From assembly GCA_016212295.1 (NCBI GenBank), contig JACRGO010000237.1, positions 215 through 64,214 on the forward strand: a DNA stretch of 64,000 bases. Reading direction: 5' to 3'. A model generated the notes under the pieces. The model did no database searches and was not told the DNA's origin. It was given only the letters and a program-made list of their open reading frames with translations. This DNA comes from Nitrospinota bacterium (GTDB lineage: Bacteria > Nitrospinota > Nitrospinia > JACRGO01). This document shows positions 1-64,000 of the stretch, piece after piece (position 1 is the first letter of the stretch; each line of letters opens with the position of its first letter). Position numbers and translations under genes: made by a program.

Positions 1-42
1 CGTTCCCTGCTTTTTATTCGAGTCCGCGTTCTATTTTAAATT

Positions 43-420
43 TTATAAATTTTTTCGTATAGCCTCCGGCAAACGGGTAGGCCGTCCCCCCCGATTGACG
101 CATACAAGTTTGGCTGTCCCCTGGACTATTAATTTTCCGTCCCTTGGGCGTTCGATGCGGTGCGAGAAAGAGAAGCTGGCTTTCGTGATTCCGCCTATTT
201 CCGTTGAGATATGCAGCAGGTCCCCGTAATAGGCGGGAGATTTATAATCCATCTCAACGCGGCTTACGGTAAAAAGGCAACCGGATTCCATTAATGCCGC
301 TAAATCGATCCCTTTGTCCCGCATGAACTCCGTCCTGGCCCGCTCGAAATACCTTAAATAGTTGGCGTAATAAACCACGCCTCCGCAGTCGGTGTCCTCG
401 TAATAGATACGTATTTCCAT
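43..420 (-). CDS. acyl-CoA thioesterase, hotdog fold (YbgC/4HBT family)
   Basis: 125 aa. The layout and the 'YYEDTD..GVV...NY..YFE.AR' N-terminus are typical of YbgC-type thioesterases. Confidence 0.7.
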   Translation of the reverse strand: MEIRIYYEDTDCGGVVYYANYLRYFERARTEFMRDKGIDLAALMESGCLFTVSRVEMDYKSPAYYGDLLHISTEIGGITKASFSFSHRIERPRDGKLIVQGTAKLVCVNRGGRPTRLPEAIRKNL

Positions 421-427
421 GTCACTA

Positions 428-1222
428 TTACAAAAAAAGAATAATCACCAATGACCCGAAAATTATCCTGTACCATGCGAAGGAAATAAAAGTATATTTC
501 TTGATGAACGCCATGAACCAGGCGATCACCAAAAGGGCCACAGCCATGGACACCATGAATCCGATAACCAGCGTCTTCCATTGGTGGGGATTCAGGGTTC
601 CGAAATCCTTGAGGATGGAGTAGCCCGTGGCCGCGAACATGGTTGGCAGCGCCAGGAAGAAGGAAAACTCAACCGCTGCCGGCCGGTTCAGCCCGAAAAC
701 CAGTCCGCCAAGGATGGTCGCTGCGGATCTGGAAACTCCGGGTATCAGGGAAAGACATTGGGCGCAGCCGATCAGGAACGCCTGGCGAAAGAAGATGGCC
801 TCCACGTTCCCTTCCTGGCTTCCAAGGTCTTTTCTGCCTTCTATAATAAGGATGGCAATGCCTCCAAGGATCAGCGCGGCTCCCACGGTTGCGGGATTAA
901 AGAGATGGGCCTTTATCCATTTATGCATTAATAAACCTGCGGCAGCGGCAGGCAGGAAAGCCAGGAGAACGGAAAGGATGAAATTTCCGTGCATGGAATC
1001 CTTAAAGGATTTTTTTATGATTAAGAACAATTTTTCCCGGAAATATATAACCACGGAAAGTATCGCCCCCAACTGTATGGCGATATCGAAGGTTTTTCCG
1101 AATTCATTGTCAAAGCCAAGTAAGCGTCCTGCCACTATAAGATGTCCGGTGGAGGACACCGGGAGGAATTCGGTCAGCCCCTCCACTATGCCCAAGAGGA
1201 CGGCGGCCCCTAAATTCTCCAT
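428..1222 (-). CDS. uppP: undecaprenyl-diphosphate phosphatase
   Basis: 264 aa polytopic membrane protein. It has the conserved 'GLTEFLPVSSTGHL' and 'PGxSRSGxTI' motifs of the BacA/UppP family. Confidence 0.9.
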   Translation of the reverse strand: MENLGAAVLLGIVEGLTEFLPVSSTGHLIVAGRLLGFDNEFGKTFDIAIQLGAILSVVIYFREKLFLIIKKSFKDSMHGNFILSVLLAFLPAAAAGLLMHKWIKAHLFNPATVGAALILGGIAILIIEGRKDLGSQEGNVEAIFFRQAFLIGCAQCLSLIPGVSRSAATILGGLVFGLNRPAAVEFSFFLALPTMFAATGYSILKDFGTLNPHQWKTLVIGFMVSMAVALLVIAWFMAFIKKYTFISFAWYRIIFGSLVIILFL

Positions 1223-1590
1223 CGCGGATGTTCCTTTCTGATATAGGCCAGGAGCTGGGCATGGGTCTTGAAATGCACTTGAAAATTATATTCGTCGCTG
1301 TGGTACTCGCAGGAATCTATGCTGTGCTCCCGGCAGACATTCATGCGCTGGTGGTAAATCCCGCATTTATTGTCACTGCCCAGGAATTCGCAGCGACTTT
1401 CAAAGTGGATATACCATTTTTTCCTGTAGATATACGCCGATACCTTTTTATGGGCGACCTTCCAAAGCAGGTATTCAAAATCCTTTCTGGTCTCCGGGGT
1501 GTCTATCTCCATTCCGACATAAAGGCAGCATTTAGCCGGGAGGCACTCCTTGCATTGGTCTATCGGTTTTTTTTTTCGTTTTTTAGTCAT
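1210..1590 (-). CDS. YkgJ-family cysteine-cluster protein (UPF0153, putative Fe-S or Zn binding)
   Basis: 126 aa with a 'CKECLPAKCC' CxxCxxxxCC cluster plus further Cys and His residues. Its start overlaps the uppP stop, so the two genes are coupled in one operon. Confidence 0.55.
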   Translation of the reverse strand: MTKKRKKKPIDQCKECLPAKCCLYVGMEIDTPETRKDFEYLLWKVAHKKVSAYIYRKKWYIHFESRCEFLGSDNKCGIYHQRMNVCREHSIDSCEYHSDEYNFQVHFKTHAQLLAYIRKEHPRWRI

Positions 1591-2534
1591 ATATACAAAC
1601 TCTCTTCATAGCTCAGCATTGTTATTCCGTCCTTGAATTTTCCAATAACAGGCTCCAGGCCTGGCTGGTTGAACATTTTAACCGCGAAAAGGGGGAAATC
1701 GGCGCCTGCCTCCATTGTGAGCTGGATCGCCCCGGAAAAGCGTGGATTAATCTCGAAGAACATTATTTCGTCCCCGTTGACCTTGCACTGGATGTTGGCC
1801 GGCCCGATGACTCTAAGTTTTTCCACTATTTTAGCCCCGTAATCAATAAGGCGTTTGTCCTTTACCGTGCGCCCCTTGTCACAAACCCCCGCCCTTATCC
1901 ATAATCTTTCCCTTGGAACCACGGAAACGCAGCGGCCGTTCCTGTCGCAAAAGGCGTCTATGGTGAACTCCCTTCCCTGAAGAAAAGGCTGCACAATGGG
2001 ATCGCTTATATAGCCAAGAAAAAAGAGCAGTTCCTTTTCGTTTCTGACAGGGAAGGCATTGACGCTCCCCCTGCCGCATCGCGGCTTGATGAAAAGTGGA
2101 TATGCGATATCGCCCAAGGGGACTTCGTTCCTGAGCCAAGTCCTTGGGGTAGGAATATCGTTTTCAACAAAAAATTGATACGTGAGGAATTTATCATTGC
2201 ATATTTCGCAGGTCCTGGTCCCGGATACCAGGACCTCTACGCCTCCCATTTTAAATTCCTCCTTGTGGCTCCCGAAAAAAGGAAGTTCCTCGTCAATGGT
2301 TGGAACAATGAGGCCGATTTTTTCCTCGCGGCATATATTCCAAATAGTGTCCTTATAGGCAGGGGAGCTTGAAAGGGGGACTATATAGTGTTTTTCCGCC
2401 AGATATAGGCCGGGGGACAGCGGGTCAGCGTCGCTTGTGACGACCCTTCCCCCATTGCCGGCCTCGGATAATGTCTTTTGAAAGCCGCGGATGAGCGCGA
2501 TCCTTCGGGATGCGGCTGTGATGAGGACGTTCAT
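1587..2534 (-). CDS. ATP-grasp domain protein (carboxylate-amine ligase-like)
   Basis: 315 aa. It has a pre-ATP-grasp N-terminus and the 'FFEINPRFSG' Mg/ATP-binding motif typical of ATP-grasp enzymes. It overlaps the YkgJ gene by 4 nt. Confidence 0.7.
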   Translation of the reverse strand: MNVLITAASRRIALIRGFQKTLSEAGNGGRVVTSDADPLSPGLYLAEKHYIVPLSSSPAYKDTIWNICREEKIGLIVPTIDEELPFFGSHKEEFKMGGVEVLVSGTRTCEICNDKFLTYQFFVENDIPTPRTWLRNEVPLGDIAYPLFIKPRCGRGSVNAFPVRNEKELLFFLGYISDPIVQPFLQGREFTIDAFCDRNGRCVSVVPRERLWIRAGVCDKGRTVKDKRLIDYGAKIVEKLRVIGPANIQCKVNGDEIMFFEINPRFSGAIQLTMEAGADFPLFAVKMFNQPGLEPVIGKFKDGITMLSYEESLYI

Positions 2535-2741
2535 AAATTGTTACCGTATTAGCATGGCGTTTTATGAAATTTCAAATCTCAATTGTCAAATAACAAATAA
2601 ATCTCAACAACCAAAAGCAAAAAGAACAAACAAAGAAATGGAATTGTTTTGGACATTCGGTATTTGTAATTTGCAATTTATTTGTTATTTGAAATTTGTT
2701 ATTTGAAATTTTATTTTCCTTTTGGCTGCGGCGAAGCCGCT

Positions 2742-3749
2742 CTATGGACATTCCTTGCAAATATCCGGACAAAGATTGTTTTTAAAGGAATCCATGAAAC
2801 TCTTAAATAATTCTCCCCTTTTGATTTCGTCGAAGGGGTTTTCAAAAAGGTTTCCGAAATTGAACACTGTTGGGTCCATCCTCATGCAGCAAGGGGTGAC
2901 GAAGCCGTCGTACGTGATGAATATGCCCTTGCCGGGCCACCAGCATTCCCGGAACCTGGGGCTGGATCCGCTGAAACTGAATTCAAGCCCGTTCTTGCCG
3001 CAGATTGATTTTAATTGATCTCGCAGACGGATTTCCAATTTATCGTCCCTCAAAGGCGCTTGGACGGATTGAATGCGCTTCCTGATCTTCCGGTAATCCT
3101 CATTTATGCTTGCGGATTTATAATCGGGATTATACTGGACTGCCGCTGAAAACCGCATTTTATCCATGCCTAACTCCCTGGCGAAAGGCGGTATGTACGC
3201 CAGGGTATCTATATTTTCCTTTGAAATAACGGTTTGAAAGGACAGGGTAACGGAAAGGTTCCCGGCCCTTTTAATTTCCACGGCCATTTTTATGTTTTTC
3301 ACTATTTTTTCAAAATCCGCCCCTCTCCTGAGCCGCTGAAACAGGCTCTTTTCATTGGCGTCGAAAGAGATGACGAGTTCGTCAATGCCGCCCAAGAGTT
3401 TTTCCAGGTCAATCTTGTGAAGGTTCATGCCGTTGGTGCAGGTCCTTGCCCTTATGCCTTCCTCTTTAAGATACAAGGCCATGCCGGCTATTTCCGGGTT
3501 GAGCAAGGACTCGCCCAGGCCAATGAGCGAAACGTCGGTCAAAAAACGGTTGCCTTCGATTAATTTCCTCAAATTGGCCGGCGTGAGATGGCCTCTCCTT
3601 TGGGAGGCCAGCCCCTCGTTGTTGCAACTCCGGCATTTAAGATTGCAGAGCGTGGTGGGCTCAATGTGGGCATGGTAAGGGTATGCGCCTTCCTCTTGGT
3701 TGCTGTTCTGGGTTTTATATTCAGGCATTTTGTTTCGCTTAAGGATCAA
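2742..3749 (-). CDS. radical SAM enzyme with a C-terminal SPASM domain
   Basis: 335 aa. It has the CNLKCRSC (Cx3Cx2C) radical SAM cluster motif near the N-terminus and a Cys-rich SPASM-like C-terminus (TPCCM...CPDICKECP). Confidence 0.8.
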   Translation of the reverse strand: MILKRNKMPEYKTQNSNQEEGAYPYHAHIEPTTLCNLKCRSCNNEGLASQRRGHLTPANLRKLIEGNRFLTDVSLIGLGESLLNPEIAGMALYLKEEGIRARTCTNGMNLHKIDLEKLLGGIDELVISFDANEKSLFQRLRRGADFEKIVKNIKMAVEIKRAGNLSVTLSFQTVISKENIDTLAYIPPFARELGMDKMRFSAAVQYNPDYKSASINEDYRKIRKRIQSVQAPLRDDKLEIRLRDQLKSICGKNGLEFSFSGSSPRFRECWWPGKGIFITYDGFVTPCCMRMDPTVFNFGNLFENPFDEIKRGELFKSFMDSFKNNLCPDICKECP

Positions 3750-3850
3750 ATACTAAAAATTTTTTACCATGAAAATCAGTTTTTATTTTTTCTACATGGA
3801 TTTTTGTAATTTTCATCAGCAGGGGTGACAAATTATATATGTCATGGCGG

Positions 3851-4348
3851 TTAATTTTGTTTGCTGCCATGTCGCGCTATCTGGAGAATGCCGAGTAAAA
3901 TCATATTGGCCGAGGCAATGGCGACAGCGGCGAAAACCGCCAATGGAATGGAGGCAAACCGCCAAAGCGCCCTTTCCAGGATTTTTTTCAGCGGCAAGGA
4001 AATGACCTCCCCATTCTTATTGCACATAACAATTTGTCTTTTCCTGAAACGCAAGGCAAGGAGCAAGACGTTTTCATATCCGGCCCCGGACATATTGGAA
4101 ACCGGGACCACTACCAACGGGTAACTGTTCCTGGGAAAATCGCCAATGGCAAAGGGAGAAAAATCGCTGGCTGAGGGGTAGGTGATTATTGAATTGACGC
4201 CGCTCATTTGTTTCACGCTTTCCACGGAATGGGGATGGGCCAGGACGTCTATTCTAGCGCCTGGATACAGGGACGAGACCCTCCGGATCACCAGGGCCAG
4301 ATGCTGTATGGAAGTGGAGCGGATGATTAGGATGTTCATATCACCCAT
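3851..4348 (-). CDS. hypothetical protein, possibly a glycosyltransferase-associated domain (GT9-like N-terminus)
   Basis: 165 aa. The 'MNILIIRSTSIQHLALV' start resembles the N-terminal Rossmann half of heptosyltransferase-like GT-B enzymes, but the protein is only about half length. It overlaps the GT2 gene by 8 nt. Confidence 0.3.
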   Translation of the reverse strand: MGDMNILIIRSTSIQHLALVIRRVSSLYPGARIDVLAHPHSVESVKQMSGVNSIITYPSASDFSPFAIGDFPRNSYPLVVVPVSNMSGAGYENVLLLALRFRKRQIVMCNKNGEVISLPLKKILERALWRFASIPLAVFAAVAIASANMILLGILQIARHGSKQN

Positions 4349-5369
4349 AACTCATAAAAACCCATTTAACAGGAAGCCGGATTTTATCCAGGACCGTGCC
4401 GGCCACCACAACCCTGTTTCTGAAAATCATGGGAAGTTTCACAAAGGCGTCAAGGATGGCCTTGAGATAGATCGTTGTTCCCTGAGACAGGGAAAAAATC
4501 GCGGCATGGTAAAAAAAAGAAAACAAGATGGGCGCCATCCTGGAAGCCGGGAAGTACCGCCAAATGATCCAAAGCATGTTCCTCGTATAAAAATACGCGG
4601 CCCTGGAGGAGGTCCTTCCGGTTGGAGAGGCTTTATGGTAGGCAAATATATCCGGGAAGTGCTTTATGCGATAACCAGAGTTCCATATACGAAAGGAGTG
4701 GTCGAATTCGTTCAAATAGAGGAACAGGGGAGAGAACAGGGCCCCCGCCTTTTTCAGGCAATCCCTTCTGATCCCAACTCCGGCCCCATTGTAGCTTCCT
4801 GTTTCAGTGCCGCCTGAAGGATTAAATACTTGGCTGCCAGTTGCCGGTTGCCCGGCGCCGGTTGCCAGTGGTCGATTTTCAGGTTTTTCCCCTGGCGCTT
4901 GAGACTGGTGGTTGGGAACCTTTTCCAACCCCGCGTTTCGCACATCAAAAGCCACGGCCCCCAGGCCGGGTTGAGCTTGAAAAACCCTTACCATTCTTCC
5001 GATGGCCCAAGGGTCAGGATAGGAATCACTGTCCAGGAAAACCACGAATTCCCCTGAGGCCGATTCAAGGCCGTGGTTATACCCGCCGATCCCGATGTTT
5101 TCCTTTAGATAAATGTATTGCACGTCCGGGTGCGTTTCGCGAACTACTTTGTCCGTGCCATCTTCCGAGGCGTTATCCACAAGGATGATCTCCACTTCCT
5201 TGTAATCGGAACGCTTGATTTTTCCTATGGTCTCCAATGTGTCATCCTTGCGGTTCCAGGTGAGGATGATAACACTGACAAGATTGTTTTTATGCATATT
5301 CTTTCTATAGCGCGGCCATGCGCGCTCCACGAAGCGATTGAAAAATTCGCGTGGAAAACGCAAATTCAT
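4341..5369 (-). CDS. family 2 glycosyltransferase
   Basis: 342 aa. The GT-A signature 'VSVIILTWNR...DNASEDGT...VFLDSD' includes a DxD motif. Confidence 0.8.
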   Translation of the reverse strand: MNLRFPREFFNRFVERAWPRYRKNMHKNNLVSVIILTWNRKDDTLETIGKIKRSDYKEVEIILVDNASEDGTDKVVRETHPDVQYIYLKENIGIGGYNHGLESASGEFVVFLDSDSYPDPWAIGRMVRVFQAQPGLGAVAFDVRNAGLEKVPNHQSQAPGEKPENRPLATGAGQPATGSQVFNPSGGTETGSYNGAGVGIRRDCLKKAGALFSPLFLYLNEFDHSFRIWNSGYRIKHFPDIFAYHKASPTGRTSSRAAYFYTRNMLWIIWRYFPASRMAPILFSFFYHAAIFSLSQGTTIYLKAILDAFVKLPMIFRNRVVVAGTVLDKIRLPVKWVFMSYG

Positions 5370-5487
5370 TAACTAATAAATAAAACGTTGCTAAAGAAGC
5401 AAAGTTTCATGGGCTGGTAGTGAGGGGGCAGGGGACAGTTGCCAAAATCAATTTATGATTGAGAATTGGGAAGTTGCTGGAGACTGC

Positions 5488-5940
5488 TCACGCGACCTTT
5501 TGCTTAAGAAGGGTTACTTCCCTGAAAAGTTCGATATAACGGTTTTCAAGGGACCTGAATTGCTCCATATCCGGTTTGTTCTGGTAAAGCCCTCTCAGTT
5601 CCCGTATTTCGGCAAGGATATTGTTTATCTGCGATTCAATTGAGTCGAATCTTTTCATATTAAAATTGAAGTGGTCATCAAAGCGCGTGTTCATGTCCTT
5701 TCGCATATCCTCGAAGCGCGAGTTCATATCTGAGCGCATGTCCTCGAAACGCTTGTTGACGTCCTCGAAACGCGAGTTCATATCTGAGCGCATGTCCTCG
5801 AAACGCTTGTTGACGTCCTCGAAACGCTTGTCGATTCCGTCAAGGCGGGCCTCAACCACGGATATTTTTTCTTTTATAATGTCCAGTTCTGGAATGACCA
5901 CGGACCTTATCGCTTCTATAACTGCTTCCTTGATATCCAT
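5488..5940 (-). CDS. coiled-coil protein with internal tandem repeat (DUF1640-like paralog)
   Basis: 150 aa. Repeated 'NKRFEDMRSDMNSRFEDV' units are encoded by a perfect 60-bp tandem duplication at about 5708-5827. The protein shares the 'IDKRFEDVNKRxxDxRSxMNxRF' block with ORF 60362..60835. Confidence 0.55.
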   Translation of the reverse strand: MDIKEAVIEAIRSVVIPELDIIKEKISVVEARLDGIDKRFEDVNKRFEDMRSDMNSRFEDVNKRFEDMRSDMNSRFEDMRKDMNTRFDDHFNFNMKRFDSIESQINNILAEIRELRGLYQNKPDMEQFRSLENRYIELFREVTLLKQKVA

Positions 5941-6268
5941 GCTAGAAATTTATCAAAAAGCGGGCTTAAATGCAAGGTAATAGTTTACGGGGGCAGGGGA
6001 GTAGGCCAAAATTAGCCATTGGCCATTGGTTAAAGGCGAAGGGTGAAGGGATTTAAAATTCCAAATCTAAAATATCGTAACCGTTCACGGTTCAGGGTTC
6101 CAGGTTTTAGAAAACCCTGTATCCACGCTTATCTCCAAAACCCGCTTACCCATGCGGATTTTCATTGTGGAGCGCCCTAAAAAAACCTTGCAACATTGCC
6201 GTGTTTGACGGTTTTTCAACTCTGAACCTATAGCCTTGAACCCGTGAACGGATACAAAATATCTTTTG

Positions 6269-7564
6269 TCAGATTTTTCCCGCGTTGATCCTCTCCGCCG
6301 CAGCCTTGCCGCTTAAAAAGGCGTGGTCAAGGTTGAAGTAATTCCACTCGCCGTACCTTCCTATCGGAATAATATTATGTTCCTCCAGGAATTTCCTGAT
6401 CCCCTCCACGCAAGCGGTCCGGTTCTGGTCGAATACAATGTACCCGTACTCGATGTTCAAGTGGTCAGTTGCCAGGACCTCGCTTTCGCTTTTGATAAGC
6501 CCTGTCTTGACAATGTCGTTTATGGTCCGGCTGATTATGTTCTCCGCGTCAATCGGCTTGTGCTGGGAATGGGAAATTTCAGCGGTCAGGGAGGTAGTTC
6601 CCTCCGGGCAAACATAAGGAGACGCGTTGCTCTGTATGAACAGGCGTTGGAAGATGAATTTCTCTTCGGGATAATAGATCCAATGTTTGTCAGTGAGATT
6701 CTCCCGGTCGATGCCTATATTCACGCAATGGACTGATGTATGCCGCAGCAAATCCGCCATTTTTACGATCTCTTTCGGCGCGTCGATTATCTTCATCACC
6801 AAGTCCGGCAAGGGGATGGATGACAGCAGGAACTTGTATCCCATACTTTGGCCTGAGCTTAGCGTAATGCCTCGGTTCCTTACGTCGATTTCCCACAGCT
6901 CGGTTTTAAGGCAAAGGTCGGTATTTTTCAAACGTGGAAGGAAGGCGTCCATGAGCGACTGGCAGCCGCCGCGCAAGGGATAGCCGAATTGGGAGTTGGG
7001 GCCGTAACGGTCCTCAATGGAAGCCTTTGAGCCGCCGATAACGTCCTCAAGGCTGGGGACTTTCACCCTGTCTTCAATCCAGGAAAAATCCAAATGCTCC
7101 AGCGGCCTGGCCCATACCTTTTTGTTGTAAGGTCTCATGAAATGCTTTGCTATCCCGGCGCCGAAGTTTGCCTCTATCCATTCATCGAAGTTTTGGGGCG
7201 CGGCATTCCCCTTGTTTTCCAGCGCCGTTTTCAACCCCTGGATACATTCGTCTATGGTCTTTTGCGGCAGCCCGAACAGATTGCTCTGGAAGGGATATCT
7301 GGTGTAAACATCCTGGGAAAATATCCATGAGTTCCTTTCCTGGAAATGGTGGTTGCCAGGCAAAAGGTCCGCGAAGAGATTATTCGCGTACATATCCTTT
7401 GAAAAAAAGATATGCCCTGCATGGTCGAAGATAAAAAAGTCGACCTCCCTGGACCTCCCCAGTCCGCCGACGTTTTTTTCCTTTTCTATGAGAATACTGT
7501 TTTCCTTGAGGTGATAGGCGGCGCTAAGTCCGGCAGGACCGGCCCCTATTATTACAGTGCGCAT
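6269..7564 (-). CDS. FAD/NAD(P)-binding oxidoreductase (amine-oxidase or UDP-galactopyranose-mutase-like fold)
   Basis: 431 aa. It has an N-terminal 'VIIGAGPAGLSAA' dinucleotide-binding motif and a 'PYNKKVWARP' segment reminiscent of UGM-like flavoenzymes. Its 5' end overlaps the Maf-like gene. Confidence 0.65.
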   Translation of the reverse strand: MRTVIIGAGPAGLSAAYHLKENSILIEKEKNVGGLGRSREVDFFIFDHAGHIFFSKDMYANNLFADLLPGNHHFQERNSWIFSQDVYTRYPFQSNLFGLPQKTIDECIQGLKTALENKGNAAPQNFDEWIEANFGAGIAKHFMRPYNKKVWARPLEHLDFSWIEDRVKVPSLEDVIGGSKASIEDRYGPNSQFGYPLRGGCQSLMDAFLPRLKNTDLCLKTELWEIDVRNRGITLSSGQSMGYKFLLSSIPLPDLVMKIIDAPKEIVKMADLLRHTSVHCVNIGIDRENLTDKHWIYYPEEKFIFQRLFIQSNASPYVCPEGTTSLTAEISHSQHKPIDAENIISRTINDIVKTGLIKSESEVLATDHLNIEYGYIVFDQNRTACVEGIRKFLEEHNIIPIGRYGEWNYFNLDHAFLSGKAAAERINAGKI

Positions 7565-8940
7565 AATTCGCTCATGGAAAAGATGTCCTCCGCCATCCTG
7601 ATGGGAAGCCCCATGGAGTGGAAGTTGTAAAACTTTGTTTTTGAGTTGGCCAGGATTATTTGCTCAATATAGTTTCTGTAGCTGAAAAGATTCTGGTGCG
7701 CCGCGGCCTTGCCGCCGAATCTGTCTTTCGCCAAAACCGGTTTTTGAGATTGCATTTGATTTTGATGAAAATCATCCAAGGTAGGTCCTCCGATGGAATT
7801 TTGCCATGTCTTTCCCAAGGCGTTTCCGGACGCATGAAAGCGTTTCATTGAAAAACAGCAGTCCTGTCCGAAGAGGATGATGGGATTGAACCCAAAGCGC
7901 GCCATGAGGTCGAGTCCGACGCACGCCACTGATCCCCCTTCCTGGGTTTCGCCTTTTTGTGAAAATAATTCGGCGTCCCCGCCTAAATGTTTTTTTTGGG
8001 CGGAGGCTATAAAGACCATTTTTTTCCCCTTGTAATTCCTAACCACCTCAGGATTGGAGGCAGGGGTGAAAAGGAGAACGGAATCCTGTCCGAAGCATCC
8101 CTGAAAATGCGCCAAACTATGGCTTTGAGGGTCTATGCTTGCCACGAAGTCCGGGACAATGCCCGTCTCCACTAAAATGGGGAAAGCCGTGTCTGTCGCG
8201 AAAATGCCGGCTTTGCCCCTGAGTAATTCGAGGCAGGGCAGGGCAATGTCCAGTGACGGGCCCGCGCTTGCCAATATGCCTGTTTTCCCCGTAAACCTTC
8301 CGTAAAGCCCGGCCACTCCATCTGACTCCAAGGCCGTAGCGCGATTTTTTTGAAAATTTTTTTCTTCCAGGGCGGAAAATTCAACGCTTGTCCTTTTTTC
8401 CATCCGGACCAATTCGAAAATATTTTCAAAATCCTTGAACTCTCCAGGAATGGAGGAAAGAGAAGGGGGATGGATGAGAAGCTTGCCGTTTTCCTCCCGC
8501 AGGACCTTCAAGGCGAGTTCAAATCCTTTTAGCGCGGCTTCCCTGCTTGTCCCTAATAACATGGAAACGCGGGCATCTGAAAAAATTTTTTCCAGGTCCC
8601 TGCAAGAGCAAGCGGCTTCGAGTATTTCGCCGTTGAACTCCATTACCTGGAGTCTGCCGGATGGGCCGGTCCTGTCCAGGATGGCTTCCACATGATAGCC
8701 AAATCCAAACCCGTATATAAGGATGGAATCCCCTTCGGAAATTTGGGATTTTTCAGCGAATTGTCTCGCTTCCCCAACGGGGTCAAAGGCTGAATGGATT
8801 AATCTGTTCTTGTAGCGCAAGGTCCAATCGCCGGACTTGGTCTTGATGGTCGTGCTGTTTTCCGTTGACCCGCGCCTCAAAAATCCCTTGGCCCCAGGCG
8901 CTTTTTTTTCCAATGATTCTATGTTACCGGCTATTGGCAT
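7552..8940 (-). CDS. Maf/DUF115 (MptE-like) domain protein, putative flagellin or pilin glycosyl/nonulosonate transferase
   Basis: 462 aa. The N-terminal 'LIHSAFDPVGEARQFAE' motif is typical of motility-accessory-factor (Maf) proteins, followed by a central DUF115-like core. Confidence 0.55.
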   Translation of the reverse strand: MPIAGNIESLEKKAPGAKGFLRRGSTENSTTIKTKSGDWTLRYKNRLIHSAFDPVGEARQFAEKSQISEGDSILIYGFGFGYHVEAILDRTGPSGRLQVMEFNGEILEAACSCRDLEKIFSDARVSMLLGTSREAALKGFELALKVLREENGKLLIHPPSLSSIPGEFKDFENIFELVRMEKRTSVEFSALEEKNFQKNRATALESDGVAGLYGRFTGKTGILASAGPSLDIALPCLELLRGKAGIFATDTAFPILVETGIVPDFVASIDPQSHSLAHFQGCFGQDSVLLFTPASNPEVVRNYKGKKMVFIASAQKKHLGGDAELFSQKGETQEGGSVACVGLDLMARFGFNPIILFGQDCCFSMKRFHASGNALGKTWQNSIGGPTLDDFHQNQMQSQKPVLAKDRFGGKAAAHQNLFSYRNYIEQIILANSKTKFYNFHSMGLPIRMAEDIFSMSELCAL

Positions 8941-9301
8941 CTTTACGGAAAAAAATAAAATCGACTTGACAGGAAAGAAATTTGGTATAATACTTTTGTT
9001 ACCTTAACATTTTGGTAAAAAAGAATCAAAATTTGTAGCCGTTCACGGAAATTCCGGGGTTTTGCGTGAATTGAATAATTTCACATCCCCCTGGCCCCCT
9101 TTGCTAAGGGGGAATTAAAAGGGGATGTGCCCATTTACTAAGAGGGAGTTGGCAAAAAACGCTTGCGTCGCATAATTCCCCCCTATCAAGGGGGGGATTA
9201 AGGGGGGTTAACCAACGTAAGTAATGGAGTTAATTTCAATATATGGCGGCGCCCCGTGAACAGTTGCTAAAATTCACAATAGCCCTTTCAGGAGAAAAAT
9301 C

Positions 9302-11323
9302 ATGCATGGAAATAAAAACATGGCTCTGGCTAAAGTCGAAAGAATTCCAAAAAGCCAGGTAGAAAGACGCGGTAAAAAACTTTCCCTTGGTTTCCGCATA
9401 GGTCTTTCCATAGGAATATTCCTGGTCCTGTTTATCATCAATTTCATTTCAGCTTTTTGGGTGATCAAGGAGCAAAAGGACGATGGCGTTATCATCAACC
9501 TTGCCGGAAGGCAGAGGATGCTGACCCAAAAATACGTCAAGGAACTTGCCATTGATCTCATCCCGGAACAAGTGCGGCAGGCGGTCCTTAAATCGGCCAG
9601 GATCGCCACGAGACAGATCCAAGAGGACCGCGCGCTTTACACTAAATCCGTTGTTGGGAAAATGAAAAAAGAGCTGCCGGGATTTTCCGCCAGCCAGAAT
9701 TACCACGAAATTTCAGGCGCGGCGCCCCTTCCCGCGACTTTCGTCCGGGAAGTTTCAGAGGCCATACACGGCTCCGGCCTTTATAGTTACGATCTTTTGA
9801 GCAAATGGAATATCAATCCGAAAAAGGGGCTTCGGGACCCCTTTGAGCAGGAAGCCTTCGAGGAACTCCTCAGGACCGGGACCGGTTCATTCTATCGTTT
9901 CATGGATCACGAGGGCCGGTATGTTTTGCGTTTCGCGACCCCTGACAAGGCTTCGTCCCAGGCCTGCACTGATTGCCATAACAACAGCCCTGAAAGCGCC
10001 AAAAGGGATTTTAAATCAGGTGATCTGATGGGCATTCTCGTGGTCACCATACCGGTAAGCGATGACATCCGCCTTGCCAAGGCCCTTTTCAGCCAAGGAG
10101 CGGATGAGGGCGGCGTGGAGCAGGCCGGCTCCAGCGGCGGCACGGCCAAGGTTTTTGAAATGACCCTTGGCGCCTTGATAAATGGAGGGAAGGCCCCTTT
10201 GGACTTGGCGATGACACTGTTCTCGGACCTGCCGTCCCCGCCCCGCAAGGAGATTGAGGACGCCTTGAAAAATGTTGACAAACTCTGGAAGCAGATGGTT
10301 TTGGACGCGGGAGAATTGCGGCGGGCGGAGGTCAACACTCTGCCCTATCTTAAGGCGTTTCAATCCATCCGTGAGGTCAATTTAAAGGCATTGGATGAGA
10401 TGAACCTCGCCGTGGACGCCTTGCAAAAAGAATCCGACCGGAAGGTTTTTCTCCTGAAAACCACCCAGACCACGCTTCTGGTCCTCTCGGTCCTCGTTTT
10501 CCTGTTCATTCTTTCTTATGTCTTCAGGGGAATAGTGAAGCCTTTAAATAATATTGTCAATTCCCTCAGGGAGAGCATGGAAAACGTTTCCGACGCCTCC
10601 CTGGATATCAGCCAGAACAGCCAGGAAACGGCCGAAGGGGCCTCAAGGCAGGCCGCTGCCTTGCAAGAGAGTTCCGCTTCCCTTGAAGAGATTGCCGCCA
10701 TGGCGAAGGAGAATTCCGGCAACGCCGGAAAGGCGGACAAGTTGGCCGCTGAGACAATGGAGGCCGCAAGGGACGGCGAGGGGGCCATGAACAGAATGAT
10801 CGAGGCCATCCAGGCGGTCCGTGAGTCAGGCGGGAAGACATCGAAAATAATTAATGTCATCAATGAAATCGCCTTTCAGACCAATCTTTTGGCCTTGAAT
10901 GCCGCGGTGGAGGCAGCCAGGGCCGGGGAAGCCGGAAAGGGATTCGCCGTGGTGGCGGAAGAGGTCAGGAACCTGGCCTCCAGATGCGCTGCCGCGGCAA
11001 GGGAGACAAGCCAAACCGTGGAGGACTCGCTTAAAAAGACCGAGACAGGCGCGCTGATTTCGGCGGAGGTGGCAAAGGCATTGGGAGAGATCAGCGGCCA
11101 CGCCAAAAAAGTGAATGAATTTGTGGGCACGATCGCCGAGGCTTCCAAGGAGCAGGCGTCCGGGATAAGCGATATAAACAAAGCGGTTTCCGAGATGGAC
11201 CAAGTTACACAGCAAGCCGCGGCTGGTTCAGAGAGATTGGCCCAGTCAGCCCTTGACCTGAAAAACCAGGCAAGCATCCTGGCCGGGGCCATTGCGGAAT
11301 TGGACCATCTTGTTCATGGATAG
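9302..11323 (+). CDS. methyl-accepting chemotaxis protein with periplasmic heme-c (CxxCH) sensor domain
   Basis: 673 aa. It has an N-terminal TM helix, a PilJ/NIT-like '[13 protein letters not shown]' segment, a 'CTDCH' c-type heme-binding motif in the periplasmic part, a second TM helix, a HAMP domain and the MCP signalling domain ('[32 protein letters not shown]'). Confidence 0.85.
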
Positions 11324-11434
11324 GGATCAGGAAAACCAAGTGGTATCGGCTCGCGCTAATATTTGTCCATAGCGCTGCCATGAAACGTTTTACTTTTTGC
11401 CGCCTTTTTGAAATTTCAATATTTTTGGCTAGGT

Positions 11435-11908
11435 TTAGTATTCCTCGCCCCTTTCCTTGGCTGCGCCCACAGGCTCATGGAATTCTTCCCCGGCCTCTTC
11501 CCCCGCCTCCTCTACTTCCTGGCTGTAGAGGGTCTTTATTTTCGCCTCGTATTCTTCCTGGATTTTTTCCATCTCCTCCTGGAGTTTCAGAACGTCTCCG
11601 TGGAGTCTTTTGCCTTCCGCGAAAATTCCTTTAACGGTATCTTTTCCCATAATGTCTACTGATGGGTCCTGCTCCCTTAATGTGTAGACCTCGTTTCCAA
11701 GCCGCATCATAACCGCGTCCATTTCCTTTTTCATGGAATGGAGTCTTACCTGCATTCTGGCCAATTTGGCCTTCTCCTCCGCCTTCAAGGTGATCATGGA
11801 GGCCAGTGATTTAATTTTCATGTAGCCCTCGTCAAGATTTTTTTGTAGATTTTTCCACATAATACCACCTCCTTTATTCTTTTTGCTTCTTGTAAATAAT
11901 ATAATCAA
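11435..11908 (-). CDS. hypothetical coiled-coil protein
   Basis: 157 aa, charged and helical, with an acidic C-terminus. No recognisable catalytic motif. Confidence 0.4.
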   Translation of the reverse strand: MIILFTRSKKNKGGGIMWKNLQKNLDEGYMKIKSLASMITLKAEEKAKLARMQVRLHSMKKEMDAVMMRLGNEVYTLREQDPSVDIMGKDTVKGIFAEGKRLHGDVLKLQEEMEKIQEEYEAKIKTLYSQEVEEAGEEAGEEFHEPVGAAKERGEEY

Positions 11909-11956
11909 TTTTTTTGTTTTTTCAATGCCGCTTTTTAAAAAACCTTGACTATAATA

Positions 11957-12547
11957 TCATCCTATGAACCTTCTCACCCTTGGGACCAGGTCGTCCTTGA
12001 TAAGATGACATTTACTTTTCCGCAATCTTGCCCTGGCCCGATTAAGCCGGGATTTTATGGCGGCGATGGAAGTACCTAAAAGCGCCGCGGAATCCTGATT
12101 GGATTTTTCCTCAACCAGGCATAAGAACATTGTTTTTTTTTCCTTATCGCCAAGACCGCCAATGGATTCCAATAAAGATTCAAGGATTATTTTATTCGCC
12201 ACATAAATTAACGGATTATCCTCGCGGGAAGGACCCGGATATATTTCATGGTATTTCTCGGCCACCATGCCTATTTTCGACTCCTTCCTTATGCTCATCA
12301 GGCATTCGTTCACCGCGACCCGGTACAGCCAACTGCTCAGCTTGGAGTTTCCCTGGAAGCCGTCGATTTTTTCGTACACCTTTAAAAACACGTTCTGCGC
12401 CATGTCCTCTATTTCAAAGCGGCCTTTAAAATATTTCCGGCACACATAATGGACCATGGGCTTGTACTCGGTTATAAATGTCTCGAAGGCATCGTGGTCC
12501 CTGGCCCTCAAGCCGGCCAGCATCATTTGCTCCGCTGATTTTTTCAT
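11957..12547 (-). CDS. RNA polymerase sigma-70 factor, ECF subfamily
   Basis: 196 aa. It has region 2 ('YRVAVNECLMSIRK') and region 4 HTH segments characteristic of sigma-24-type factors. Confidence 0.85.
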   Translation of the reverse strand: MKKSAEQMMLAGLRARDHDAFETFITEYKPMVHYVCRKYFKGRFEIEDMAQNVFLKVYEKIDGFQGNSKLSSWLYRVAVNECLMSIRKESKIGMVAEKYHEIYPGPSREDNPLIYVANKIILESLLESIGGLGDKEKKTMFLCLVEEKSNQDSAALLGTSIAAIKSRLNRARARLRKSKCHLIKDDLVPRVRRFIG

Positions 12548-12620
12548 CTTTTTCCCCCTATTTTAGATGCTTGCACATTTGCTCTGAAAATTTATCTTTC
12601 ACAATAAAGAAAGAAAAGGA

Positions 12621-12968
12621 ATTCAACCACAAGGCGCGCAAAGCAGGCACAAAGATCACAAACTCGCCCTCGGAAGCAGATCATTGCGATCAAGGGGCTT
12701 TACCACGTAATCATTTGCCCCTAGGGCGAATGCCTTGTCCCTAAGCTCTATATCCGTCACCGAGGTGACCACAATGACATAAGGCTGCCGCCTGTTGAAG
12801 GAGTTTTAAATATCCCATGATGGAGTTGAAAGGTGATCTTAGATCGTGCGCCACCAGGGACACGAATTTGTCCTTCAGCTTTGTGGCCTCCTCCGCGATC
12901 TCCTTGGCTTTTTTCAGGGATTCTTCAGCAAATTTTTCAACCTCTTCTTGGAGCGCGCATTTCCGCAA
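12621..12968 (-). pseudogene. decayed two-component system remnant (HisKA fragment plus receiver C-terminal fragment)
   Basis: A 75-aa ORF (12741..12968) carries the HisKA H-box 'SLVAHDLRSPFNSIMGY'. Another frame at 12660-12760 encodes 'VVTSVTDIELRDKAFALGANDYVVKPL', the C-terminal part of a receiver domain. Multiple stops separate them, and a 'CACAAAG' repeat copy abuts the fragment at 12621-12668. Confidence 0.4.
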
Positions 12969-13000
12969 CTAAAAATAAAGTACAAGAAGGGTGCCAAAAA

Positions 13001-13208
13001 CTAGCCAAAAATATTTGAAATTTTCAAAAAAGGCGCAATGTTTTTTCACGGCCGGAGATACTTACTCGCCTATTCCTAAAATTTATCTCTAATTTTGTCA
13101 TAAAACGTTTCACTTTTTGCCGCCTTTTTGAAATTTCAAATATTTTTGGCTCATTGCCGAAATGAAATGTGCGAGATAAATTCTCAGAATAGGCGAGTAA
13201 GTATCTAA
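13001..13208. repeat. composite intergenic repeat (mosaic of modules shared with 11383-11430 and 32124-32170)
   Basis: Modules 'ctagccaaaaatatttgaaatt', 'gatacttactcgcctattc' and 'aaacgtttcactttttgccgcctttttgaaatttcaaatatttttggct' recur at 11383-11430 and 32124-32170. The modules also appear as inverted copies within the element. Confidence 0.6.
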
Positions 13209-13527
13209 CTTATTGATTTAACAGGAAGTTGAAATTGATATTGCTGCTGGAAATTACGGAAATTTTCAGATAAAACCAATAGGGAAAGATGAACCGCCTT
13301 ACTAGCCGTGGTGAAACGCCTATGCAAATTCTTGCAGGCTTTTGCTAAAACTTGCAGTCAATTTTTTTCGATCTTCAAGAGATCATTGTTTGCGGAGCGA
13401 AGCTGGACAAATCACTAAAATGCGCCTTTTCCTTTCGGCCCAGCTTTGACAGGCCACAAGCCAAGCCTCAATGGTTTTTCCTGACTCTACTTCATCGAGG
13501 CGTCGAAAAGGGACCTTGAAAGACGTT

Positions 13528-15015
13528 CTATTCCCTGATTTGCTGTGACAAAGCCTCCAGCATGGCCTCCGCTTTCTTCTCCGTCTCCTGGAACTCCATC
13601 TCCGGGACCGAATCCGCCACAATCCCGGCGCCGGTCTGGATATATGCCCTGTCCCCTTTCACCACAATAGTTCTTATGATGATATTCAGGTCCATCCTGC
13701 CGTCAAAGCCGATGTATCCCAATGAGCCGGTATAGGGGCCTCTGCGCGTGGGTTCAATCTCATCAATAATCTCCATGCAGCGGACCTTTGGGCAGCCTGT
13801 TATGGTCCCCCCTGGAAAGCAGGCGGAAAGAATCCCGGCAAGCCCCACCCCTTCCCGGAGCATTCCCTTTATATTGGAAACAATATGCCACACGTGGGAG
13901 TAGGACTCCAGGACCATTAACTCGTCCACTTCAACGGTCCCTGGACGGCAGACGCGGCCCAGATCATTCCTCTCCAGATCCACCAGCATCAGATGCTCCG
14001 CCCTTTCCTTTTCATTAAGGATAAGCTCTTCCGAGAGGCGAAGGTCCTTAACGGCATCGCTCCCCCTGGGCCTTGTTCCAGCAATGGGACGAGTGGATAT
14101 GTTTTGTCCATCGACCTTGACCAGCCGCTCCGGCGAGCAGCAGACCAATGAAAAGCCGTCCAACCGCATAAAGGCTGAAAACGGCGAGGGGTTGATTTCA
14201 AAGAGACGCTCGTAAAGGCCAAAGGGATCGCCGTCAAACTCCATTTCCATGCGACGTGATATATTGGCCTGGTAGACGTCCCCTTCCCTTATATAATCCT
14301 TTACCTTTCTCACGCTTTCCTCAAACTCCCAGCGCGTTTGATTGCACCCAAGCCGCTTGGCCGTCCATTTGGACTTCGCGGATTTATTTGAAATATTCGC
14401 TCCGCAGGCATCCTGGATGCGGCCCACGAATTCCCCCAACCGCTCCAGGCCGAATTGATAAGAATTAGAGGAAGGGTCCATCCCCTCCCCTTCCACCAAA
14501 ACCACCGCCCTTGTTATTCCCGATATGTGGTCCATGACAACCATTTCCATGGGAAAGAAAAAAACCATGTCAGGCAGCTCAATGTCATCCGCGGTGGTAT
14601 CAGGCAAATCTTCAATGAAATGGGCCGCGTCATACCCCAAAAAACCCACGCACCCTCCCCAGAAATGCGGGAGAAGGCCGGGACCGCTCCAGGCTTTAAA
14701 ATCAATTGTCTTCTCTAATTCCAGGATCGGGTTGCCTTGTCTCCTGGTTACTGTCCCGTCTCTTTCAATGATTTCGATTTCGTCCTTCCTGCTTTTAATG
14801 ACCTTGAATGGGCGCCCTCCTGTAAAGGAAAATCTGGAGGTTTTTTCAGGACCAGGGCCGCTCTCCAGCAAGAAGGAATAATTCATGCCTGAGTATAGCT
14901 TTTTGTATAGAGAGCGCGGCATTTCCTTTCCGGCATTAATTTCAGTGGAAAAAGGAAGATGAGAGCGCGTTTTTAAGAGAGATTGATTGATGGCTTCGGA
15001 AGAAAATATCATCAA
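13528..15015 (-). CDS. anthranilate synthase component I / aminodeoxychorismate synthase (TrpE/PabB family)
   Basis: 495 aa with the chorismate-binding enzyme core ('[26 protein letters not shown]', '[15 protein letters not shown]', '[15 protein letters not shown]'). Confidence 0.85.
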
Positions 15016-15062
15016 AGAAACAGAAATAGTTAGCCACGGATGTCAGCGGAGCGGCGTAGGCG

Positions 15063-15165
15063 CAACCAAAAGGAAGAAATAACCACAAAGGACACAAAAA
15101 ATTCACAAAGAACACGGAGAAAAAACTTTGCGGTCTTTGTGGCTACTTTGTGCGCTCTGTGGTAA
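15063..15165 (+). repeat. 'CACAAAG' intergenic repeat, copy A
   Basis: About 95 % identical over roughly 110 bp to 18172-18280. It contains direct CACAAAG(G/A)ACAC units followed by inverted CTTTGTG units, giving hairpin potential. Confidence 0.7.
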
Positions 15166-15251
15166 AAAAATTTTAAGGTATCGCATCGCGGATTGCAAAT
15201 CCGTAACGGACAAAAGATATGCGCCGCTGTATGTTCAGAAAATAGACGGGA

Positions 15252-15635
15252 TCAATAGTGGGATATTTTTTCTATGAAAAACCTAGCATCCTTCAGTAAT
15301 TCTTTTAAAACTCCGGATGACTTCAAATTCCCTCTGTAATATCCTGCTATATGAAGCTCCTCATAAAGATTATTAAATTTCCTTAGCAGCTTGCCATTAT
15401 GAATCGAGACATGTTTTCTTAAGGCTTCCCTGTAACCATCCACCGACCGTGGGAGCTTCTTTTCAGTTATTCCCCTTTTTAACAGGCATTCATCAATGGC
15501 TTTCAGGACGGCAAGGTAGGCTGTAGAGCAAGCCTCCTTAACGTATTTAACATCAATATAGTCGTTATCCTCTATAGGAGACTTGTTTAATAATTCCCTT
15601 GCGTTCTGAAGGTATCTCAAAGGCCCATTCTTCAT
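15252..15635 (-). CDS. hypothetical protein (DUF5618/HEPN-like helical protein)
   Basis: 127 aa all-helical ORF. The family assignment is by resemblance only. Confidence 0.4.
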   Translation of the reverse strand: MKNGPLRYLQNARELLNKSPIEDNDYIDVKYVKEACSTAYLAVLKAIDECLLKRGITEKKLPRSVDGYREALRKHVSIHNGKLLRKFNNLYEELHIAGYYRGNLKSSGVLKELLKDARFFIEKISHY

Positions 15636-15710
15636 GAGAAAAATTATAGCCTAGGAATTCATGGGTTACAAGCACTATCCCATTCACACTCACTTGACTG
15701 TTTACGGGCT

Positions 15711-16034
15711 TTGCTATACGATTTTATTCAGGAAATAAGGATGCATACCCGCAAGGAGGGCGCTATAAAAGTCATCAAGGGACTTGAAGCTGTAATTTCC
15801 GATTTTACGGAATATAAGTGGAAGGTTACAAAGGATGAGCTGATCGGCGCGATAAGAAAGGAATTTGTAACGAGGGAGTTATTTGAGGAGAGAGTGAACA
15901 CCCTCAAGGTTGAACTGGAAGGGAAAATTGATAAACTGAATCAGAAGTTAAACTTTATGATTATCCTCATGATTATAGCCCTTACCTTGATGAACCCCGT
16001 GATGGCCGAGGTGATAAAGGGATTTTTGAAGTAG
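15711..16034 (+). CDS. hypothetical coiled-coil protein with C-terminal TM anchor (DUF1640-like)
   Basis: 107 aa. A coiled-coil 'VNTLKVELEGKIDKLNQKL' is followed by a hydrophobic C-terminus 'MIILMIIALTLM'. The architecture matches ORF 60362..60835. Confidence 0.4.
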   Translation: MLYDFIQEIRMHTRKEGAIKVIKGLEAVISDFTEYKWKVTKDELIGAIRKEFVTRELFEERVNTLKVELEGKIDKLNQKLNFMIILMIIALTLMNPVMAEVIKGFLK

Positions 16035-16437
16035 GGGCCAACCAATTTTAGATTTAAGATTTTAGATTTGGGATTTTAAATCCCTTCACACAATGACTCA
16101 ATGACCAATGGCTAATTTTCAATTGACAATTGAAAATAACCGAATCCCCTGCCAACCGCTTCCTGATAACTGCCTTTTTCATTACAAATCCGCAACGAGC
16201 GGAATTGGCAAATTCGCAATCCGCAATCCCAAGTTTCCTTGCCCCTTACGCCAGGATTTTAAATCCGGGGATGGTTTTTCCTTTAATTTTATTTTTTTAT
16301 TCTCACACAAAGGCACTAAGCCACAAAGAATCATAACCATTAACCGGGGGCAGTTGTCAGGGTACAGTTATCAGTAAATATCCGGCTTACAACCGCCTTC
16401 CGTTCTCTGCGCCTTTGTGCCTTGGTGTGAGTTATCT

Positions 16438-16710
16438 TTATTCCTCTATCTCCGCCTTGTCCACCAGGACCACCACCTTGTTGTTGCTGGTCTCAAGGAA
16501 GCCGCTCTGGACCCTTACCGTGACGGGAATCAGGTCGCCCGCCTTGCGGATCTCGATCTTGCCCGGCTTAAGGCTGGTCAGCAAGGCCGCATGGTTCGCG
16601 AGGATGCCAAGGTATCCCTCCTTGCCGGGGGCGGTGACGCTTACCACGTCTTCCCTGTACACGACCTTTTGCGGGGTGATTATTTCCAACTGGAATTCTT
16701 TTTCGTTCAT
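16438..16710 (-). CDS. atpC: F1Fo ATP synthase epsilon subunit
   Basis: 90 aa. It has the conserved N-terminal beta-sandwich ('LEIITPQKVVYREDVVSVTAPGKEGYLGILANHAALLTSLKPG') and sits immediately downstream of atpD. Confidence 0.9.
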   Translation of the reverse strand: MNEKEFQLEIITPQKVVYREDVVSVTAPGKEGYLGILANHAALLTSLKPGKIEIRKAGDLIPVTVRVQSGFLETSNNKVVVLVDKAEIEE

Positions 16711-16711
16711 A

Positions 16712-18280
<1,569 letters not shown>

Positions 18281-18394
18281 ACTTTACTGTTATTAACAGT
18301 CTCATAATAGTAGCGACATAACACACCCCGGCCTTCGGCCACCCCTCTCAAGAGGGGAATTTTTATGTATGTTCTATTTTGAGACCGTTAATAA

Positions 18395-18730
18395 TCATTC
18401 ATAAAACCTTTTAACTATATCGAACTGCTTTTTCAAATGATTGGAAAGATTGTCCCTCATCTCCTTGAGAAAGCAATATTCTTCCTCTATTTCCAGCTTG
18501 ATAGCGGCAATGGCCTCTTCTATGGACGGGCCTTCCGCTGTTATGTCAGTGTCCCTGAGTTTTGCCAGGATGTCACCGTTGGCGAAGATGGAAATGGATA
18601 TGTTCGCCTTTTCCCTGGGGAACGAAACCTCCCTGTCGAATTCCAGGACAGGGATGAAATTTTCCTCTTCGCAAAAGGAGCAACCGTGGGCCGATTCTTG
18701 CGATAGTTTTCCTCCCGGATACTTGCCCAT
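18395..18730 (-). CDS. hypothetical protein embedded in the atp operon between atpG and atpD
   Basis: 111 aa. Its start overlaps the atpG stop (coupled). It has 'HGCSFCEEENF' and a C-terminal segment 'ITAEGPSIEEAIAAIKLEIEEEY' faintly reminiscent of UPF0150/HicB-like folds. Confidence 0.4.
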   Translation of the reverse strand: MGKYPGGKLSQESAHGCSFCEEENFIPVLEFDREVSFPREKANISISIFANGDILAKLRDTDITAEGPSIEEAIAAIKLEIEEEYCFLKEMRDNLSNHLKKQFDIVKRFYE

Positions 18731-18732
18731 TC

Positions 18733-19629
18733 TTATCCCGCCTTGATCGCCTCTGACCCTGAGACGATCTCCAGTATTTCCTTTGTGATGCTCGCCTGCC
18801 TGGCCTTGTTATAGCTGAGGGTCAGGGTGTGGATCACTTCCTTGGCGTTGTCCGAGGCGCTCTTCATGGCGACGAGCCTTGCCGCGTGCTCCCCCGCCTG
18901 CGTCTGGGCCAGGGCGTTATATACTTGCGATTCCAGGTATTTCGGGATCAACTCCGCCATCAACTCCTCAGGCTCCGGCTCAAAGAGATAATCGCCGGCC
19001 GCCTTTTTGTCCTTCTCTGCCTTGCGTTGCTGTTGCTCCGCCTCTTCCTCCGATGGCTTTGTGAAGGGGATGAGGGTAAGCGACGTCGGCCGCTGCACCA
19101 TCGGAGAGACGAACTGTGAGTAAATGAGGTCCACCTGGTCGTACTCCCCCTTTTCAAATCCTTCCGAGAGGTCCTTCACAAGCTCTATAATCAGTGAAAG
19201 CTCCAGTTCCCTGTCCGACGGCATATAGGACTTTTTGATTTTGTATCCCCTGCGGGAGAAATAATCCCTGGCCTTCTTCCCCACGCAAAAGAGCATATAT
19301 TCCTTACTGGCGTGCCTTAGCACGTTGTCCTCGGCCTTTCGCAGGATGTTCCCGTTGAAGGCCCCGCAAAGGCCCTTGTTAGAGGTGAGCACGGCCAGGG
19401 CGATTTTTTTCACCGGCCTGTCCTTGAGAAGGGGATGCTGGATATTGCCCGCCGCCTTGCCAAGGCTGTGGACCATTGAGTTTATCTTCTCCGCGTAAGG
19501 CCGGGCGTGTTGAGCCGCAGACTGGGAGCGGCGCAATTTAGCGCCTGCCACCATCTCCATGGTGCGGGTGATCTGCTGTATGTTTTTTACGCCCTTGATT
19601 CTTTTTTTTATGTCGCGAGGCGAAGCCAT
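18733..19629 (-). CDS. atpG: F1Fo ATP synthase gamma subunit
   Basis: 298 aa. It has the conserved N-terminal 'IKKRIKGVKNIQQITRTMEMVAGAKLRR' and the C-terminal helix. Confidence 0.9.
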   Translation of the reverse strand: MASPRDIKKRIKGVKNIQQITRTMEMVAGAKLRRSQSAAQHARPYAEKINSMVHSLGKAAGNIQHPLLKDRPVKKIALAVLTSNKGLCGAFNGNILRKAEDNVLRHASKEYMLFCVGKKARDYFSRRGYKIKKSYMPSDRELELSLIIELVKDLSEGFEKGEYDQVDLIYSQFVSPMVQRPTSLTLIPFTKPSEEEAEQQQRKAEKDKKAAGDYLFEPEPEELMAELIPKYLESQVYNALAQTQAGEHAARLVAMKSASDNAKEVIHTLTLSYNKARQASITKEILEIVSGSEAIKAG

Positions 19630-19726
19630 GTTTTTTTTAAATTTAAATGTTTTGTATTAGCGCAGTCCCACCGCAAAGACGCAAAGAACGCAAAGGAAAT
19701 TTGCGGCGAGCTATTACAATGTTTTT

Positions 19727-21365
<1,639 letters not shown>

Positions 21366-21378
21366 TTTCTTTATGATA

Positions 21379-21915
21379 TTACTTGAGCATGCATTCCTTT
21401 GCTTTTTTAAGGCGCCCGACCACGCTTGCGTCGATTATCTTGGAGCCCATTGTGATCACCAATCCGCCGATGATGTCCGGGTTGATGGACTGGTTTATAA
21501 CAACCTGCTTGCCGGAAATGGCGGAGAGTTTTTTCTTCAAGCCTTCCACCTGCTGGGGAGAAAGGAAAAAGACCGTCTCCACCTCCGCCTTGACTATATT
21601 TTTGTGGCCGTCCGCCAGCCGGGAAAACTCCTCGTGAAGATAAGGCAAAATGTGCTCCCTCCGCTTGTCAACCAGGAGAGACATAAAATTCCTTAGCGCC
21701 GGGTCCAACGATCCGCTGAATATTTTTTCAATGAGCGCCTTCTTCTTGTCCTTTGCGAGCAAGGGATTATTCAAGGTTTGGACAAAGGAAGGGTTGTCCT
21801 TGCAAACCTTATCAACGTTAGCGAGCTGGCCTTCCACCTTGTCCAGGAGTTTTTGCTCAAGGACGGTCTCCATGAATGCCTTGGCGTATCTGCCTAGTAT
21901 GACGCGGTCTATCAA
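21379..21915 (-). CDS. atpH: F1Fo ATP synthase delta subunit
   Basis: 178 aa OSCP-like subunit. Its position between atpF and atpA fits, and it overlaps atpF by 4 nt. Confidence 0.8.
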   Translation of the reverse strand: MIDRVILGRYAKAFMETVLEQKLLDKVEGQLANVDKVCKDNPSFVQTLNNPLLAKDKKKALIEKIFSGSLDPALRNFMSLLVDKRREHILPYLHEEFSRLADGHKNIVKAEVETVFFLSPQQVEGLKKKLSAISGKQVVINQSINPDIIGGLVITMGSKIIDASVVGRLKKAKECMLK

Positions 21916-22412
21916 ACCATTTCTCCCAGATCCTTGATAACGCCATCCGCGATTTTCCTCGCGGCGTTTTCATCAAGCGCGTGGCGCAATATCTTAGTGG
22001 CGGTCACCACGGAAAGGGAAACCACCTGTTCTCGGATTTCCGACATTACTTTCTTTTTCTCGTGTAAAATGTCCTGGGCCGCCTTTTTGCGGATTTCCTC
22101 CCCTTGCTGTTTGGCTTCCTGAAGTATGTCGTCGCGGAAGGACTTTGCTTCCTTTATGGCCTCCTGAAGCTTCTGGTTAGCCGCGGCTTCGGCATCGGAC
22201 AGTTTTTTCGCGTAGTCCTTCTTCATGTTCTCCAGTTCGGATTTCAGCTTTTCCCCCTTTTCCAGGTCGCCTTTGATCCGGCTGCTCCGCTCGTCCAGCA
22301 CCTCCAGAACAGGCGGCAAGGCGAATTTATAAAGGACCAAAAGGAGAATCCCAAAGGATACGATGGACCAAAATACCAAGGGACTCAATAATTGGAGATC
22401 AAACTGCGGCAT
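21912..22412 (-). CDS. atpF: F1Fo ATP synthase subunit b
   Basis: 166 aa. An N-terminal TM helix is followed by a long charged helix ('KKLSDAEAAANQKLQEAIKEAK'). Confidence 0.8.
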   Translation of the reverse strand: MPQFDLQLLSPLVFWSIVSFGILLLVLYKFALPPVLEVLDERSSRIKGDLEKGEKLKSELENMKKDYAKKLSDAEAAANQKLQEAIKEAKSFRDDILQEAKQQGEEIRKKAAQDILHEKKKVMSEIREQVVSLSVVTATKILRHALDENAARKIADGVIKDLGEMV

Positions 22413-22434
22413 TTTTTTACTCCTAAAAAATTTT

Positions 22435-22716
22435 TTAAAAACCGTTTTTATCCGGCCTGTCCTCGCCGGAGTTGTTATTATTAAACTCCTGAAACGCCCT
22501 GTAAATATTTAAAAATCCCGCCGCGCCTCCGAAGATCAATCCCAACAGCATCAGCCAGGGGGAGGAGCCTAAATACTCGTCCAGCAGATATCCGCCGTAA
22601 GTCCCGATAAGAACGGAAATAACCAATTCCGAACCGATTCTTGACGCGAACCCAAGACCCGATCCAATGTTTTTTGGCTCGGTCCCCACGTTTTTCTCCA
22701 GGACTTTTTGCTTCAA
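22435..22716 (-). CDS. AtpZ/AtpI-family small membrane protein
   Basis: 93 aa with two TM helices and a GxxxG-rich pattern ('LIGTYGGYLLD...LGLIFGGAAGF'). It lies upstream of atpF. Confidence 0.55.
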   Translation of the reverse strand: MKQKVLEKNVGTEPKNIGSGLGFASRIGSELVISVLIGTYGGYLLDEYLGSSPWLMLLGLIFGGAAGFLNIYRAFQEFNNNNSGEDRPDKNGF

Positions 22717-22879
22717 TAAAATTCGACCTTTATACTAGAATTTTCATGGGAAGTCAAATGGAAGGATAAAAGAAAACGAGGGAAAAACCCCTAAATATAT
22801 GTTTTAAAAAATATTTCCAGGCTTGGATTTATTTTAGTTTTTTTTTGTTGATTCTGAAAAATTTGTTATAATAAAAAAA

Positions 22880-23299
22880 ATGGCCATCATAACATCAATC
22901 ATAAACATTTCCACTCGTGGAATGTGCGATGTCCATGACATCACGCCCCAGGTTGATAAAATTTTGCGGGATGCCGGTCTTGATTCCGGAATTATTTGCG
23001 TCTTCGTTCCTGGCTCCACGGCAGGAATCACGAGCATTGAATATGAGCCGGGCATGGTGAACGATCTGAAAAAGGCCATTGAGAGGCTGGCGCCGTCTGA
23101 TATGCCATACGACCACGACGCAAGATGGGGCGACGGAAACGGATTTTCACACGTGAGGGCCTCCTTGATGGGCGCATCCTTTTCCATCCCTTTCTCCGGC
23201 AAAAAGATGCTTTTGGGGACGTGGCAGCAGGTGGTCCTGGTGGACTTCGATAACCGGCCTAGAAGGCGGGAAGTGGTGATACAGGTACATGGAGAATAA
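22880..23299 (+). CDS. YjbQ/UPF0047 family protein (secondary thiamine-phosphate synthase-like)
   Basis: 139 aa with the 'HVRASLMGASFSIPFSGKKMLLGTWQQVVLVDFDNRPRRR' signature of the YjbQ family. Confidence 0.8.
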   Translation: MAIITSIINISTRGMCDVHDITPQVDKILRDAGLDSGIICVFVPGSTAGITSIEYEPGMVNDLKKAIERLAPSDMPYDHDARWGDGNGFSHVRASLMGASFSIPFSGKKMLLGTWQQVVLVDFDNRPRRREVVIQVHGE

Positions 23300-23483
23300 T
23301 CAGGAAATTCACCAAAAGAAAAAATTCATCGGCATTCAATTCGAATGCTGCAACGTGTACCGCCGGATTTATGTGAACAAGGACAACACCGCTTATGCCG
23401 GCAATTGTCCAAAGTGCTTTCGGAAGGTATCGATCAGGATAGGAGAAGGCGGGACCAGCAACCGTTTTTTCAAGGCTATTTAA
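23289..23483 (+). CDS. small CxxC...CxxC zinc-ribbon-like hypothetical protein
   Basis: 64 aa with 'ECCNVY...NCPKCF'. It overlaps the yjbQ stop and lies directly upstream of lysC. It could equally be a non-coding leader. Confidence 0.25.
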   Translation: MENNQEIHQKKKFIGIQFECCNVYRRIYVNKDNTAYAGNCPKCFRKVSIRIGEGGTSNRFFKAI

Positions 23484-23493
23484 ACATTTCGAG

Positions 23494-24738
23494 GTGAAAA
23501 TGGCGTTAATCGTGCAAAAATACGGCGGCAGTTCGGTTGCCGACCCGGAAAAAATCAAGAACGTGGCCCAAAGGGTCATAAAGACCAAACAAGCTGGAAA
23601 CGACGTTGTTGTGGTGGTCTCCGCAATGGGAAAGACGACTGACAAGCTCATCGAACTGGCAAAGCAGATCACCCCTCTTCCCTCGGACCGGGAAATGGAC
23701 CGGCTCCTGGCAACAGGCGAGCACCAGTCCATAGCGCTTTTGAGCATGGCCATCCATCATTTTAACGAGAAGGCCATCTCCCTTTCCGGCGCTCAGATAG
23801 GACTAATAACCGACACGGCCCATACCAAGGCCAAGATAAAGGAGATCAAGGGCATCGAGCTTATCAAGGGCTATTGCAAAGAGGGAAACATAGTGGTTGT
23901 GGCCGGTTTCCAGGGAGTGACGGAAACCCAGGCCGTTGCGACCCTTGGAAGAGGCGGTTCCGACAGCACGGCGGTTGCCCTTGCGGCGGTCCTGAAGGCG
24001 GACGAGTGCGAAATTTATTCGGACGTTGACGGCATATACAGCGCCGACCCTAGGGTAGTGCCCAAGGCGCGAAAGTGGAATTATATAGGATATGACGAAA
24101 TGCTCTCAATGGCCAAACTGGGGTCCAAGGTGCTGTATCTGAGGTCCGTGGCCCTGGCAAAGAGATATAACGTGGCAATACACTCCAGGTCGACCTTTAC
24201 TCAAGGCGAAGGGACCAGGGTGATGGCGGAAAACAGAATCAAGGAGGAGGGAAAAATGGAGGAGGCGCTTGTAAGAGGAGTGACCCATGACCGCAACGTG
24301 GCCAAGATGACCATAGTCGGCATACCGGACAGGCCGGGCATAGCCGCCAGGGTCTTTGAGACCGTGGCGGAGAAAAACGTAAACCTCAACCTGGTGATCC
24401 AGAGCATCAGCGGGTCAAAGGAGGTCACCGACATATCCTTCACCTTTCCCAGGACCGATCTGCCGAAGATCGTGGACCCAATGGAAAAACTGGTCAAGGA
24501 GCTTGGCGGCCAGGGGCTGATTTACGACAGCGATTACGCGGCTGTTTCCGTTGTGGGGCTTGGGATTGTCGACACCCCCGGGGTCTCGGCCAGGATGTTC
24601 CGCTGTCTGGCCAACCTTGGCGTCAATATAGCCATGATCGGGACGTCGGACCTGACCATAACCTGCATCATCAAGGAAAACGAAGTGGAAAAAACCGCCA
24701 GGGCCCTGCACTCCGAGTTCGGTTTGGATTCGGATTAA
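23494..24738 (+). CDS. lysC: aspartate kinase
   Basis: 414 aa. The N-terminal 'IVQKYGGSSV' kinase motif is followed by two ACT domains. Confidence 0.9.
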   Translation: MKMALIVQKYGGSSVADPEKIKNVAQRVIKTKQAGNDVVVVVSAMGKTTDKLIELAKQITPLPSDREMDRLLATGEHQSIALLSMAIHHFNEKAISLSGAQIGLITDTAHTKAKIKEIKGIELIKGYCKEGNIVVVAGFQGVTETQAVATLGRGGSDSTAVALAAVLKADECEIYSDVDGIYSADPRVVPKARKWNYIGYDEMLSMAKLGSKVLYLRSVALAKRYNVAIHSRSTFTQGEGTRVMAENRIKEEGKMEEALVRGVTHDRNVAKMTIVGIPDRPGIAARVFETVAEKNVNLNLVIQSISGSKEVTDISFTFPRTDLPKIVDPMEKLVKELGGQGLIYDSDYAAVSVVGLGIVDTPGVSARMFRCLANLGVNIAMIGTSDLTITCIIKENEVEKTARALHSEFGLDSD

Positions 24739-24916
24739 GGGACTTGGAATTTAACAATAAACCAGGACACGAAGAGAAAAGATTCATTTCTTTCCGCGAG
24801 GAGTGATTCCCTGTAGTCATTAAGTTTTCCTTCGTGATCTTTGCGCCTTTGTGTGAGACCATATTTTTAATGGGTCTTATTCGTGTGTTTCGTGAATTTC
24901 GTGTTTAAGGATTTTA

Positions 24917-25187
24917 AATATCTGGGGTATGCACTTAACTTGAGTAGGTGCCATATATTGTGGGTGACGATGAAAAATATCGGACTTTATCCGAACTCTG
25001 ATTTTCATGGGCGTAAAGCGCATTTTAAACCCCTCAAAGCAGCAACTGGTTGTTTTTTTCTGCGAAACCCAAGAATAAAGCATGTAAATTTAAAAAAAAT
25101 TCAATGAAACCTGCGTGGAAGCTTTAGAATAAGAAACACCACATATTGTGTTTACTCAAATCAAGTGCATACCCCAGTTAAATATTT
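24917..25187. mobile_element. MITE-like element with roughly 50-bp imperfect terminal inverted repeats
   Basis: The left arm 'aaatatctggggtatgcacttaacttgagta...' (24917-24968) is the reverse complement of the right arm '...tactcaaatcaagtgcataccccagttaaatattt' (25139-25187) at about 80 % identity. There is no coding capacity. Confidence 0.6.
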
Positions 25188-25559
25188 TGAAATGAAATAA
25201 CTTTTTCTCTCGTTCCCAGGACTCGCTATGATAAAAGGCTTTGGACGGAAGTTTTTCAAAGATCTAAAATGTTGCGAATTTTTGTATTTTACCTTCCCTG
25301 GTTCTCAATAACTTGACGACCTGAACTTATCGCCCTTCTGCGGGCTTTAAAGAATTGAGCAGCGAACATCCTACCAATATCGTTCAAGCCCTGTAAAGGC
25401 GATACAATGAAGGGCAGAGAGCTTTCCCCTTTATATGGCATATTAGTATTTAGAAAAATATAATGATAATAAGCAGATATGCCAATAATCATTCGTGGGT
25501 ATTTGCGTGTATTGACCAAACCAAAACTTTGTGCTAGCATTTTCTAACTGTCTAATAAC

Positions 25560-26200
25560 TTGGAGGAGAGTACTCACATGTCCAAGAAAGATATTCGCAA
25601 GTTTTGCGATAATTACAAGAGGCTTGAAAATAACGGGACATATCGATGGAAGATTCTCGACGAGACGCTACTTGGAATATGTGACGCATACCCTTCCCAT
25701 ACGTCTGCTGACGAAGTCTTTTCTAAGGTCGCCCTCATAAATCGCAGCTATCGCGCTAACCTACACTTCACAGGTAAAGATACTGAGGAAAAAATTGCGA
25801 AGGCATTTGTGAAAAAGGGCCTCGACAAAGTGCTTGCCCCCTAAATAGCATAACTGCATTAACAGCCGAAAGCCTGCCCACGTTGGTAAGAGCACATGGC
25901 AGTGTTGTCAGTATTGTGAAAGATGTCACAAGTCGGATTCACAACTCCTTCGCATCAAAGTATCTTCACTTTCATTTTCCGCGCGTCGTTCCCATATTTG
26001 ATAAATTCGCTTACAATGAATCATGGCGACTGGCTCCAGTGCCGAAAAACGAGTGGCAAAGGTGGAGCAATTTAATAAACTATAATTACGGAACTCATTG
26101 TACATCTGTAGTCGCCTTACTCACTGAGCTAAAGGCTAATGGGGTCAATTCGCCGAACATCAAATTGATAGATATACTGCTCTATGAAGGGATTGGCTAA
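25560..26200 (+). CDS. hypothetical protein(s) in AT-rich islet, two ORFs possibly one frameshifted gene
   Basis: ORFs 25560..25844 (94 aa) and 25883..26200 (105 aa, TTG start) are in different frames. The second frame stays open upstream across the junction, which is compatible with a single roughly 210-aa product broken by a frameshift. No recognisable family. Confidence 0.3.
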
Positions 26201-26360
26201 CCAGTTGACCCTTCGGTTCCTCCGCACTGTTTCGCTTCGTCGCCGAAGGTGGCTTGCGAACCAGGCGTTAGAAACAGGCCGCCAGCCGGGCTGTCAAGCC
26301 TGCGGCTTGACGCCCGCTTGTCGGCGGCTCAACGCCGCATTAAGTGTTTTGGAGCCGTCA
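26184..26360 (+). other. GC-rich, hairpin-dense leader element upstream of the DUF3800-like gene
   Basis: About 65 % GC in a roughly 35 % GC context. Nested stems include ccttcgg...ccgaagg and gtcaagcc-tgc-ggcttgac. The ORF-track translation here reads as nonsense. Confidence 0.4.
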
Positions 26361-27269
26361 ATGAATCAAGTTATTTTTGTTATGGACGAATCGGGGGCAA
26401 AGGGCTACTCCGACAACATTGAAAGCACGCCAGGTGAGCTTGGTGTAATGGCTGGCTATCTCATTCCAATCGACTGTTTGAGTTTGGTTAAAAGTGAGTT
26501 AGATGCAATTCGATCAAATTTTTTTTCAGAAGGAAAAATTCACATTACAGACTTGCTCCCGCAGCAGGAAGAATTACGAAAAAACATATTTGATTACTTC
26601 CTCCAAAGGAAAATATATTGGGTTTACGAAGCCGCCTATGTCCAAGGTTATTTTGAAAATGCCGATTTTCTTAATCAGCTAAACAAGAAAGCCCATGACT
26701 CAAGACGATCAAATATACAAGTGTCATGGAAGGAAACAAAAGAGCTTCTTCATTCCGAGCTATTTCAAGGAGCCTTCGGGAAGGCTTTAGCATTTTGCCT
26801 AGATTACGTAGGTAGACCATTCGAGCTCAGAGTCATTACCGACCGAACGGATAACTCAATCATTAAAAAATTTCAGAGCGAAGCCGACGCCCTCCTATCT
26901 GTGGGAAAAGAAAAAATCCACGAAACTACGGGCTTCAATAAAAAAACGAAGCAGATTGTAAGGGGAAGCATTGCAACAAAGGTTTCTGCTGACACAGATG
27001 CAATCGGAGATTTTTCTGGCATTACATATTCCATTGCTTGCGAAGACTCTTCTCTTACCCTTGCCGCCGATGTGCTAGTAAACAGCGCCCATTATCACCT
27101 TAAATTACTGCAATCAGAGAGTACTGGAGTTGCTCTCAATGTTGCATCCTCAATCTCTAATCACCAACTGAGTAGCTTGGTGTACGGGGCATGGGACAAT
27201 ACGGAAGGAAATTATTTTGCTGATGCCATATTTATGCACCCCACGCAAAAGAGCAGAGACAACACCTAA
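26361..27269 (+). CDS. DUF3800-like protein
   Basis: A likely true start ATG at 26361 has GGAG 10 nt upstream. The N-terminus 'MNQVIFVMDESGAKGY' matches the hallmark 'iYiDESG' motif of DUF3800 proteins. The gene is AT-rich. Confidence 0.5.
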   Translation: MNQVIFVMDESGAKGYSDNIESTPGELGVMAGYLIPIDCLSLVKSELDAIRSNFFSEGKIHITDLLPQQEELRKNIFDYFLQRKIYWVYEAAYVQGYFENADFLNQLNKKAHDSRRSNIQVSWKETKELLHSELFQGAFGKALAFCLDYVGRPFELRVITDRTDNSIIKKFQSEADALLSVGKEKIHETTGFNKKTKQIVRGSIATKVSADTDAIGDFSGITYSIACEDSSLTLAADVLVNSAHYHLKLLQSESTGVALNVASSISNHQLSSLVYGAWDNTEGNYFADAIFMHPTQKSRDNT

Positions 27270-27849
27270 CCTTACATTCAAGAGGGACAGGCCAGAAGCG
27301 GCCTGCCCCTCAATTTAACGTTAGGCATACGCTCTACCTATGGTACGAAGCGCGCTATAATTGCTTCATTAGTTTTGAATGGAGTCAGATCATGAACACA
27401 CAACTCTTATACATAAGGACGATATTCCTACATATTCTTTTGGGTCCTTCATTGCACGCGGCGGCGACATCTTGGACGGCTGGAATCTCCTTCTCAGAGA
27501 CGGCCCCAAGAAGGTTCACGGCGGGCTTGTCATTGTTCAAAGCGATACGCCGCATTTCATTCTTGACCTCCTCGTAGGCATCCACGCTGCAAACGACTCA
27601 CAGCAGACTGGGTCGGATTCATCGTTCAACGCCGTGAAAGCAGTGACGAGCCAGGGGCCACCGGCCCTCTCCGCGTCGACCCTTAGGAAAAAGAGGTGGC
27701 TACAGTTTTGGAAATAACCATGCCGGGCGCAATGGCATGCGGTCAAATGACGGAATGGTAAAGGGGTCAGAGGTTTGCAAGATCACATTATTTTGCCTCG
27801 TTGCCGAAACGCACACAATGTGTTAATCTCTTAATTTTGGAGGAGAGAA

Positions 27850-28128
27850 ATGAAAGCTAAATTAACTAAAGAAGAACAAGAAATATTGGGCAGTTTTGAA
27901 AAAGGAGAGTGGGTCCCGGTCAAGGACCTTTCAAAAAGAAAAGCCGAGCTAATGAGGTATGCAAGAAACACGTTAAAAAAAGACAAAAGACTAAACATAA
28001 GAATTTCCGAAAGAGACTTGACTGAATTGCGGAAAAAGGCGGTAAGCGAGGGATTGCCTTATCAGACATATGTTTCCAGTATAATTCATAAATTTGTCAG
28101 CGGCAGGCTGGTAGAGGCAAAAAATTAA
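27850..28128 (+). CDS. ribbon-helix-helix antitoxin (BrnA/CopG-like), orphan
   Basis: 92 aa. The 'KRLNIRISERDLTELRKKAVSEGLPYQTYVSSIIHKFV' segment is typical of BrnA-type antitoxins. No cognate BrnT-like toxin ORF is recognisable nearby. Confidence 0.65.
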   Translation: MKAKLTKEEQEILGSFEKGEWVPVKDLSKRKAELMRYARNTLKKDKRLNIRISERDLTELRKKAVSEGLPYQTYVSSIIHKFVSGRLVEAKN

Positions 28129-28340
28129 ACCGCCAACAAATCGCTCAACACCGGTGCCCATTACGCTCCGCTTCATTCGCACGGGTTAGCCAATCAGTTA
28201 TTTTCTGCCGCCCACTTTGGGGCTTAAATCTTTTTATTCCAGTTCCGGGGGCTGACGCCCCCGGCTATACGCTTTCGGCCCTCCGGGCCTAAAAAACATG
28301 CTGGAACAGCCTCACTGACTTATGGGTCAATAGGCATTTT

Positions 28341-28556
28341 CTAAACAAGTCTTTTTAAATCTTCAATAGAAAGATCAATTTTTTTTAGGATATTGTGCAG
28401 TGTCCCTTTTTTAAGCTCCTTATGGTTTGGGACCACAACCGAGATATTTTTTTCGAGGTTGTGAAGAAAAATATGGCTTCCTCTTTGGTGGTCCACCGTG
28501 TACCCTATTCTGTGTAGAGCTTTAACCACTTGCCTCCCGGAAAAGGTTTTGCTCAA
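28341..28556 (-). CDS. hicA: HicA-family mRNA interferase toxin
   Basis: 71 aa. The '[24 protein letters not shown]...[14 protein letters not shown]' segment matches the HicA/YcfA fold signature. Confidence 0.85.
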
Positions 28557-28768
28557 ATCGTTACCTCGATTTCGCTGACGCTGACTCCCGGCCTTGTTTT
28601 TATTTCATTAAGCTTTTCAAGTCCCTCAAGATAACACAATATTGCTTCCTTGGCATTTTCAAGCGCCTGCTCAGTGGTTTCACCTTGGGTAAAGCATCCA
28701 TCAAGGGCAGGAACCGAAACCGTAAAACCTCCTTCGACTGCGCTTTCCAAAACAACGCTGAATTTCAT
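28553..28768 (-). CDS. hicB: HicB-family antitoxin (UPF0150-type, short form)
   Basis: It starts at MKFSVV (the second Met of the ORF). The '[30 protein letters not shown]' segment is the HicB N-domain signature. It overlaps hicA by 4 nt. Confidence 0.8.
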
Positions 28769-29457
28769 CCGGCAAACCCTCCTTTTTCCCATTTCGTTTT
28801 TGCATTCGTGAAAATATTATTCCCAATTTCAGGGAAAGTCAATAGGAAATTTGCGGTAACACTTTAGCTGTTACTCTCGCTCCCAGTGTCCTCCCTGGGA
28901 GCGTCCGAGCTAAGATGCTTTTCACCTCAACTTTTTAAAAAATTATAATCATAACAATTTGTCTCTGCATTGCAAAATAGTCATGACAATTTGTCATTTG
29001 AATAACAATTTGTTATGATTTTTCCATGAAAAAGAGAGTTTGTGAAAGACATATCATTATGGGACAAAATAGAGTATCTGAATTACGACTCCACCAAGGA
29101 CAGGAAAATCTTTTTGGAGGAAAGATAAGTTTAAAAATTGGAAAAATAAGGTCAAGGGTATATACGATATTTATTTTCACAATAGACTGCATATCGATTC
29201 CGTCCAACTCGTTCTCAATTTGAGAAAAAACCTCCAATACGGGATAGCCAATGCCTTCCCGTTCCCGTTTTTTTAAACTCCCTTTCCTGCTAAACCGGCC
29301 AGGGGCCGGGACCCAAAAGGGCTTCCGCCATGATGCCCATAAAATGTTTTAGCCGCGAAAAAAGGATATCTTGCGAACACAGGGTCTAACAGATGACGCG
29401 GATTGACACGAATTTCCGAACGTAATAATATCAATATCTTGAACGCCAAATTTCACC

Positions 29458-30873
29458 GTGATTCCATCATGGATTTTTGGTTTTAACCCTTCAGCCCTTA
29501 GCCCTTTGCCTTTCGCCTTCAGCCCTTCGCCTGGAAAAGCCTTCCTTTTCTTGGCTTTGATTTTTGGTACCGCCTTTTGTCTGATAACCCCTCCATTTCA
29601 GGCTGTTGACGAGGAATTCCATTTCTTTCGCGCTTACCAGTTGTCCGAAGGGGCGGTTTTGTCCGAGGTGGTTGAGGGCAAGGCCGGACACAGGCTTCCC
29701 AAAAGTATTGAGGACTCCATCTCCTTAACCAAAAATTTACAGCGCCACCCGGACAAAAAATACGGCATTGATACGGCCTTGGCCGAGTTTCATATACCGC
29801 TCAATGAAAAAGACAAGAATTTTGTACCCTTCCCTAACTCAGCGGTCTACAGTCCGGTCCCATATCTCCCGCAAGCAATTGGGATTTTCATTGGAAGATT
29901 TTTCCAGTTGCCGCCCGTTTTTTTGGTCTTTCCGGGCCGTTTTTTAAACCTGCTTGCATGGACTTTGCTGGTATATAACGCCATAAAGGCGGCACCTGTT
30001 TTAAAATGGTTCTTCTTCGCGCTTTCGCTCATGCCAATGACGATCTTCACCGCCGCTTCCTTGTCCGCTGACGCGGCAACGATAGGATTGGCTTTCCTTC
30101 TGACCGCCACGGTCCTGAATTTAGTGTTCGTGAAAAAAACTATCAGCGCGCCTGAAATGGCCAGGCTGCTTATTTTAACCGCGCTCCTGTCGCTGTCCAA
30201 GCAAATTTACGTCACCCTGGCTTTAATGGTCTTCATTGTTCCAAGCGAGAAATTCAAATCAAAAAAAACTTATTTCCTTTTCATGGCCGGGCTGCTGATT
30301 TTAAATCTGGCCGTGAACATCGCGTGGACTTTTCAGGTGAAGGGCTATCTGAATTATGAGAACGGAGCGGCCGGGGGAGAGCAAATACGTTTTATTCTTC
30401 AAAATATTTTCAGTTATCTTTGGATTGTTTCATGCACGTTTTTAAACGAACTTCGTTTTTATCTGGTTTCCCTGGTAGGCATATTAGGGTGGTACGACAC
30501 TCATTTCCCCAGTTGGTTTTACTTCTCGTTCCTGCTTATACTGTTGCTGTCCCTGCTTTTTGAAAACAGCGGCGATATTTATTTTAACGCCCGGCAAAAA
30601 ATCATATTGATTTTAGTTCCCTGCTCCTGCCTCCTGCTGAACTACACGGCTATTTATGTGACCTTTAATCCAGTGGGCAGCCAGGGAATAACGGGCATGC
30701 AGGGCAGGTACTTCATCCCGTTGGTTCCCATGTTGTCCCTGGCGGCTGTTTCAAAAAGGCCCTTGTTTTCCGGTAAACTAACAACCGCCTTTCATGTGGC
30801 GCTGTTGATTCTGTCTCCGCTCTGGCTGGCCTTCACTTGCTTTGTTTTGGTCCAGAGATTTTATATAATCTAA
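29458..30873 (+). CDS. polytopic membrane protein (DUF2142-like)
   Basis: 471 aa with at least 10 predicted TM helices. A periplasmic loop with 'DEEFHFFRAYQL' resembles the DUF2142/GT-C-like family. Confidence 0.55.
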   Translation: MIPSWIFGFNPSALSPLPFAFSPSPGKAFLFLALIFGTAFCLITPPFQAVDEEFHFFRAYQLSEGAVLSEVVEGKAGHRLPKSIEDSISLTKNLQRHPDKKYGIDTALAEFHIPLNEKDKNFVPFPNSAVYSPVPYLPQAIGIFIGRFFQLPPVFLVFPGRFLNLLAWTLLVYNAIKAAPVLKWFFFALSLMPMTIFTAASLSADAATIGLAFLLTATVLNLVFVKKTISAPEMARLLILTALLSLSKQIYVTLALMVFIVPSEKFKSKKTYFLFMAGLLILNLAVNIAWTFQVKGYLNYENGAAGGEQIRFILQNIFSYLWIVSCTFLNELRFYLVSLVGILGWYDTHFPSWFYFSFLLILLLSLLFENSGDIYFNARQKIILILVPCSCLLLNYTAIYVTFNPVGSQGITGMQGRYFIPLVPMLSLAAVSKRPLFSGKLTTAFHVALLILSPLWLAFTCFVLVQRFYII

Positions 30874-30949
30874 CCCCTGCTATCATGTGGAAAGGCTCTC
30901 CAGGCATGACGCCAAGACCTTCGCCCTTGAAAGAAATCTCAATCCATTT

Positions 30950-31942
30950 ATGAAAACGCCGCAACTAAAAATTTTCCACTGCTTTCTTCTGGCTCTTTTA
31001 CTTTTTGCTTGCGCCACTACGTCAGCTCAAAAAGATGCTGCCGTGAAGCCAGACCCGGCAAAGGAACTGTTTCTTGCCGGCAGAACGCTCTTCCAGGAAG
31101 GAAAGCCAAAGGAGGCGCTCGTAAAATTTGAAGAGTCCCTGAAAATTTGCGAAACGGACAGCATCAAGTCCTGCATGGCGGACAATCTCTACCTTATGGG
31201 ATTGTCGCATGCGACTTTGGCGGACCCGGAACAGGCGCCGGCTTTCCTTCAAAGGGCAGAGGGACTATATAAGGAATCGGGAAATGAAGCGGCGCTTGCG
31301 GCGGCGCTGAACGCCTTGGGGAAAATATACGTGGACAGGAATGAGTTTGCCATTGCGCTGCAATATTTCAACCAGTCCCTTGAAATAGACAACAGGATCA
31401 ACAATTCCTCAGGGGCCGCCGGCACATACAATAACATCGGAAAAATATATTACAAGAGAGGGGACTACGCCAAGGCATTGGATTATTATAACAAGGCCCT
31501 GGATTTCTTTGTTTCCACCGGCAATGCCGGCCGCTCCAAGGTGGTCCTGCTCAATATACGCATGGCTGAAAAAGAGATGCTGGAAAGGGAGGGGAATAAA
31601 GAGGCCGGCGCCAAGGAAGGGCCGTCATTGGACAAGGAAGAGTCCGTTGCGAAGCCTCTGGAAGCCGGGCGACAGGAAGATCAAGTTTCAGAAGTTCCAA
31701 CGAACGTGGAAAAAAAAGAAAACATCCAGCACGTTGAAATTACCATCCTCGCCAATTTATTGAATTTATACCAAGCCCCTTCAGCGGGGTCCATGGTAGT
31801 AGCCAGGGTTTTAAAGGGGGGGGCATACAAAACCCTCGATTATGTCCATGATGAAAAGTCAAGAGAATCCTTCTTCAGGATTCAGTTAAAAAACGGCAAG
31901 ACAGGCTGGATCCGCGAGCGGGAAAACAAAGGAGGAAATTAG
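30950..31942 (+). CDS. TPR-repeat lipoprotein with C-terminal SH3b-like domain
   Basis: It has a signal peptide plus lipobox ('LLLFACATTSA'), several TPR units and a C-terminal 'KNGKTGWIRE' SH3b-like segment. Confidence 0.65.
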   Translation: MKTPQLKIFHCFLLALLLFACATTSAQKDAAVKPDPAKELFLAGRTLFQEGKPKEALVKFEESLKICETDSIKSCMADNLYLMGLSHATLADPEQAPAFLQRAEGLYKESGNEAALAAALNALGKIYVDRNEFAIALQYFNQSLEIDNRINNSSGAAGTYNNIGKIYYKRGDYAKALDYYNKALDFFVSTGNAGRSKVVLLNIRMAEKEMLEREGNKEAGAKEGPSLDKEESVAKPLEAGRQEDQVSEVPTNVEKKENIQHVEITILANLLNLYQAPSAGSMVVARVLKGGAYKTLDYVHDEKSRESFFRIQLKNGKTGWIRERENKGGN

Positions 31943-32181
31943 GCGAAGGGCTGAAGGCAAAGGGCTAAGGGCCGATCCACTAATAATTCATATGAACGTT
32001 AATTTTCACACTGTGTTGAAGCAAGGCTAATATTTCCTGGTCCCTGACACCTGTGAACTATTACCAATCCACGATTTCAGAATGTGCAAGAAAAACCGCC
32101 GGCGATATGTGGCATTATAAAACCTAGCCAAAAATATTTGAAATTCTCAGAATAGGCGAGTAAGTATCTAAGGCTTCATGA

Positions 32182-33605
32182 TCAGCTTGTCTCGCAAGCT
32201 GCACTGCTGAAAGGATTGTTTGTGAAACAAGAAATTAATTTCCCTTGCGTCTTCCGCAGTTTTTCCATCTCCGTTTTGACTTCCGCGAAATTGGGATTAA
32301 GCCTCAGCGCTTTTTTAAAACAATCCACAGCCTCGTGGCTTTCTTGTTTCAGCGTATAAACCATTCCCATGTTATAGTGGACCACCGCGTCGTCAGGATA
32401 GATTTTCAGGGCTTTCCTGTAATTCCTGATTGCGTCATCATACTTTTTTTGTTTTCTAAGGGAGATGGCGACACGATTAAGGGTGTGGAAAAGGTCCTCT
32501 TGGGTACCGCCGCTTCCTTTTCTGTTTCCGTCATTACGTGGTAAAGGTCCGCAAGGGCGATAAGGGCATTGATGAATTTGCCGCCCATCATTTTCAGCGC
32601 CAGCATAAAATACTCTTCCGCCTTCTGGTAATTTTTTTTGAGCTGGTACGCCCGGCCTTCTCCCACAAGCCGCCGAGGCGCGTAGGTGTTCATTGCGTCC
32701 GTTTTGAATTCATACTTCTTCCTTAGATTCAGAACGGTTTCCTTCAAAAGATATATGGCCTTTTGAAATCCTCCAGATTCATCAGGATTTGACGCATCAT
32801 GGTTGGATTGGATTTCCCGGACCATTGCCATGGCCTCCTCTCTTTTTGAATCCATTACTTCAATTACTTTTAATTCCCCCTTTAATTCCCCGGCCATCCT
32901 GTCCATTAAAGACAACAATTCCTGGACCCTGGAATATTGAAAAGTCGACAGCGCTATATCCGCGGCCCGGGGATCGTTTTTCCTTTCTAAAATATTTTCT
33001 CCTATGTCGATCAGTTTCTTAAAAGTCGAATCAGTGAGTTTTTCGTTGATATGATCGAGGGCCGCCTCTATCATTTTTGTTATATTTTCGCTGTTTTGAG
33101 ACACCACGCTGGCCTCTATCTTCGCTTCCTTGGCGAGAGCTATGATTTGGCTGTGTCTGTTTTGCTCATCCAGGGTTAAGCCGTCCATATTTGGAAAGTC
33201 AACTACAATGACAGCGCCGCTAAAACGGGGATGCGACCTGAGTTCCTTGACCGTCTCAATGGCGCGAGGGGCATCGGCGAGATCCGTTATGGACAAAAAA
33301 ACAAGACGGCATTGAAGCATCATCTCCTTGGAATCCATTGCTTTTTCTCCCATGAGGTCCGCAATCATATTCCACTCGTCGCCTATCAGGCGCATGGCCT
33401 CGGAATAACTTTTCAGCAGGCAAATATTCTCCACCCCCTGGTCTTTCAGTCCTTTTTTCACCGTGGACCGTCTTGCGCTGCTTCCCGTTATTTCCACGAC
33501 CGCCACATACCCGCTTTGGTTTTTTGAACTATTCCGGCGGTCCAGCAAAAATTCGCCAATATTTTTTATTTTTTTTTGATCCGTTTTTCTTTCAAAGGGG
33601 TTCAT
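32182..33605 (-). CDS. TPR-repeat protein with unknown N-terminal domain, interrupted by a frameshift or stop near 32385-32406
   Basis: ORF 32406..33605 (399 aa) ends in a non-TPR-like tail. The TPR register resumes in ORF 32182..32385 ('VHYNMGMVYTLKQESHEAVDCFKKALRLNP'). Confidence 0.5.
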
Positions 33606-33748
33606 GTTTTTTTGAGGTAAGAGGGCTTACGCATAAGAAACCGTTCAGTGCCGTAAATGGATTTTAGCCACAACTTACACGAGCCCGGCATACGGATGGC
33701 ATACAGATTCGATTTTAAGGGAGTAACAAAGGGAAATGCGCTGGTTCA

Positions 33749-36700
33749 CTACAGGAGGGTTTTGTATATCTCTTCGGTTTTTGGAGAGGGGACGTCGCCC
33801 AGTGACGAAAAAAGGATTCGGCGGCATTGCTTATAAAAGGATATCCCCAAGGCTGGATTCCCCGCGCTCCGGCAGCATACCATGATCCTTTGGTAAAATT
33901 CCTCAAGGGCAGGGTCCGTATCCAGTATCCCTCGATAACAGTCAATGGCCTTGTCGAACTCTTCCCCTCGCTCAAGGTAATTTCCCGCCTTGGACGCCAT
34001 GTGGACAAATCTGTTTTTGAGCCTTTCTCTATAGGCGATCAACCATGCCTTTTCACTGTCTCCCGCCAGATACCTGCCTTTATACAGCTCGAAAACCTTT
34101 CGAGCCAGGGAGGACGCGAGTTTTATATCATTACCATCGGAACTAACGCCCTCTTTCCCCTCGCATCTTTTCATGAATGCTTCCATCTCTTCGTGCAGTT
34201 TGCCAAAGGCCCATATATCCACCCAACAATATCTTCTATTAATGGCTATGGCGCCTCCTTGCCGCTGTATAGTTTTATCGTTTCCTATGAGCTTGCGCAG
34301 CCTGTGCAATGCCGCCTCGAAGGACTGGTAAGCCAGGTCGCCGTCGGCATCCGGCCAGAGGACATCGGCCAATTGCTCGAAATTCACATTCGCGCCGCCA
34401 AGGGTGATCAGCGCCTTGAGCAGTTCCAGCGGTTTCTGCTGCACCTTCCCTGAAAACTCAATCGGTTTGCCGTCCTTTATGATCCTGAATCCGCCCAAGG
34501 TATATATCTTTATGGGATAGGGCCAACTTTCGGACGACCTAGTATTCGCAGGGGGCGTTAAGTTCCGCCTCCTGATGAGGCCCAGCACGTACTCCGTTTC
34601 GATGCCTTGTTCAAGGGCCTTGGCGCAGAAAAGTGACATCATCTCCGGGCGCCAACGCGAGAAGTTCACGTAGTTGTGGCGGGCGCCGATGGCGAATGCC
34701 AGACGAAGTTCGCTCACGCCTTGCGCTTCATCTCCCTGTTCAAGGGCAAACCACGCCTTAAAAACATGGCATAGAAACTCAACATGAGTCAGCCCGCGCA
34801 TCAGAGACAAGGCAATAGCCAAATCCTGCTCCGCCTCCTTGTAACGCTTCATGTCGAACAACGTGACGCCGCGCTCGATCCGGCACAATGCCACGGTAAA
34901 GGGACACGCGGTATCCTCGCTGAAACTTACCGCTTGATTGCCATGTTCGATGGAAAGCGTAAAATCGCCTTGATACCAGGCCACCAAGGCTGCCATGTAG
35001 TGATAAAGGCTCCTGTCCAATGTGCGGACGGAATTAAGACGCGCGATTCTGTTCAGGAAATCCTTGGCCGCTGCAAGATCGCCTTGAGAAATTTCGCTAT
35101 AGATGCCCTGGCCGAAAAGGAAGAAATCCAACAGGTGCACGCCCGTTTCCTCGCCAAGGGCCATGCCATGAGCGATGGAGGAAAGACAGGTATTGTGATC
35201 GGCTACAAGCCAGGCATACATGGCTTTTATGCCATACCACCCCTGCATCGCCAGAGGATCCGTGCCGGGTTTTTCGCTTGCCTGGCGCAAGGCGTCCACG
35301 ATGAGCGCGCCCTTCGCGAAATCCCCCATAATATAACGCCAGGTTGTTTCCGAGCGAGATGCGTAGGGAAAAGTCGGCGTCGCCTAGCACGATGCGATTC
35401 AGACGCTCCGCCCACATTGGCAGATCAGGATGAAGGGGTTGCCGCCAAAGCAAGGCGTTGAACATGCCTGACGCCACCCGCGCCTCAATATCGGACGACG
35501 GAAAGGCAGGATGCTTCCGCGCAATGGTTTCCAACTCGTCAATCCACGCGCCCATCGGCCTGAAGTCGTTCCATGCAAAGACAAAAGTGTCCATGACGGC
35601 CGCCCACGCAAGAAACAAACCGGATACATCCTCTTCTTCCTTGAACATCGGGCAGGCCTTTTCGAAATGTCCTCCGGCCTCGACGGGGTTATAGGCCATC
35701 CGGCATATTCCAAGCCAATAAAGGAGCCAGGGGGATGCTTCTTTCAGTTCGCCCGGAATATTTTCTATCCACTCCTCAAGACTCTTGCTTCTGCCCTGCG
35801 ATGCCAACGCTGGAGCAAGGCTTACCGTCAGGCGCATGGCGTTGCCCCAGTCATGGGCATCCATATAAAGGCCAACCGCCTCGTCCATTTGCCCCCTTAT
35901 CTCCATGAGTAAAGCGGCCCTTTGCCGTAGGATGGAGATTTCCAGTCGCGTGAATGTCTCGCGGGAACGGGCCAGCAGGAACTCCCTGAAGAGAGGATGA
36001 TACTGGTATCCGTCCATGTACAATTTGGTGAAATAATTTTTACGGCTCAGGCTTTCCAGGATTTTTCCGGCGGAGTCGATCTCCGTGAGTTTTTCCGCAG
36101 TTTCCGGGTCAATTTTATTTAAAAAGACCGTTTTGAGAAGGACTTCCTGGACCACTGTATCTGTCCTGTCAAAAATCTCGCTGGCGAAATACTCGAATAC
36201 CTCTCGCTGTTTTTTTTTGGGGACAGGCGTCATTTCGCCTGAGGGAGAGCTTTCCATCATCAGCAGGAGCCCGGCCGCCCATCCATCCGTTCGCTCGTGC
36301 AACTTCTTCACGGAGTCGCCGGGCAAGTCCTTCCTCTCTTTTACCTTTAAAAACTCTTTTGACTCCTCCAGGGAGAATTTTATTTCAGCCCACCCCAGGG
36401 AACTGATTTTATTGTTTGCCCGCAGACGCGCGAATTGCGGCGGCGGTTCCTGGCGGCTCAATATGATAACCTTGACCCATTCAGGAATAAGGTCCAGGCC
36501 GCCGCTCATCATCTCCTGAAAAGCAGGACCAGGGACGTCCTGGTAGTTGTCGAGGACTATGGTGAATGATTTTGAATCGCGTTTTTTCGCGGCGCGGGGA
36601 CGGCCTTTGCCCGTGGCAGCCAAATCCGCCGGCAATAGCCTATGGAAAAGTTTTTCAAAATAGCGCCTTGTAAAGGATGGGATGGCCTGGAAATATTCGG

Positions 36701-36989
36701 AGGTCAATAGAGGAAGCGGTTTCTTATATCTTGGCGCGGCCTTTTTGGCGGCCAGTCCCATGTAATAAAAGAAGGTCGCGAGGTCGGAGTCGCCCCCATC
36801 CACCTGATACCAGAGGCATGGCAGCTTTCGGGCGTCCAGATAGTCGGCCACCAAGGTGGTCTTTCCAGAGCCAGGAGAGGCGCTGACCCAGGTAATCGGC
36901 TTTTCTCTTCCTGTGTCCAGCAAGTGGAAAAGTCGTTCCCTCCGGGCAATCCCGGTAAGATTCGGACGGTTTATTTTGGTTGCGGCCAT
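33749..36989 (-). CDS. STAND-type NTPase fused to SARP-like regulator (winged-helix plus BTAD); reading frame broken near 35330-35400
   Basis: The N-terminal ORF (35097..36989) has a Walker A 'SASPGSGKTTL' and a MalT-like NTPase. The C-terminal ORF (33749..35329) has 'YTLGGFRIIKDGKPIEFSGKVQQKPLELLKALI' (an OmpR/SARP-type DNA-binding segment) and a BTAD-like C-terminus. The two ORFs overlap by 233 bp in different frames. Confidence 0.6.
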
Positions 36990-37254
36990 GTAGCGCTATG
37001 GTATCGTTGAAGAACTGAAAAATCAAGCGCTTATTTTCCAGGAATTCGACTCGCGTGATCCGCGAACTCCGCGGTTAAAAAAAACTAATTTTTTTTATTC
37101 ACGGTTGCGATGCCGGGCCTTTTGCCATATTTATAATCCTTGAAAATCCGGAATGCTTTTTCTTTTAATTCCGTTCTTTTTGCTTTTTGATTTTACCAAC
37201 TGTTAACTGTAAACTGTAAACCGTTAAAGCCTTTCAGCATGACAAAAAAACAAA

Positions 37255-38082
37255 ATGAAAGATTACTATTCAATACTTGAAATTGGCAGGGACGCCGGGG
37301 AGGACGGGATAAAAAAATCCTACAGGAGGCTGGCCATGCAGTACCACCCGGACCGCAATCCGAACGATCCCAAGGCCGAGGAAAAATTCAAGGAAATAAC
37401 CGAGGCTTACGGGGTCCTGATGGACCCGGTAAAAAGAAGGGAGTACGATACTTTTTTCAGCCATGCCAAGGAGCGCCGGGGACACGAAGGGACCCAATTC
37501 CGGTATAGCGAGGAAGAAATCTTCCGTGACCTCTTCAATGATCCAAACCTTTTCAATTTTTTCAACGAGCTTGGGAAAGAATTTGAAAAGTCCGGCGTCC
37601 GCTTCGGTCCCTCCCTGTTTGAAAGCGTATTCTTCCGCAAGGGCGGTATTTTTTTCGCCGGGGCGGTATTCAGTCCCTTGAACAAGGCTTATAAACTGTA
37701 TAATTTCTTCAAAATGGCCCAAACCGCCCATTCCGCTTTCAAAAAATACCAGGACTCCAAGGGGGACAGTCCGGGTGGACTAAAAGAGGAGAAGTCTACA
37801 AAGCCGGGGTTTATAAAGGAAAAGATCAAGGGCCTATTTGGAAAGAAAGAGGCCGCTCAAGGGGCGGAAGGCGATCCGGTTTTCCGCTTGCGCATTTCCC
37901 CCAGGGAGGCGGCGGAGGGGACTGAAAAATCCATGGCGTTTAAAATCAACGGCCAGGAAGAAAGGCTTAAGGTAAAAATACCAATGGGCGCCGGAAACGG
38001 GACTAAATTAAGGCTTAAGGGAAAGGGCGCGCGAACAAGCGATGGCAGAGGTGATCTTTATATTCTCATCGAGGTTGGATAG
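37255..38082 (+). CDS. J-domain protein (DnaJ-like co-chaperone)
   Basis: The N-terminal J domain '[36 protein letters not shown]...' has the HPD motif. The C-terminus 'DLYILIEV' resembles a DnaJ C-terminal fragment. Confidence 0.8.
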
Positions 38083-38187
38083 ATTCATACCCGGCTACCG
38101 CCCCTCCGGTATGTATCATTATCGGCCTCCCTGCCTGAAAAATTGCGCCGCTTTTTCAAAAGCGTTAGCTGTAGTACAATAATAATC

Positions 38188-39153
38188 ATGACAAAGGCTC
38201 TTAAAAAACCACTCGCGCTATTCCCAATTTTTATTTTCCTGGCCGTGGTTTTCGCTTTGCCGGTTTTTGCCCTGGCCACTGACGCTCCAAAAAACGAAGT
38301 CCCCACGGCGGTAAGCCCCAATTGCGCCATTGAAATCAAGGCAAACATGATTACCGCCAAGATAGATGGAGCTCCCCTGTCCGAGGTCATTGATAAAATC
38401 ACCCAAATCACCAAGGTGAAATTTTCCTTTTCCAAGCTACCGGAAATTTCCGTGTTCGCTAATTTTCAAAACCTCGCGCTGGAGGAGGGGATAGGCAGGA
38501 TACTGGAGTTCATGGATTACATATTCCTGTATGAACCGGACCCTAAGACTGGCCAAAGGCTCATGGAGGTAAAGTTACTTTCCCTTAAAAAAGGAGTTGT
38601 GCCGGCAACAGCGGCCAAGGGCAAGGAAATCAAGGACAAAAACGGCAAGCCCGTGAAACCTCAACCAGTGGTTAAAGGCAATGAAAAAAAACCGGGTGAG
38701 ACCGCCACTGAGGAAAACCCGGATGAGCTTGCCAAGCTCCTCGGCGAGATAGAAGAAGGCCAAAAGATCAAGGAAATAATCAAGAAACTAAAGGACAAGG
38801 ACACCGCCGCCAGGCTGAAGGCGGTGCATGATCTATCCAATTTCGATGGAGAAATGGCCGTCGACGCCCTGATCATCGCGCAGGATGACGCAAACCCGGA
38901 GGTCAGCCAGGCCGCTGAAAAGGCCCTGGATGTAATTGATGAGCGGGAAACCTTGTCCATAGTGAAGGACGACATAAAGGACCCTGACCCTATGGTACGG
39001 TTGAACGCGGTCGAAATAGCCGAGGACTACAAAGGAGGCAATTGGGTCCAGGTCCTTGAAGGAAGCCTCCATGACGAAGACAGCAGGGTGCGGCAGAAGG
39101 CCGCCGAGATTCTTAAATCCATGACCGGCAAGGACTATCACGTGGCGCCTTAG
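38188..39153 (+). CDS. secreted HEAT/PBS-lyase-repeat protein
   Basis: It has a signal peptide ('LALFPIFIFLAVVFALPVFALA') and C-terminal HEAT-like repeats ('ARLKAVHDLSN...', 'DPMVRLNAVEIA', 'DSRVRQKAAEIL'). Confidence 0.65.
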   Translation: MTKALKKPLALFPIFIFLAVVFALPVFALATDAPKNEVPTAVSPNCAIEIKANMITAKIDGAPLSEVIDKITQITKVKFSFSKLPEISVFANFQNLALEEGIGRILEFMDYIFLYEPDPKTGQRLMEVKLLSLKKGVVPATAAKGKEIKDKNGKPVKPQPVVKGNEKKPGETATEENPDELAKLLGEIEEGQKIKEIIKKLKDKDTAARLKAVHDLSNFDGEMAVDALIIAQDDANPEVSQAAEKALDVIDERETLSIVKDDIKDPDPMVRLNAVEIAEDYKGGNWVQVLEGSLHDEDSRVRQKAAEILKSMTGKDYHVAP

Positions 39154-39159
39154 AAAATC

Positions 39160-40599
39160 ATGAACATCAAAAAACTCACGGACTACAAATGGGAGATCGA
39201 GCAGGACGCGGCCAGGGGAATGCGCGTCCCCGGCATCATTTACGCTGACGATAATCTCATGCGGTTGATAGAGAAGGACAACTCCGCCGGGCAGGTGGCG
39301 AACGGCGCGACCTTGCCGGGAATAGTAAAGGGCTCAATGGCCATGCCGGACATGCACTTCGGTTACGGTCTCCCCATCGGAGGGGTCGTTGCCACGCGCA
39401 TGGAGGACGGCGTCGTGTCGCCCGGCGGCACTGGATACGACATCAATTGCGGTGTCAGGCTCTTGAGGACCAATCTGAATTCGCAAGAGGTGGAAGCCTC
39501 GGCCTTGCTTCTCGCCAATGAACTCTTTCAAAGCATACCAACAGGCGTCGGGTCCAGGGGAGACATACGCCTTTCCGGAAGGGATTACAGAGACGTGCTT
39601 ATTAACGGCGCGAGATGGGCGGTGGAAAGAGGTTACGGCGCGGTCGAGGACATCGGGCATATAGAGGCCCAGGGCCGCATGGAGGGGGCAGACCCCGCCT
39701 CAGTCGGACAAAAGGCAATGGACAGGGGCAAGGACCAGTTGGGCACCCTGGGGTCTGGAAACCATTTCCTGGAAGTGCAGGTGGTGGAGGAAATTTTTTT
39801 TCCAAAGGCGGCGGCCGCCTTTGGACTCTTCCCCGGCCAGGTCACGGTCATGATCCACACCGGCTCCAGGGGATTCGGACACCAGGTCTGCACTGATTAT
39901 TTACAGGAGATGGAGAAGGCCGTCAGGAAGTACGGTATCGAACTCCCGGACCGGCAGCTGGCCTGCGCACCCATCCAATCCCCGGAAGGAAAAAGCTATC
40001 TCTCCGCCATGAGGGCCGCCGCCAATTACGCCTGGGCCAACAGGCAATGCCTGGCCGGACTGACGGAAAGGGCCTTTGAGCGGATTTTACAAATGGGGCC
40101 TGCCGCCCTGGGCATGTCCTGCCTGTACGACGTGGCCCATAATATAGTCAAGATCGAGGAACATATAATCGGCGGAAAAAAGATGAGACTTGCGGTCCAC
40201 CGGAAAGGCGCCACAAGGTCCTTTCCGCCCCATCACCCGGAAGTCCCGGAGTCATGCAAGGAAGTGGGCCAGCCGGTTATCATTCCCGGCGACATGGGAA
40301 GGGCCTCATACGTTCTGGTCGGGACCCAGAAGGCGATGGAGGAAACCTTCGGCAGCACCTGCCACGGCGCCGGGCGCCTCCTGAGCCGGCACGCGGCCAT
40401 CAGGCAGACAAAGGGAAGGGCAATTGAAAGAGAGCTTGGGGACAAGGGCATCATCGTGAGGTCAGCCGGAAGACACACACTGAAGGAAGAGGCCCCTGAA
40501 GCCTACAAAAACGTCACCGAGGTGGTGAACGTCGTGGAAAAGGCCGGGCTCTCCCTCAAGGTCGCGCGGCTGAGGCCGATAATAGTGATAAAGGGATAA
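39160..40599 (+). CDS. rtcB: RNA-splicing ligase RtcB
   Basis: 479 aa with the conserved metal-binding and active-site motifs 'GSGNHFLEVQ', 'HTGSRGFGHQ' and 'CHGAGR'. Confidence 0.9.
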   Translation: MNIKKLTDYKWEIEQDAARGMRVPGIIYADDNLMRLIEKDNSAGQVANGATLPGIVKGSMAMPDMHFGYGLPIGGVVATRMEDGVVSPGGTGYDINCGVRLLRTNLNSQEVEASALLLANELFQSIPTGVGSRGDIRLSGRDYRDVLINGARWAVERGYGAVEDIGHIEAQGRMEGADPASVGQKAMDRGKDQLGTLGSGNHFLEVQVVEEIFFPKAAAAFGLFPGQVTVMIHTGSRGFGHQVCTDYLQEMEKAVRKYGIELPDRQLACAPIQSPEGKSYLSAMRAAANYAWANRQCLAGLTERAFERILQMGPAALGMSCLYDVAHNIVKIEEHIIGGKKMRLAVHRKGATRSFPPHHPEVPESCKEVGQPVIIPGDMGRASYVLVGTQKAMEETFGSTCHGAGRLLSRHAAIRQTKGRAIERELGDKGIIVRSAGRHTLKEEAPEAYKNVTEVVNVVEKAGLSLKVARLRPIIVIKG

Positions 40600-40616
40600 G
40601 AGAGGCTGCAACAAGT

Positions 40617-41015
40617 ATGAGCATTGACATTGAAAGCATGATTATGACTGTGCTTATCTTTATCGCGGCTCTTTTGTATTCATCCGTTGGCCATGCCGGA
40701 GCTTCCGGCTACATTGCCGCTATGGCGCTAACTGGCTTATCACCTGCCGTCATGAAGCCCGCGGCCTTAGCCTTAAACATCCTTGTAGCCTTTATCGCCA
40801 CATTCAAATTTTACCGCGTAGGCGCTTTTTCATGGGATCTCTTTTGGCCGCTTGCGCTTGCTTCTATACCGTGCGCCGACAGGGGGGCTTCTTACATTGC
40901 CTACCCGTATATACAAACCAATTATTGGGCTTGTGCTCATTACGGAAGCGCAAACGCGGCGCGTTGTCTGCTTTTGTGGTCTTGGGGGCGTATAGGGGCG
41001 TGTTTTGAATTGTGA
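40617..41015 (+). pseudogene. TSUP (TauE/SafE) family transporter, truncated and frameshifted
   Basis: The N-terminus 'SSVGHAGASGYIAAMALTGLSP' is the TSUP signature. After a G6 homopolymer at about 40870 the conserved continuation ('GGLLTLPTRIYKPIIGLVL') is in another frame. The total is about 130 aa against about 250 aa expected. Confidence 0.5.
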
Positions 41016-41030
41016 TTATAATCCCTGCAA

Positions 41031-41457
41031 ATGGAAATAAAAAATCCTTATATAAAGATATTTCAAGACCTTCAAGCCAAGAATATAAAATACCTGGTTG
41101 TTGGAGAATTGGGCCTTACGAAAGACTTTGACCAATTGTATTCAAGGGGATTAAAACAAGAAGCAGGAAAAAATTCCTTGTATTTCATCGGCAAGGAGTA
41201 TCTTATAGATATGAAGGCAAAGGCCGGGAACGCCGTCTGGCTGGACAAAATCAAGGAAAAGTTCGCCGGTGAAAAAGAATAATAAAAAAGAAATGCAGGA
41301 AGCTTGGATGGATTCCGCCCTGGATATGGATGCGTTCAGGTCGTGGGACATAGAGAAGCAATTGGACGCCATAGTGGAATTCGCAAAAACCCGGTATTCC
41401 CTGGAAAAAGAGTTTTCATTCAAACAGTTGAAAAAACGCCGTGTAAAAAAAGATTGA
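41031..41457 (+). CDS. two small AT-rich hypothetical ORFs (83 and 62 aa)
   Basis: ORFs 41031..41282 and 41269..41457 have no recognisable domains. They are AT-rich, unlike their flanks. Confidence 0.25.
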
Positions 41458-41616
41458 CGAAATTTGAAGCGCCAAATAACAAACATCAAATCACAAATAA
41501 GCTCCAAAAGCAAAATTCCAATAACAATCCTTGATTATTGAAATTTTGAGTTTATTTGAAATTTGTAGTTTGAAATTTGAAATTTTTGGTTTCTTGCATT
41601 AAGCTCAGGAGCTCCC

Positions 41617-43434
41617 ATGTTTCCCACTGGAATTCCCCTGGAAAGCCTGCTGAAGATCGACCTTACGGGAAACGCCCTGGACCTTGGGGCCTTGGCGAAG
41701 GCCCAGCCAGGAGACGTTCTGCAAGGGCAGGTGGTGAAAGGCCCCTCCCCTGACGGCGTAAGCGTCGCTAGGCTTGGCGGCCAAAACGTCTCCCTGCCCA
41801 ACACCCCCAACCTTTCCCAGGGCCAGACAATATCAGTGGAAGTGGTGAAGGTCGCCTACCAGCTCTCACTCAAGATTGTCCCATCAGAGTCCCAGCCTAA
41901 GCCATACCAAGGGACCGGACCATACCAGCAGCCGGTTCTTCCCCAAGCCGCGCCAGGCATGCCGCCCTCGGCCCTGGTCCTCCAGCTTCCTGAAAGCCTC
42001 AAAACCGGAAACATCCTCTCCCTGGCGAAACCGGGCGACATCATCTCAGGCGTCGTGGTAAAGAATCTTGGGCAGAACCAATCCATAATCCAATACGACG
42101 GGGTGGACGTCCCGGCCTTCAGCTCTCAGGCATTAAATGAAGGCCAGACCGTAAGGGCGAAAATCGAGCGAACCCTTCCTCAATTGACTCTCAGGGTCTT
42201 GCAGGACAGCCAATCAGCCGCGTCGCCCGGCCAGCGGTCCCCTGCCCTTTCCTCTCTGACCCAACCACCGTCCTTCCAGGAAATCGCCATGAGGATCTCC
42301 GCCAGCCAATTGAAAAGCCTCTCCGGCGGATTTCTCCCCAGGGAGGGCCAGCTCGTGGATGTGAAGGTCCTGCAAACCATGTCCGGCGGCAAGGCCCTTG
42401 TGGAAATCGGGGGAAGGCAAATCGAGGCGTTCCTCTCCCCGGACGCGAATGCGCAGCCCGGGAAGACGCTCTCCATGTCGGTTGACTCCCTTTCGCCCGA
42501 CCTTGTGCTGAGGTCCGTCCCTCCGGCCCAGGACCTCAGCCTGGAAAAGGCCGCAGGCTACGTCCGCGAATTCCTGCCGTCCAAGGAGCCCATGGAAAAG
42601 GTGTTGGGCCGCCTTTCGCATCTTGTGTCCGATGGAAAACTCCCGCAAGCGTTGCAATCCGAGAAGGGACTGCTGGACGGCCTTCGCCAGGCTCTGAACG
42701 ATTCAGTGCTCCAGAAACCAGGCTCTCCTGATCCGGCCCTTCTGGAACGCGCTGTGAACGTTTCCGGCCAGAGCTATGAAAATAACCTGAAAACCGCGCT
42801 GGAATTGGGCATCTCACCGGAGGAGATAAAAAACACGCTTCTGAAAGGGGACCTGAAAGGGGAGTTGTTGAAGCTTCAAAATGCAGTTGATGAAAAACTC
42901 CCAACCTTGAAGGGAGACAACCCGGAGGCGCAGGCCCAACTTCGGGAACTGCAAAACTTCGGCGGCGCGATCAAGGCCGCCGTGAACCAGATAGACCTCC
43001 ACCAGGTAATGAACGCCGTGAACCAGAGGGACCAGGGCTCGGCCTTTTTCCAGGTCCCGTACATCGCCTCAAACGGCGAGACCAAGACGGTTGACGTGTT
43101 CGTGAAAAGGAACTGGAAGGAAAAAGGCGGCAAGGGGGACACGGGAAAAGAGGACTGCAACGTCACCCTCTTGCTGGACATGACCTCGCTAGGCTCCCTG
43201 CGGGCGGACGTCCACCTGCAAAAGGACTCTCTCCATTGCAAGATTCTCTCACAGGACCAGAAGGTGGTGGATTTCATGGAAAGCCAATTGCCTTCACTGG
43301 AGGCGGGCCTGACAGGACTGGGGTACGAGGCTAAAATCGAGTGCAACCTGACCAAAAAGGAGAAGGTCTCCGCGCCTGTACATTCTGAAAAAACGCCCAT
43401 TGAAAAACTGGGGATTCTGGATGTGAAGGTTTGA
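41617..43434 (+). CDS. FliK-like flagellar hook-length control protein (three internal repeats plus a Flg_hook-like C-terminal domain)
   Basis: 605 aa, Pro/Gln-rich. It has three roughly 30-aa 'GDxxxGxVVKxxG...V...GG' repeats. The C-terminus 'VDVFVKRNW...VTLLLDMTSLGSLRADVHLQKDSLHCKILSQDQKVVDFMESQLPSLEAGLTGLG' fits the FliK C-terminal pattern. Confidence 0.5.
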   Translation: MFPTGIPLESLLKIDLTGNALDLGALAKAQPGDVLQGQVVKGPSPDGVSVARLGGQNVSLPNTPNLSQGQTISVEVVKVAYQLSLKIVPSESQPKPYQGTGPYQQPVLPQAAPGMPPSALVLQLPESLKTGNILSLAKPGDIISGVVVKNLGQNQSIIQYDGVDVPAFSSQALNEGQTVRAKIERTLPQLTLRVLQDSQSAASPGQRSPALSSLTQPPSFQEIAMRISASQLKSLSGGFLPREGQLVDVKVLQTMSGGKALVEIGGRQIEAFLSPDANAQPGKTLSMSVDSLSPDLVLRSVPPAQDLSLEKAAGYVREFLPSKEPMEKVLGRLSHLVSDGKLPQALQSEKGLLDGLRQALNDSVLQKPGSPDPALLERAVNVSGQSYENNLKTALELGISPEEIKNTLLKGDLKGELLKLQNAVDEKLPTLKGDNPEAQAQLRELQNFGGAIKAAVNQIDLHQVMNAVNQRDQGSAFFQVPYIASNGETKTVDVFVKRNWKEKGGKGDTGKEDCNVTLLLDMTSLGSLRADVHLQKDSLHCKILSQDQKVVDFMESQLPSLEAGLTGLGYEAKIECNLTKKEKVSAPVHSEKTPIEKLGILDVKV

Positions 43435-43740
43435 AAAAGGCTTCTTTCAAACTCCTTAACCACGAAGAACGCGAAGGACACGAATGCCATAAAGATTGCG
43501 CCCCGGAGGGGTGGCTGCCAGGGGAAGACCATGCCATAAGATGCCCAGGTCTCCATCAGCACATCGTCTTCGGAAACGAAAACCCGGTTGCGACCCCTCC
43601 AGGGTCGGATTAATTAATTTTTCAGATACCAGGGGTATCGGCCTGTGGCTTCAACCCCTGGCTAATGGCTGGCATCCCTCCGGGATGCATAATATCGCCC
43701 AATTTAGGTAATAAATAAAAAATCGCTATGCTATATGTTA

Positions 43741-44535
43741 TTAAAAAACCAGCCTTAACTCCAAAACGCCGGTCCGCTTGTCTATCATGTATTCCCTTTC
43801 AGGAGCAAAATTTTCCGGGGCCAAATCCAGGACCTCCTGCCGCGTCCGGCATTTTCCCCCATCCGTCCCCAGAAACATGTTTATATCAAAGAGAAAATTA
43901 TAGGGATCATCCCAGGGGTCCACGAAGTGCTCTATGATGGCCAGACGCCCCTTTTCCGTGAGCGCCCCGGCGGCCTTGTTAAAAAAAAGCCTTACTGAAT
44001 CGTCGCCGTACATGTGGATCACCTGTGATATCAGGATGAAATCAAAATTTTCCCCCCAGGGAAGGTCCCGGAAATCGCCTGCTATGATTTCTCCCTGGAG
44101 TCCCTTTTCCCTTGCCAGGGCAGCGGCACTTTCAATGTCCATGTAGGTTGCTGCGATATCGGGAAATTTTTTTTGTATTCCTCTCAAATAAGGGGCCGTG
44201 CCTCCTCCCACGTCGAGCAGACGGCGGACCCCGGCCAGGTCGACCAGTTCCAGAAACGTATTAAGGGAAAATCCGGCCTTTTCCTCCTGCGCCTCCATGT
44301 AGATACGGTAGTCCTCCTCGGTTCCGTGAGGGACCTCGCGCTTATCAGGCAGTCCCTTCCAGTGCTCCGCCATCCGCTCCATCTGCCTGGCCATGTGGGG
44401 CGCTTTGATTTCCTGGGGATAAATCCGGTCCAGCGCCTTTTGAATCCTTGGGGGAAGGGGGCCGTTTTTCACCGAGGCGATCAGCAGCCTGGTCTTCCAT
44501 GCGCCGGTGAGGACGTCAAAAAATAGTTCTTCCAT
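43741..44535 (-). CDS. class I SAM-dependent methyltransferase
   Basis: 264 aa with motif I 'LLDVGGGTAPY' and the overall O-methyltransferase-like layout. Confidence 0.7.
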   Translation of the reverse strand: MEELFFDVLTGAWKTRLLIASVKNGPLPPRIQKALDRIYPQEIKAPHMARQMERMAEHWKGLPDKREVPHGTEEDYRIYMEAQEEKAGFSLNTFLELVDLAGVRRLLDVGGGTAPYLRGIQKKFPDIAATYMDIESAAALAREKGLQGEIIAGDFRDLPWGENFDFILISQVIHMYGDDSVRLFFNKAAGALTEKGRLAIIEHFVDPWDDPYNFLFDINMFLGTDGGKCRTRQEVLDLAPENFAPEREYMIDKRTGVLELRLVF

Positions 44536-44746
44536 TTTTCACTAACCCGGACAAGCCGGAACTAAAATAAAATTCCGATGTATTCAAACATTTGATGATA
44601 CCTCTTTTGGACCGCCGATTCCATGCCGCGCCATGGAACCCCGGCGCAGGATTGTGCCCCCGCAGGAAGAGGTCTGGAGGTTGATATTTTACTTCACAAT
44701 TTTTTTCACATTTTTAAAAATTGAGCAGAAGTGGTTTCGCAACCCA

Positions 44747-44791
44747 GGTCGGCGCGAAAGGATTTGAACCTCCGCCCCACCTGCTCCCAAG
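44747..44791 (-). tRNA. tRNA-Pro(TGG)-like 3' half fragment (anticodon loop to 3' end), a probable integration-site remnant
   Basis: The minus strand reads 'CTTGGGAGCAGGTGGGGCGGAGGTTCAAATCCTTTCGCGCCGACC'. This has a T-arm GGTTCAAATCC, an acceptor 3' strand and an anticodon loop CTTGGGA. No matching 5' half is present upstream. Confidence 0.5.
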
Positions 44792-45437
44792 GATATGGGG
44801 ATGAAAGGGTCATTGACAACTATCGTTACGAGGTATATTTTATATTCACTTGTTGCCGCGTTATTGGCTGGATAAATGCTGAAAGCCCGGCTCCTATAGA
44901 TTGGAAAATAGGATGGAGAATTAGAAAATGGGAGCCATCCTTCAATTTGAGTTGCTTCATTGGGAGGAAGAAATAAATGGCAATTAACAAAGCAATAGAA
45001 GAAATAAGAAAAACCCGTCATGAAATCTCTTCAAGGCACCATCACAACACTAAAGAATTATTGGAGCACTATAAACAACTGGAAAGCAAATATTCGGACA
45101 GGATTTGCGACCGGACAAGGGACAGCAAAATAATCCAGAGGACACTAAAAAGCAGCGCGGTTGATTAAGGAGCAAGCTTCGTAATCCTCAGCCGGTTCTC
45201 CTTCTCTTTCCTCGATGGCTTTCAGGTCGGATAAATATTCAAAAGTCCGTTGGGCCTAAAAACTTTGAAAATGAGCTGAAATAATTAAATCCTAAATTAT
45301 GCGGATTCGGCATAATGGTAAAACAGATTATGTTACATGGAAAATCATGGCGGACTTTAATGAATAAATGATTAACAAGCCTTGAAAGCAATAGAAGTGT
45401 TTCTGAATAAATAAACAAAGAGTATGCATAAAAATAA

Positions 45438-46055
45438 ATGTTCGCGCCGCCATTAGGCTTAAAGAATATGAACCGAATTTATCTATCAATATTAATAATA
45501 TGCTTCCTCCTTGGCACGTGTACACTTATAGCATTTGTCAAGGCTGGAGAGTCTATATCTGGGAATTTGTATCCAGAATTAATAGGCTTTTGTTTAGATG
45601 GAATATTCTTTGTAATTCTTTTTACTGTTTATGAGGGGCGAAGATTTAAAGTAGAATCAACAAAACAAAAGATTAAATTAAAGAAGAGTTTGCGAGATTT
45701 ACTCGCAATAATACTGCAATGGTCACAACCTATTAACAGCAAAATTCCTTTTAAAGAGATCATTTTAAATCCCGATAACCTCAAAGCAATTCAAAAGGAA
45801 TTAGAGTCAACAAGACGACTTGATGGAGTGCAGGCAGATTTTCTCAGAATACATGCTTTAGCAAGGATTCCTTCTATCCAAGCCGCAATTCCAGTATCTG
45901 CTACGATTGATGGAAGACATTTACAGTTATGGGACTTAATTTTAAACAATCTTCGGGCAATTGCTGAATCTACTAATGACGAAAATGCTTATGAAGCACT
46001 GTTAGATTTTATTAACTTTGTAATCAAATTTGATGAAGCTCAAGTGTCTGCCTAA
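45438..46055 (+). CDS. hypothetical membrane-anchored protein
   Basis: 205 aa. Two N-terminal TM helices are followed by a helical soluble domain. It is AT-rich and has no family match by eye. Confidence 0.35.
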   Translation: MFAPPLGLKNMNRIYLSILIICFLLGTCTLIAFVKAGESISGNLYPELIGFCLDGIFFVILFTVYEGRRFKVESTKQKIKLKKSLRDLLAIILQWSQPINSKIPFKEIILNPDNLKAIQKELESTRRLDGVQADFLRIHALARIPSIQAAIPVSATIDGRHLQLWDLILNNLRAIAESTNDENAYEALLDFINFVIKFDEAQVSA

Positions 46056-46212
46056 CAAAGAAACAGTTGCAGGAGTCAGACATTGATCTGGAACAAAAAT
46101 GGGCTTGCCTAACAACCGCCTCCACGGCAGACGCTTGACTGTCATGCGCCTTGCAAAGTTCCGCAAGCCTTACGCCAGCCTGCGCTTGTGAGGCGAGCGT
46201 TAGATTTCAAGG

Positions 46213-47067
46213 ATGCCAATGGCTATTCACTGGTCAGAATCCGAAGTCGAGGCAGCAGTTGAAGACTACTTCAACATGCTCCGCCAGGAGTTGACCGGTC
46301 GCAAATACAACAAGACCGAGCATCGCCGGGCATTAATGGAACATCTGAACAATCGGTCAGAAGGTTCGGTTGAACTGAAGCATCAAAATATCAGCGCCGT
46401 TCTGATCGAGATGGGTATTCCATACATTGACGGATACAAGCCACGTTCAAACTACCAGCGCACACTACTGCCCGCAGCGGTGTCTGATTTCCTCGCCAAT
46501 CACCCCGAGTTTCACGCGCTGTTCCAAGAGGACTCCGAGGTCGCGCCATCCATCCCATCGGTTGCGGATTTTCTCGCGGCGATGGAAGCTCCGCCAAGGC
46601 CGGAAAACAAGGGCAGCTCAACGATCGCGGAGACTCAAGCTATCTACAATCCCGCCGGTGTGAACTACCTGGAACGGGAGGCGCAAAATCATTCACTAGG
46701 AGACGCCGGGGAACAATTCGTCATCAATTTTGAGCGGGCCAGGTTAATCCACGCCGGGAAGGAATACCTCGCGGATCAAATTGAGCAAATATCAGTCTCG
46801 GTCGGCCCTTCCGCTGGGTTTGATATCCGGTCGTTTGAAGAAAACGGAACAGACCGCTTTATCGAGGCAAAAACCACGAAATACGGCAAGAGCACGCCAT
46901 TCTTCGTTACTCCCAACGAGTTGGATTTCTCACGGGAGAATGCAACCCGGTACTTTCTATACCGTGTCTTCAAGTTCCGCGCGGAACCACGCTTGTTCAC
47001 TTTGCATGGCTACTTGCAGGATCAGTGCATACTCCAGCCGTCGCAGTACTTGGCGAAGCCAGCGTGA
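46213..47067 (+). CDS. COG3183-N-terminal-domain plus DUF3883 (restriction-endonuclease-like) protein
   Basis: The N-terminus 'EAAVEDYFNMLRQELTGRKYNKTEHRRALMEHLNNRSEGSVELKHQNISAVLIEMGIPYIDGYKPRSNYQ' matches the non-catalytic N-domain of HNH-type predicted restriction enzymes. The C-terminal half 'GDAGEQFVINFE...GFDIRSFEENGTDRFIEAKTT...FFVTPNE...YFLYRVF' fits DUF3883. Confidence 0.55.
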   Translation: MPMAIHWSESEVEAAVEDYFNMLRQELTGRKYNKTEHRRALMEHLNNRSEGSVELKHQNISAVLIEMGIPYIDGYKPRSNYQRTLLPAAVSDFLANHPEFHALFQEDSEVAPSIPSVADFLAAMEAPPRPENKGSSTIAETQAIYNPAGVNYLEREAQNHSLGDAGEQFVINFERARLIHAGKEYLADQIEQISVSVGPSAGFDIRSFEENGTDRFIEAKTTKYGKSTPFFVTPNELDFSRENATRYFLYRVFKFRAEPRLFTLHGYLQDQCILQPSQYLAKPA

Positions 47068-47129
47068 AATCTGGCAATGCGTTGCAACTGGCGTATTGAC
47101 ACGATTTGATCTTTTTTATAACATGAAGG

Positions 47130-47714
47130 CGAAAATATATCCCCCCTGCTTCTTCGGAAGCAGGGCGCGAGGCCGGGGATGCCGATTTCGATACCCTCAT
47201 CGCCTGCGCCTTCAACTATGACGCCCATTCCTCGGAATTCGATAAACTGGGCCGGATTCCGGTGCTCAAGGCCAGGATGAACGCCGACCTGCACATGGCA
47301 GGCGACCTCAAGAACACCGGCAAGGGGAACCTTTTCGTCATCTTCGGAGAGCCGGACATTGACATCCTCGACGCCGGGGACGGGCAGGTGCGGGTGAAGA
47401 TCAACGGCGTGGATGTCTTTCATCCCAACACCGGAGAGATTCGCAGCGACGGCGCGGAGGGGATCGCCTGCTGGTTCATCGACACCGATTATAACGAAGA
47501 GAGCTTCTTTGTCCGCCACGCCTATTTTCTCGGGGCCAACGATCCCTACAAGTCCCTCAAAACCACCCTCAAGGCCGAGATCAACGAAGAAGCCTGGGGT
47601 ACCCTGAACAGCGACACCTCCCGCCCCTTCCGGAAACCAAAATCCGGTCGGATCGCGGTAAAGGTGATCAATCATCTGGGGGATGAGGTGATGAAGGTGT
47701 TTCGTCTGAAATGA
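47130..47714 (+). pseudogene. orphan C-terminal fragment of a DNA methyltransferase (type III Mod / type IIG-like)
   Basis: The frame opens right after an in-frame TGA with no start or N-terminal catalytic domain. The C-terminal 'EAWGTLNSDTSRPFRKPKSGRIAVKVINHLGDEVMKVF' resembles the conserved tail of adenine-specific Mod-type methyltransferases. It is GC-rich, unlike its neighbours. Confidence 0.4.
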
Positions 47715-47744
47715 TAGAATTTTGTATTTTAGAACATTGAAAGA

Positions 47745-49258
47745 GTGTTCACGGGAGTGTCTGCCATGCGCCTGACTATCGAACAGCTCCAAAGCATTAT
47801 GAACTCCACGGAAGGGGAGCATTTCGAATTCAAGGAAGCCAAAACCAAATTTCATTTTGAGAAGCTCCTTAAATATTGTGCTGCTTTAGCGAATGAGGGT
47901 GGTGGGGAAATGGTTCTCGGCGTTACCGACAAACGGCCAAGACATGTGGTTGGAACTCAGGTGTTTTCTCAACCGGAACGGACGAGAAGCGGGCTTATTG
48001 AAAAGCTGCGTTTAAATATCAATTTTGATGAAGTCCAGCATCAAAATGGGCGCGTCCTGATTTTTCACGTTCCCTCTCGCCCCGTCGGAATGCCGATCAA
48101 GGCGGAAGGCGTTTACTGGGAACGAAAAGCCGACAGCTTGGTTCCTATGTCTGAAAATCGGCTTCGTGAAATCTTCTCCGAGGCAGGGCATGACTTTTCA
48201 GCCCAGATATGTTCAGGCGCAACAATAGCTGATTTGATCCCGGCGGCCATTGAAGATTTCCGGAACCGGTGGCTTATCAAGTCAAACAATCCCGGTTTAT
48301 CCACGTTGAGCCATGAACAGCTTCTTTCCGACGCCGAAGCGGTTGTTGATGGTTATCTTACCTATGCCGCGTTGATCTTGTTCGGAACAAAACAAGCTCT
48401 GGGCAAGTGTTTAGCCCAATCCGAGGTGGTTTTTGAATATCGGTCTTCCGATGCCTCAGGTCCAGCCCAGCATCGAGAAGAATTTAGAGAAGGGTTTTTC
48501 AGTTATTATGAAAAATTATGGAAGTTGATTAATTTGCGTAATGATATCCAGCACTTTCAGTCAGGTTTATTCCTGCTGGATATCCCGACTTTTTCGGAAC
48601 GGCCAGTTCGAGAAGCTGTCTTAAACGCCGTCAGCCACCGGGATTATCAGCTCGGAGGCAGCATCTTTATTCGCCAATATCCAAGGAAGTTGGTGTTTGA
48701 GAATCCAGGCGGATTTCCGGTTGGCATAAATCTCGATAATATCCTTGATCGCCAGTCGCCGCGCAATCGCCGCATCGCGGATATTTTTGCAAAATGTGGT
48801 CTTGTGGAGCGTTCCGGTCAAGGCATGAACCTGATGTTTGAGCGAAGCATTCAGGAAAGCAAAGCAATACCTGATTTTTCCGGCACTGATCAGTACCAAG
48901 TGATATTGAAAATCGCCTTCAACCTCGATTACAGACACTAGTGTCAAAAGGCGTCATCGAGCGCTTTGGCCGTGGGCGCGGTGTTAAATACATTCTCAGC
49001 CGTCAATATTATCAGATGGTAGGGAGTAGGGGTGTATATACGAGAAAGAAGGGATTGGATCGTGAAACAAACAAGACCTTACTTTTGAAACATATCGTTG
49101 AAAATTCCGAAACCGGAAGCCGCCTCAAGGAACTGAGACAAGTGCTTCCTTCGTTATCAATGCCACAAGTGCAAACCCTGCTTAGAGAACTTAAATTAGA
49201 AAGAAAAATTCATAAAACTGGAGCTACACGAGCGGCTCTTTGGCATGCCAATCTTTAA
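47745..49258 (+). CDS. Schlafen/AlbA_2-domain ATPase-like protein (COG2865 family) split by a frameshift at 48941
   Basis: ORF 47745..48941 has an N-terminal AlbA_2-like 'EGEHFEFKEAKTKF...' and a HATPase_c_4-like middle. ORF 48941..49258 (GTG start overlapping the TAG) carries 'GVIERFGRGRGVKYIL' and a wHTH, which normally forms the C-terminus of the same polypeptide. Confidence 0.6.
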
Positions 49259-49384
49259 TAAATCTATTGCATCAGCAAAAAAATCTAATTGCAATCCAAA
49301 TGCAATATAATACCCCAAGGTCTTTAATTACAAATAGTTAATATATATCGCTATTTAATTTGATATATAAAATTATGCAATAAA

Positions 49385-51457
49385 ATGGAATTTCGAATAG
49401 CCGATACCTTTACCGACAGCCTTTCCAAACTTAACGGAGAGGAACAGAAGGCCGTCAAGACCACCGCCTTCGACCTCCAGATGAATCCAGCCAATCCGGG
49501 GATGCAGTTTCATAAACTGGACAGGGCCAAGGACGCCAATTTCTGGTCAGTCCGTGTGAGCCGGGACATCCGATTAATTGTCCACAAAACAAAATCCAGC
49601 CTCCTGCTCTGCTATGTCGGGCACCATGATGACGCCTATCACTGGGCCGAACGGCGAAAACTGGAAACGCACCCGAAGACCGGCGCCGCGCAGATGGTTG
49701 AAGTTAGGGAGACCATAAAAGAAATCACCATCCCCAAATATGTTGAGGTTGAGCAACCCGTACCTTCCAAGCCCTCCCTGTTTTCGGATGTGTCCGACAA
49801 TGAACTCCTGAATTACGGTGTGCCGTCCGAGTGGTTGAACGATGTGCGGAAAGCCAATGAGGACAGCCTATTGGAACTGGCCGGCCACTTGCCAGGCGAG
49901 GCAGCCGAGGCGTTGCTCAATCTGGCCACCGGGGTGACGCCGCAAATCGCACAGCCGGGTTCCACTGAAGTTGATCCCTTTGACCATCCCGACGCCAAGC
50001 GGCGGTTCCGGGTGATGAACAATGTCGAGGAACTTGAACGTGCCCTGGAATATCCCTGGGAGAAATGGACTGTCTTTCTTCACGCCGCGCAACAGGAGTA
50101 TATAGAACAGGATTACACCGGCCCGGCAAGGATTTCCGGTTCCGCTGGCACTGGCAAGACTATTGTGGCCCTCCATCGAGCGGTTTTTCTTGTCCGTTCC
50201 AACCCTGAAGCCAGGGTGTTGCTCACCACATTCTCCGATACCTTGGCGAATGCACTGAGAACAAAATTGAGACGCCTGATCTGCAACGAACCGAGTCTGG
50301 GCGAACGTCTGGAAGTTTACGCCATGAATCAAATTGGCCTCAGACTCTATGAACTGAATTCTGGACGTCCACGGATCGCATCCCGAAAAGATATCAAGCA
50401 ATTTCTTGAAGAAGCCTCCATTCAAATAGAAGGACACAAGTTTACCCTGCATTTCCTGATGACGGAGTGGGAGGAGGTTGTTGACGCATGGCGGTTGGAA
50501 ACCTGGAAGGCGTACCGCGATGTTACGCGACTGGGAAGAAAAACGCGTCTGCCGGAGAAACAACGTGCCATGCTCTGGTCTATTTTTGAACGTGTGAGGT
50601 CCAATCTGAAGACCCGGAATCTTGTAACATACTCCGCCTTGTTCAGTCGTCTGACGTCTCAACTGGGTAAAAGCAAGCACCCGCCTTTTGATTTCGTCGT
50701 TGTGGACGAGGCACAAGATGTTAGTGTGGCTCAATTGCGGTTTCTGGCTGCCCTTGGGGCCAGACGAAAGGACAGCCTTTTTTTTACCGGAGACCTTGGG
50801 CAGAGGATTTTCCAGCAACCCTTCTCCTGGAAGGAACTTGGCATTGATATTCGCTGGCGTTCCCGCACACTGAGAATTAATTACCGCACCTCACACCAGA
50901 TCAGAATACAGGCTGATCGGTTGTTGGGACCTGAGTTGTCCGACGTGGACGGCAATGCAGAAGAACGGCGCGGTACAATTTCTGTTTTCAACGGGCAAAA
51001 TCCAACTATTATGATTTTAGATAGTCAGAAAGAAGAAATTAAAATGGCCGGCAAATGGATATCGGACCGTATAGGGGAAGGCTTAGCGCCAAGCGAGATA
51101 GGCGTTTTTGTCCGTTCCGAAGCGGAACTGGACAGGGCGCGGACCGCTGTTAAAAAAACGGGCTTGCCCTATAAGGTTCTCGACGAGAAGGTCGAAACAA
51201 CCGCCGGAAATATTTCCATCAGTACCATGCACCTTGCCAAGGGCCTGGAGTTCCGCGCCGTTGCTGTGATGGCCTGTGATGATGAGGTTCTTCCCTTGCA
51301 AGAAAGAATCGAATCCGTAGCGGATGATTCCGACCTGGAAGAGGTTTACAACACGGAACGTCATTTGCTTTACGTAGCCTGTACCCGGGCACGGGACTAT
51401 CTTCTTGTAACAAGTGTTGATCCGGCATCGGAATTCATTGATGATTTGAAGATGTGA
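49385..51457 (+). CDS. UvrD/Rep-like SF1 helicase with N-terminal RelE/ParE-like domain
   Basis: 690 aa. The N-terminal roughly 90 aa 'FWSVRVSRDIRLIVHKTKSSLLLCYVGHHDDAYHWAE' fits the RelE/ParE toxin-fold consensus. The rest has Walker A 'GSAGTGKT', a DEAQD box 'VVVDEAQDV' and C-terminal UvrD motifs 'ISTMHLAKGLEFRAVAVM...VACTRARDYL'. Confidence 0.7.
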   Translation: MEFRIADTFTDSLSKLNGEEQKAVKTTAFDLQMNPANPGMQFHKLDRAKDANFWSVRVSRDIRLIVHKTKSSLLLCYVGHHDDAYHWAERRKLETHPKTGAAQMVEVRETIKEITIPKYVEVEQPVPSKPSLFSDVSDNELLNYGVPSEWLNDVRKANEDSLLELAGHLPGEAAEALLNLATGVTPQIAQPGSTEVDPFDHPDAKRRFRVMNNVEELERALEYPWEKWTVFLHAAQQEYIEQDYTGPARISGSAGTGKTIVALHRAVFLVRSNPEARVLLTTFSDTLANALRTKLRRLICNEPSLGERLEVYAMNQIGLRLYELNSGRPRIASRKDIKQFLEEASIQIEGHKFTLHFLMTEWEEVVDAWRLETWKAYRDVTRLGRKTRLPEKQRAMLWSIFERVRSNLKTRNLVTYSALFSRLTSQLGKSKHPPFDFVVVDEAQDVSVAQLRFLAALGARRKDSLFFTGDLGQRIFQQPFSWKELGIDIRWRSRTLRINYRTSHQIRIQADRLLGPELSDVDGNAEERRGTISVFNGQNPTIMILDSQKEEIKMAGKWISDRIGEGLAPSEIGVFVRSEAELDRARTAVKKTGLPYKVLDEKVETTAGNISISTMHLAKGLEFRAVAVMACDDEVLPLQERIESVADDSDLEEVYNTERHLLYVACTRARDYLLVTSVDPASEFIDDLKM

Positions 51458-51575
51458 TCCGCAGGAATACCTTTAGATGCGCATAGAAGTGAGTAAGTCT
51501 TACATTTCCAAGGTCTTAACTGACTGTCCATAAAACCTTCCGAAAAAAGGTTTTGTAACCCATTGATTTAATGCA

Positions 51576-51773
51576 CTACCATAGAAAGGAGTTGCCCCTC
51601 GCCTTTTTTCTCTTGACCAGGAGGGTGTCCCTGGTGATGAGGACCCGGCCCTCCGCCAAGGCCAGCTCCACAAGCTCGCCGTCTTCCATGCCGGGGAAGC
51701 ATTCCACGTCGCAGCCCAGGATGCGCATCCACTTCGCCAACCGGCCCAGCATGCCGTCCACGAGGAATTTCAT
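51576..51773 (-). pseudogene. Mut7-C/DUF82 (PIN-like RNase) N-terminal fragment
   Basis: 65 aa. The 'MKFLVDGMLGRLAKWMRILGCDV' N-terminus is typical of Mut7-C proteins, but the zinc-ribbon C-terminal half is missing. The ORF stops about 120 bp from the helicase gene end. Confidence 0.45.
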
Positions 51774-51828
51774 GAACTCCCTCCCGTCCCTGTTCTTTCC
51801 TTTTCCGCCCCTGAATTTTTACCCTTTT

Positions 51829-52314
51829 TCATTCCAGAAGGACCAAGCCGAAGAATTGGGCGGTTTCAGGGTCATGGCTTAAATCGTACCCGAATTTTCT
51901 GACAGTGCCGAACACGTCAATGCCCATTGCTTCCATTGAGGGCCGCGCCTCCTCGGTCTTCACGCAAGGACGGTCATCCGGGCACTCCTCGCAGAGTCCG
52001 CATGGCCCTGACCCCATGCCGAATGCCTTGAAAAAACCCAGTTCCACGGCCTTTTTCTCTATCTCCGTTACCGCCCACCGTATCTTCCAGGATGCATGGT
52101 CGTGGATCAGCAGGGCGGTGTTGTATTCGGAAAAAATTTGCCTGGAGAAAAAGGGCGGGGGAGGAAATGGGGGGCAAGAGTACCTTTTACCGAACTCCCC
52201 GCACCCGTACCGGCACTTGAATAAAACCCAGGGCGCGGTTTGAATGTCCTTACTCTCAATGAGCAGGATTTCCTTGAGGTCCAGTTCTTTTTTCAAAGCC
52301 AGGAGATTTTTCAT
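51829..52314 (-). CDS. predicted metal-binding protein (DUF2284-like)
   Basis: 161 aa with Cys clusters 'CRYGCGEF...YSCPP' and 'CGLCEECP'. Confidence 0.45.
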   Translation of the reverse strand: MKNLLALKKELDLKEILLIESKDIQTAPWVLFKCRYGCGEFGKRYSCPPFPPPPFFSRQIFSEYNTALLIHDHASWKIRWAVTEIEKKAVELGFFKAFGMGSGPCGLCEECPDDRPCVKTEEARPSMEAMGIDVFGTVRKFGYDLSHDPETAQFFGLVLLE

Positions 52315-53578
52315 TTAATAAGCAGTCAAACAATTCATGAAGCTCCTCGGCCTTCTCATGCGATCCCTCAACGGGGCCGTCAATGTCCATGCCGCGGAAT
52401 TTATCGAAGACCCTTTGGGCCTCTACCTCCATTGTGGAATATATGCGTTGAATTTTTTTGTCGTGGAAGGGGTAATCGATAAAGTAAGGACTCCGCCCGT
52501 TCAGGTTGAGTTTTTGGACGTATCTTTTGTACATGGGCGTCCCGGCGTATAAAAAGACCTTGTGGGAAAGGAGCTGCGCCGCGTTGGTGGCGCAACGGAC
52601 CAGGCCGTTTCTCCGAAGGAACTTTAAATTTTCCCCTAATTCGGCCAGGGTCACCTCCGGATCGAACATGATGAACCCCGTGGAGAGTTTTATCCTTCTA
52701 TCCTGTATCAAGGCGATGGCCCTTTCATTCTGGTCCACCGTGGTCCTTTTATGAAAACGGTCCAAGGCGGATTGCGCGCCGGACTCAACCCCCAGAAAAA
52801 CTTCCGTGAGCCCTGCTTCCGCCAGGGGATCAATGGCGTCCGGCGAAACAGAATCGGCCCGGCATTCCAGTCCGAAGGGAATCCGGCGGCCTCTTTTCAT
52901 TATCTCCTTCGCCAATCCTGCGGCGTATATCCCTGCCTGCTTGCCTGGAGGAAAAAAGCAGGGATCAACAAAATATACCTTTTTAAATCCCTCCGCGACC
53001 CGTTGTTCCATCTCGTCCACTATGCCACGGGCGTCTCTCCCCTTGTAGCCATCGAAGAACCTCCCAGCGTAACAAAAGGTGCAATTTCCCCAGCAACCCT
53101 TGGACCCCAGCATAGGGGCGCATTCCCCTTTCTTTATCCTTGGGAAAGGGCCTGCGGTGCTCCCTTCTCCTAAAGGGTCCCCTTCAATGATGGAATCCAC
53201 GAAGGGAAATTCCCTCAGCAATTCATCCTTGAAAAAAGTCGGGTAGTAACCGAACAGGAAAAGCCTTGCCCTGGAAGAAGCCCTGATTTTCCGCAGGCTC
53301 TCCAGTATTTTCCCGGTGTTTTCCCATTGGAACAATAAATTCACATATATTTCTTCCGGTTTCATTTCGAGGAGGCGATTTTCAAAGGCGTCCAGGTCGC
53401 GCTCCCCGGAAGCGTCAAAATATCCGGCATCCAATCCCTGTTTTTTCAGCCTGGAGCAGGCGTATCCTGGCAAGAGACAAGAGGCAAGGGGGGCGTTGGA
53501 GACCACGTTGAAGTATCTCTGGGGCCGCAGGGCCGGGGGATCCACCACCACGGCGCGGGTTGATTTTAAGAACGGCAT
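52256..53578 (-). CDS. B12-binding-domain radical SAM protein
   Basis: 440 aa. It has an N-terminal cobalamin-binding-like domain and a 'CWGNCTFC' Cx3Cx2C radical SAM motif. Confidence 0.75.
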   Translation of the reverse strand: MPFLKSTRAVVVDPPALRPQRYFNVVSNAPLASCLLPGYACSRLKKQGLDAGYFDASGERDLDAFENRLLEMKPEEIYVNLLFQWENTGKILESLRKIRASSRARLFLFGYYPTFFKDELLREFPFVDSIIEGDPLGEGSTAGPFPRIKKGECAPMLGSKGCWGNCTFCYAGRFFDGYKGRDARGIVDEMEQRVAEGFKKVYFVDPCFFPPGKQAGIYAAGLAKEIMKRGRRIPFGLECRADSVSPDAIDPLAEAGLTEVFLGVESGAQSALDRFHKRTTVDQNERAIALIQDRRIKLSTGFIMFDPEVTLAELGENLKFLRRNGLVRCATNAAQLLSHKVFLYAGTPMYKRYVQKLNLNGRSPYFIDYPFHDKKIQRIYSTMEVEAQRVFDKFRGMDIDGPVEGSHEKAEELHELFDCLLNEKSPGFEKRTGPQGNPAH

Positions 53579-53882
53579 CTTTTTTGCTTAACAAAATAGA
53601 GGATAAAAATCAGCCACGAATGAACACGAAGTTTCACGAATTTTTAAAAATTTCTTTTAAATTAGCGCCCCTTAGTATTCATTCGCGGCTAAATAACATT
53701 TTTGTTCTATAATTTTTCCATACTTTTTAAAAAGGATAGACCGGATGTCGCCAACTTGTCAATTCTTGTTTTTATTATCGCGATACCTTTTTCACGTAAG
53801 GCCGTCTAATAATTTGTGGCTTTTTCTGGAAAAAAACATTATACTTAATAAAGAAAAACTAGCCTTAATTAAGGGGAAAAAA

Positions 53883-54662
53883 ATGAAAAAATCCTTATTT
53901 TTAGGGATCGTTATAATGGGCCTTTTAGGGATAAGCGCCTCCGCCGTTTATTCGCAGGAAACCATTACAACCGACCTCAAGAAAAAAATCAAGGAAATAG
54001 AAGTCAGGGGAAATGTAACTGTCCCAACGGATATAGTTCTCCCTCTTATCCACTTGAAAGTCGGGGATTACTTCAGTGAAGAGGCGCTCAAGGAAAACAT
54101 CAGCAGCATACTGAAACTCGGTGAGTTCGAGGGCGTGGAGGCAAGGCAGGTGGATGTCCCAGGGGGCATTAACCTCCTGTTTTTTGTCAAGGAGATAGAT
54201 AAACGCGTCCAGGCCATCAAGATAAAGGGAAACATGAAGACAAGACGTGATGAAATCAGGGGCCGCCTTCTGATTAACGAAGGGGACAAATACAACTACC
54301 AGTTGGTCCAGGAAGAAATTTCACGTCTTTACGGCACGCAGCAATTTGAAAAAGTCGAGGTTATCAAGAAGGATATTCCAGGTGGACTGGAACTCACTTA
54401 TGTGGTGACGGAGTTCCCCACGGTATCTGATCTTCCAACATCCACGAAATACGGCCCTGTAAAGTTTCAAACCCTGCCTTCCAAACCAGGGATACCTTAT
54501 GTAAGGTCCACCTCGGTTCCAGGCTTCACCGACAACGAAGACAAATTCCCCTTCATGAATAGAACGCCGGATTATTATAAGGATGAATTCTATACCGGAT
54601 CAAAACAGGGGCCTTTGATGTTCAGCATCGGCGCCTCCCACAATTTCCTGGGCTCCAAATAA
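53883..54662 (+). CDS. POTRA-domain protein (Omp85/TpsB-like N-terminal region) lacking a beta-barrel
   Basis: It has a signal peptide and two POTRA-like units ('IKEIEVRGNVTVPTDIVLPLIHLKVGDYFSEEALKENISSI' and 'IKIKGNMKTRRDEIRGRLLINEGDKYNYQLVQEEISRL'). It ends where a barrel would begin and overlaps the downstream minus-strand ORF. Confidence 0.55.
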   Translation: MKKSLFLGIVIMGLLGISASAVYSQETITTDLKKKIKEIEVRGNVTVPTDIVLPLIHLKVGDYFSEEALKENISSILKLGEFEGVEARQVDVPGGINLLFFVKEIDKRVQAIKIKGNMKTRRDEIRGRLLINEGDKYNYQLVQEEISRLYGTQQFEKVEVIKKDIPGGLELTYVVTEFPTVSDLPTSTKYGPVKFQTLPSKPGIPYVRSTSVPGFTDNEDKFPFMNRTPDYYKDEFYTGSKQGPLMFSIGASHNFLGSK

Positions 54663-55778
54663 ATCGTCAAATTTGTATTCTTCGGTTAAAAATGAGTTCA
54701 AGGCCATGTGGATAAGGCGGGGGTTCAGTCCGCGCTTGAGTCCCAAGCATATCTTTTCAAACATCTTCATCTTTATTTGAAGTTCATCCATCAGCGCCTT
54801 CTTTTTGTTTTTTAAAACCTCATCCGCATCCAACGGCATCCAGCCGTCCACCGCCATCAACAGGCCCTGATTCCAGTAAGGGGTTGACCCTTCAGCATAA
54901 GTTTCCAGGATCAATATGCCCTCATGTCTTGCCTTGCACACATACGCGACTATATTTTTTATAACCTCCCCATCGTTCATGGCATCGGTGATTGGCTTGG
55001 GTTCCTGCCGGCTTGTTTCCTCAAAAAACGCCTCGGCGGTTAATGGAGCGTCCGGAAACAACGAATTGAGTTTTTTCATTAGCAAATAGGGGTTGTCCCC
55101 ATCGCCAAGCCCTCTAATTCCAATTCGCATCATTTCCAATCTCCGCCCGGATTCGTATAAAACGGACCGGCGTTTTTTCTCCGCTTCCGAAACTATTTGC
55201 CCGGCGGAGCAATCATCCAGGGTCATTTCAAAGAGATACCTGCTGAAGGGATCTTTTATTTTGTCCATGATCGCGTCAAGAACAAGGGGGCTCTCTCTTC
55301 GGACTTCCCGGCAGACAGGGAGCCAGTATTTCATGATTTCCTTAAAGGAAGCCTTGGTTAAATAAAATTCTCCCATTTCCTCCCTGTCCCCTGATTTTTC
55401 CCGTTCTTCTTTATAGTCCCCAATTAAAACTTCCTTTTCCTGGCGCAAAATTATGTAACCCCTTTCTTCATATTTTCTGACGAGGCCAAGGATTTTTTCT
55501 TGAACTTCCTTGATCTCCTTTAAAAAGGGATATTTATCCGCGCTGGATTCATGAAATCGAGTATATTCCGCTAAAATGTATTCAATGGAACGCCTCCTTA
55601 CCCGGTTTACATTGTTTAAAACCCTTATTTGAAGTTGCTCAGGCTCATTTAACATGGCCAGGGCGATGGTATCATTGAGGAGCCCGTCCTCCCCGGAAGC
55701 GCCCCACAAAACTATTTGCAACGACCTGTCATCAAGAAGCCTCAGAATCTCTATTCCGTGTTTTTCAAATGGGTCCAT
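54600..55778 (-). CDS. hypothetical protein
   Basis: 392 aa, helical and soluble, with no recognisable motif. Confidence 0.4.
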   Translation of the reverse strand: MDPFEKHGIEILRLLDDRSLQIVLWGASGEDGLLNDTIALAMLNEPEQLQIRVLNNVNRVRRRSIEYILAEYTRFHESSADKYPFLKEIKEVQEKILGLVRKYEERGYIILRQEKEVLIGDYKEEREKSGDREEMGEFYLTKASFKEIMKYWLPVCREVRRESPLVLDAIMDKIKDPFSRYLFEMTLDDCSAGQIVSEAEKKRRSVLYESGRRLEMMRIGIRGLGDGDNPYLLMKKLNSLFPDAPLTAEAFFEETSRQEPKPITDAMNDGEVIKNIVAYVCKARHEGILILETYAEGSTPYWNQGLLMAVDGWMPLDADEVLKNKKKALMDELQIKMKMFEKICLGLKRGLNPRLIHMALNSFLTEEYKFDDLFGAQEIVGGADAEHQRPLF

Positions 55779-56057
55779 TTAACGCCTATTTTCGTTTTTC
55801 TTTAAAACAACTTTAAAATCTCGCTTATTCTTCCTGATCATCCTGGAATATAAACGATAAGGCAATGCCAATGGCTGAGCCCAAAGGAAGGCCCAATGCA
55901 GTATTGTCCACAGCCAATCCCAACGTGGACAAGCCACAACCAAACAAGGTTAGAAATATTTTGCCAAAATTGGTTGAAATATTATTGATAAGACACTAAT
56001 GAAAGGCCAATGGAAATGCCAATTAGAAACCAGAATGAATCCATTATGTAATTTTTT

Positions 56058-56960
56058 TTATTCCATCTTAATCATAGCTTTAATATTTATAGCCGACAGC
56101 CCTTCCTGCTCGTCAATAATGTCCAGGGCGCCAATGCCGTTGATGGATTTGGCCCCCGCCATTAGCTTCAATATGAAGTCGTCCTTTTCCCCGCTAAAGG
56201 GAAAGGCATAAACGGAGGTATGCTGTGTGGAATCGTAAGTCCTCTTGGGGCTTTTCCCTGCGGCCTCCCTGATTATTTGCGAAAATCTGATGGAGGTCTC
56301 GGAATCAAGGACATTGGATATCAGGAGATGAATGGATTTGCCGTTCTTCGCCATGTCATTTATCTTCTCCTGGATTTTAGTGGTCAGGAACGCGGCTGTA
56401 TCCCTGGCCGCCTTGATTTTCGCTGTTTTCATGCTGCTCCCCATGCCGGTCTTATTCCCGGTAAGCACGGCCAGAACGTCCGCGCTTTTGGGGTCCACCA
56501 CCTTCAGTTCTTCCACGATGAGCTTGACCACGTAAAACCCTGAGTCCTTTCCCATGTCCTGAAACTCATGATTCGCGGATACGGTGTAATCCGCGGAAAG
56601 CGCGCCTGCCAGGGAGTTGAGCACCTTGGATTCGCTCTCCGCCAATGCGCCTTTTGAGAGTTCCGCGTCATCGTATTTTTCCTGAAGCGACCCCATGACG
56701 GTTTCCTGTACGCCCTTGTCCCGCAACTGGCTAGCGTAATGTTCTTTCGCTTTTTTGAGATCGCTGTCGGCAACAACCCTAAAGCCCTGTTTCTGAAACT
56801 CCGACTGAAAGGCTGTGGAGAGGGTGGCGTCTTTGCTGTAAAAAAGGAAGAGGGGGGAGGGCGTGTTATCCTGGGCTTGGGCGAAGTCAGGACCAGGCAC
56901 AAAGGCACAGAGGCACAAAGGCAGAAAGATAAAAAAATTAAAGAATCGTTTTAATGACAT
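56058..56960 (-). CDS. secreted (lipo)protein, LPP20/FlgP-like domain(s)
   Basis: It has a signal peptide ('FIFLPLCLCAF'). Segments such as 'GFYVVKLIVEEL' and 'AKIKAARDTAAFLTTKIQEKI' resemble LPP20-family lipoproteins. Confidence 0.4.
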   Translation of the reverse strand: MSLKRFFNFFIFLPLCLCAFVPGPDFAQAQDNTPSPLFLFYSKDATLSTAFQSEFQKQGFRVVADSDLKKAKEHYASQLRDKGVQETVMGSLQEKYDDAELSKGALAESESKVLNSLAGALSADYTVSANHEFQDMGKDSGFYVVKLIVEELKVVDPKSADVLAVLTGNKTGMGSSMKTAKIKAARDTAAFLTTKIQEKINDMAKNGKSIHLLISNVLDSETSIRFSQIIREAAGKSPKRTYDSTQHTSVYAFPFSGEKDDFILKLMAGAKSINGIGALDIIDEQEGLSAINIKAMIKME

Positions 56961-57098
56961 TTTTAACGGCTCCTTGTTCAGGGTTCAGGGTTCAGGGTTC
57001 AGGGTTGGAAGAACCCTGGCCTTTTAATTTTTGATGGTTAATTGGATATAAAAGACGCCGTGTAACCGGTAACCGTGAACCATGAACGCTTACCAAAT

Positions 57099-58331
57099 TC
57101 ACAAGCCACCGAATTTGTCTTTCAGGACGCTTGCCAATTGCCCTTGAATGTTCTTCGTTATTTTCTCCACTTCTTTTTCAATGTCGTTTTCGTTCATGTA
57201 TGTCCCGCCTTTTTCGATGTTCGCGGTTGTTTTAAGTCCGCCCGTCGCCGTGTCGTAAACATTCAATTGAAGCGTTCCTTTTACCCCTCCCGCCGCTTCC
57301 TCCCCTTTTCGTTCCGAAATTTCCACCAGGAATTGGGCGTCGATTACATAGTTGGCCGCTTCCGCCAGGGTTTTCCCGGACCTGTCTTCAAACCAGCGCA
57401 AGGCGGCTTGATTCAGAGAGGCATCGTTGACCCAGGTTATATTCTGGCCTTCCAAAAAATTTCCCACTCCAGTCTTCAAGGCTTCCTGATGCTGGGGGTA
57501 TTTTTTGTCAGGTTGGGTCTTGGACACGATGATGAACTTTTTTGCCGCAATGCCTTTTAAATGGAAGGGGGCGAGACGGGCGGGGATGGCAACGGAGACG
57601 GTAGAATAATTCTGGCTGCCCGCATCCGTGAGCAAGGACATCTTGACCTGGTATTCGTTTCCAGCCTGGCCGATTTCCGTTTTCACGGTCCAGTGGACCG
57701 AAGCGCCCTTTTTATCAAAGACATTGGGATAGGGAGAACTCTTCGTCCATATTCCGCCCAGCGTCTTGCGGATATATTCCCCCAGCCCCGGCTCCGGCTT
57801 CCCTTGGAATACCGGCTCCTCCATGAAGAAGTTCTGGTCGATGGCGGAAAAATGCGTATCCTCCACAAGCTTTTGAAGATAATCGTCAAAATGCTCCTGG
57901 TATAGGGAAGGCCATTTGGTTTCCAGGGATTTTATTTCGTAGGAGGCCAGTTTTCCGCCGGTTTTCGTGTCGATGATCTTCGCGTACAGTTCCGCTTTTT
58001 CGCCTTTCAGGCGGATGAAACCGGTGAGCGAGTATCCTGTCTTGGCGCCTAAATAGGGGAGCATAACCCCCTTCTTGCCTTCATTCTTGAGCAGATTCAC
58101 CAACGCATCGTTCAAAAAGCGGGTCAGGGGAATAATCTTGTTTTCCTTGGTCTTGAATAGGTCGATGGAGACCAAAAGCTCGTCTTGTTTGATTTGCCTT
58201 TCCAGGTTTTGGACGATCTCGCACGCCAGAGACGCCGCGTATTCCTTTTCGTCCGCGTAGGCATGGGGAAGAAAGACTATAGTGCATAACAGTATATATA
58301 AAGGCAGTATGAATCTAAGCCTTCCAAGCAT
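57099..58331 (-). CDS. secreted hypothetical protein
   Basis: 410 aa with an N-terminal signal peptide. No family recognised. Confidence 0.4.
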   Translation of the reverse strand: MLGRLRFILPLYILLCTIVFLPHAYADEKEYAASLACEIVQNLERQIKQDELLVSIDLFKTKENKIIPLTRFLNDALVNLLKNEGKKGVMLPYLGAKTGYSLTGFIRLKGEKAELYAKIIDTKTGGKLASYEIKSLETKWPSLYQEHFDDYLQKLVEDTHFSAIDQNFFMEEPVFQGKPEPGLGEYIRKTLGGIWTKSSPYPNVFDKKGASVHWTVKTEIGQAGNEYQVKMSLLTDAGSQNYSTVSVAIPARLAPFHLKGIAAKKFIIVSKTQPDKKYPQHQEALKTGVGNFLEGQNITWVNDASLNQAALRWFEDRSGKTLAEAANYVIDAQFLVEISERKGEEAAGGVKGTLQLNVYDTATGGLKTTANIEKGGTYMNENDIEKEVEKITKNIQGQLASVLKDKFGGL

Positions 58332-58529
58332 TTGACCAAGCCCTCCTTTTTATTGATTGACATGGCGCGGCCTTTGCTTTTCCACCGCAACTTTAGCTCG
58401 CCTTGCCACTGTGGCACAGGTAAAGGACACTCCCATAGCGGCCTGCACAACCGACTCTATAAAGAGCGCATCAACCGCATTAAGGCATGTTGGTTTTTAA
58501 GCCTGCCCTGACGCGTCGGCGGCCGATTG

Positions 58530-59273
58530 TCATTTTGCCTGCCGTCCGGTATTAGGCTTATTTCCGGCGTTGCCGCCACCAACCGCATTGAACATTCCGC
58601 CAAACACACCGCCGATGGTTCCCAAAGCTTCTTGGGCCTCTTGCTTTCCCTCTTCCCGCTTTTGGGCCTTTCTCATTTTCTCTTTTTCGTCTTGCGGGAT
58701 GTCCATCTTCGCAATTTCTTGCTGTTCCTTATCTGTCAGCACGGATTCTTTTGTGAAATTTTTCAGAAGCTCGTCCGCGACTTTATCCGCCAAAAAATCA
58801 TAATCATTCTCATTTGCCTGGGCCTTCACGGAAGTGACAACCTGCTTGGAGCCAACGTCAATGAATCTTGCCGTAAGTATTAAGTTAGTTTTAGACTTCG
58901 TCAATTTGGAAACAACGATTTTGGTGGCGCCAAGGCTCTCGACCATTTTGGCTTGATCCTCTTCGCTCATTTTAAACTTTCCTCCTTCAAGAGAGGAGTC
59001 CCTTTCCTTCATGGCGAGTTGCAATTGAGAGCGTTCAAATATGACCAATTTAGTGGATCGAGAAAAAATATCTGTAAAAGTATCCACCACTCCTTTGGCA
59101 TATTCCGAGGCTCCTTCCACCGCGTTTTCGCAATCAAAAATAGCAATCTTATCTTTCTCACCCGCTACGGCGGTTCCTGAGCAGAACTGAATAATGCAGA
59201 GAAGCATTAATAAAGATGAAAGAAGCGATAGAAAAACGCCATTGATGGTTTTTATTGTTTTTTTCGCAGTCAT
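58530..59273 (-). CDS. CsgG/LpoB-fold lipoprotein
   Basis: It has a signal peptide with lipobox-like 'IQFCSG'. 'KIAIFDCEN...YAKGVVDTFTDIFSRSTKLVIFERSQLQLAMKE' matches the CsgG/LpoB-like pattern. The C-terminal tail is disordered and Gly-rich. Confidence 0.5.
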   Translation of the reverse strand: MTAKKTIKTINGVFLSLLSSLLMLLCIIQFCSGTAVAGEKDKIAIFDCENAVEGASEYAKGVVDTFTDIFSRSTKLVIFERSQLQLAMKERDSSLEGGKFKMSEEDQAKMVESLGATKIVVSKLTKSKTNLILTARFIDVGSKQVVTSVKAQANENDYDFLADKVADELLKNFTKESVLTDKEQQEIAKMDIPQDEKEKMRKAQKREEGKQEAQEALGTIGGVFGGMFNAVGGGNAGNKPNTGRQAK

Positions 59274-59578
59274 TTTATTCCTCCTGTTTTTTATTCTGTC
59301 ATGATTTTTTGGGGTATATAAAACCGGGATTCTTCGTCGCGGAATTTATACTGAGTGAAACGAATGTGCTCCTCAGTTAATATGTAGGCCGTGACAAAGC
59401 GTCGGAATCATTTTTAAAATGGATAGAAAAATCATTGCCTTTAAAAATATCACATGCCTTTCTCCTCCTCCTTTTAAAAAAATATTGGAAAATGAAATAC
59501 CGTGAAACTGCTTCATGTTTTCAATGCTTGGTTGTCCCACCCCCCTTCCTATAAAAATAAACCGATTGCCCTTATTCC

Positions 59579-60322
59579 TTATTCCATCACAACACTCATC
59601 TCCAGCTTTACCCCATTAGCATTCTCTTCCAGCCAGTTTTCCTCTGCCGTGTCCAATAATTTCATAGCGTTGTCTTTGGATAAACCGTGCTCTTTTGTCA
59701 GTTTCTTTAAAAGATCTTGCTTCGCCGCCCTGCGCGTGTTTTCTTTCATGGTTCGAATCAATCCTATCTCGTCTTTGTCCGCATGATAATCACGCAGGGT
59801 TTTAACCTTCTTTTTTTGAGACTCCAGATCCAATTCAAAAAAATACTGCTTGGTGTTAGACAGGACCTTGCCGTCTTTTCTGTTTATGGCCTTATAAGAG
59901 AGACGGACCCCTTTTTCTTCCGCCCACATGCTTCCCACAATCAAGAGGTCAATTCCAACCTTGGATAAGTATTCCTCCCCATCTTCATCTTTTGAGCCAA
60001 AACGCTCATTTTCCTTTGCCAGCTTTTCCAGGTCCGCTCGTTCCACGAAGGCATGATTTTTTCCGCCCCTTGTAATGAGAGCGGACATCAAGCCGTCGTT
60101 AAACTTTTTTGCTGTTTCAGGGGAAATAGGTCCCTCTTTTTTTTCGAATTCCCGAATGCCGATTTTAAAGGAACTGTTGAGTGGGGATAAAATTTCTTCC
60201 GCCATCTGACTGAAGTTAGTCTCGTATGCGGTTTGGCCGGCAAAGGAGGGTGGAGAAAAAAAGAGGTAAAAAATAAAGAGGTAAAAAATCAGCCTGGTTT
60301 TCAAGATCGAGGTTTTATTCAT
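59579..60322 (-). CDS. CsgG/LpoB-fold lipoprotein paralog
   Basis: The likely start is MNKTSIL (internal Met of ORF 59579..60514), with a signal peptide. 'KIGIREFEKKEG...FNDGLMSALITRGGKNHAFVERADLEKLAKE...GIDLLIVGSM' shows the same fold signature as 58530..59273. Confidence 0.5.
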   Translation of the reverse strand: MNKTSILKTRLIFYLFIFYLFFSPPSFAGQTAYETNFSQMAEEILSPLNSSFKIGIREFEKKEGPISPETAKKFNDGLMSALITRGGKNHAFVERADLEKLAKENERFGSKDEDGEEYLSKVGIDLLIVGSMWAEEKGVRLSYKAINRKDGKVLSNTKQYFFELDLESQKKKVKTLRDYHADKDEIGLIRTMKENTRRAAKQDLLKKLTKEHGLSKDNAMKLLDTAEENWLEENANGVKLEMSVVME

Positions 60323-60361
60323 TTGACAACCCTTTCCGTTTTCTTTTAAGATTAAACCATT

Positions 60362-60835
60362 ATGAGAATTAAACTCTTCCATAAAAGCCTCTTCCCTGTT
60401 TTCGCCTTTGTCTGGCTTTCTTTCTCCCCTAATCCCGGTTTTGCCGTGGAGACCGCGCCCAGAATAACCGACCGCGAGATCGTGGAAAAATTGTCCCGGC
60501 TGGAAGAAGGGCAAAAAAGCATTGATAAACGGTTTGAGGATGTTAATAAGCGCATCGACGATCTTCGCTCCGAGATGAACAACCGGTTTAACGACCTGAA
60601 CCAGCGGTTCAGCGTCCTGCAGTGGATGTTCGGTGTATTCATTACCATCGCCCTCGCTATTTTCGCGGCCATCGCCAGGGTTTTATGGGACCAGAACCGA
60701 AGCCGCGCCGCCCATGAAAAAATCATCCAAAACCTGTCCGGCGAAATAGAATCCCTCAAGCAAACCGACCTTAAACTCATGGACCAGATCCGGGCCCTTA
60801 TCGAGGCCCTCAAGCCTCCCAGGGGGGTTTTGTGA
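60362..60835 (+). CDS. DUF1640-like coiled-coil protein with C-terminal TM helix
   Basis: 157 aa. 'IDKRFEDVNKRIDDLRSEMNNRFNDLNQRFSVLQWMFGVFITIALAIFAAI' is a paralog of 5488..5940. Confidence 0.5.
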   Translation: MRIKLFHKSLFPVFAFVWLSFSPNPGFAVETAPRITDREIVEKLSRLEEGQKSIDKRFEDVNKRIDDLRSEMNNRFNDLNQRFSVLQWMFGVFITIALAIFAAIARVLWDQNRSRAAHEKIIQNLSGEIESLKQTDLKLMDQIRALIEALKPPRGVL

Positions 60836-60997
60836 AATAACCCTCCCCTCCCGTGCTACAAACAACCTATAAAACTTTGTTTTTTTAGCAAAGTTTTTTC
60901 CAGTTCAAGTTTAAAGTGACTAAAGTTTAAAGTGAGCTAACGTTGCGCGGTATAAAAGCAATTTTTTATTTTTTAACTTTAGGCGCTTTAGTTCACT

Positions 60998-61618
60998 TTA
61001 AGCCGCCGGCAAATAATCATTCAGCAGCCTGCTTATCTCTCTTCCTATCTCCCTTGCCGTGTCGATTAAGGTTTCGCGGACGGCGAGGTCCACGTCCGCC
61101 AGGCGCGCATCAGGCCCCATTTCCCTGTACCCCTCCTTGGAAAGTTTCGCAATTATCTTTTTCTTTTTCGCGTCTATGGCCCACGAGTCTATGGAGACAT
61201 TGACGTTCTTGTCTCCCTCTCCCGTCTTTCCCCGTTTACGGACCTGAATGTCCAGAAAAAGAACGATGTTTCTTTTTTCCCGCTTAGAGACCCGGACCCC
61301 CTCGTTAATCATGTCGATCTCTCCTCGGGCGGTAAACTCGCTGGCCACTACGGAGGGATAGGCAACATTGATAAGAATCTCCCGGAGGGCGTTGGTTATT
61401 TCGCCGCCGACCGCCAAAGCCAGATCCGAGTTGTGAGACAGGGACTGGTTGGTTCTCTTATAGAACTCCATGACCGCCGCCGCTCTGTCAAAGGAATCCT
61501 TGTCCGTGTAAATTCCGGCTGCCGTTTTATCCGTGGCCGTGGCAATCGGATGTTTTGAGGCGCACCCGGAGGCAAGGAGCGCTGCGATAGCCGCCGCGCA
61601 TAAAGACATTTTTTTCAT
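60998..61618 (-). CDS. lipoprotein
   Basis: The likely start is MKKMSLCAAAIAALLASGC, a classic lipobox. The mature protein is about 190 aa and of unknown family. Confidence 0.5.
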   Translation of the reverse strand: MKKMSLCAAAIAALLASGCASKHPIATATDKTAAGIYTDKDSFDRAAAVMEFYKRTNQSLSHNSDLALAVGGEITNALREILINVAYPSVVASEFTARGEIDMINEGVRVSKREKRNIVLFLDIQVRKRGKTGEGDKNVNVSIDSWAIDAKKKKIIAKLSKEGYREMGPDARLADVDLAVRETLIDTAREIGREISRLLNDYLPAA

Positions 61619-61713
61619 AAAAATCCTCTCTTTTGAAATGAGTCGTGTGTCATGAGTCATGTGTCGTGCGATCTTCGTCCTTCGTGATTCGCCCTTCGTC
61701 TCTCGTCCCTTTA

Positions 61714-62628
61714 TCAATTGGACTGGCGGACGCGGATTTTCGATAGCGTCATTTCCGTTCCCTGTGTGCTTGTTGAGACCGGAATCTTCAAGTCCTTCAA
61801 AATCAGATCAAATTCCGACGTCAATTTGGACTGGTCCGCCGTGGACCGGTATTCCACTTCGGCCGCGGTCGGCGTTTGCTTGAGCTGGCGATGGGAGACA
61901 TAGCCTTCCACTTTGGAAAAGGAGTCCAAAACATCCTCAAGCTCTCCGGTCTCAAATTTTTTAAAGGTGAGCGTGTAGATGCGCCCGCTCTCCTCTAATT
62001 TACTCCTGTTTTTTCCGCCCTTATCCATGAATCCCGGCGCCTGGCCTCCGCCTCCCCCGCCTCCGACATGGGCCTTGATTTGCAAGCCGAGCTCTTTCGC
62101 GGCCTGGGCCGCCACGTCCTTGGCCGATTCCCCTGCGGCATCCATGATCTGGGGTTTCTGAAATGGGGCGCGCACCGTAACCGGCACCTCGGTGGTCACG
62201 TCCACCTTTCCAATGGTCCTGGCGGATTTATCGACAAAAAACGCCTCCAAAAAAATTTGCGCCCTTACTTTTTTGAATCCCCCTGTATCTTCCAGCCACG
62301 GGGTAACCTGAAAGATGACGGCGATGTCGCAATGGGCCGCCTGCGCGATTCCCGCCAGCTCCGCTTTGTTTCTGGCCCCTTCCGTGTAAGTGTCTTTCAC
62401 GGCCACAACTTCGTCCTTCACTTCAAAATCAAAATCCTGGATAAGGATGTCGGTGATCTCCGTCAGCGTCTGCTGGAATGTCCTGCTTTCGCGGGAAAGG
62501 GACTCCGGAAATTCCTTTTGCCCGAAAAACATCATGACAGGCTTGTCATACGCGAAAGAGGGCATGGGCGCGGCAAATAAAACAGCCGAAAAAATGGACA
62601 AAAACAAAACCATGATTTTTGTTCTCAT
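61714..62628 (-). CDS. secreted hypothetical protein with Gly-rich linker
   Basis: The likely start is MRTKIMVLFLSIFSAVLFAAPMPSFA (signal peptide). It has a 'GGGGGGQAPG' linker and overlaps the downstream lipoprotein gene by 4 nt. Confidence 0.45.
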   Translation of the reverse strand: MRTKIMVLFLSIFSAVLFAAPMPSFAYDKPVMMFFGQKEFPESLSRESRTFQQTLTEITDILIQDFDFEVKDEVVAVKDTYTEGARNKAELAGIAQAAHCDIAVIFQVTPWLEDTGGFKKVRAQIFLEAFFVDKSARTIGKVDVTTEVPVTVRAPFQKPQIMDAAGESAKDVAAQAAKELGLQIKAHVGGGGGGGQAPGFMDKGGKNRSKLEESGRIYTLTFKKFETGELEDVLDSFSKVEGYVSHRQLKQTPTAAEVEYRSTADQSKLTSEFDLILKDLKIPVSTSTQGTEMTLSKIRVRQSN

Positions 62629-62838
62629 TATGGATATCCTCCGTTGTTGGGTTGTTTGAAAGCAGATAAATGACAAAAAAATATTCCTTGGCTGACACCT
62701 CCTTCCAAAAAATTTTGGTAACAATTCACGGCGCGGCCTTTGGCCGCAACCAAAGGGAAAACATGAGCCTCTCGATTCCCTCACGATTTTCTCACGATTT
62801 TAAAATAGTTTTTTAAATCGAGAAGTAATCATGAAGCT

Positions 62839-63130
62839 AAAAATTGTAATAGTTCAGCCCTGTCTAATCCACCTGTCTGTGTGCGGACACGCACAGGCAG
62901 GAATGAGCTGTTATACTGGTTTTTAATAACTCCGCCATTTATGGCGGAGAAACGAAAACAACTACCCGGCTTTAGCCATGACTTTACTGCCCGCGCTTCG
63001 TGCGCCAGAGCGCGTCGCGCGCTGACAGGCAAATATAGTCAGGGCTAAAGCCCTACTTAGTTTGTTCACAGGCTCCAGCCTGAAGGCTGGAGTTAATAAC
63101 TGTCCATAAGGGTGAACTATTACAAAAATT
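62839..63130. mobile_element. MITE-like structured element with 12-19-bp terminal inverted repeats (TGTAATAGTTCA)
   Basis: The left arm 'aaaaattgtaatagttca' (62839-62856) is the reverse complement of the right arm 'tgaactattacaaaaattttt' (63113-63130). The interior is a chain of hairpins. There is no coding capacity. Confidence 0.55.
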
Positions 63131-63185
63131 TTTGGGCAGAGCGAAGAATCTCAAGCCTTTCATGTTTCACCGAGAATTGCTGTTT

Positions 63186-64000
63186 CTATTGGTCCTTCTT
63201 TTTTTGGCGTTTTTGGTGGTCTTTAAGTTGCCCGTTTTTTTGGGTTATATAATTTTTCTTGTCCTGGGATAGGGGGGCGGAGGCAAGCCAGGATTCCAAT
63301 GATTCAAAGGACCAGCCTGAAAAGAAATCCTCCTTGAGCGCGGCCTCCAGTTTTTGTCCCGCCTCTTTGACGTCTCGTCCCAGGGCGGCAAGGGCTACGC
63401 ATTGCAGATACAGGGCAATGGCCCGGTCTTTTCTTTCCCCGGCTATTTTCAGAGTTTTGGGAATAATGGCCAGGGCATTTTCATATTGATTCTGAATGAT
63501 ATAAAACTCGGTAAGGTTGTTGTAAGGCTTGGCGTCTTCCGGATGGAGTTCAATGGCCTTGTAAAAGTCCTGTATGGCCTTGTCATACTCCTTGAGATAT
63601 CTATAGGCGCTGCTCGTGTAGTCGCGAGCCGAGGCGTCTTTCGGATCGAGTTCAATGGCCTTGTCAAAGTCCCGTATGGCCTTGTCATACTCCTTGAGAT
63701 CGATATAGGCGTCTCCTCTGTTGCTGTAAGCCGAGGTGTCTTTCGGATTGAGTTTAATGGCCTCGCCATAGTCCCGTATGGCCTTGTCATACTCCTTGGA
63801 CAAGCGATAGGCATTTCCTCTGTTGTTGTAAACCGAGGCGTACTTTGGATCGAGTTCAATGGCCTTATCATAGTCCCGTATGGCCTTGTAGTACTCCGTG
63901 AGATTGCTATAGACGCTTCCTCTGTTGTTGTAAGCCGAGGCGTATTTTGGATCGAGTTCAATAGCTTTGCCGTAGTCCCGTATGGCCTCGTCATACCTCT
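63186..64000 (-). CDS. TPR-repeat protein (partial, continues beyond the window end) built from near-identical 102-bp tandem repeats
   Basis: 'YDKAIRDYGEAIKLNPKDTSAYSNRGDAYIDLKE' units repeat at least five times. The same frame stays open to position 64000. The overlapping ORF 63449..63994 in another frame is repeat-driven and spurious. Confidence 0.65.
   Translation of the reverse strand, partial: RYDEAIRDYGKAIELDPKYASAYNNRGSVYSNLTEYYKAIRDYDKAIELDPKYASVYNNRGNAYRLSKEYDKAIRDYGEAIKLNPKDTSAYSNRGDAYIDLKEYDKAIRDFDKAIELDPKDASARDYTSSAYRYLKEYDKAIQDFYKAIELHPEDAKPYNNLTEFYIIQNQYENALAIIPKTLKIAGERKDRAIALYLQCVALAALGRDVKEAGQKLEAALKEDFFSGWSFESLESWLASAPLSQDKKNYITQKNGQLKDHQKRQKKKDQ

Follow-up and report, generated by a model that had tools for sequence, protein, structure and literature searches.

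A hairpin-rich intergenic element of a Nitrospinota genome, very probably a MITE derived from or mobilised by an ISBst12-group insertion sequence of the IS66 family

The mechanism by which insertion sequences of the IS66 family transpose is still poorly known. The inverted repeats of this family begin with GTAAGCG and are accompanied by direct repeats of 8 bp (PMC11946415). For ISDge4, a member of the single-ORF ISBst12 group, the ends GTGACTACTCAGCA and GTAACTGCTCAGCA and an 8-bp direct repeat have been reported (PMC12898284). The element analysed here has in common with this group (ISBst12, ISDge4 and ISGka4-like elements, with a single-ORF DDE transposase) the 5'-GTAA start, a repeat of the form GTAAnnnTTCAGCC and an 8-bp duplication. 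Members of the group are approximately 1.5-1.6 kb long and carry a transposase, whereas the present element measures 278 bp and carries none. It is very probably a non-autonomous MITE, derived from or mobilised by a single-ORF insertion sequence of the ISBst12 group of the IS66 family. A literature search returned no description of MITEs derived from IS66.

The element was found in the window, that is, the whole stretch of 64,000 nucleotides that was analysed, which is ordinary chromosome of a Nitrospinae MAG with genes for ATP synthase, anthranilate synthase, aspartokinase and RtcB. Pfam scans of the ORFs of at least 150 aa across these 64 kb detected no domain of a reverse transcriptase, a transposase or a recombinase. 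Two genes of the - strand border the 556-nt spacer that contains the element. Upstream is a TPR gene with its stop codon at 63186-63188, which runs past the end of the window, the source contig continuing for at most 1.7 kb beyond. Downstream, at 61714-62628, is the gene of a secreted protein of 304 aa and unknown family, with a GGAGG ribosome-binding site ahead of it, and this gene stands at the head of a run of genes for signal-peptide proteins and weakly CsgG-like lipoproteins.

The MITE proper occupies positions 62846-63123, as delimited by comparison of its termini with those of 31 related elements. It opens on the + strand with the left terminal inverted repeat GTAATAGTTCA-GC (62846-62858), of which the 11-mer is common to all 32 members of the family, and closes on the - strand with the right terminal inverted repeat (63111-63123), the reverse complement of GTAATAGTTCA-CC, recognised both as a repeat and by family comparison. 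The non-coding, hairpin-rich interior lies between them (62859-63110). Directly outside, the target-site duplication AAAAATT is present on the left (62839-62845) and on the right (63124-63130), with 7 of 7 positions identical. Read in the 8-bp register of the family, the two flanks agree at 6 of 8 positions (TAAAAATT versus AAAAATTT), and the duplication, which is 7/7 or 6/8 and not a clean 8 bp, falls within a run of A/T, in which a match arises more easily by chance. Taken by pairing, the inverted repeat is perfect over 13 nt, TTGTAATAGTTCA (62844-62856) and TGAACTATTACAA (63113-63125), and reaches 16 nt if one mismatch is allowed. This pattern has no other exact occurrence in the 64-kb window, and its number of near matches there was equalled by none of 100 shuffles.

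The interior contains hairpins H1 (62872-62901), H2 (62930-62949), the composite H3 (62968-63052) and H4 (63073-63092). The RNA of the + strand folds at -134.4 kcal/mol, compared with -89.2 ± 5.0 kcal/mol for dinucleotide shuffles (z = -9.0), and that of the - strand at -124.6 kcal/mol (z = -6.4). The inverted repeat and the fold z-scores together place the observation well beyond chance. The preliminary description of a hairpin-rich element of about 290 bp with inverted termini is therefore confirmed by the perfect 13-nt repeat and the fold, its chain of stem-loops between the termini corresponds to the four hairpins, and the interval assigned to it, 62839-63130, is exactly the element with both copies of the duplication. 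Its perfect termini also stand, while their extension to about 19 bp does not, given that the outer bases are the duplicated target AAAAATT and lie outside the element.

The longest stop-to-stop frame of the element is 79 aa, and a phmmer search of this frame against 1.84 billion representatives gave no genuine homologue and one spurious low-complexity match; ARAGORN reported no tRNA or tmRNA. Neither blastn within the 64-kb window nor searches with translated ORFs found a second copy of the interior, blastn of the element against phage and plasmid collections gave no match, and the interior shows no similarity to that of any other member of the family. With terminal inverted repeats, a flanking duplication, a small size and no coding capacity, the window element has features by which a MITE is recognised. 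Occurrence of the same element at different sites is seen for sub-families and for solo ends, the interior of the window element itself being single within 64 kb of its source genome. Speculatively, the hairpins might affect termination or processing of a read-through transcript.

In public genomes and metagenomes, 31 further elements of 233-291 bp have the same 11-nt termini, GTAATAGTTCA...TGAACTATTAC. A scan of GTDB, with one genome per species and both 12-nt termini, gave two of them, one in an uncultured Desulfobacterales MAG (L002) and the other in Ca. Scalindua rubra (L003). The exact 12+12 termini were found neither in viral contigs, with gap ranges of 179-389, nor in JGI metagenomes, the pattern being without metagenome matches because its outer T/A belongs to the flank and not to the element. 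When the outermost base was dropped on each side, the JGI metagenomes gave the other 29 loci, which shows GTAATAGTTCA to be the real terminus and the outer T/A of the window element to be flanking DNA. The size of the family, approximately 230-290 bp, is within the range searched, and a literature search for the 12-mer terminus returned irrelevant primer matches only. Of 52 ends compared, 48 have S (G or C) at position 12 of the terminus and 47 have C at position 13, with no conservation beyond; the comparison shows that the true terminus consists of the 11-mer GTAATAGTTCA plus these two positions, S and C. The family occurs in at least three phyla (Nitrospinota, Desulfobacterota and Planctomycetota), and its hosts include anoxic and groundwater lineages of several phyla.

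The flanks of these elements carry the trace of insertion. When the 8 bases outside each end were compared for the 32 elements, 8 pairs agreed at 8/8, 11 at 7/8 and 3 at 6/8, the chance of a match of at least 7/8 being approximately 4e-4 per element. The perfect duplications are TATGGGGC, AAATGTTG (L025), AGGGATAG (L026), CTTTTTTT, AAAAATAC, TAATTATC, CATATTTT and GAAGGGAA (L039), and that of the Desulfobacterales element matches at 7/8 (ATGTTGGT versus ATTTTGGT). The interiors fall into 17 clusters, mostly unrelated, and those of the window element, L002 and L003 are mutually unrelated. Three elements (L017, L025 and L032) have the same interior, approximately 87% identical, at different sites and with different duplications. 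Mosaic sub-families with common sub-terminal segments are formed by L020, L024, L026, L030, L039 and L042, and by L003, L029 and L043, and solo termini, which are decayed copies, are present in L018, L023 and L030. After excision of the element and of one copy of the duplication, the restored site is outside any ORF in 29 of 32 cases, which means that the insertions are intergenic.

Strong folding is a property of nearly the whole family, given that 25 of 26 representatives fold far below their shuffles, with z from -4.9 to -29.6 and a median of -6.9. The better-folding strand differs from member to member among these 26, and this inconsistent preference indicates that the richness in hairpins is the DNA-level self-complementarity usual for MITEs and not a structure specific to RNA. 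The sole exception to strong folding, L038, is probably a chance match, one of the few expected, because it is without a duplication and is atypical at positions 12-13. At the other extreme, L041 (2152-2415) is an almost perfect palindrome of 264 bp (-233 kcal/mol, z about -30) whose flanks prolong the palindrome (GTGGATGCCGGC...GCCGGCATCCAC), which may reflect a head-to-head duplication instead of a simple insertion.

The very stable fold of the window element (z = -9), and the two G-U pairs of H1 that become A-C mismatches on the opposite strand, would also suit an independent structured ncRNA gene or a cis-regulatory RNA closed by a conserved stem. This is very unlikely, given that the interiors are unrelated among members, so that there is no conserved structure to covary, that the orientation to neighbouring genes varies and the folding advantage changes strand from one member to another, and that no conserved promoter or terminator flanks the elements. 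In the element region, Rfam 15 returned nothing beyond chance-level matches at either the gathering threshold or a limit of E = 10, and thus no RNA family. The asymmetric ends (TTCAGC versus TTCACC) and the strand bias of 7 kcal/mol had been considered as a hint of RNA and were dropped, as either combination of ends occurs among the 26 representatives and neither strand is consistently favoured.

Short perfect repeats around approximately 250 bp, upstream of an operon for a secreted protein and CsgG-like lipoproteins, can likewise be read as an inverton, a promoter segment whose flipping by a site-specific recombinase would turn the surface-protein operon downstream of it on or off; in L002 and L003, moreover, a gene starts 16-26 nt from the repeat. 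The flanks make this highly improbable, since the 8-bp direct duplications outside the repeats are a scar of transposition that invertons do not have. Furthermore, no recombinase is encoded by the ORFs of at least 150 aa in the window or lies in the loci examined, no promoter-like site was found within the window element, identical interiors stand at unrelated sites, and the neighbours are unrelated housekeeping genes, a LivK-type ABC transporter operon at L002 and, at L003, AcrB with an unknown membrane protein after it.

A retron msr-msd, in which the terminal repeats would be a1/a2, the hairpins the msr and msd stems and msDNA the product of a nearby reverse transcriptase, shares with the window element the inverted repeats enclosing several stem-loops, a superficial likeness to which the slightly better fold of the + strand may be added, but it can be dismissed as extremely improbable: no ORF of at least 150 aa in the 64-kb window has a reverse-transcriptase domain, the neighbours (TPR protein and secreted 304-aa protein) are unrelated genes of the - strand, the + strand downstream is taken by the opposite-strand TPR gene up to and past the end of the window with at most 1.7 kb of contig left, Rfam 15, which covers only some retron RNAs, has no match even at E = 10, and the same termini recur in a dispersed family of 31 elements with transposon-type target-site duplications, no neighbouring genes in common and an inconsistent strand preference in folding. 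The preliminary description had seen no reverse transcriptase adjacent on either side, which holds for all ORFs of this length in the window, and had proposed the Rfam scan for retron ncRNA that gave no match. Its preference for a MITE over a retron is borne out by the family with shared termini, the 8-bp duplications, the absence of coding capacity and the intergenic sites.

Ends and duplications of autonomous elements were checked on plasmid copies annotated with an IS66-family transposase. The copy on pHTA426 has the ends GTATCTATTCAGCCC and GTAACTATTCAGCCC and the duplication GACGAGTT, that on a Ca. Chlorohelix plasmid the ends GTAACAATTCAGCC and GTAACAGTTCAGAC and the duplication AATTATTT, and that of Paraburkholderia caribensis has GTAACTATTCAGCG at both ends and the duplication GCCGCCGC, while ISDge4 on pDGEO01 has the published ends and the duplication GAAGAAAA. 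A perfect 8-bp duplication was accordingly verified on four autonomous copies of the ISBst12 group. The left end of the window element, GTAATAGTTCAGCC, is identical to the ends of these four copies at 10-12 of 14 positions, with 12/14 for both GTAACAGTTCAGAC and GTAACAATTCAGCC of Chlorohelix and 11/14 for GTAACTATTCAGCC of pHTA426, and the variant of the right end in ...TTCACC is also found in a Geobacillus copy (GTAACTATTCACCC). Both ends of the window element start with GTAA and the duplication is 8 bp family-wide, as in IS66 and the ISBst12 group. The type of terminus and the length of the duplication place the family with the ISBst12 group of IS66, which, on the strength of these sequences, would be the parent family. 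An origin from a Mu/Tn7/IS21/IS3-type element, for which TGT...ACA ends and a 5-bp duplication had been assumed, was dropped given the GTAA terminus and the 8-bp duplication. Positions 5-7 of the repeat are TAG in the window element versus CTA, CAG, CAA or CTG in the autonomous elements inspected, and the search for an autonomous element bounded by exactly GTAATAGTTCA gave none.

Five IS66 transposases used as tblastn queries matched neither the window nor the 366 kb of loci retrieved, which suggests that an ISBst12-type transposase would mobilise these elements in trans. By analogy with the IS66 family, the 13-bp terminal repeats GTAATAGTTCASC would be bound by a DDE transposase whose gene lies elsewhere in the genome, the element would be inserted at a staggered cut, and repair would duplicate approximately 8 bp of the target. 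The target here would have been the A/T-rich AAAAATT in the spacer between the TPR gene and the operon of the secreted protein and CsgG-like lipoproteins.

The only other exact copy of the 11-mer in the window is a solo terminus, TGAACTATTAC, at 32054-32064 on the - strand, where approximately 0.03 would be expected by chance according to our estimate. A degenerate left end, CTAATAATTCA, is present at 31990, and the flanks CGATCCA and CAATCCA match at 6 of 7 positions. Tentatively, positions 31990-32064 may be a remnant of approximately 75 bp of a second, decayed insertion, downstream of a TPR/SH3 gene at 30887-31942.

Several other features of the window were recorded. A second, unrelated family of short repeats with the motifs AGCCAAAAATATTTGAAATTYTCA and TTCTCAGAATAGGCGAGTAAGTATCT is found at 11376-11436, 12996-13208 and 32119-32171, three intergenic regions in which the motifs occur both as direct and as inverted copies, with nested inverted repeats at 13003-13206 and one copy approximately 60 nt away from the solo MITE terminus (32054). 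Imperfect inverted repeats are present in intergenic DNA at 24919-25180 (44-nt arms, 174 nt apart) and 2564-2714 (67-nt arms, 17 nt apart), a GGTCATT-rich palindrome lies upstream of the ATP synthase delta subunit gene (21275-21367), and a palindrome of 37+37 nt is intergenic at 28947-29020; the MITE terminus is absent from all four. The sole Rfam match in the whole window is a full-length Acido-Lenti-1 RNA (RF01687) at 28245-28290 on the + strand, with 49.3 bits against a gathering threshold of 37 and E = 3.9e-8. The RtcB RNA ligase gene (39160-40599, Pfam E = 3e-172) adjoins HEAT-repeat and DnaJ genes. A cluster of defence-like appearance at 45438-51457 contains genes for a NOV_C-domain protein (46213-47067), a protein with Schlafen AlbA_2 and HATPase_c_4 domains (47745-48941) and a UvrD-type helicase (49385-51457).

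Orthologous loci were compared for three of the elements. Those of the window (L004-L007) and of L003 (L008-L011) are without the element, but no clean empty site can be read from them because of divergence or rearrangement. Between L002 and its counterpart L012, similarity stops 14 nt from the terminus by blastn and 1 nt from it by local alignment, and the match in the far flank is not significant. A clean empty site is missing for all three because the nearest orthologous loci differ in their upstream genes. At L003 (MAYW01000033, region 1-1400) the MITE, at 529-795, is followed by an unrelated gene with an Asp/Gly-rich low-complexity stretch, and this gene and the MITE are only approximately 0.5 kb from the apparent end of the contig. 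A membrane-fusion-protein gene overlaps that of AcrB in three other Scalinduaceae genomes. Synteny with other Scalinduaceae is lost in S. rubra within the last AcrB codons, approximately 135 nt upstream of the element, and the MITE stands in place of the usual overlapping gene. There may be a repeat-mediated rearrangement breakpoint near the MITE, which this arrangement fits but does not prove.

As an insertion of a MITE, the window element belongs to a commonplace class of mobile DNA. Annotation of the locus should give the MITE and its target-site duplication and should not name a retron, RNA gene or regulatory switch. Beyond this locus, a previously unlabelled MITE family that crosses phyla is delineated by its termini GTAATAGTTCASC and its 8-bp duplications and is tied to the ISBst12 group. 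The family could mark the activity of ISBst12-type transposases and the breakpoints of rearrangements, for example the synteny break in Ca. Scalindua rubra. That its 13-bp terminus is constant over at least three phyla around interiors that are unrelated and always strongly hairpin-forming invites a reading as more than junk. Elements might be built repeatedly de novo around ISBst12-type ends, or the fold-back interior might be selected, for example as a single-stranded intermediate of transposition or as a movable module, set between genes, for termination or RNA processing. We consider this unlikely; if true, de novo assembly or a selected interior would be a new aspect of the biology of the IS66 family.

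Among described systems, the bacterial MITEs, such as Correia/NEMIS, ERIC, MITEPsy1 and the Tn3-derived TIMEs, are likewise small, non-coding and intergenic, have terminal repeats and a duplication, fold back on themselves and depend on a transposase acting in trans (PMC3189936 for MITEPsy1). The window element differs from them in the family of its transposase and in the length of the duplication, which is 8 bp, compared with the TA of Correia and the 4 bp of MITEPsy1. Unlike those MITEs, the members of the present family have only the 13-bp terminus in common, with interiors that vary from one sub-family to another across at least three phyla.
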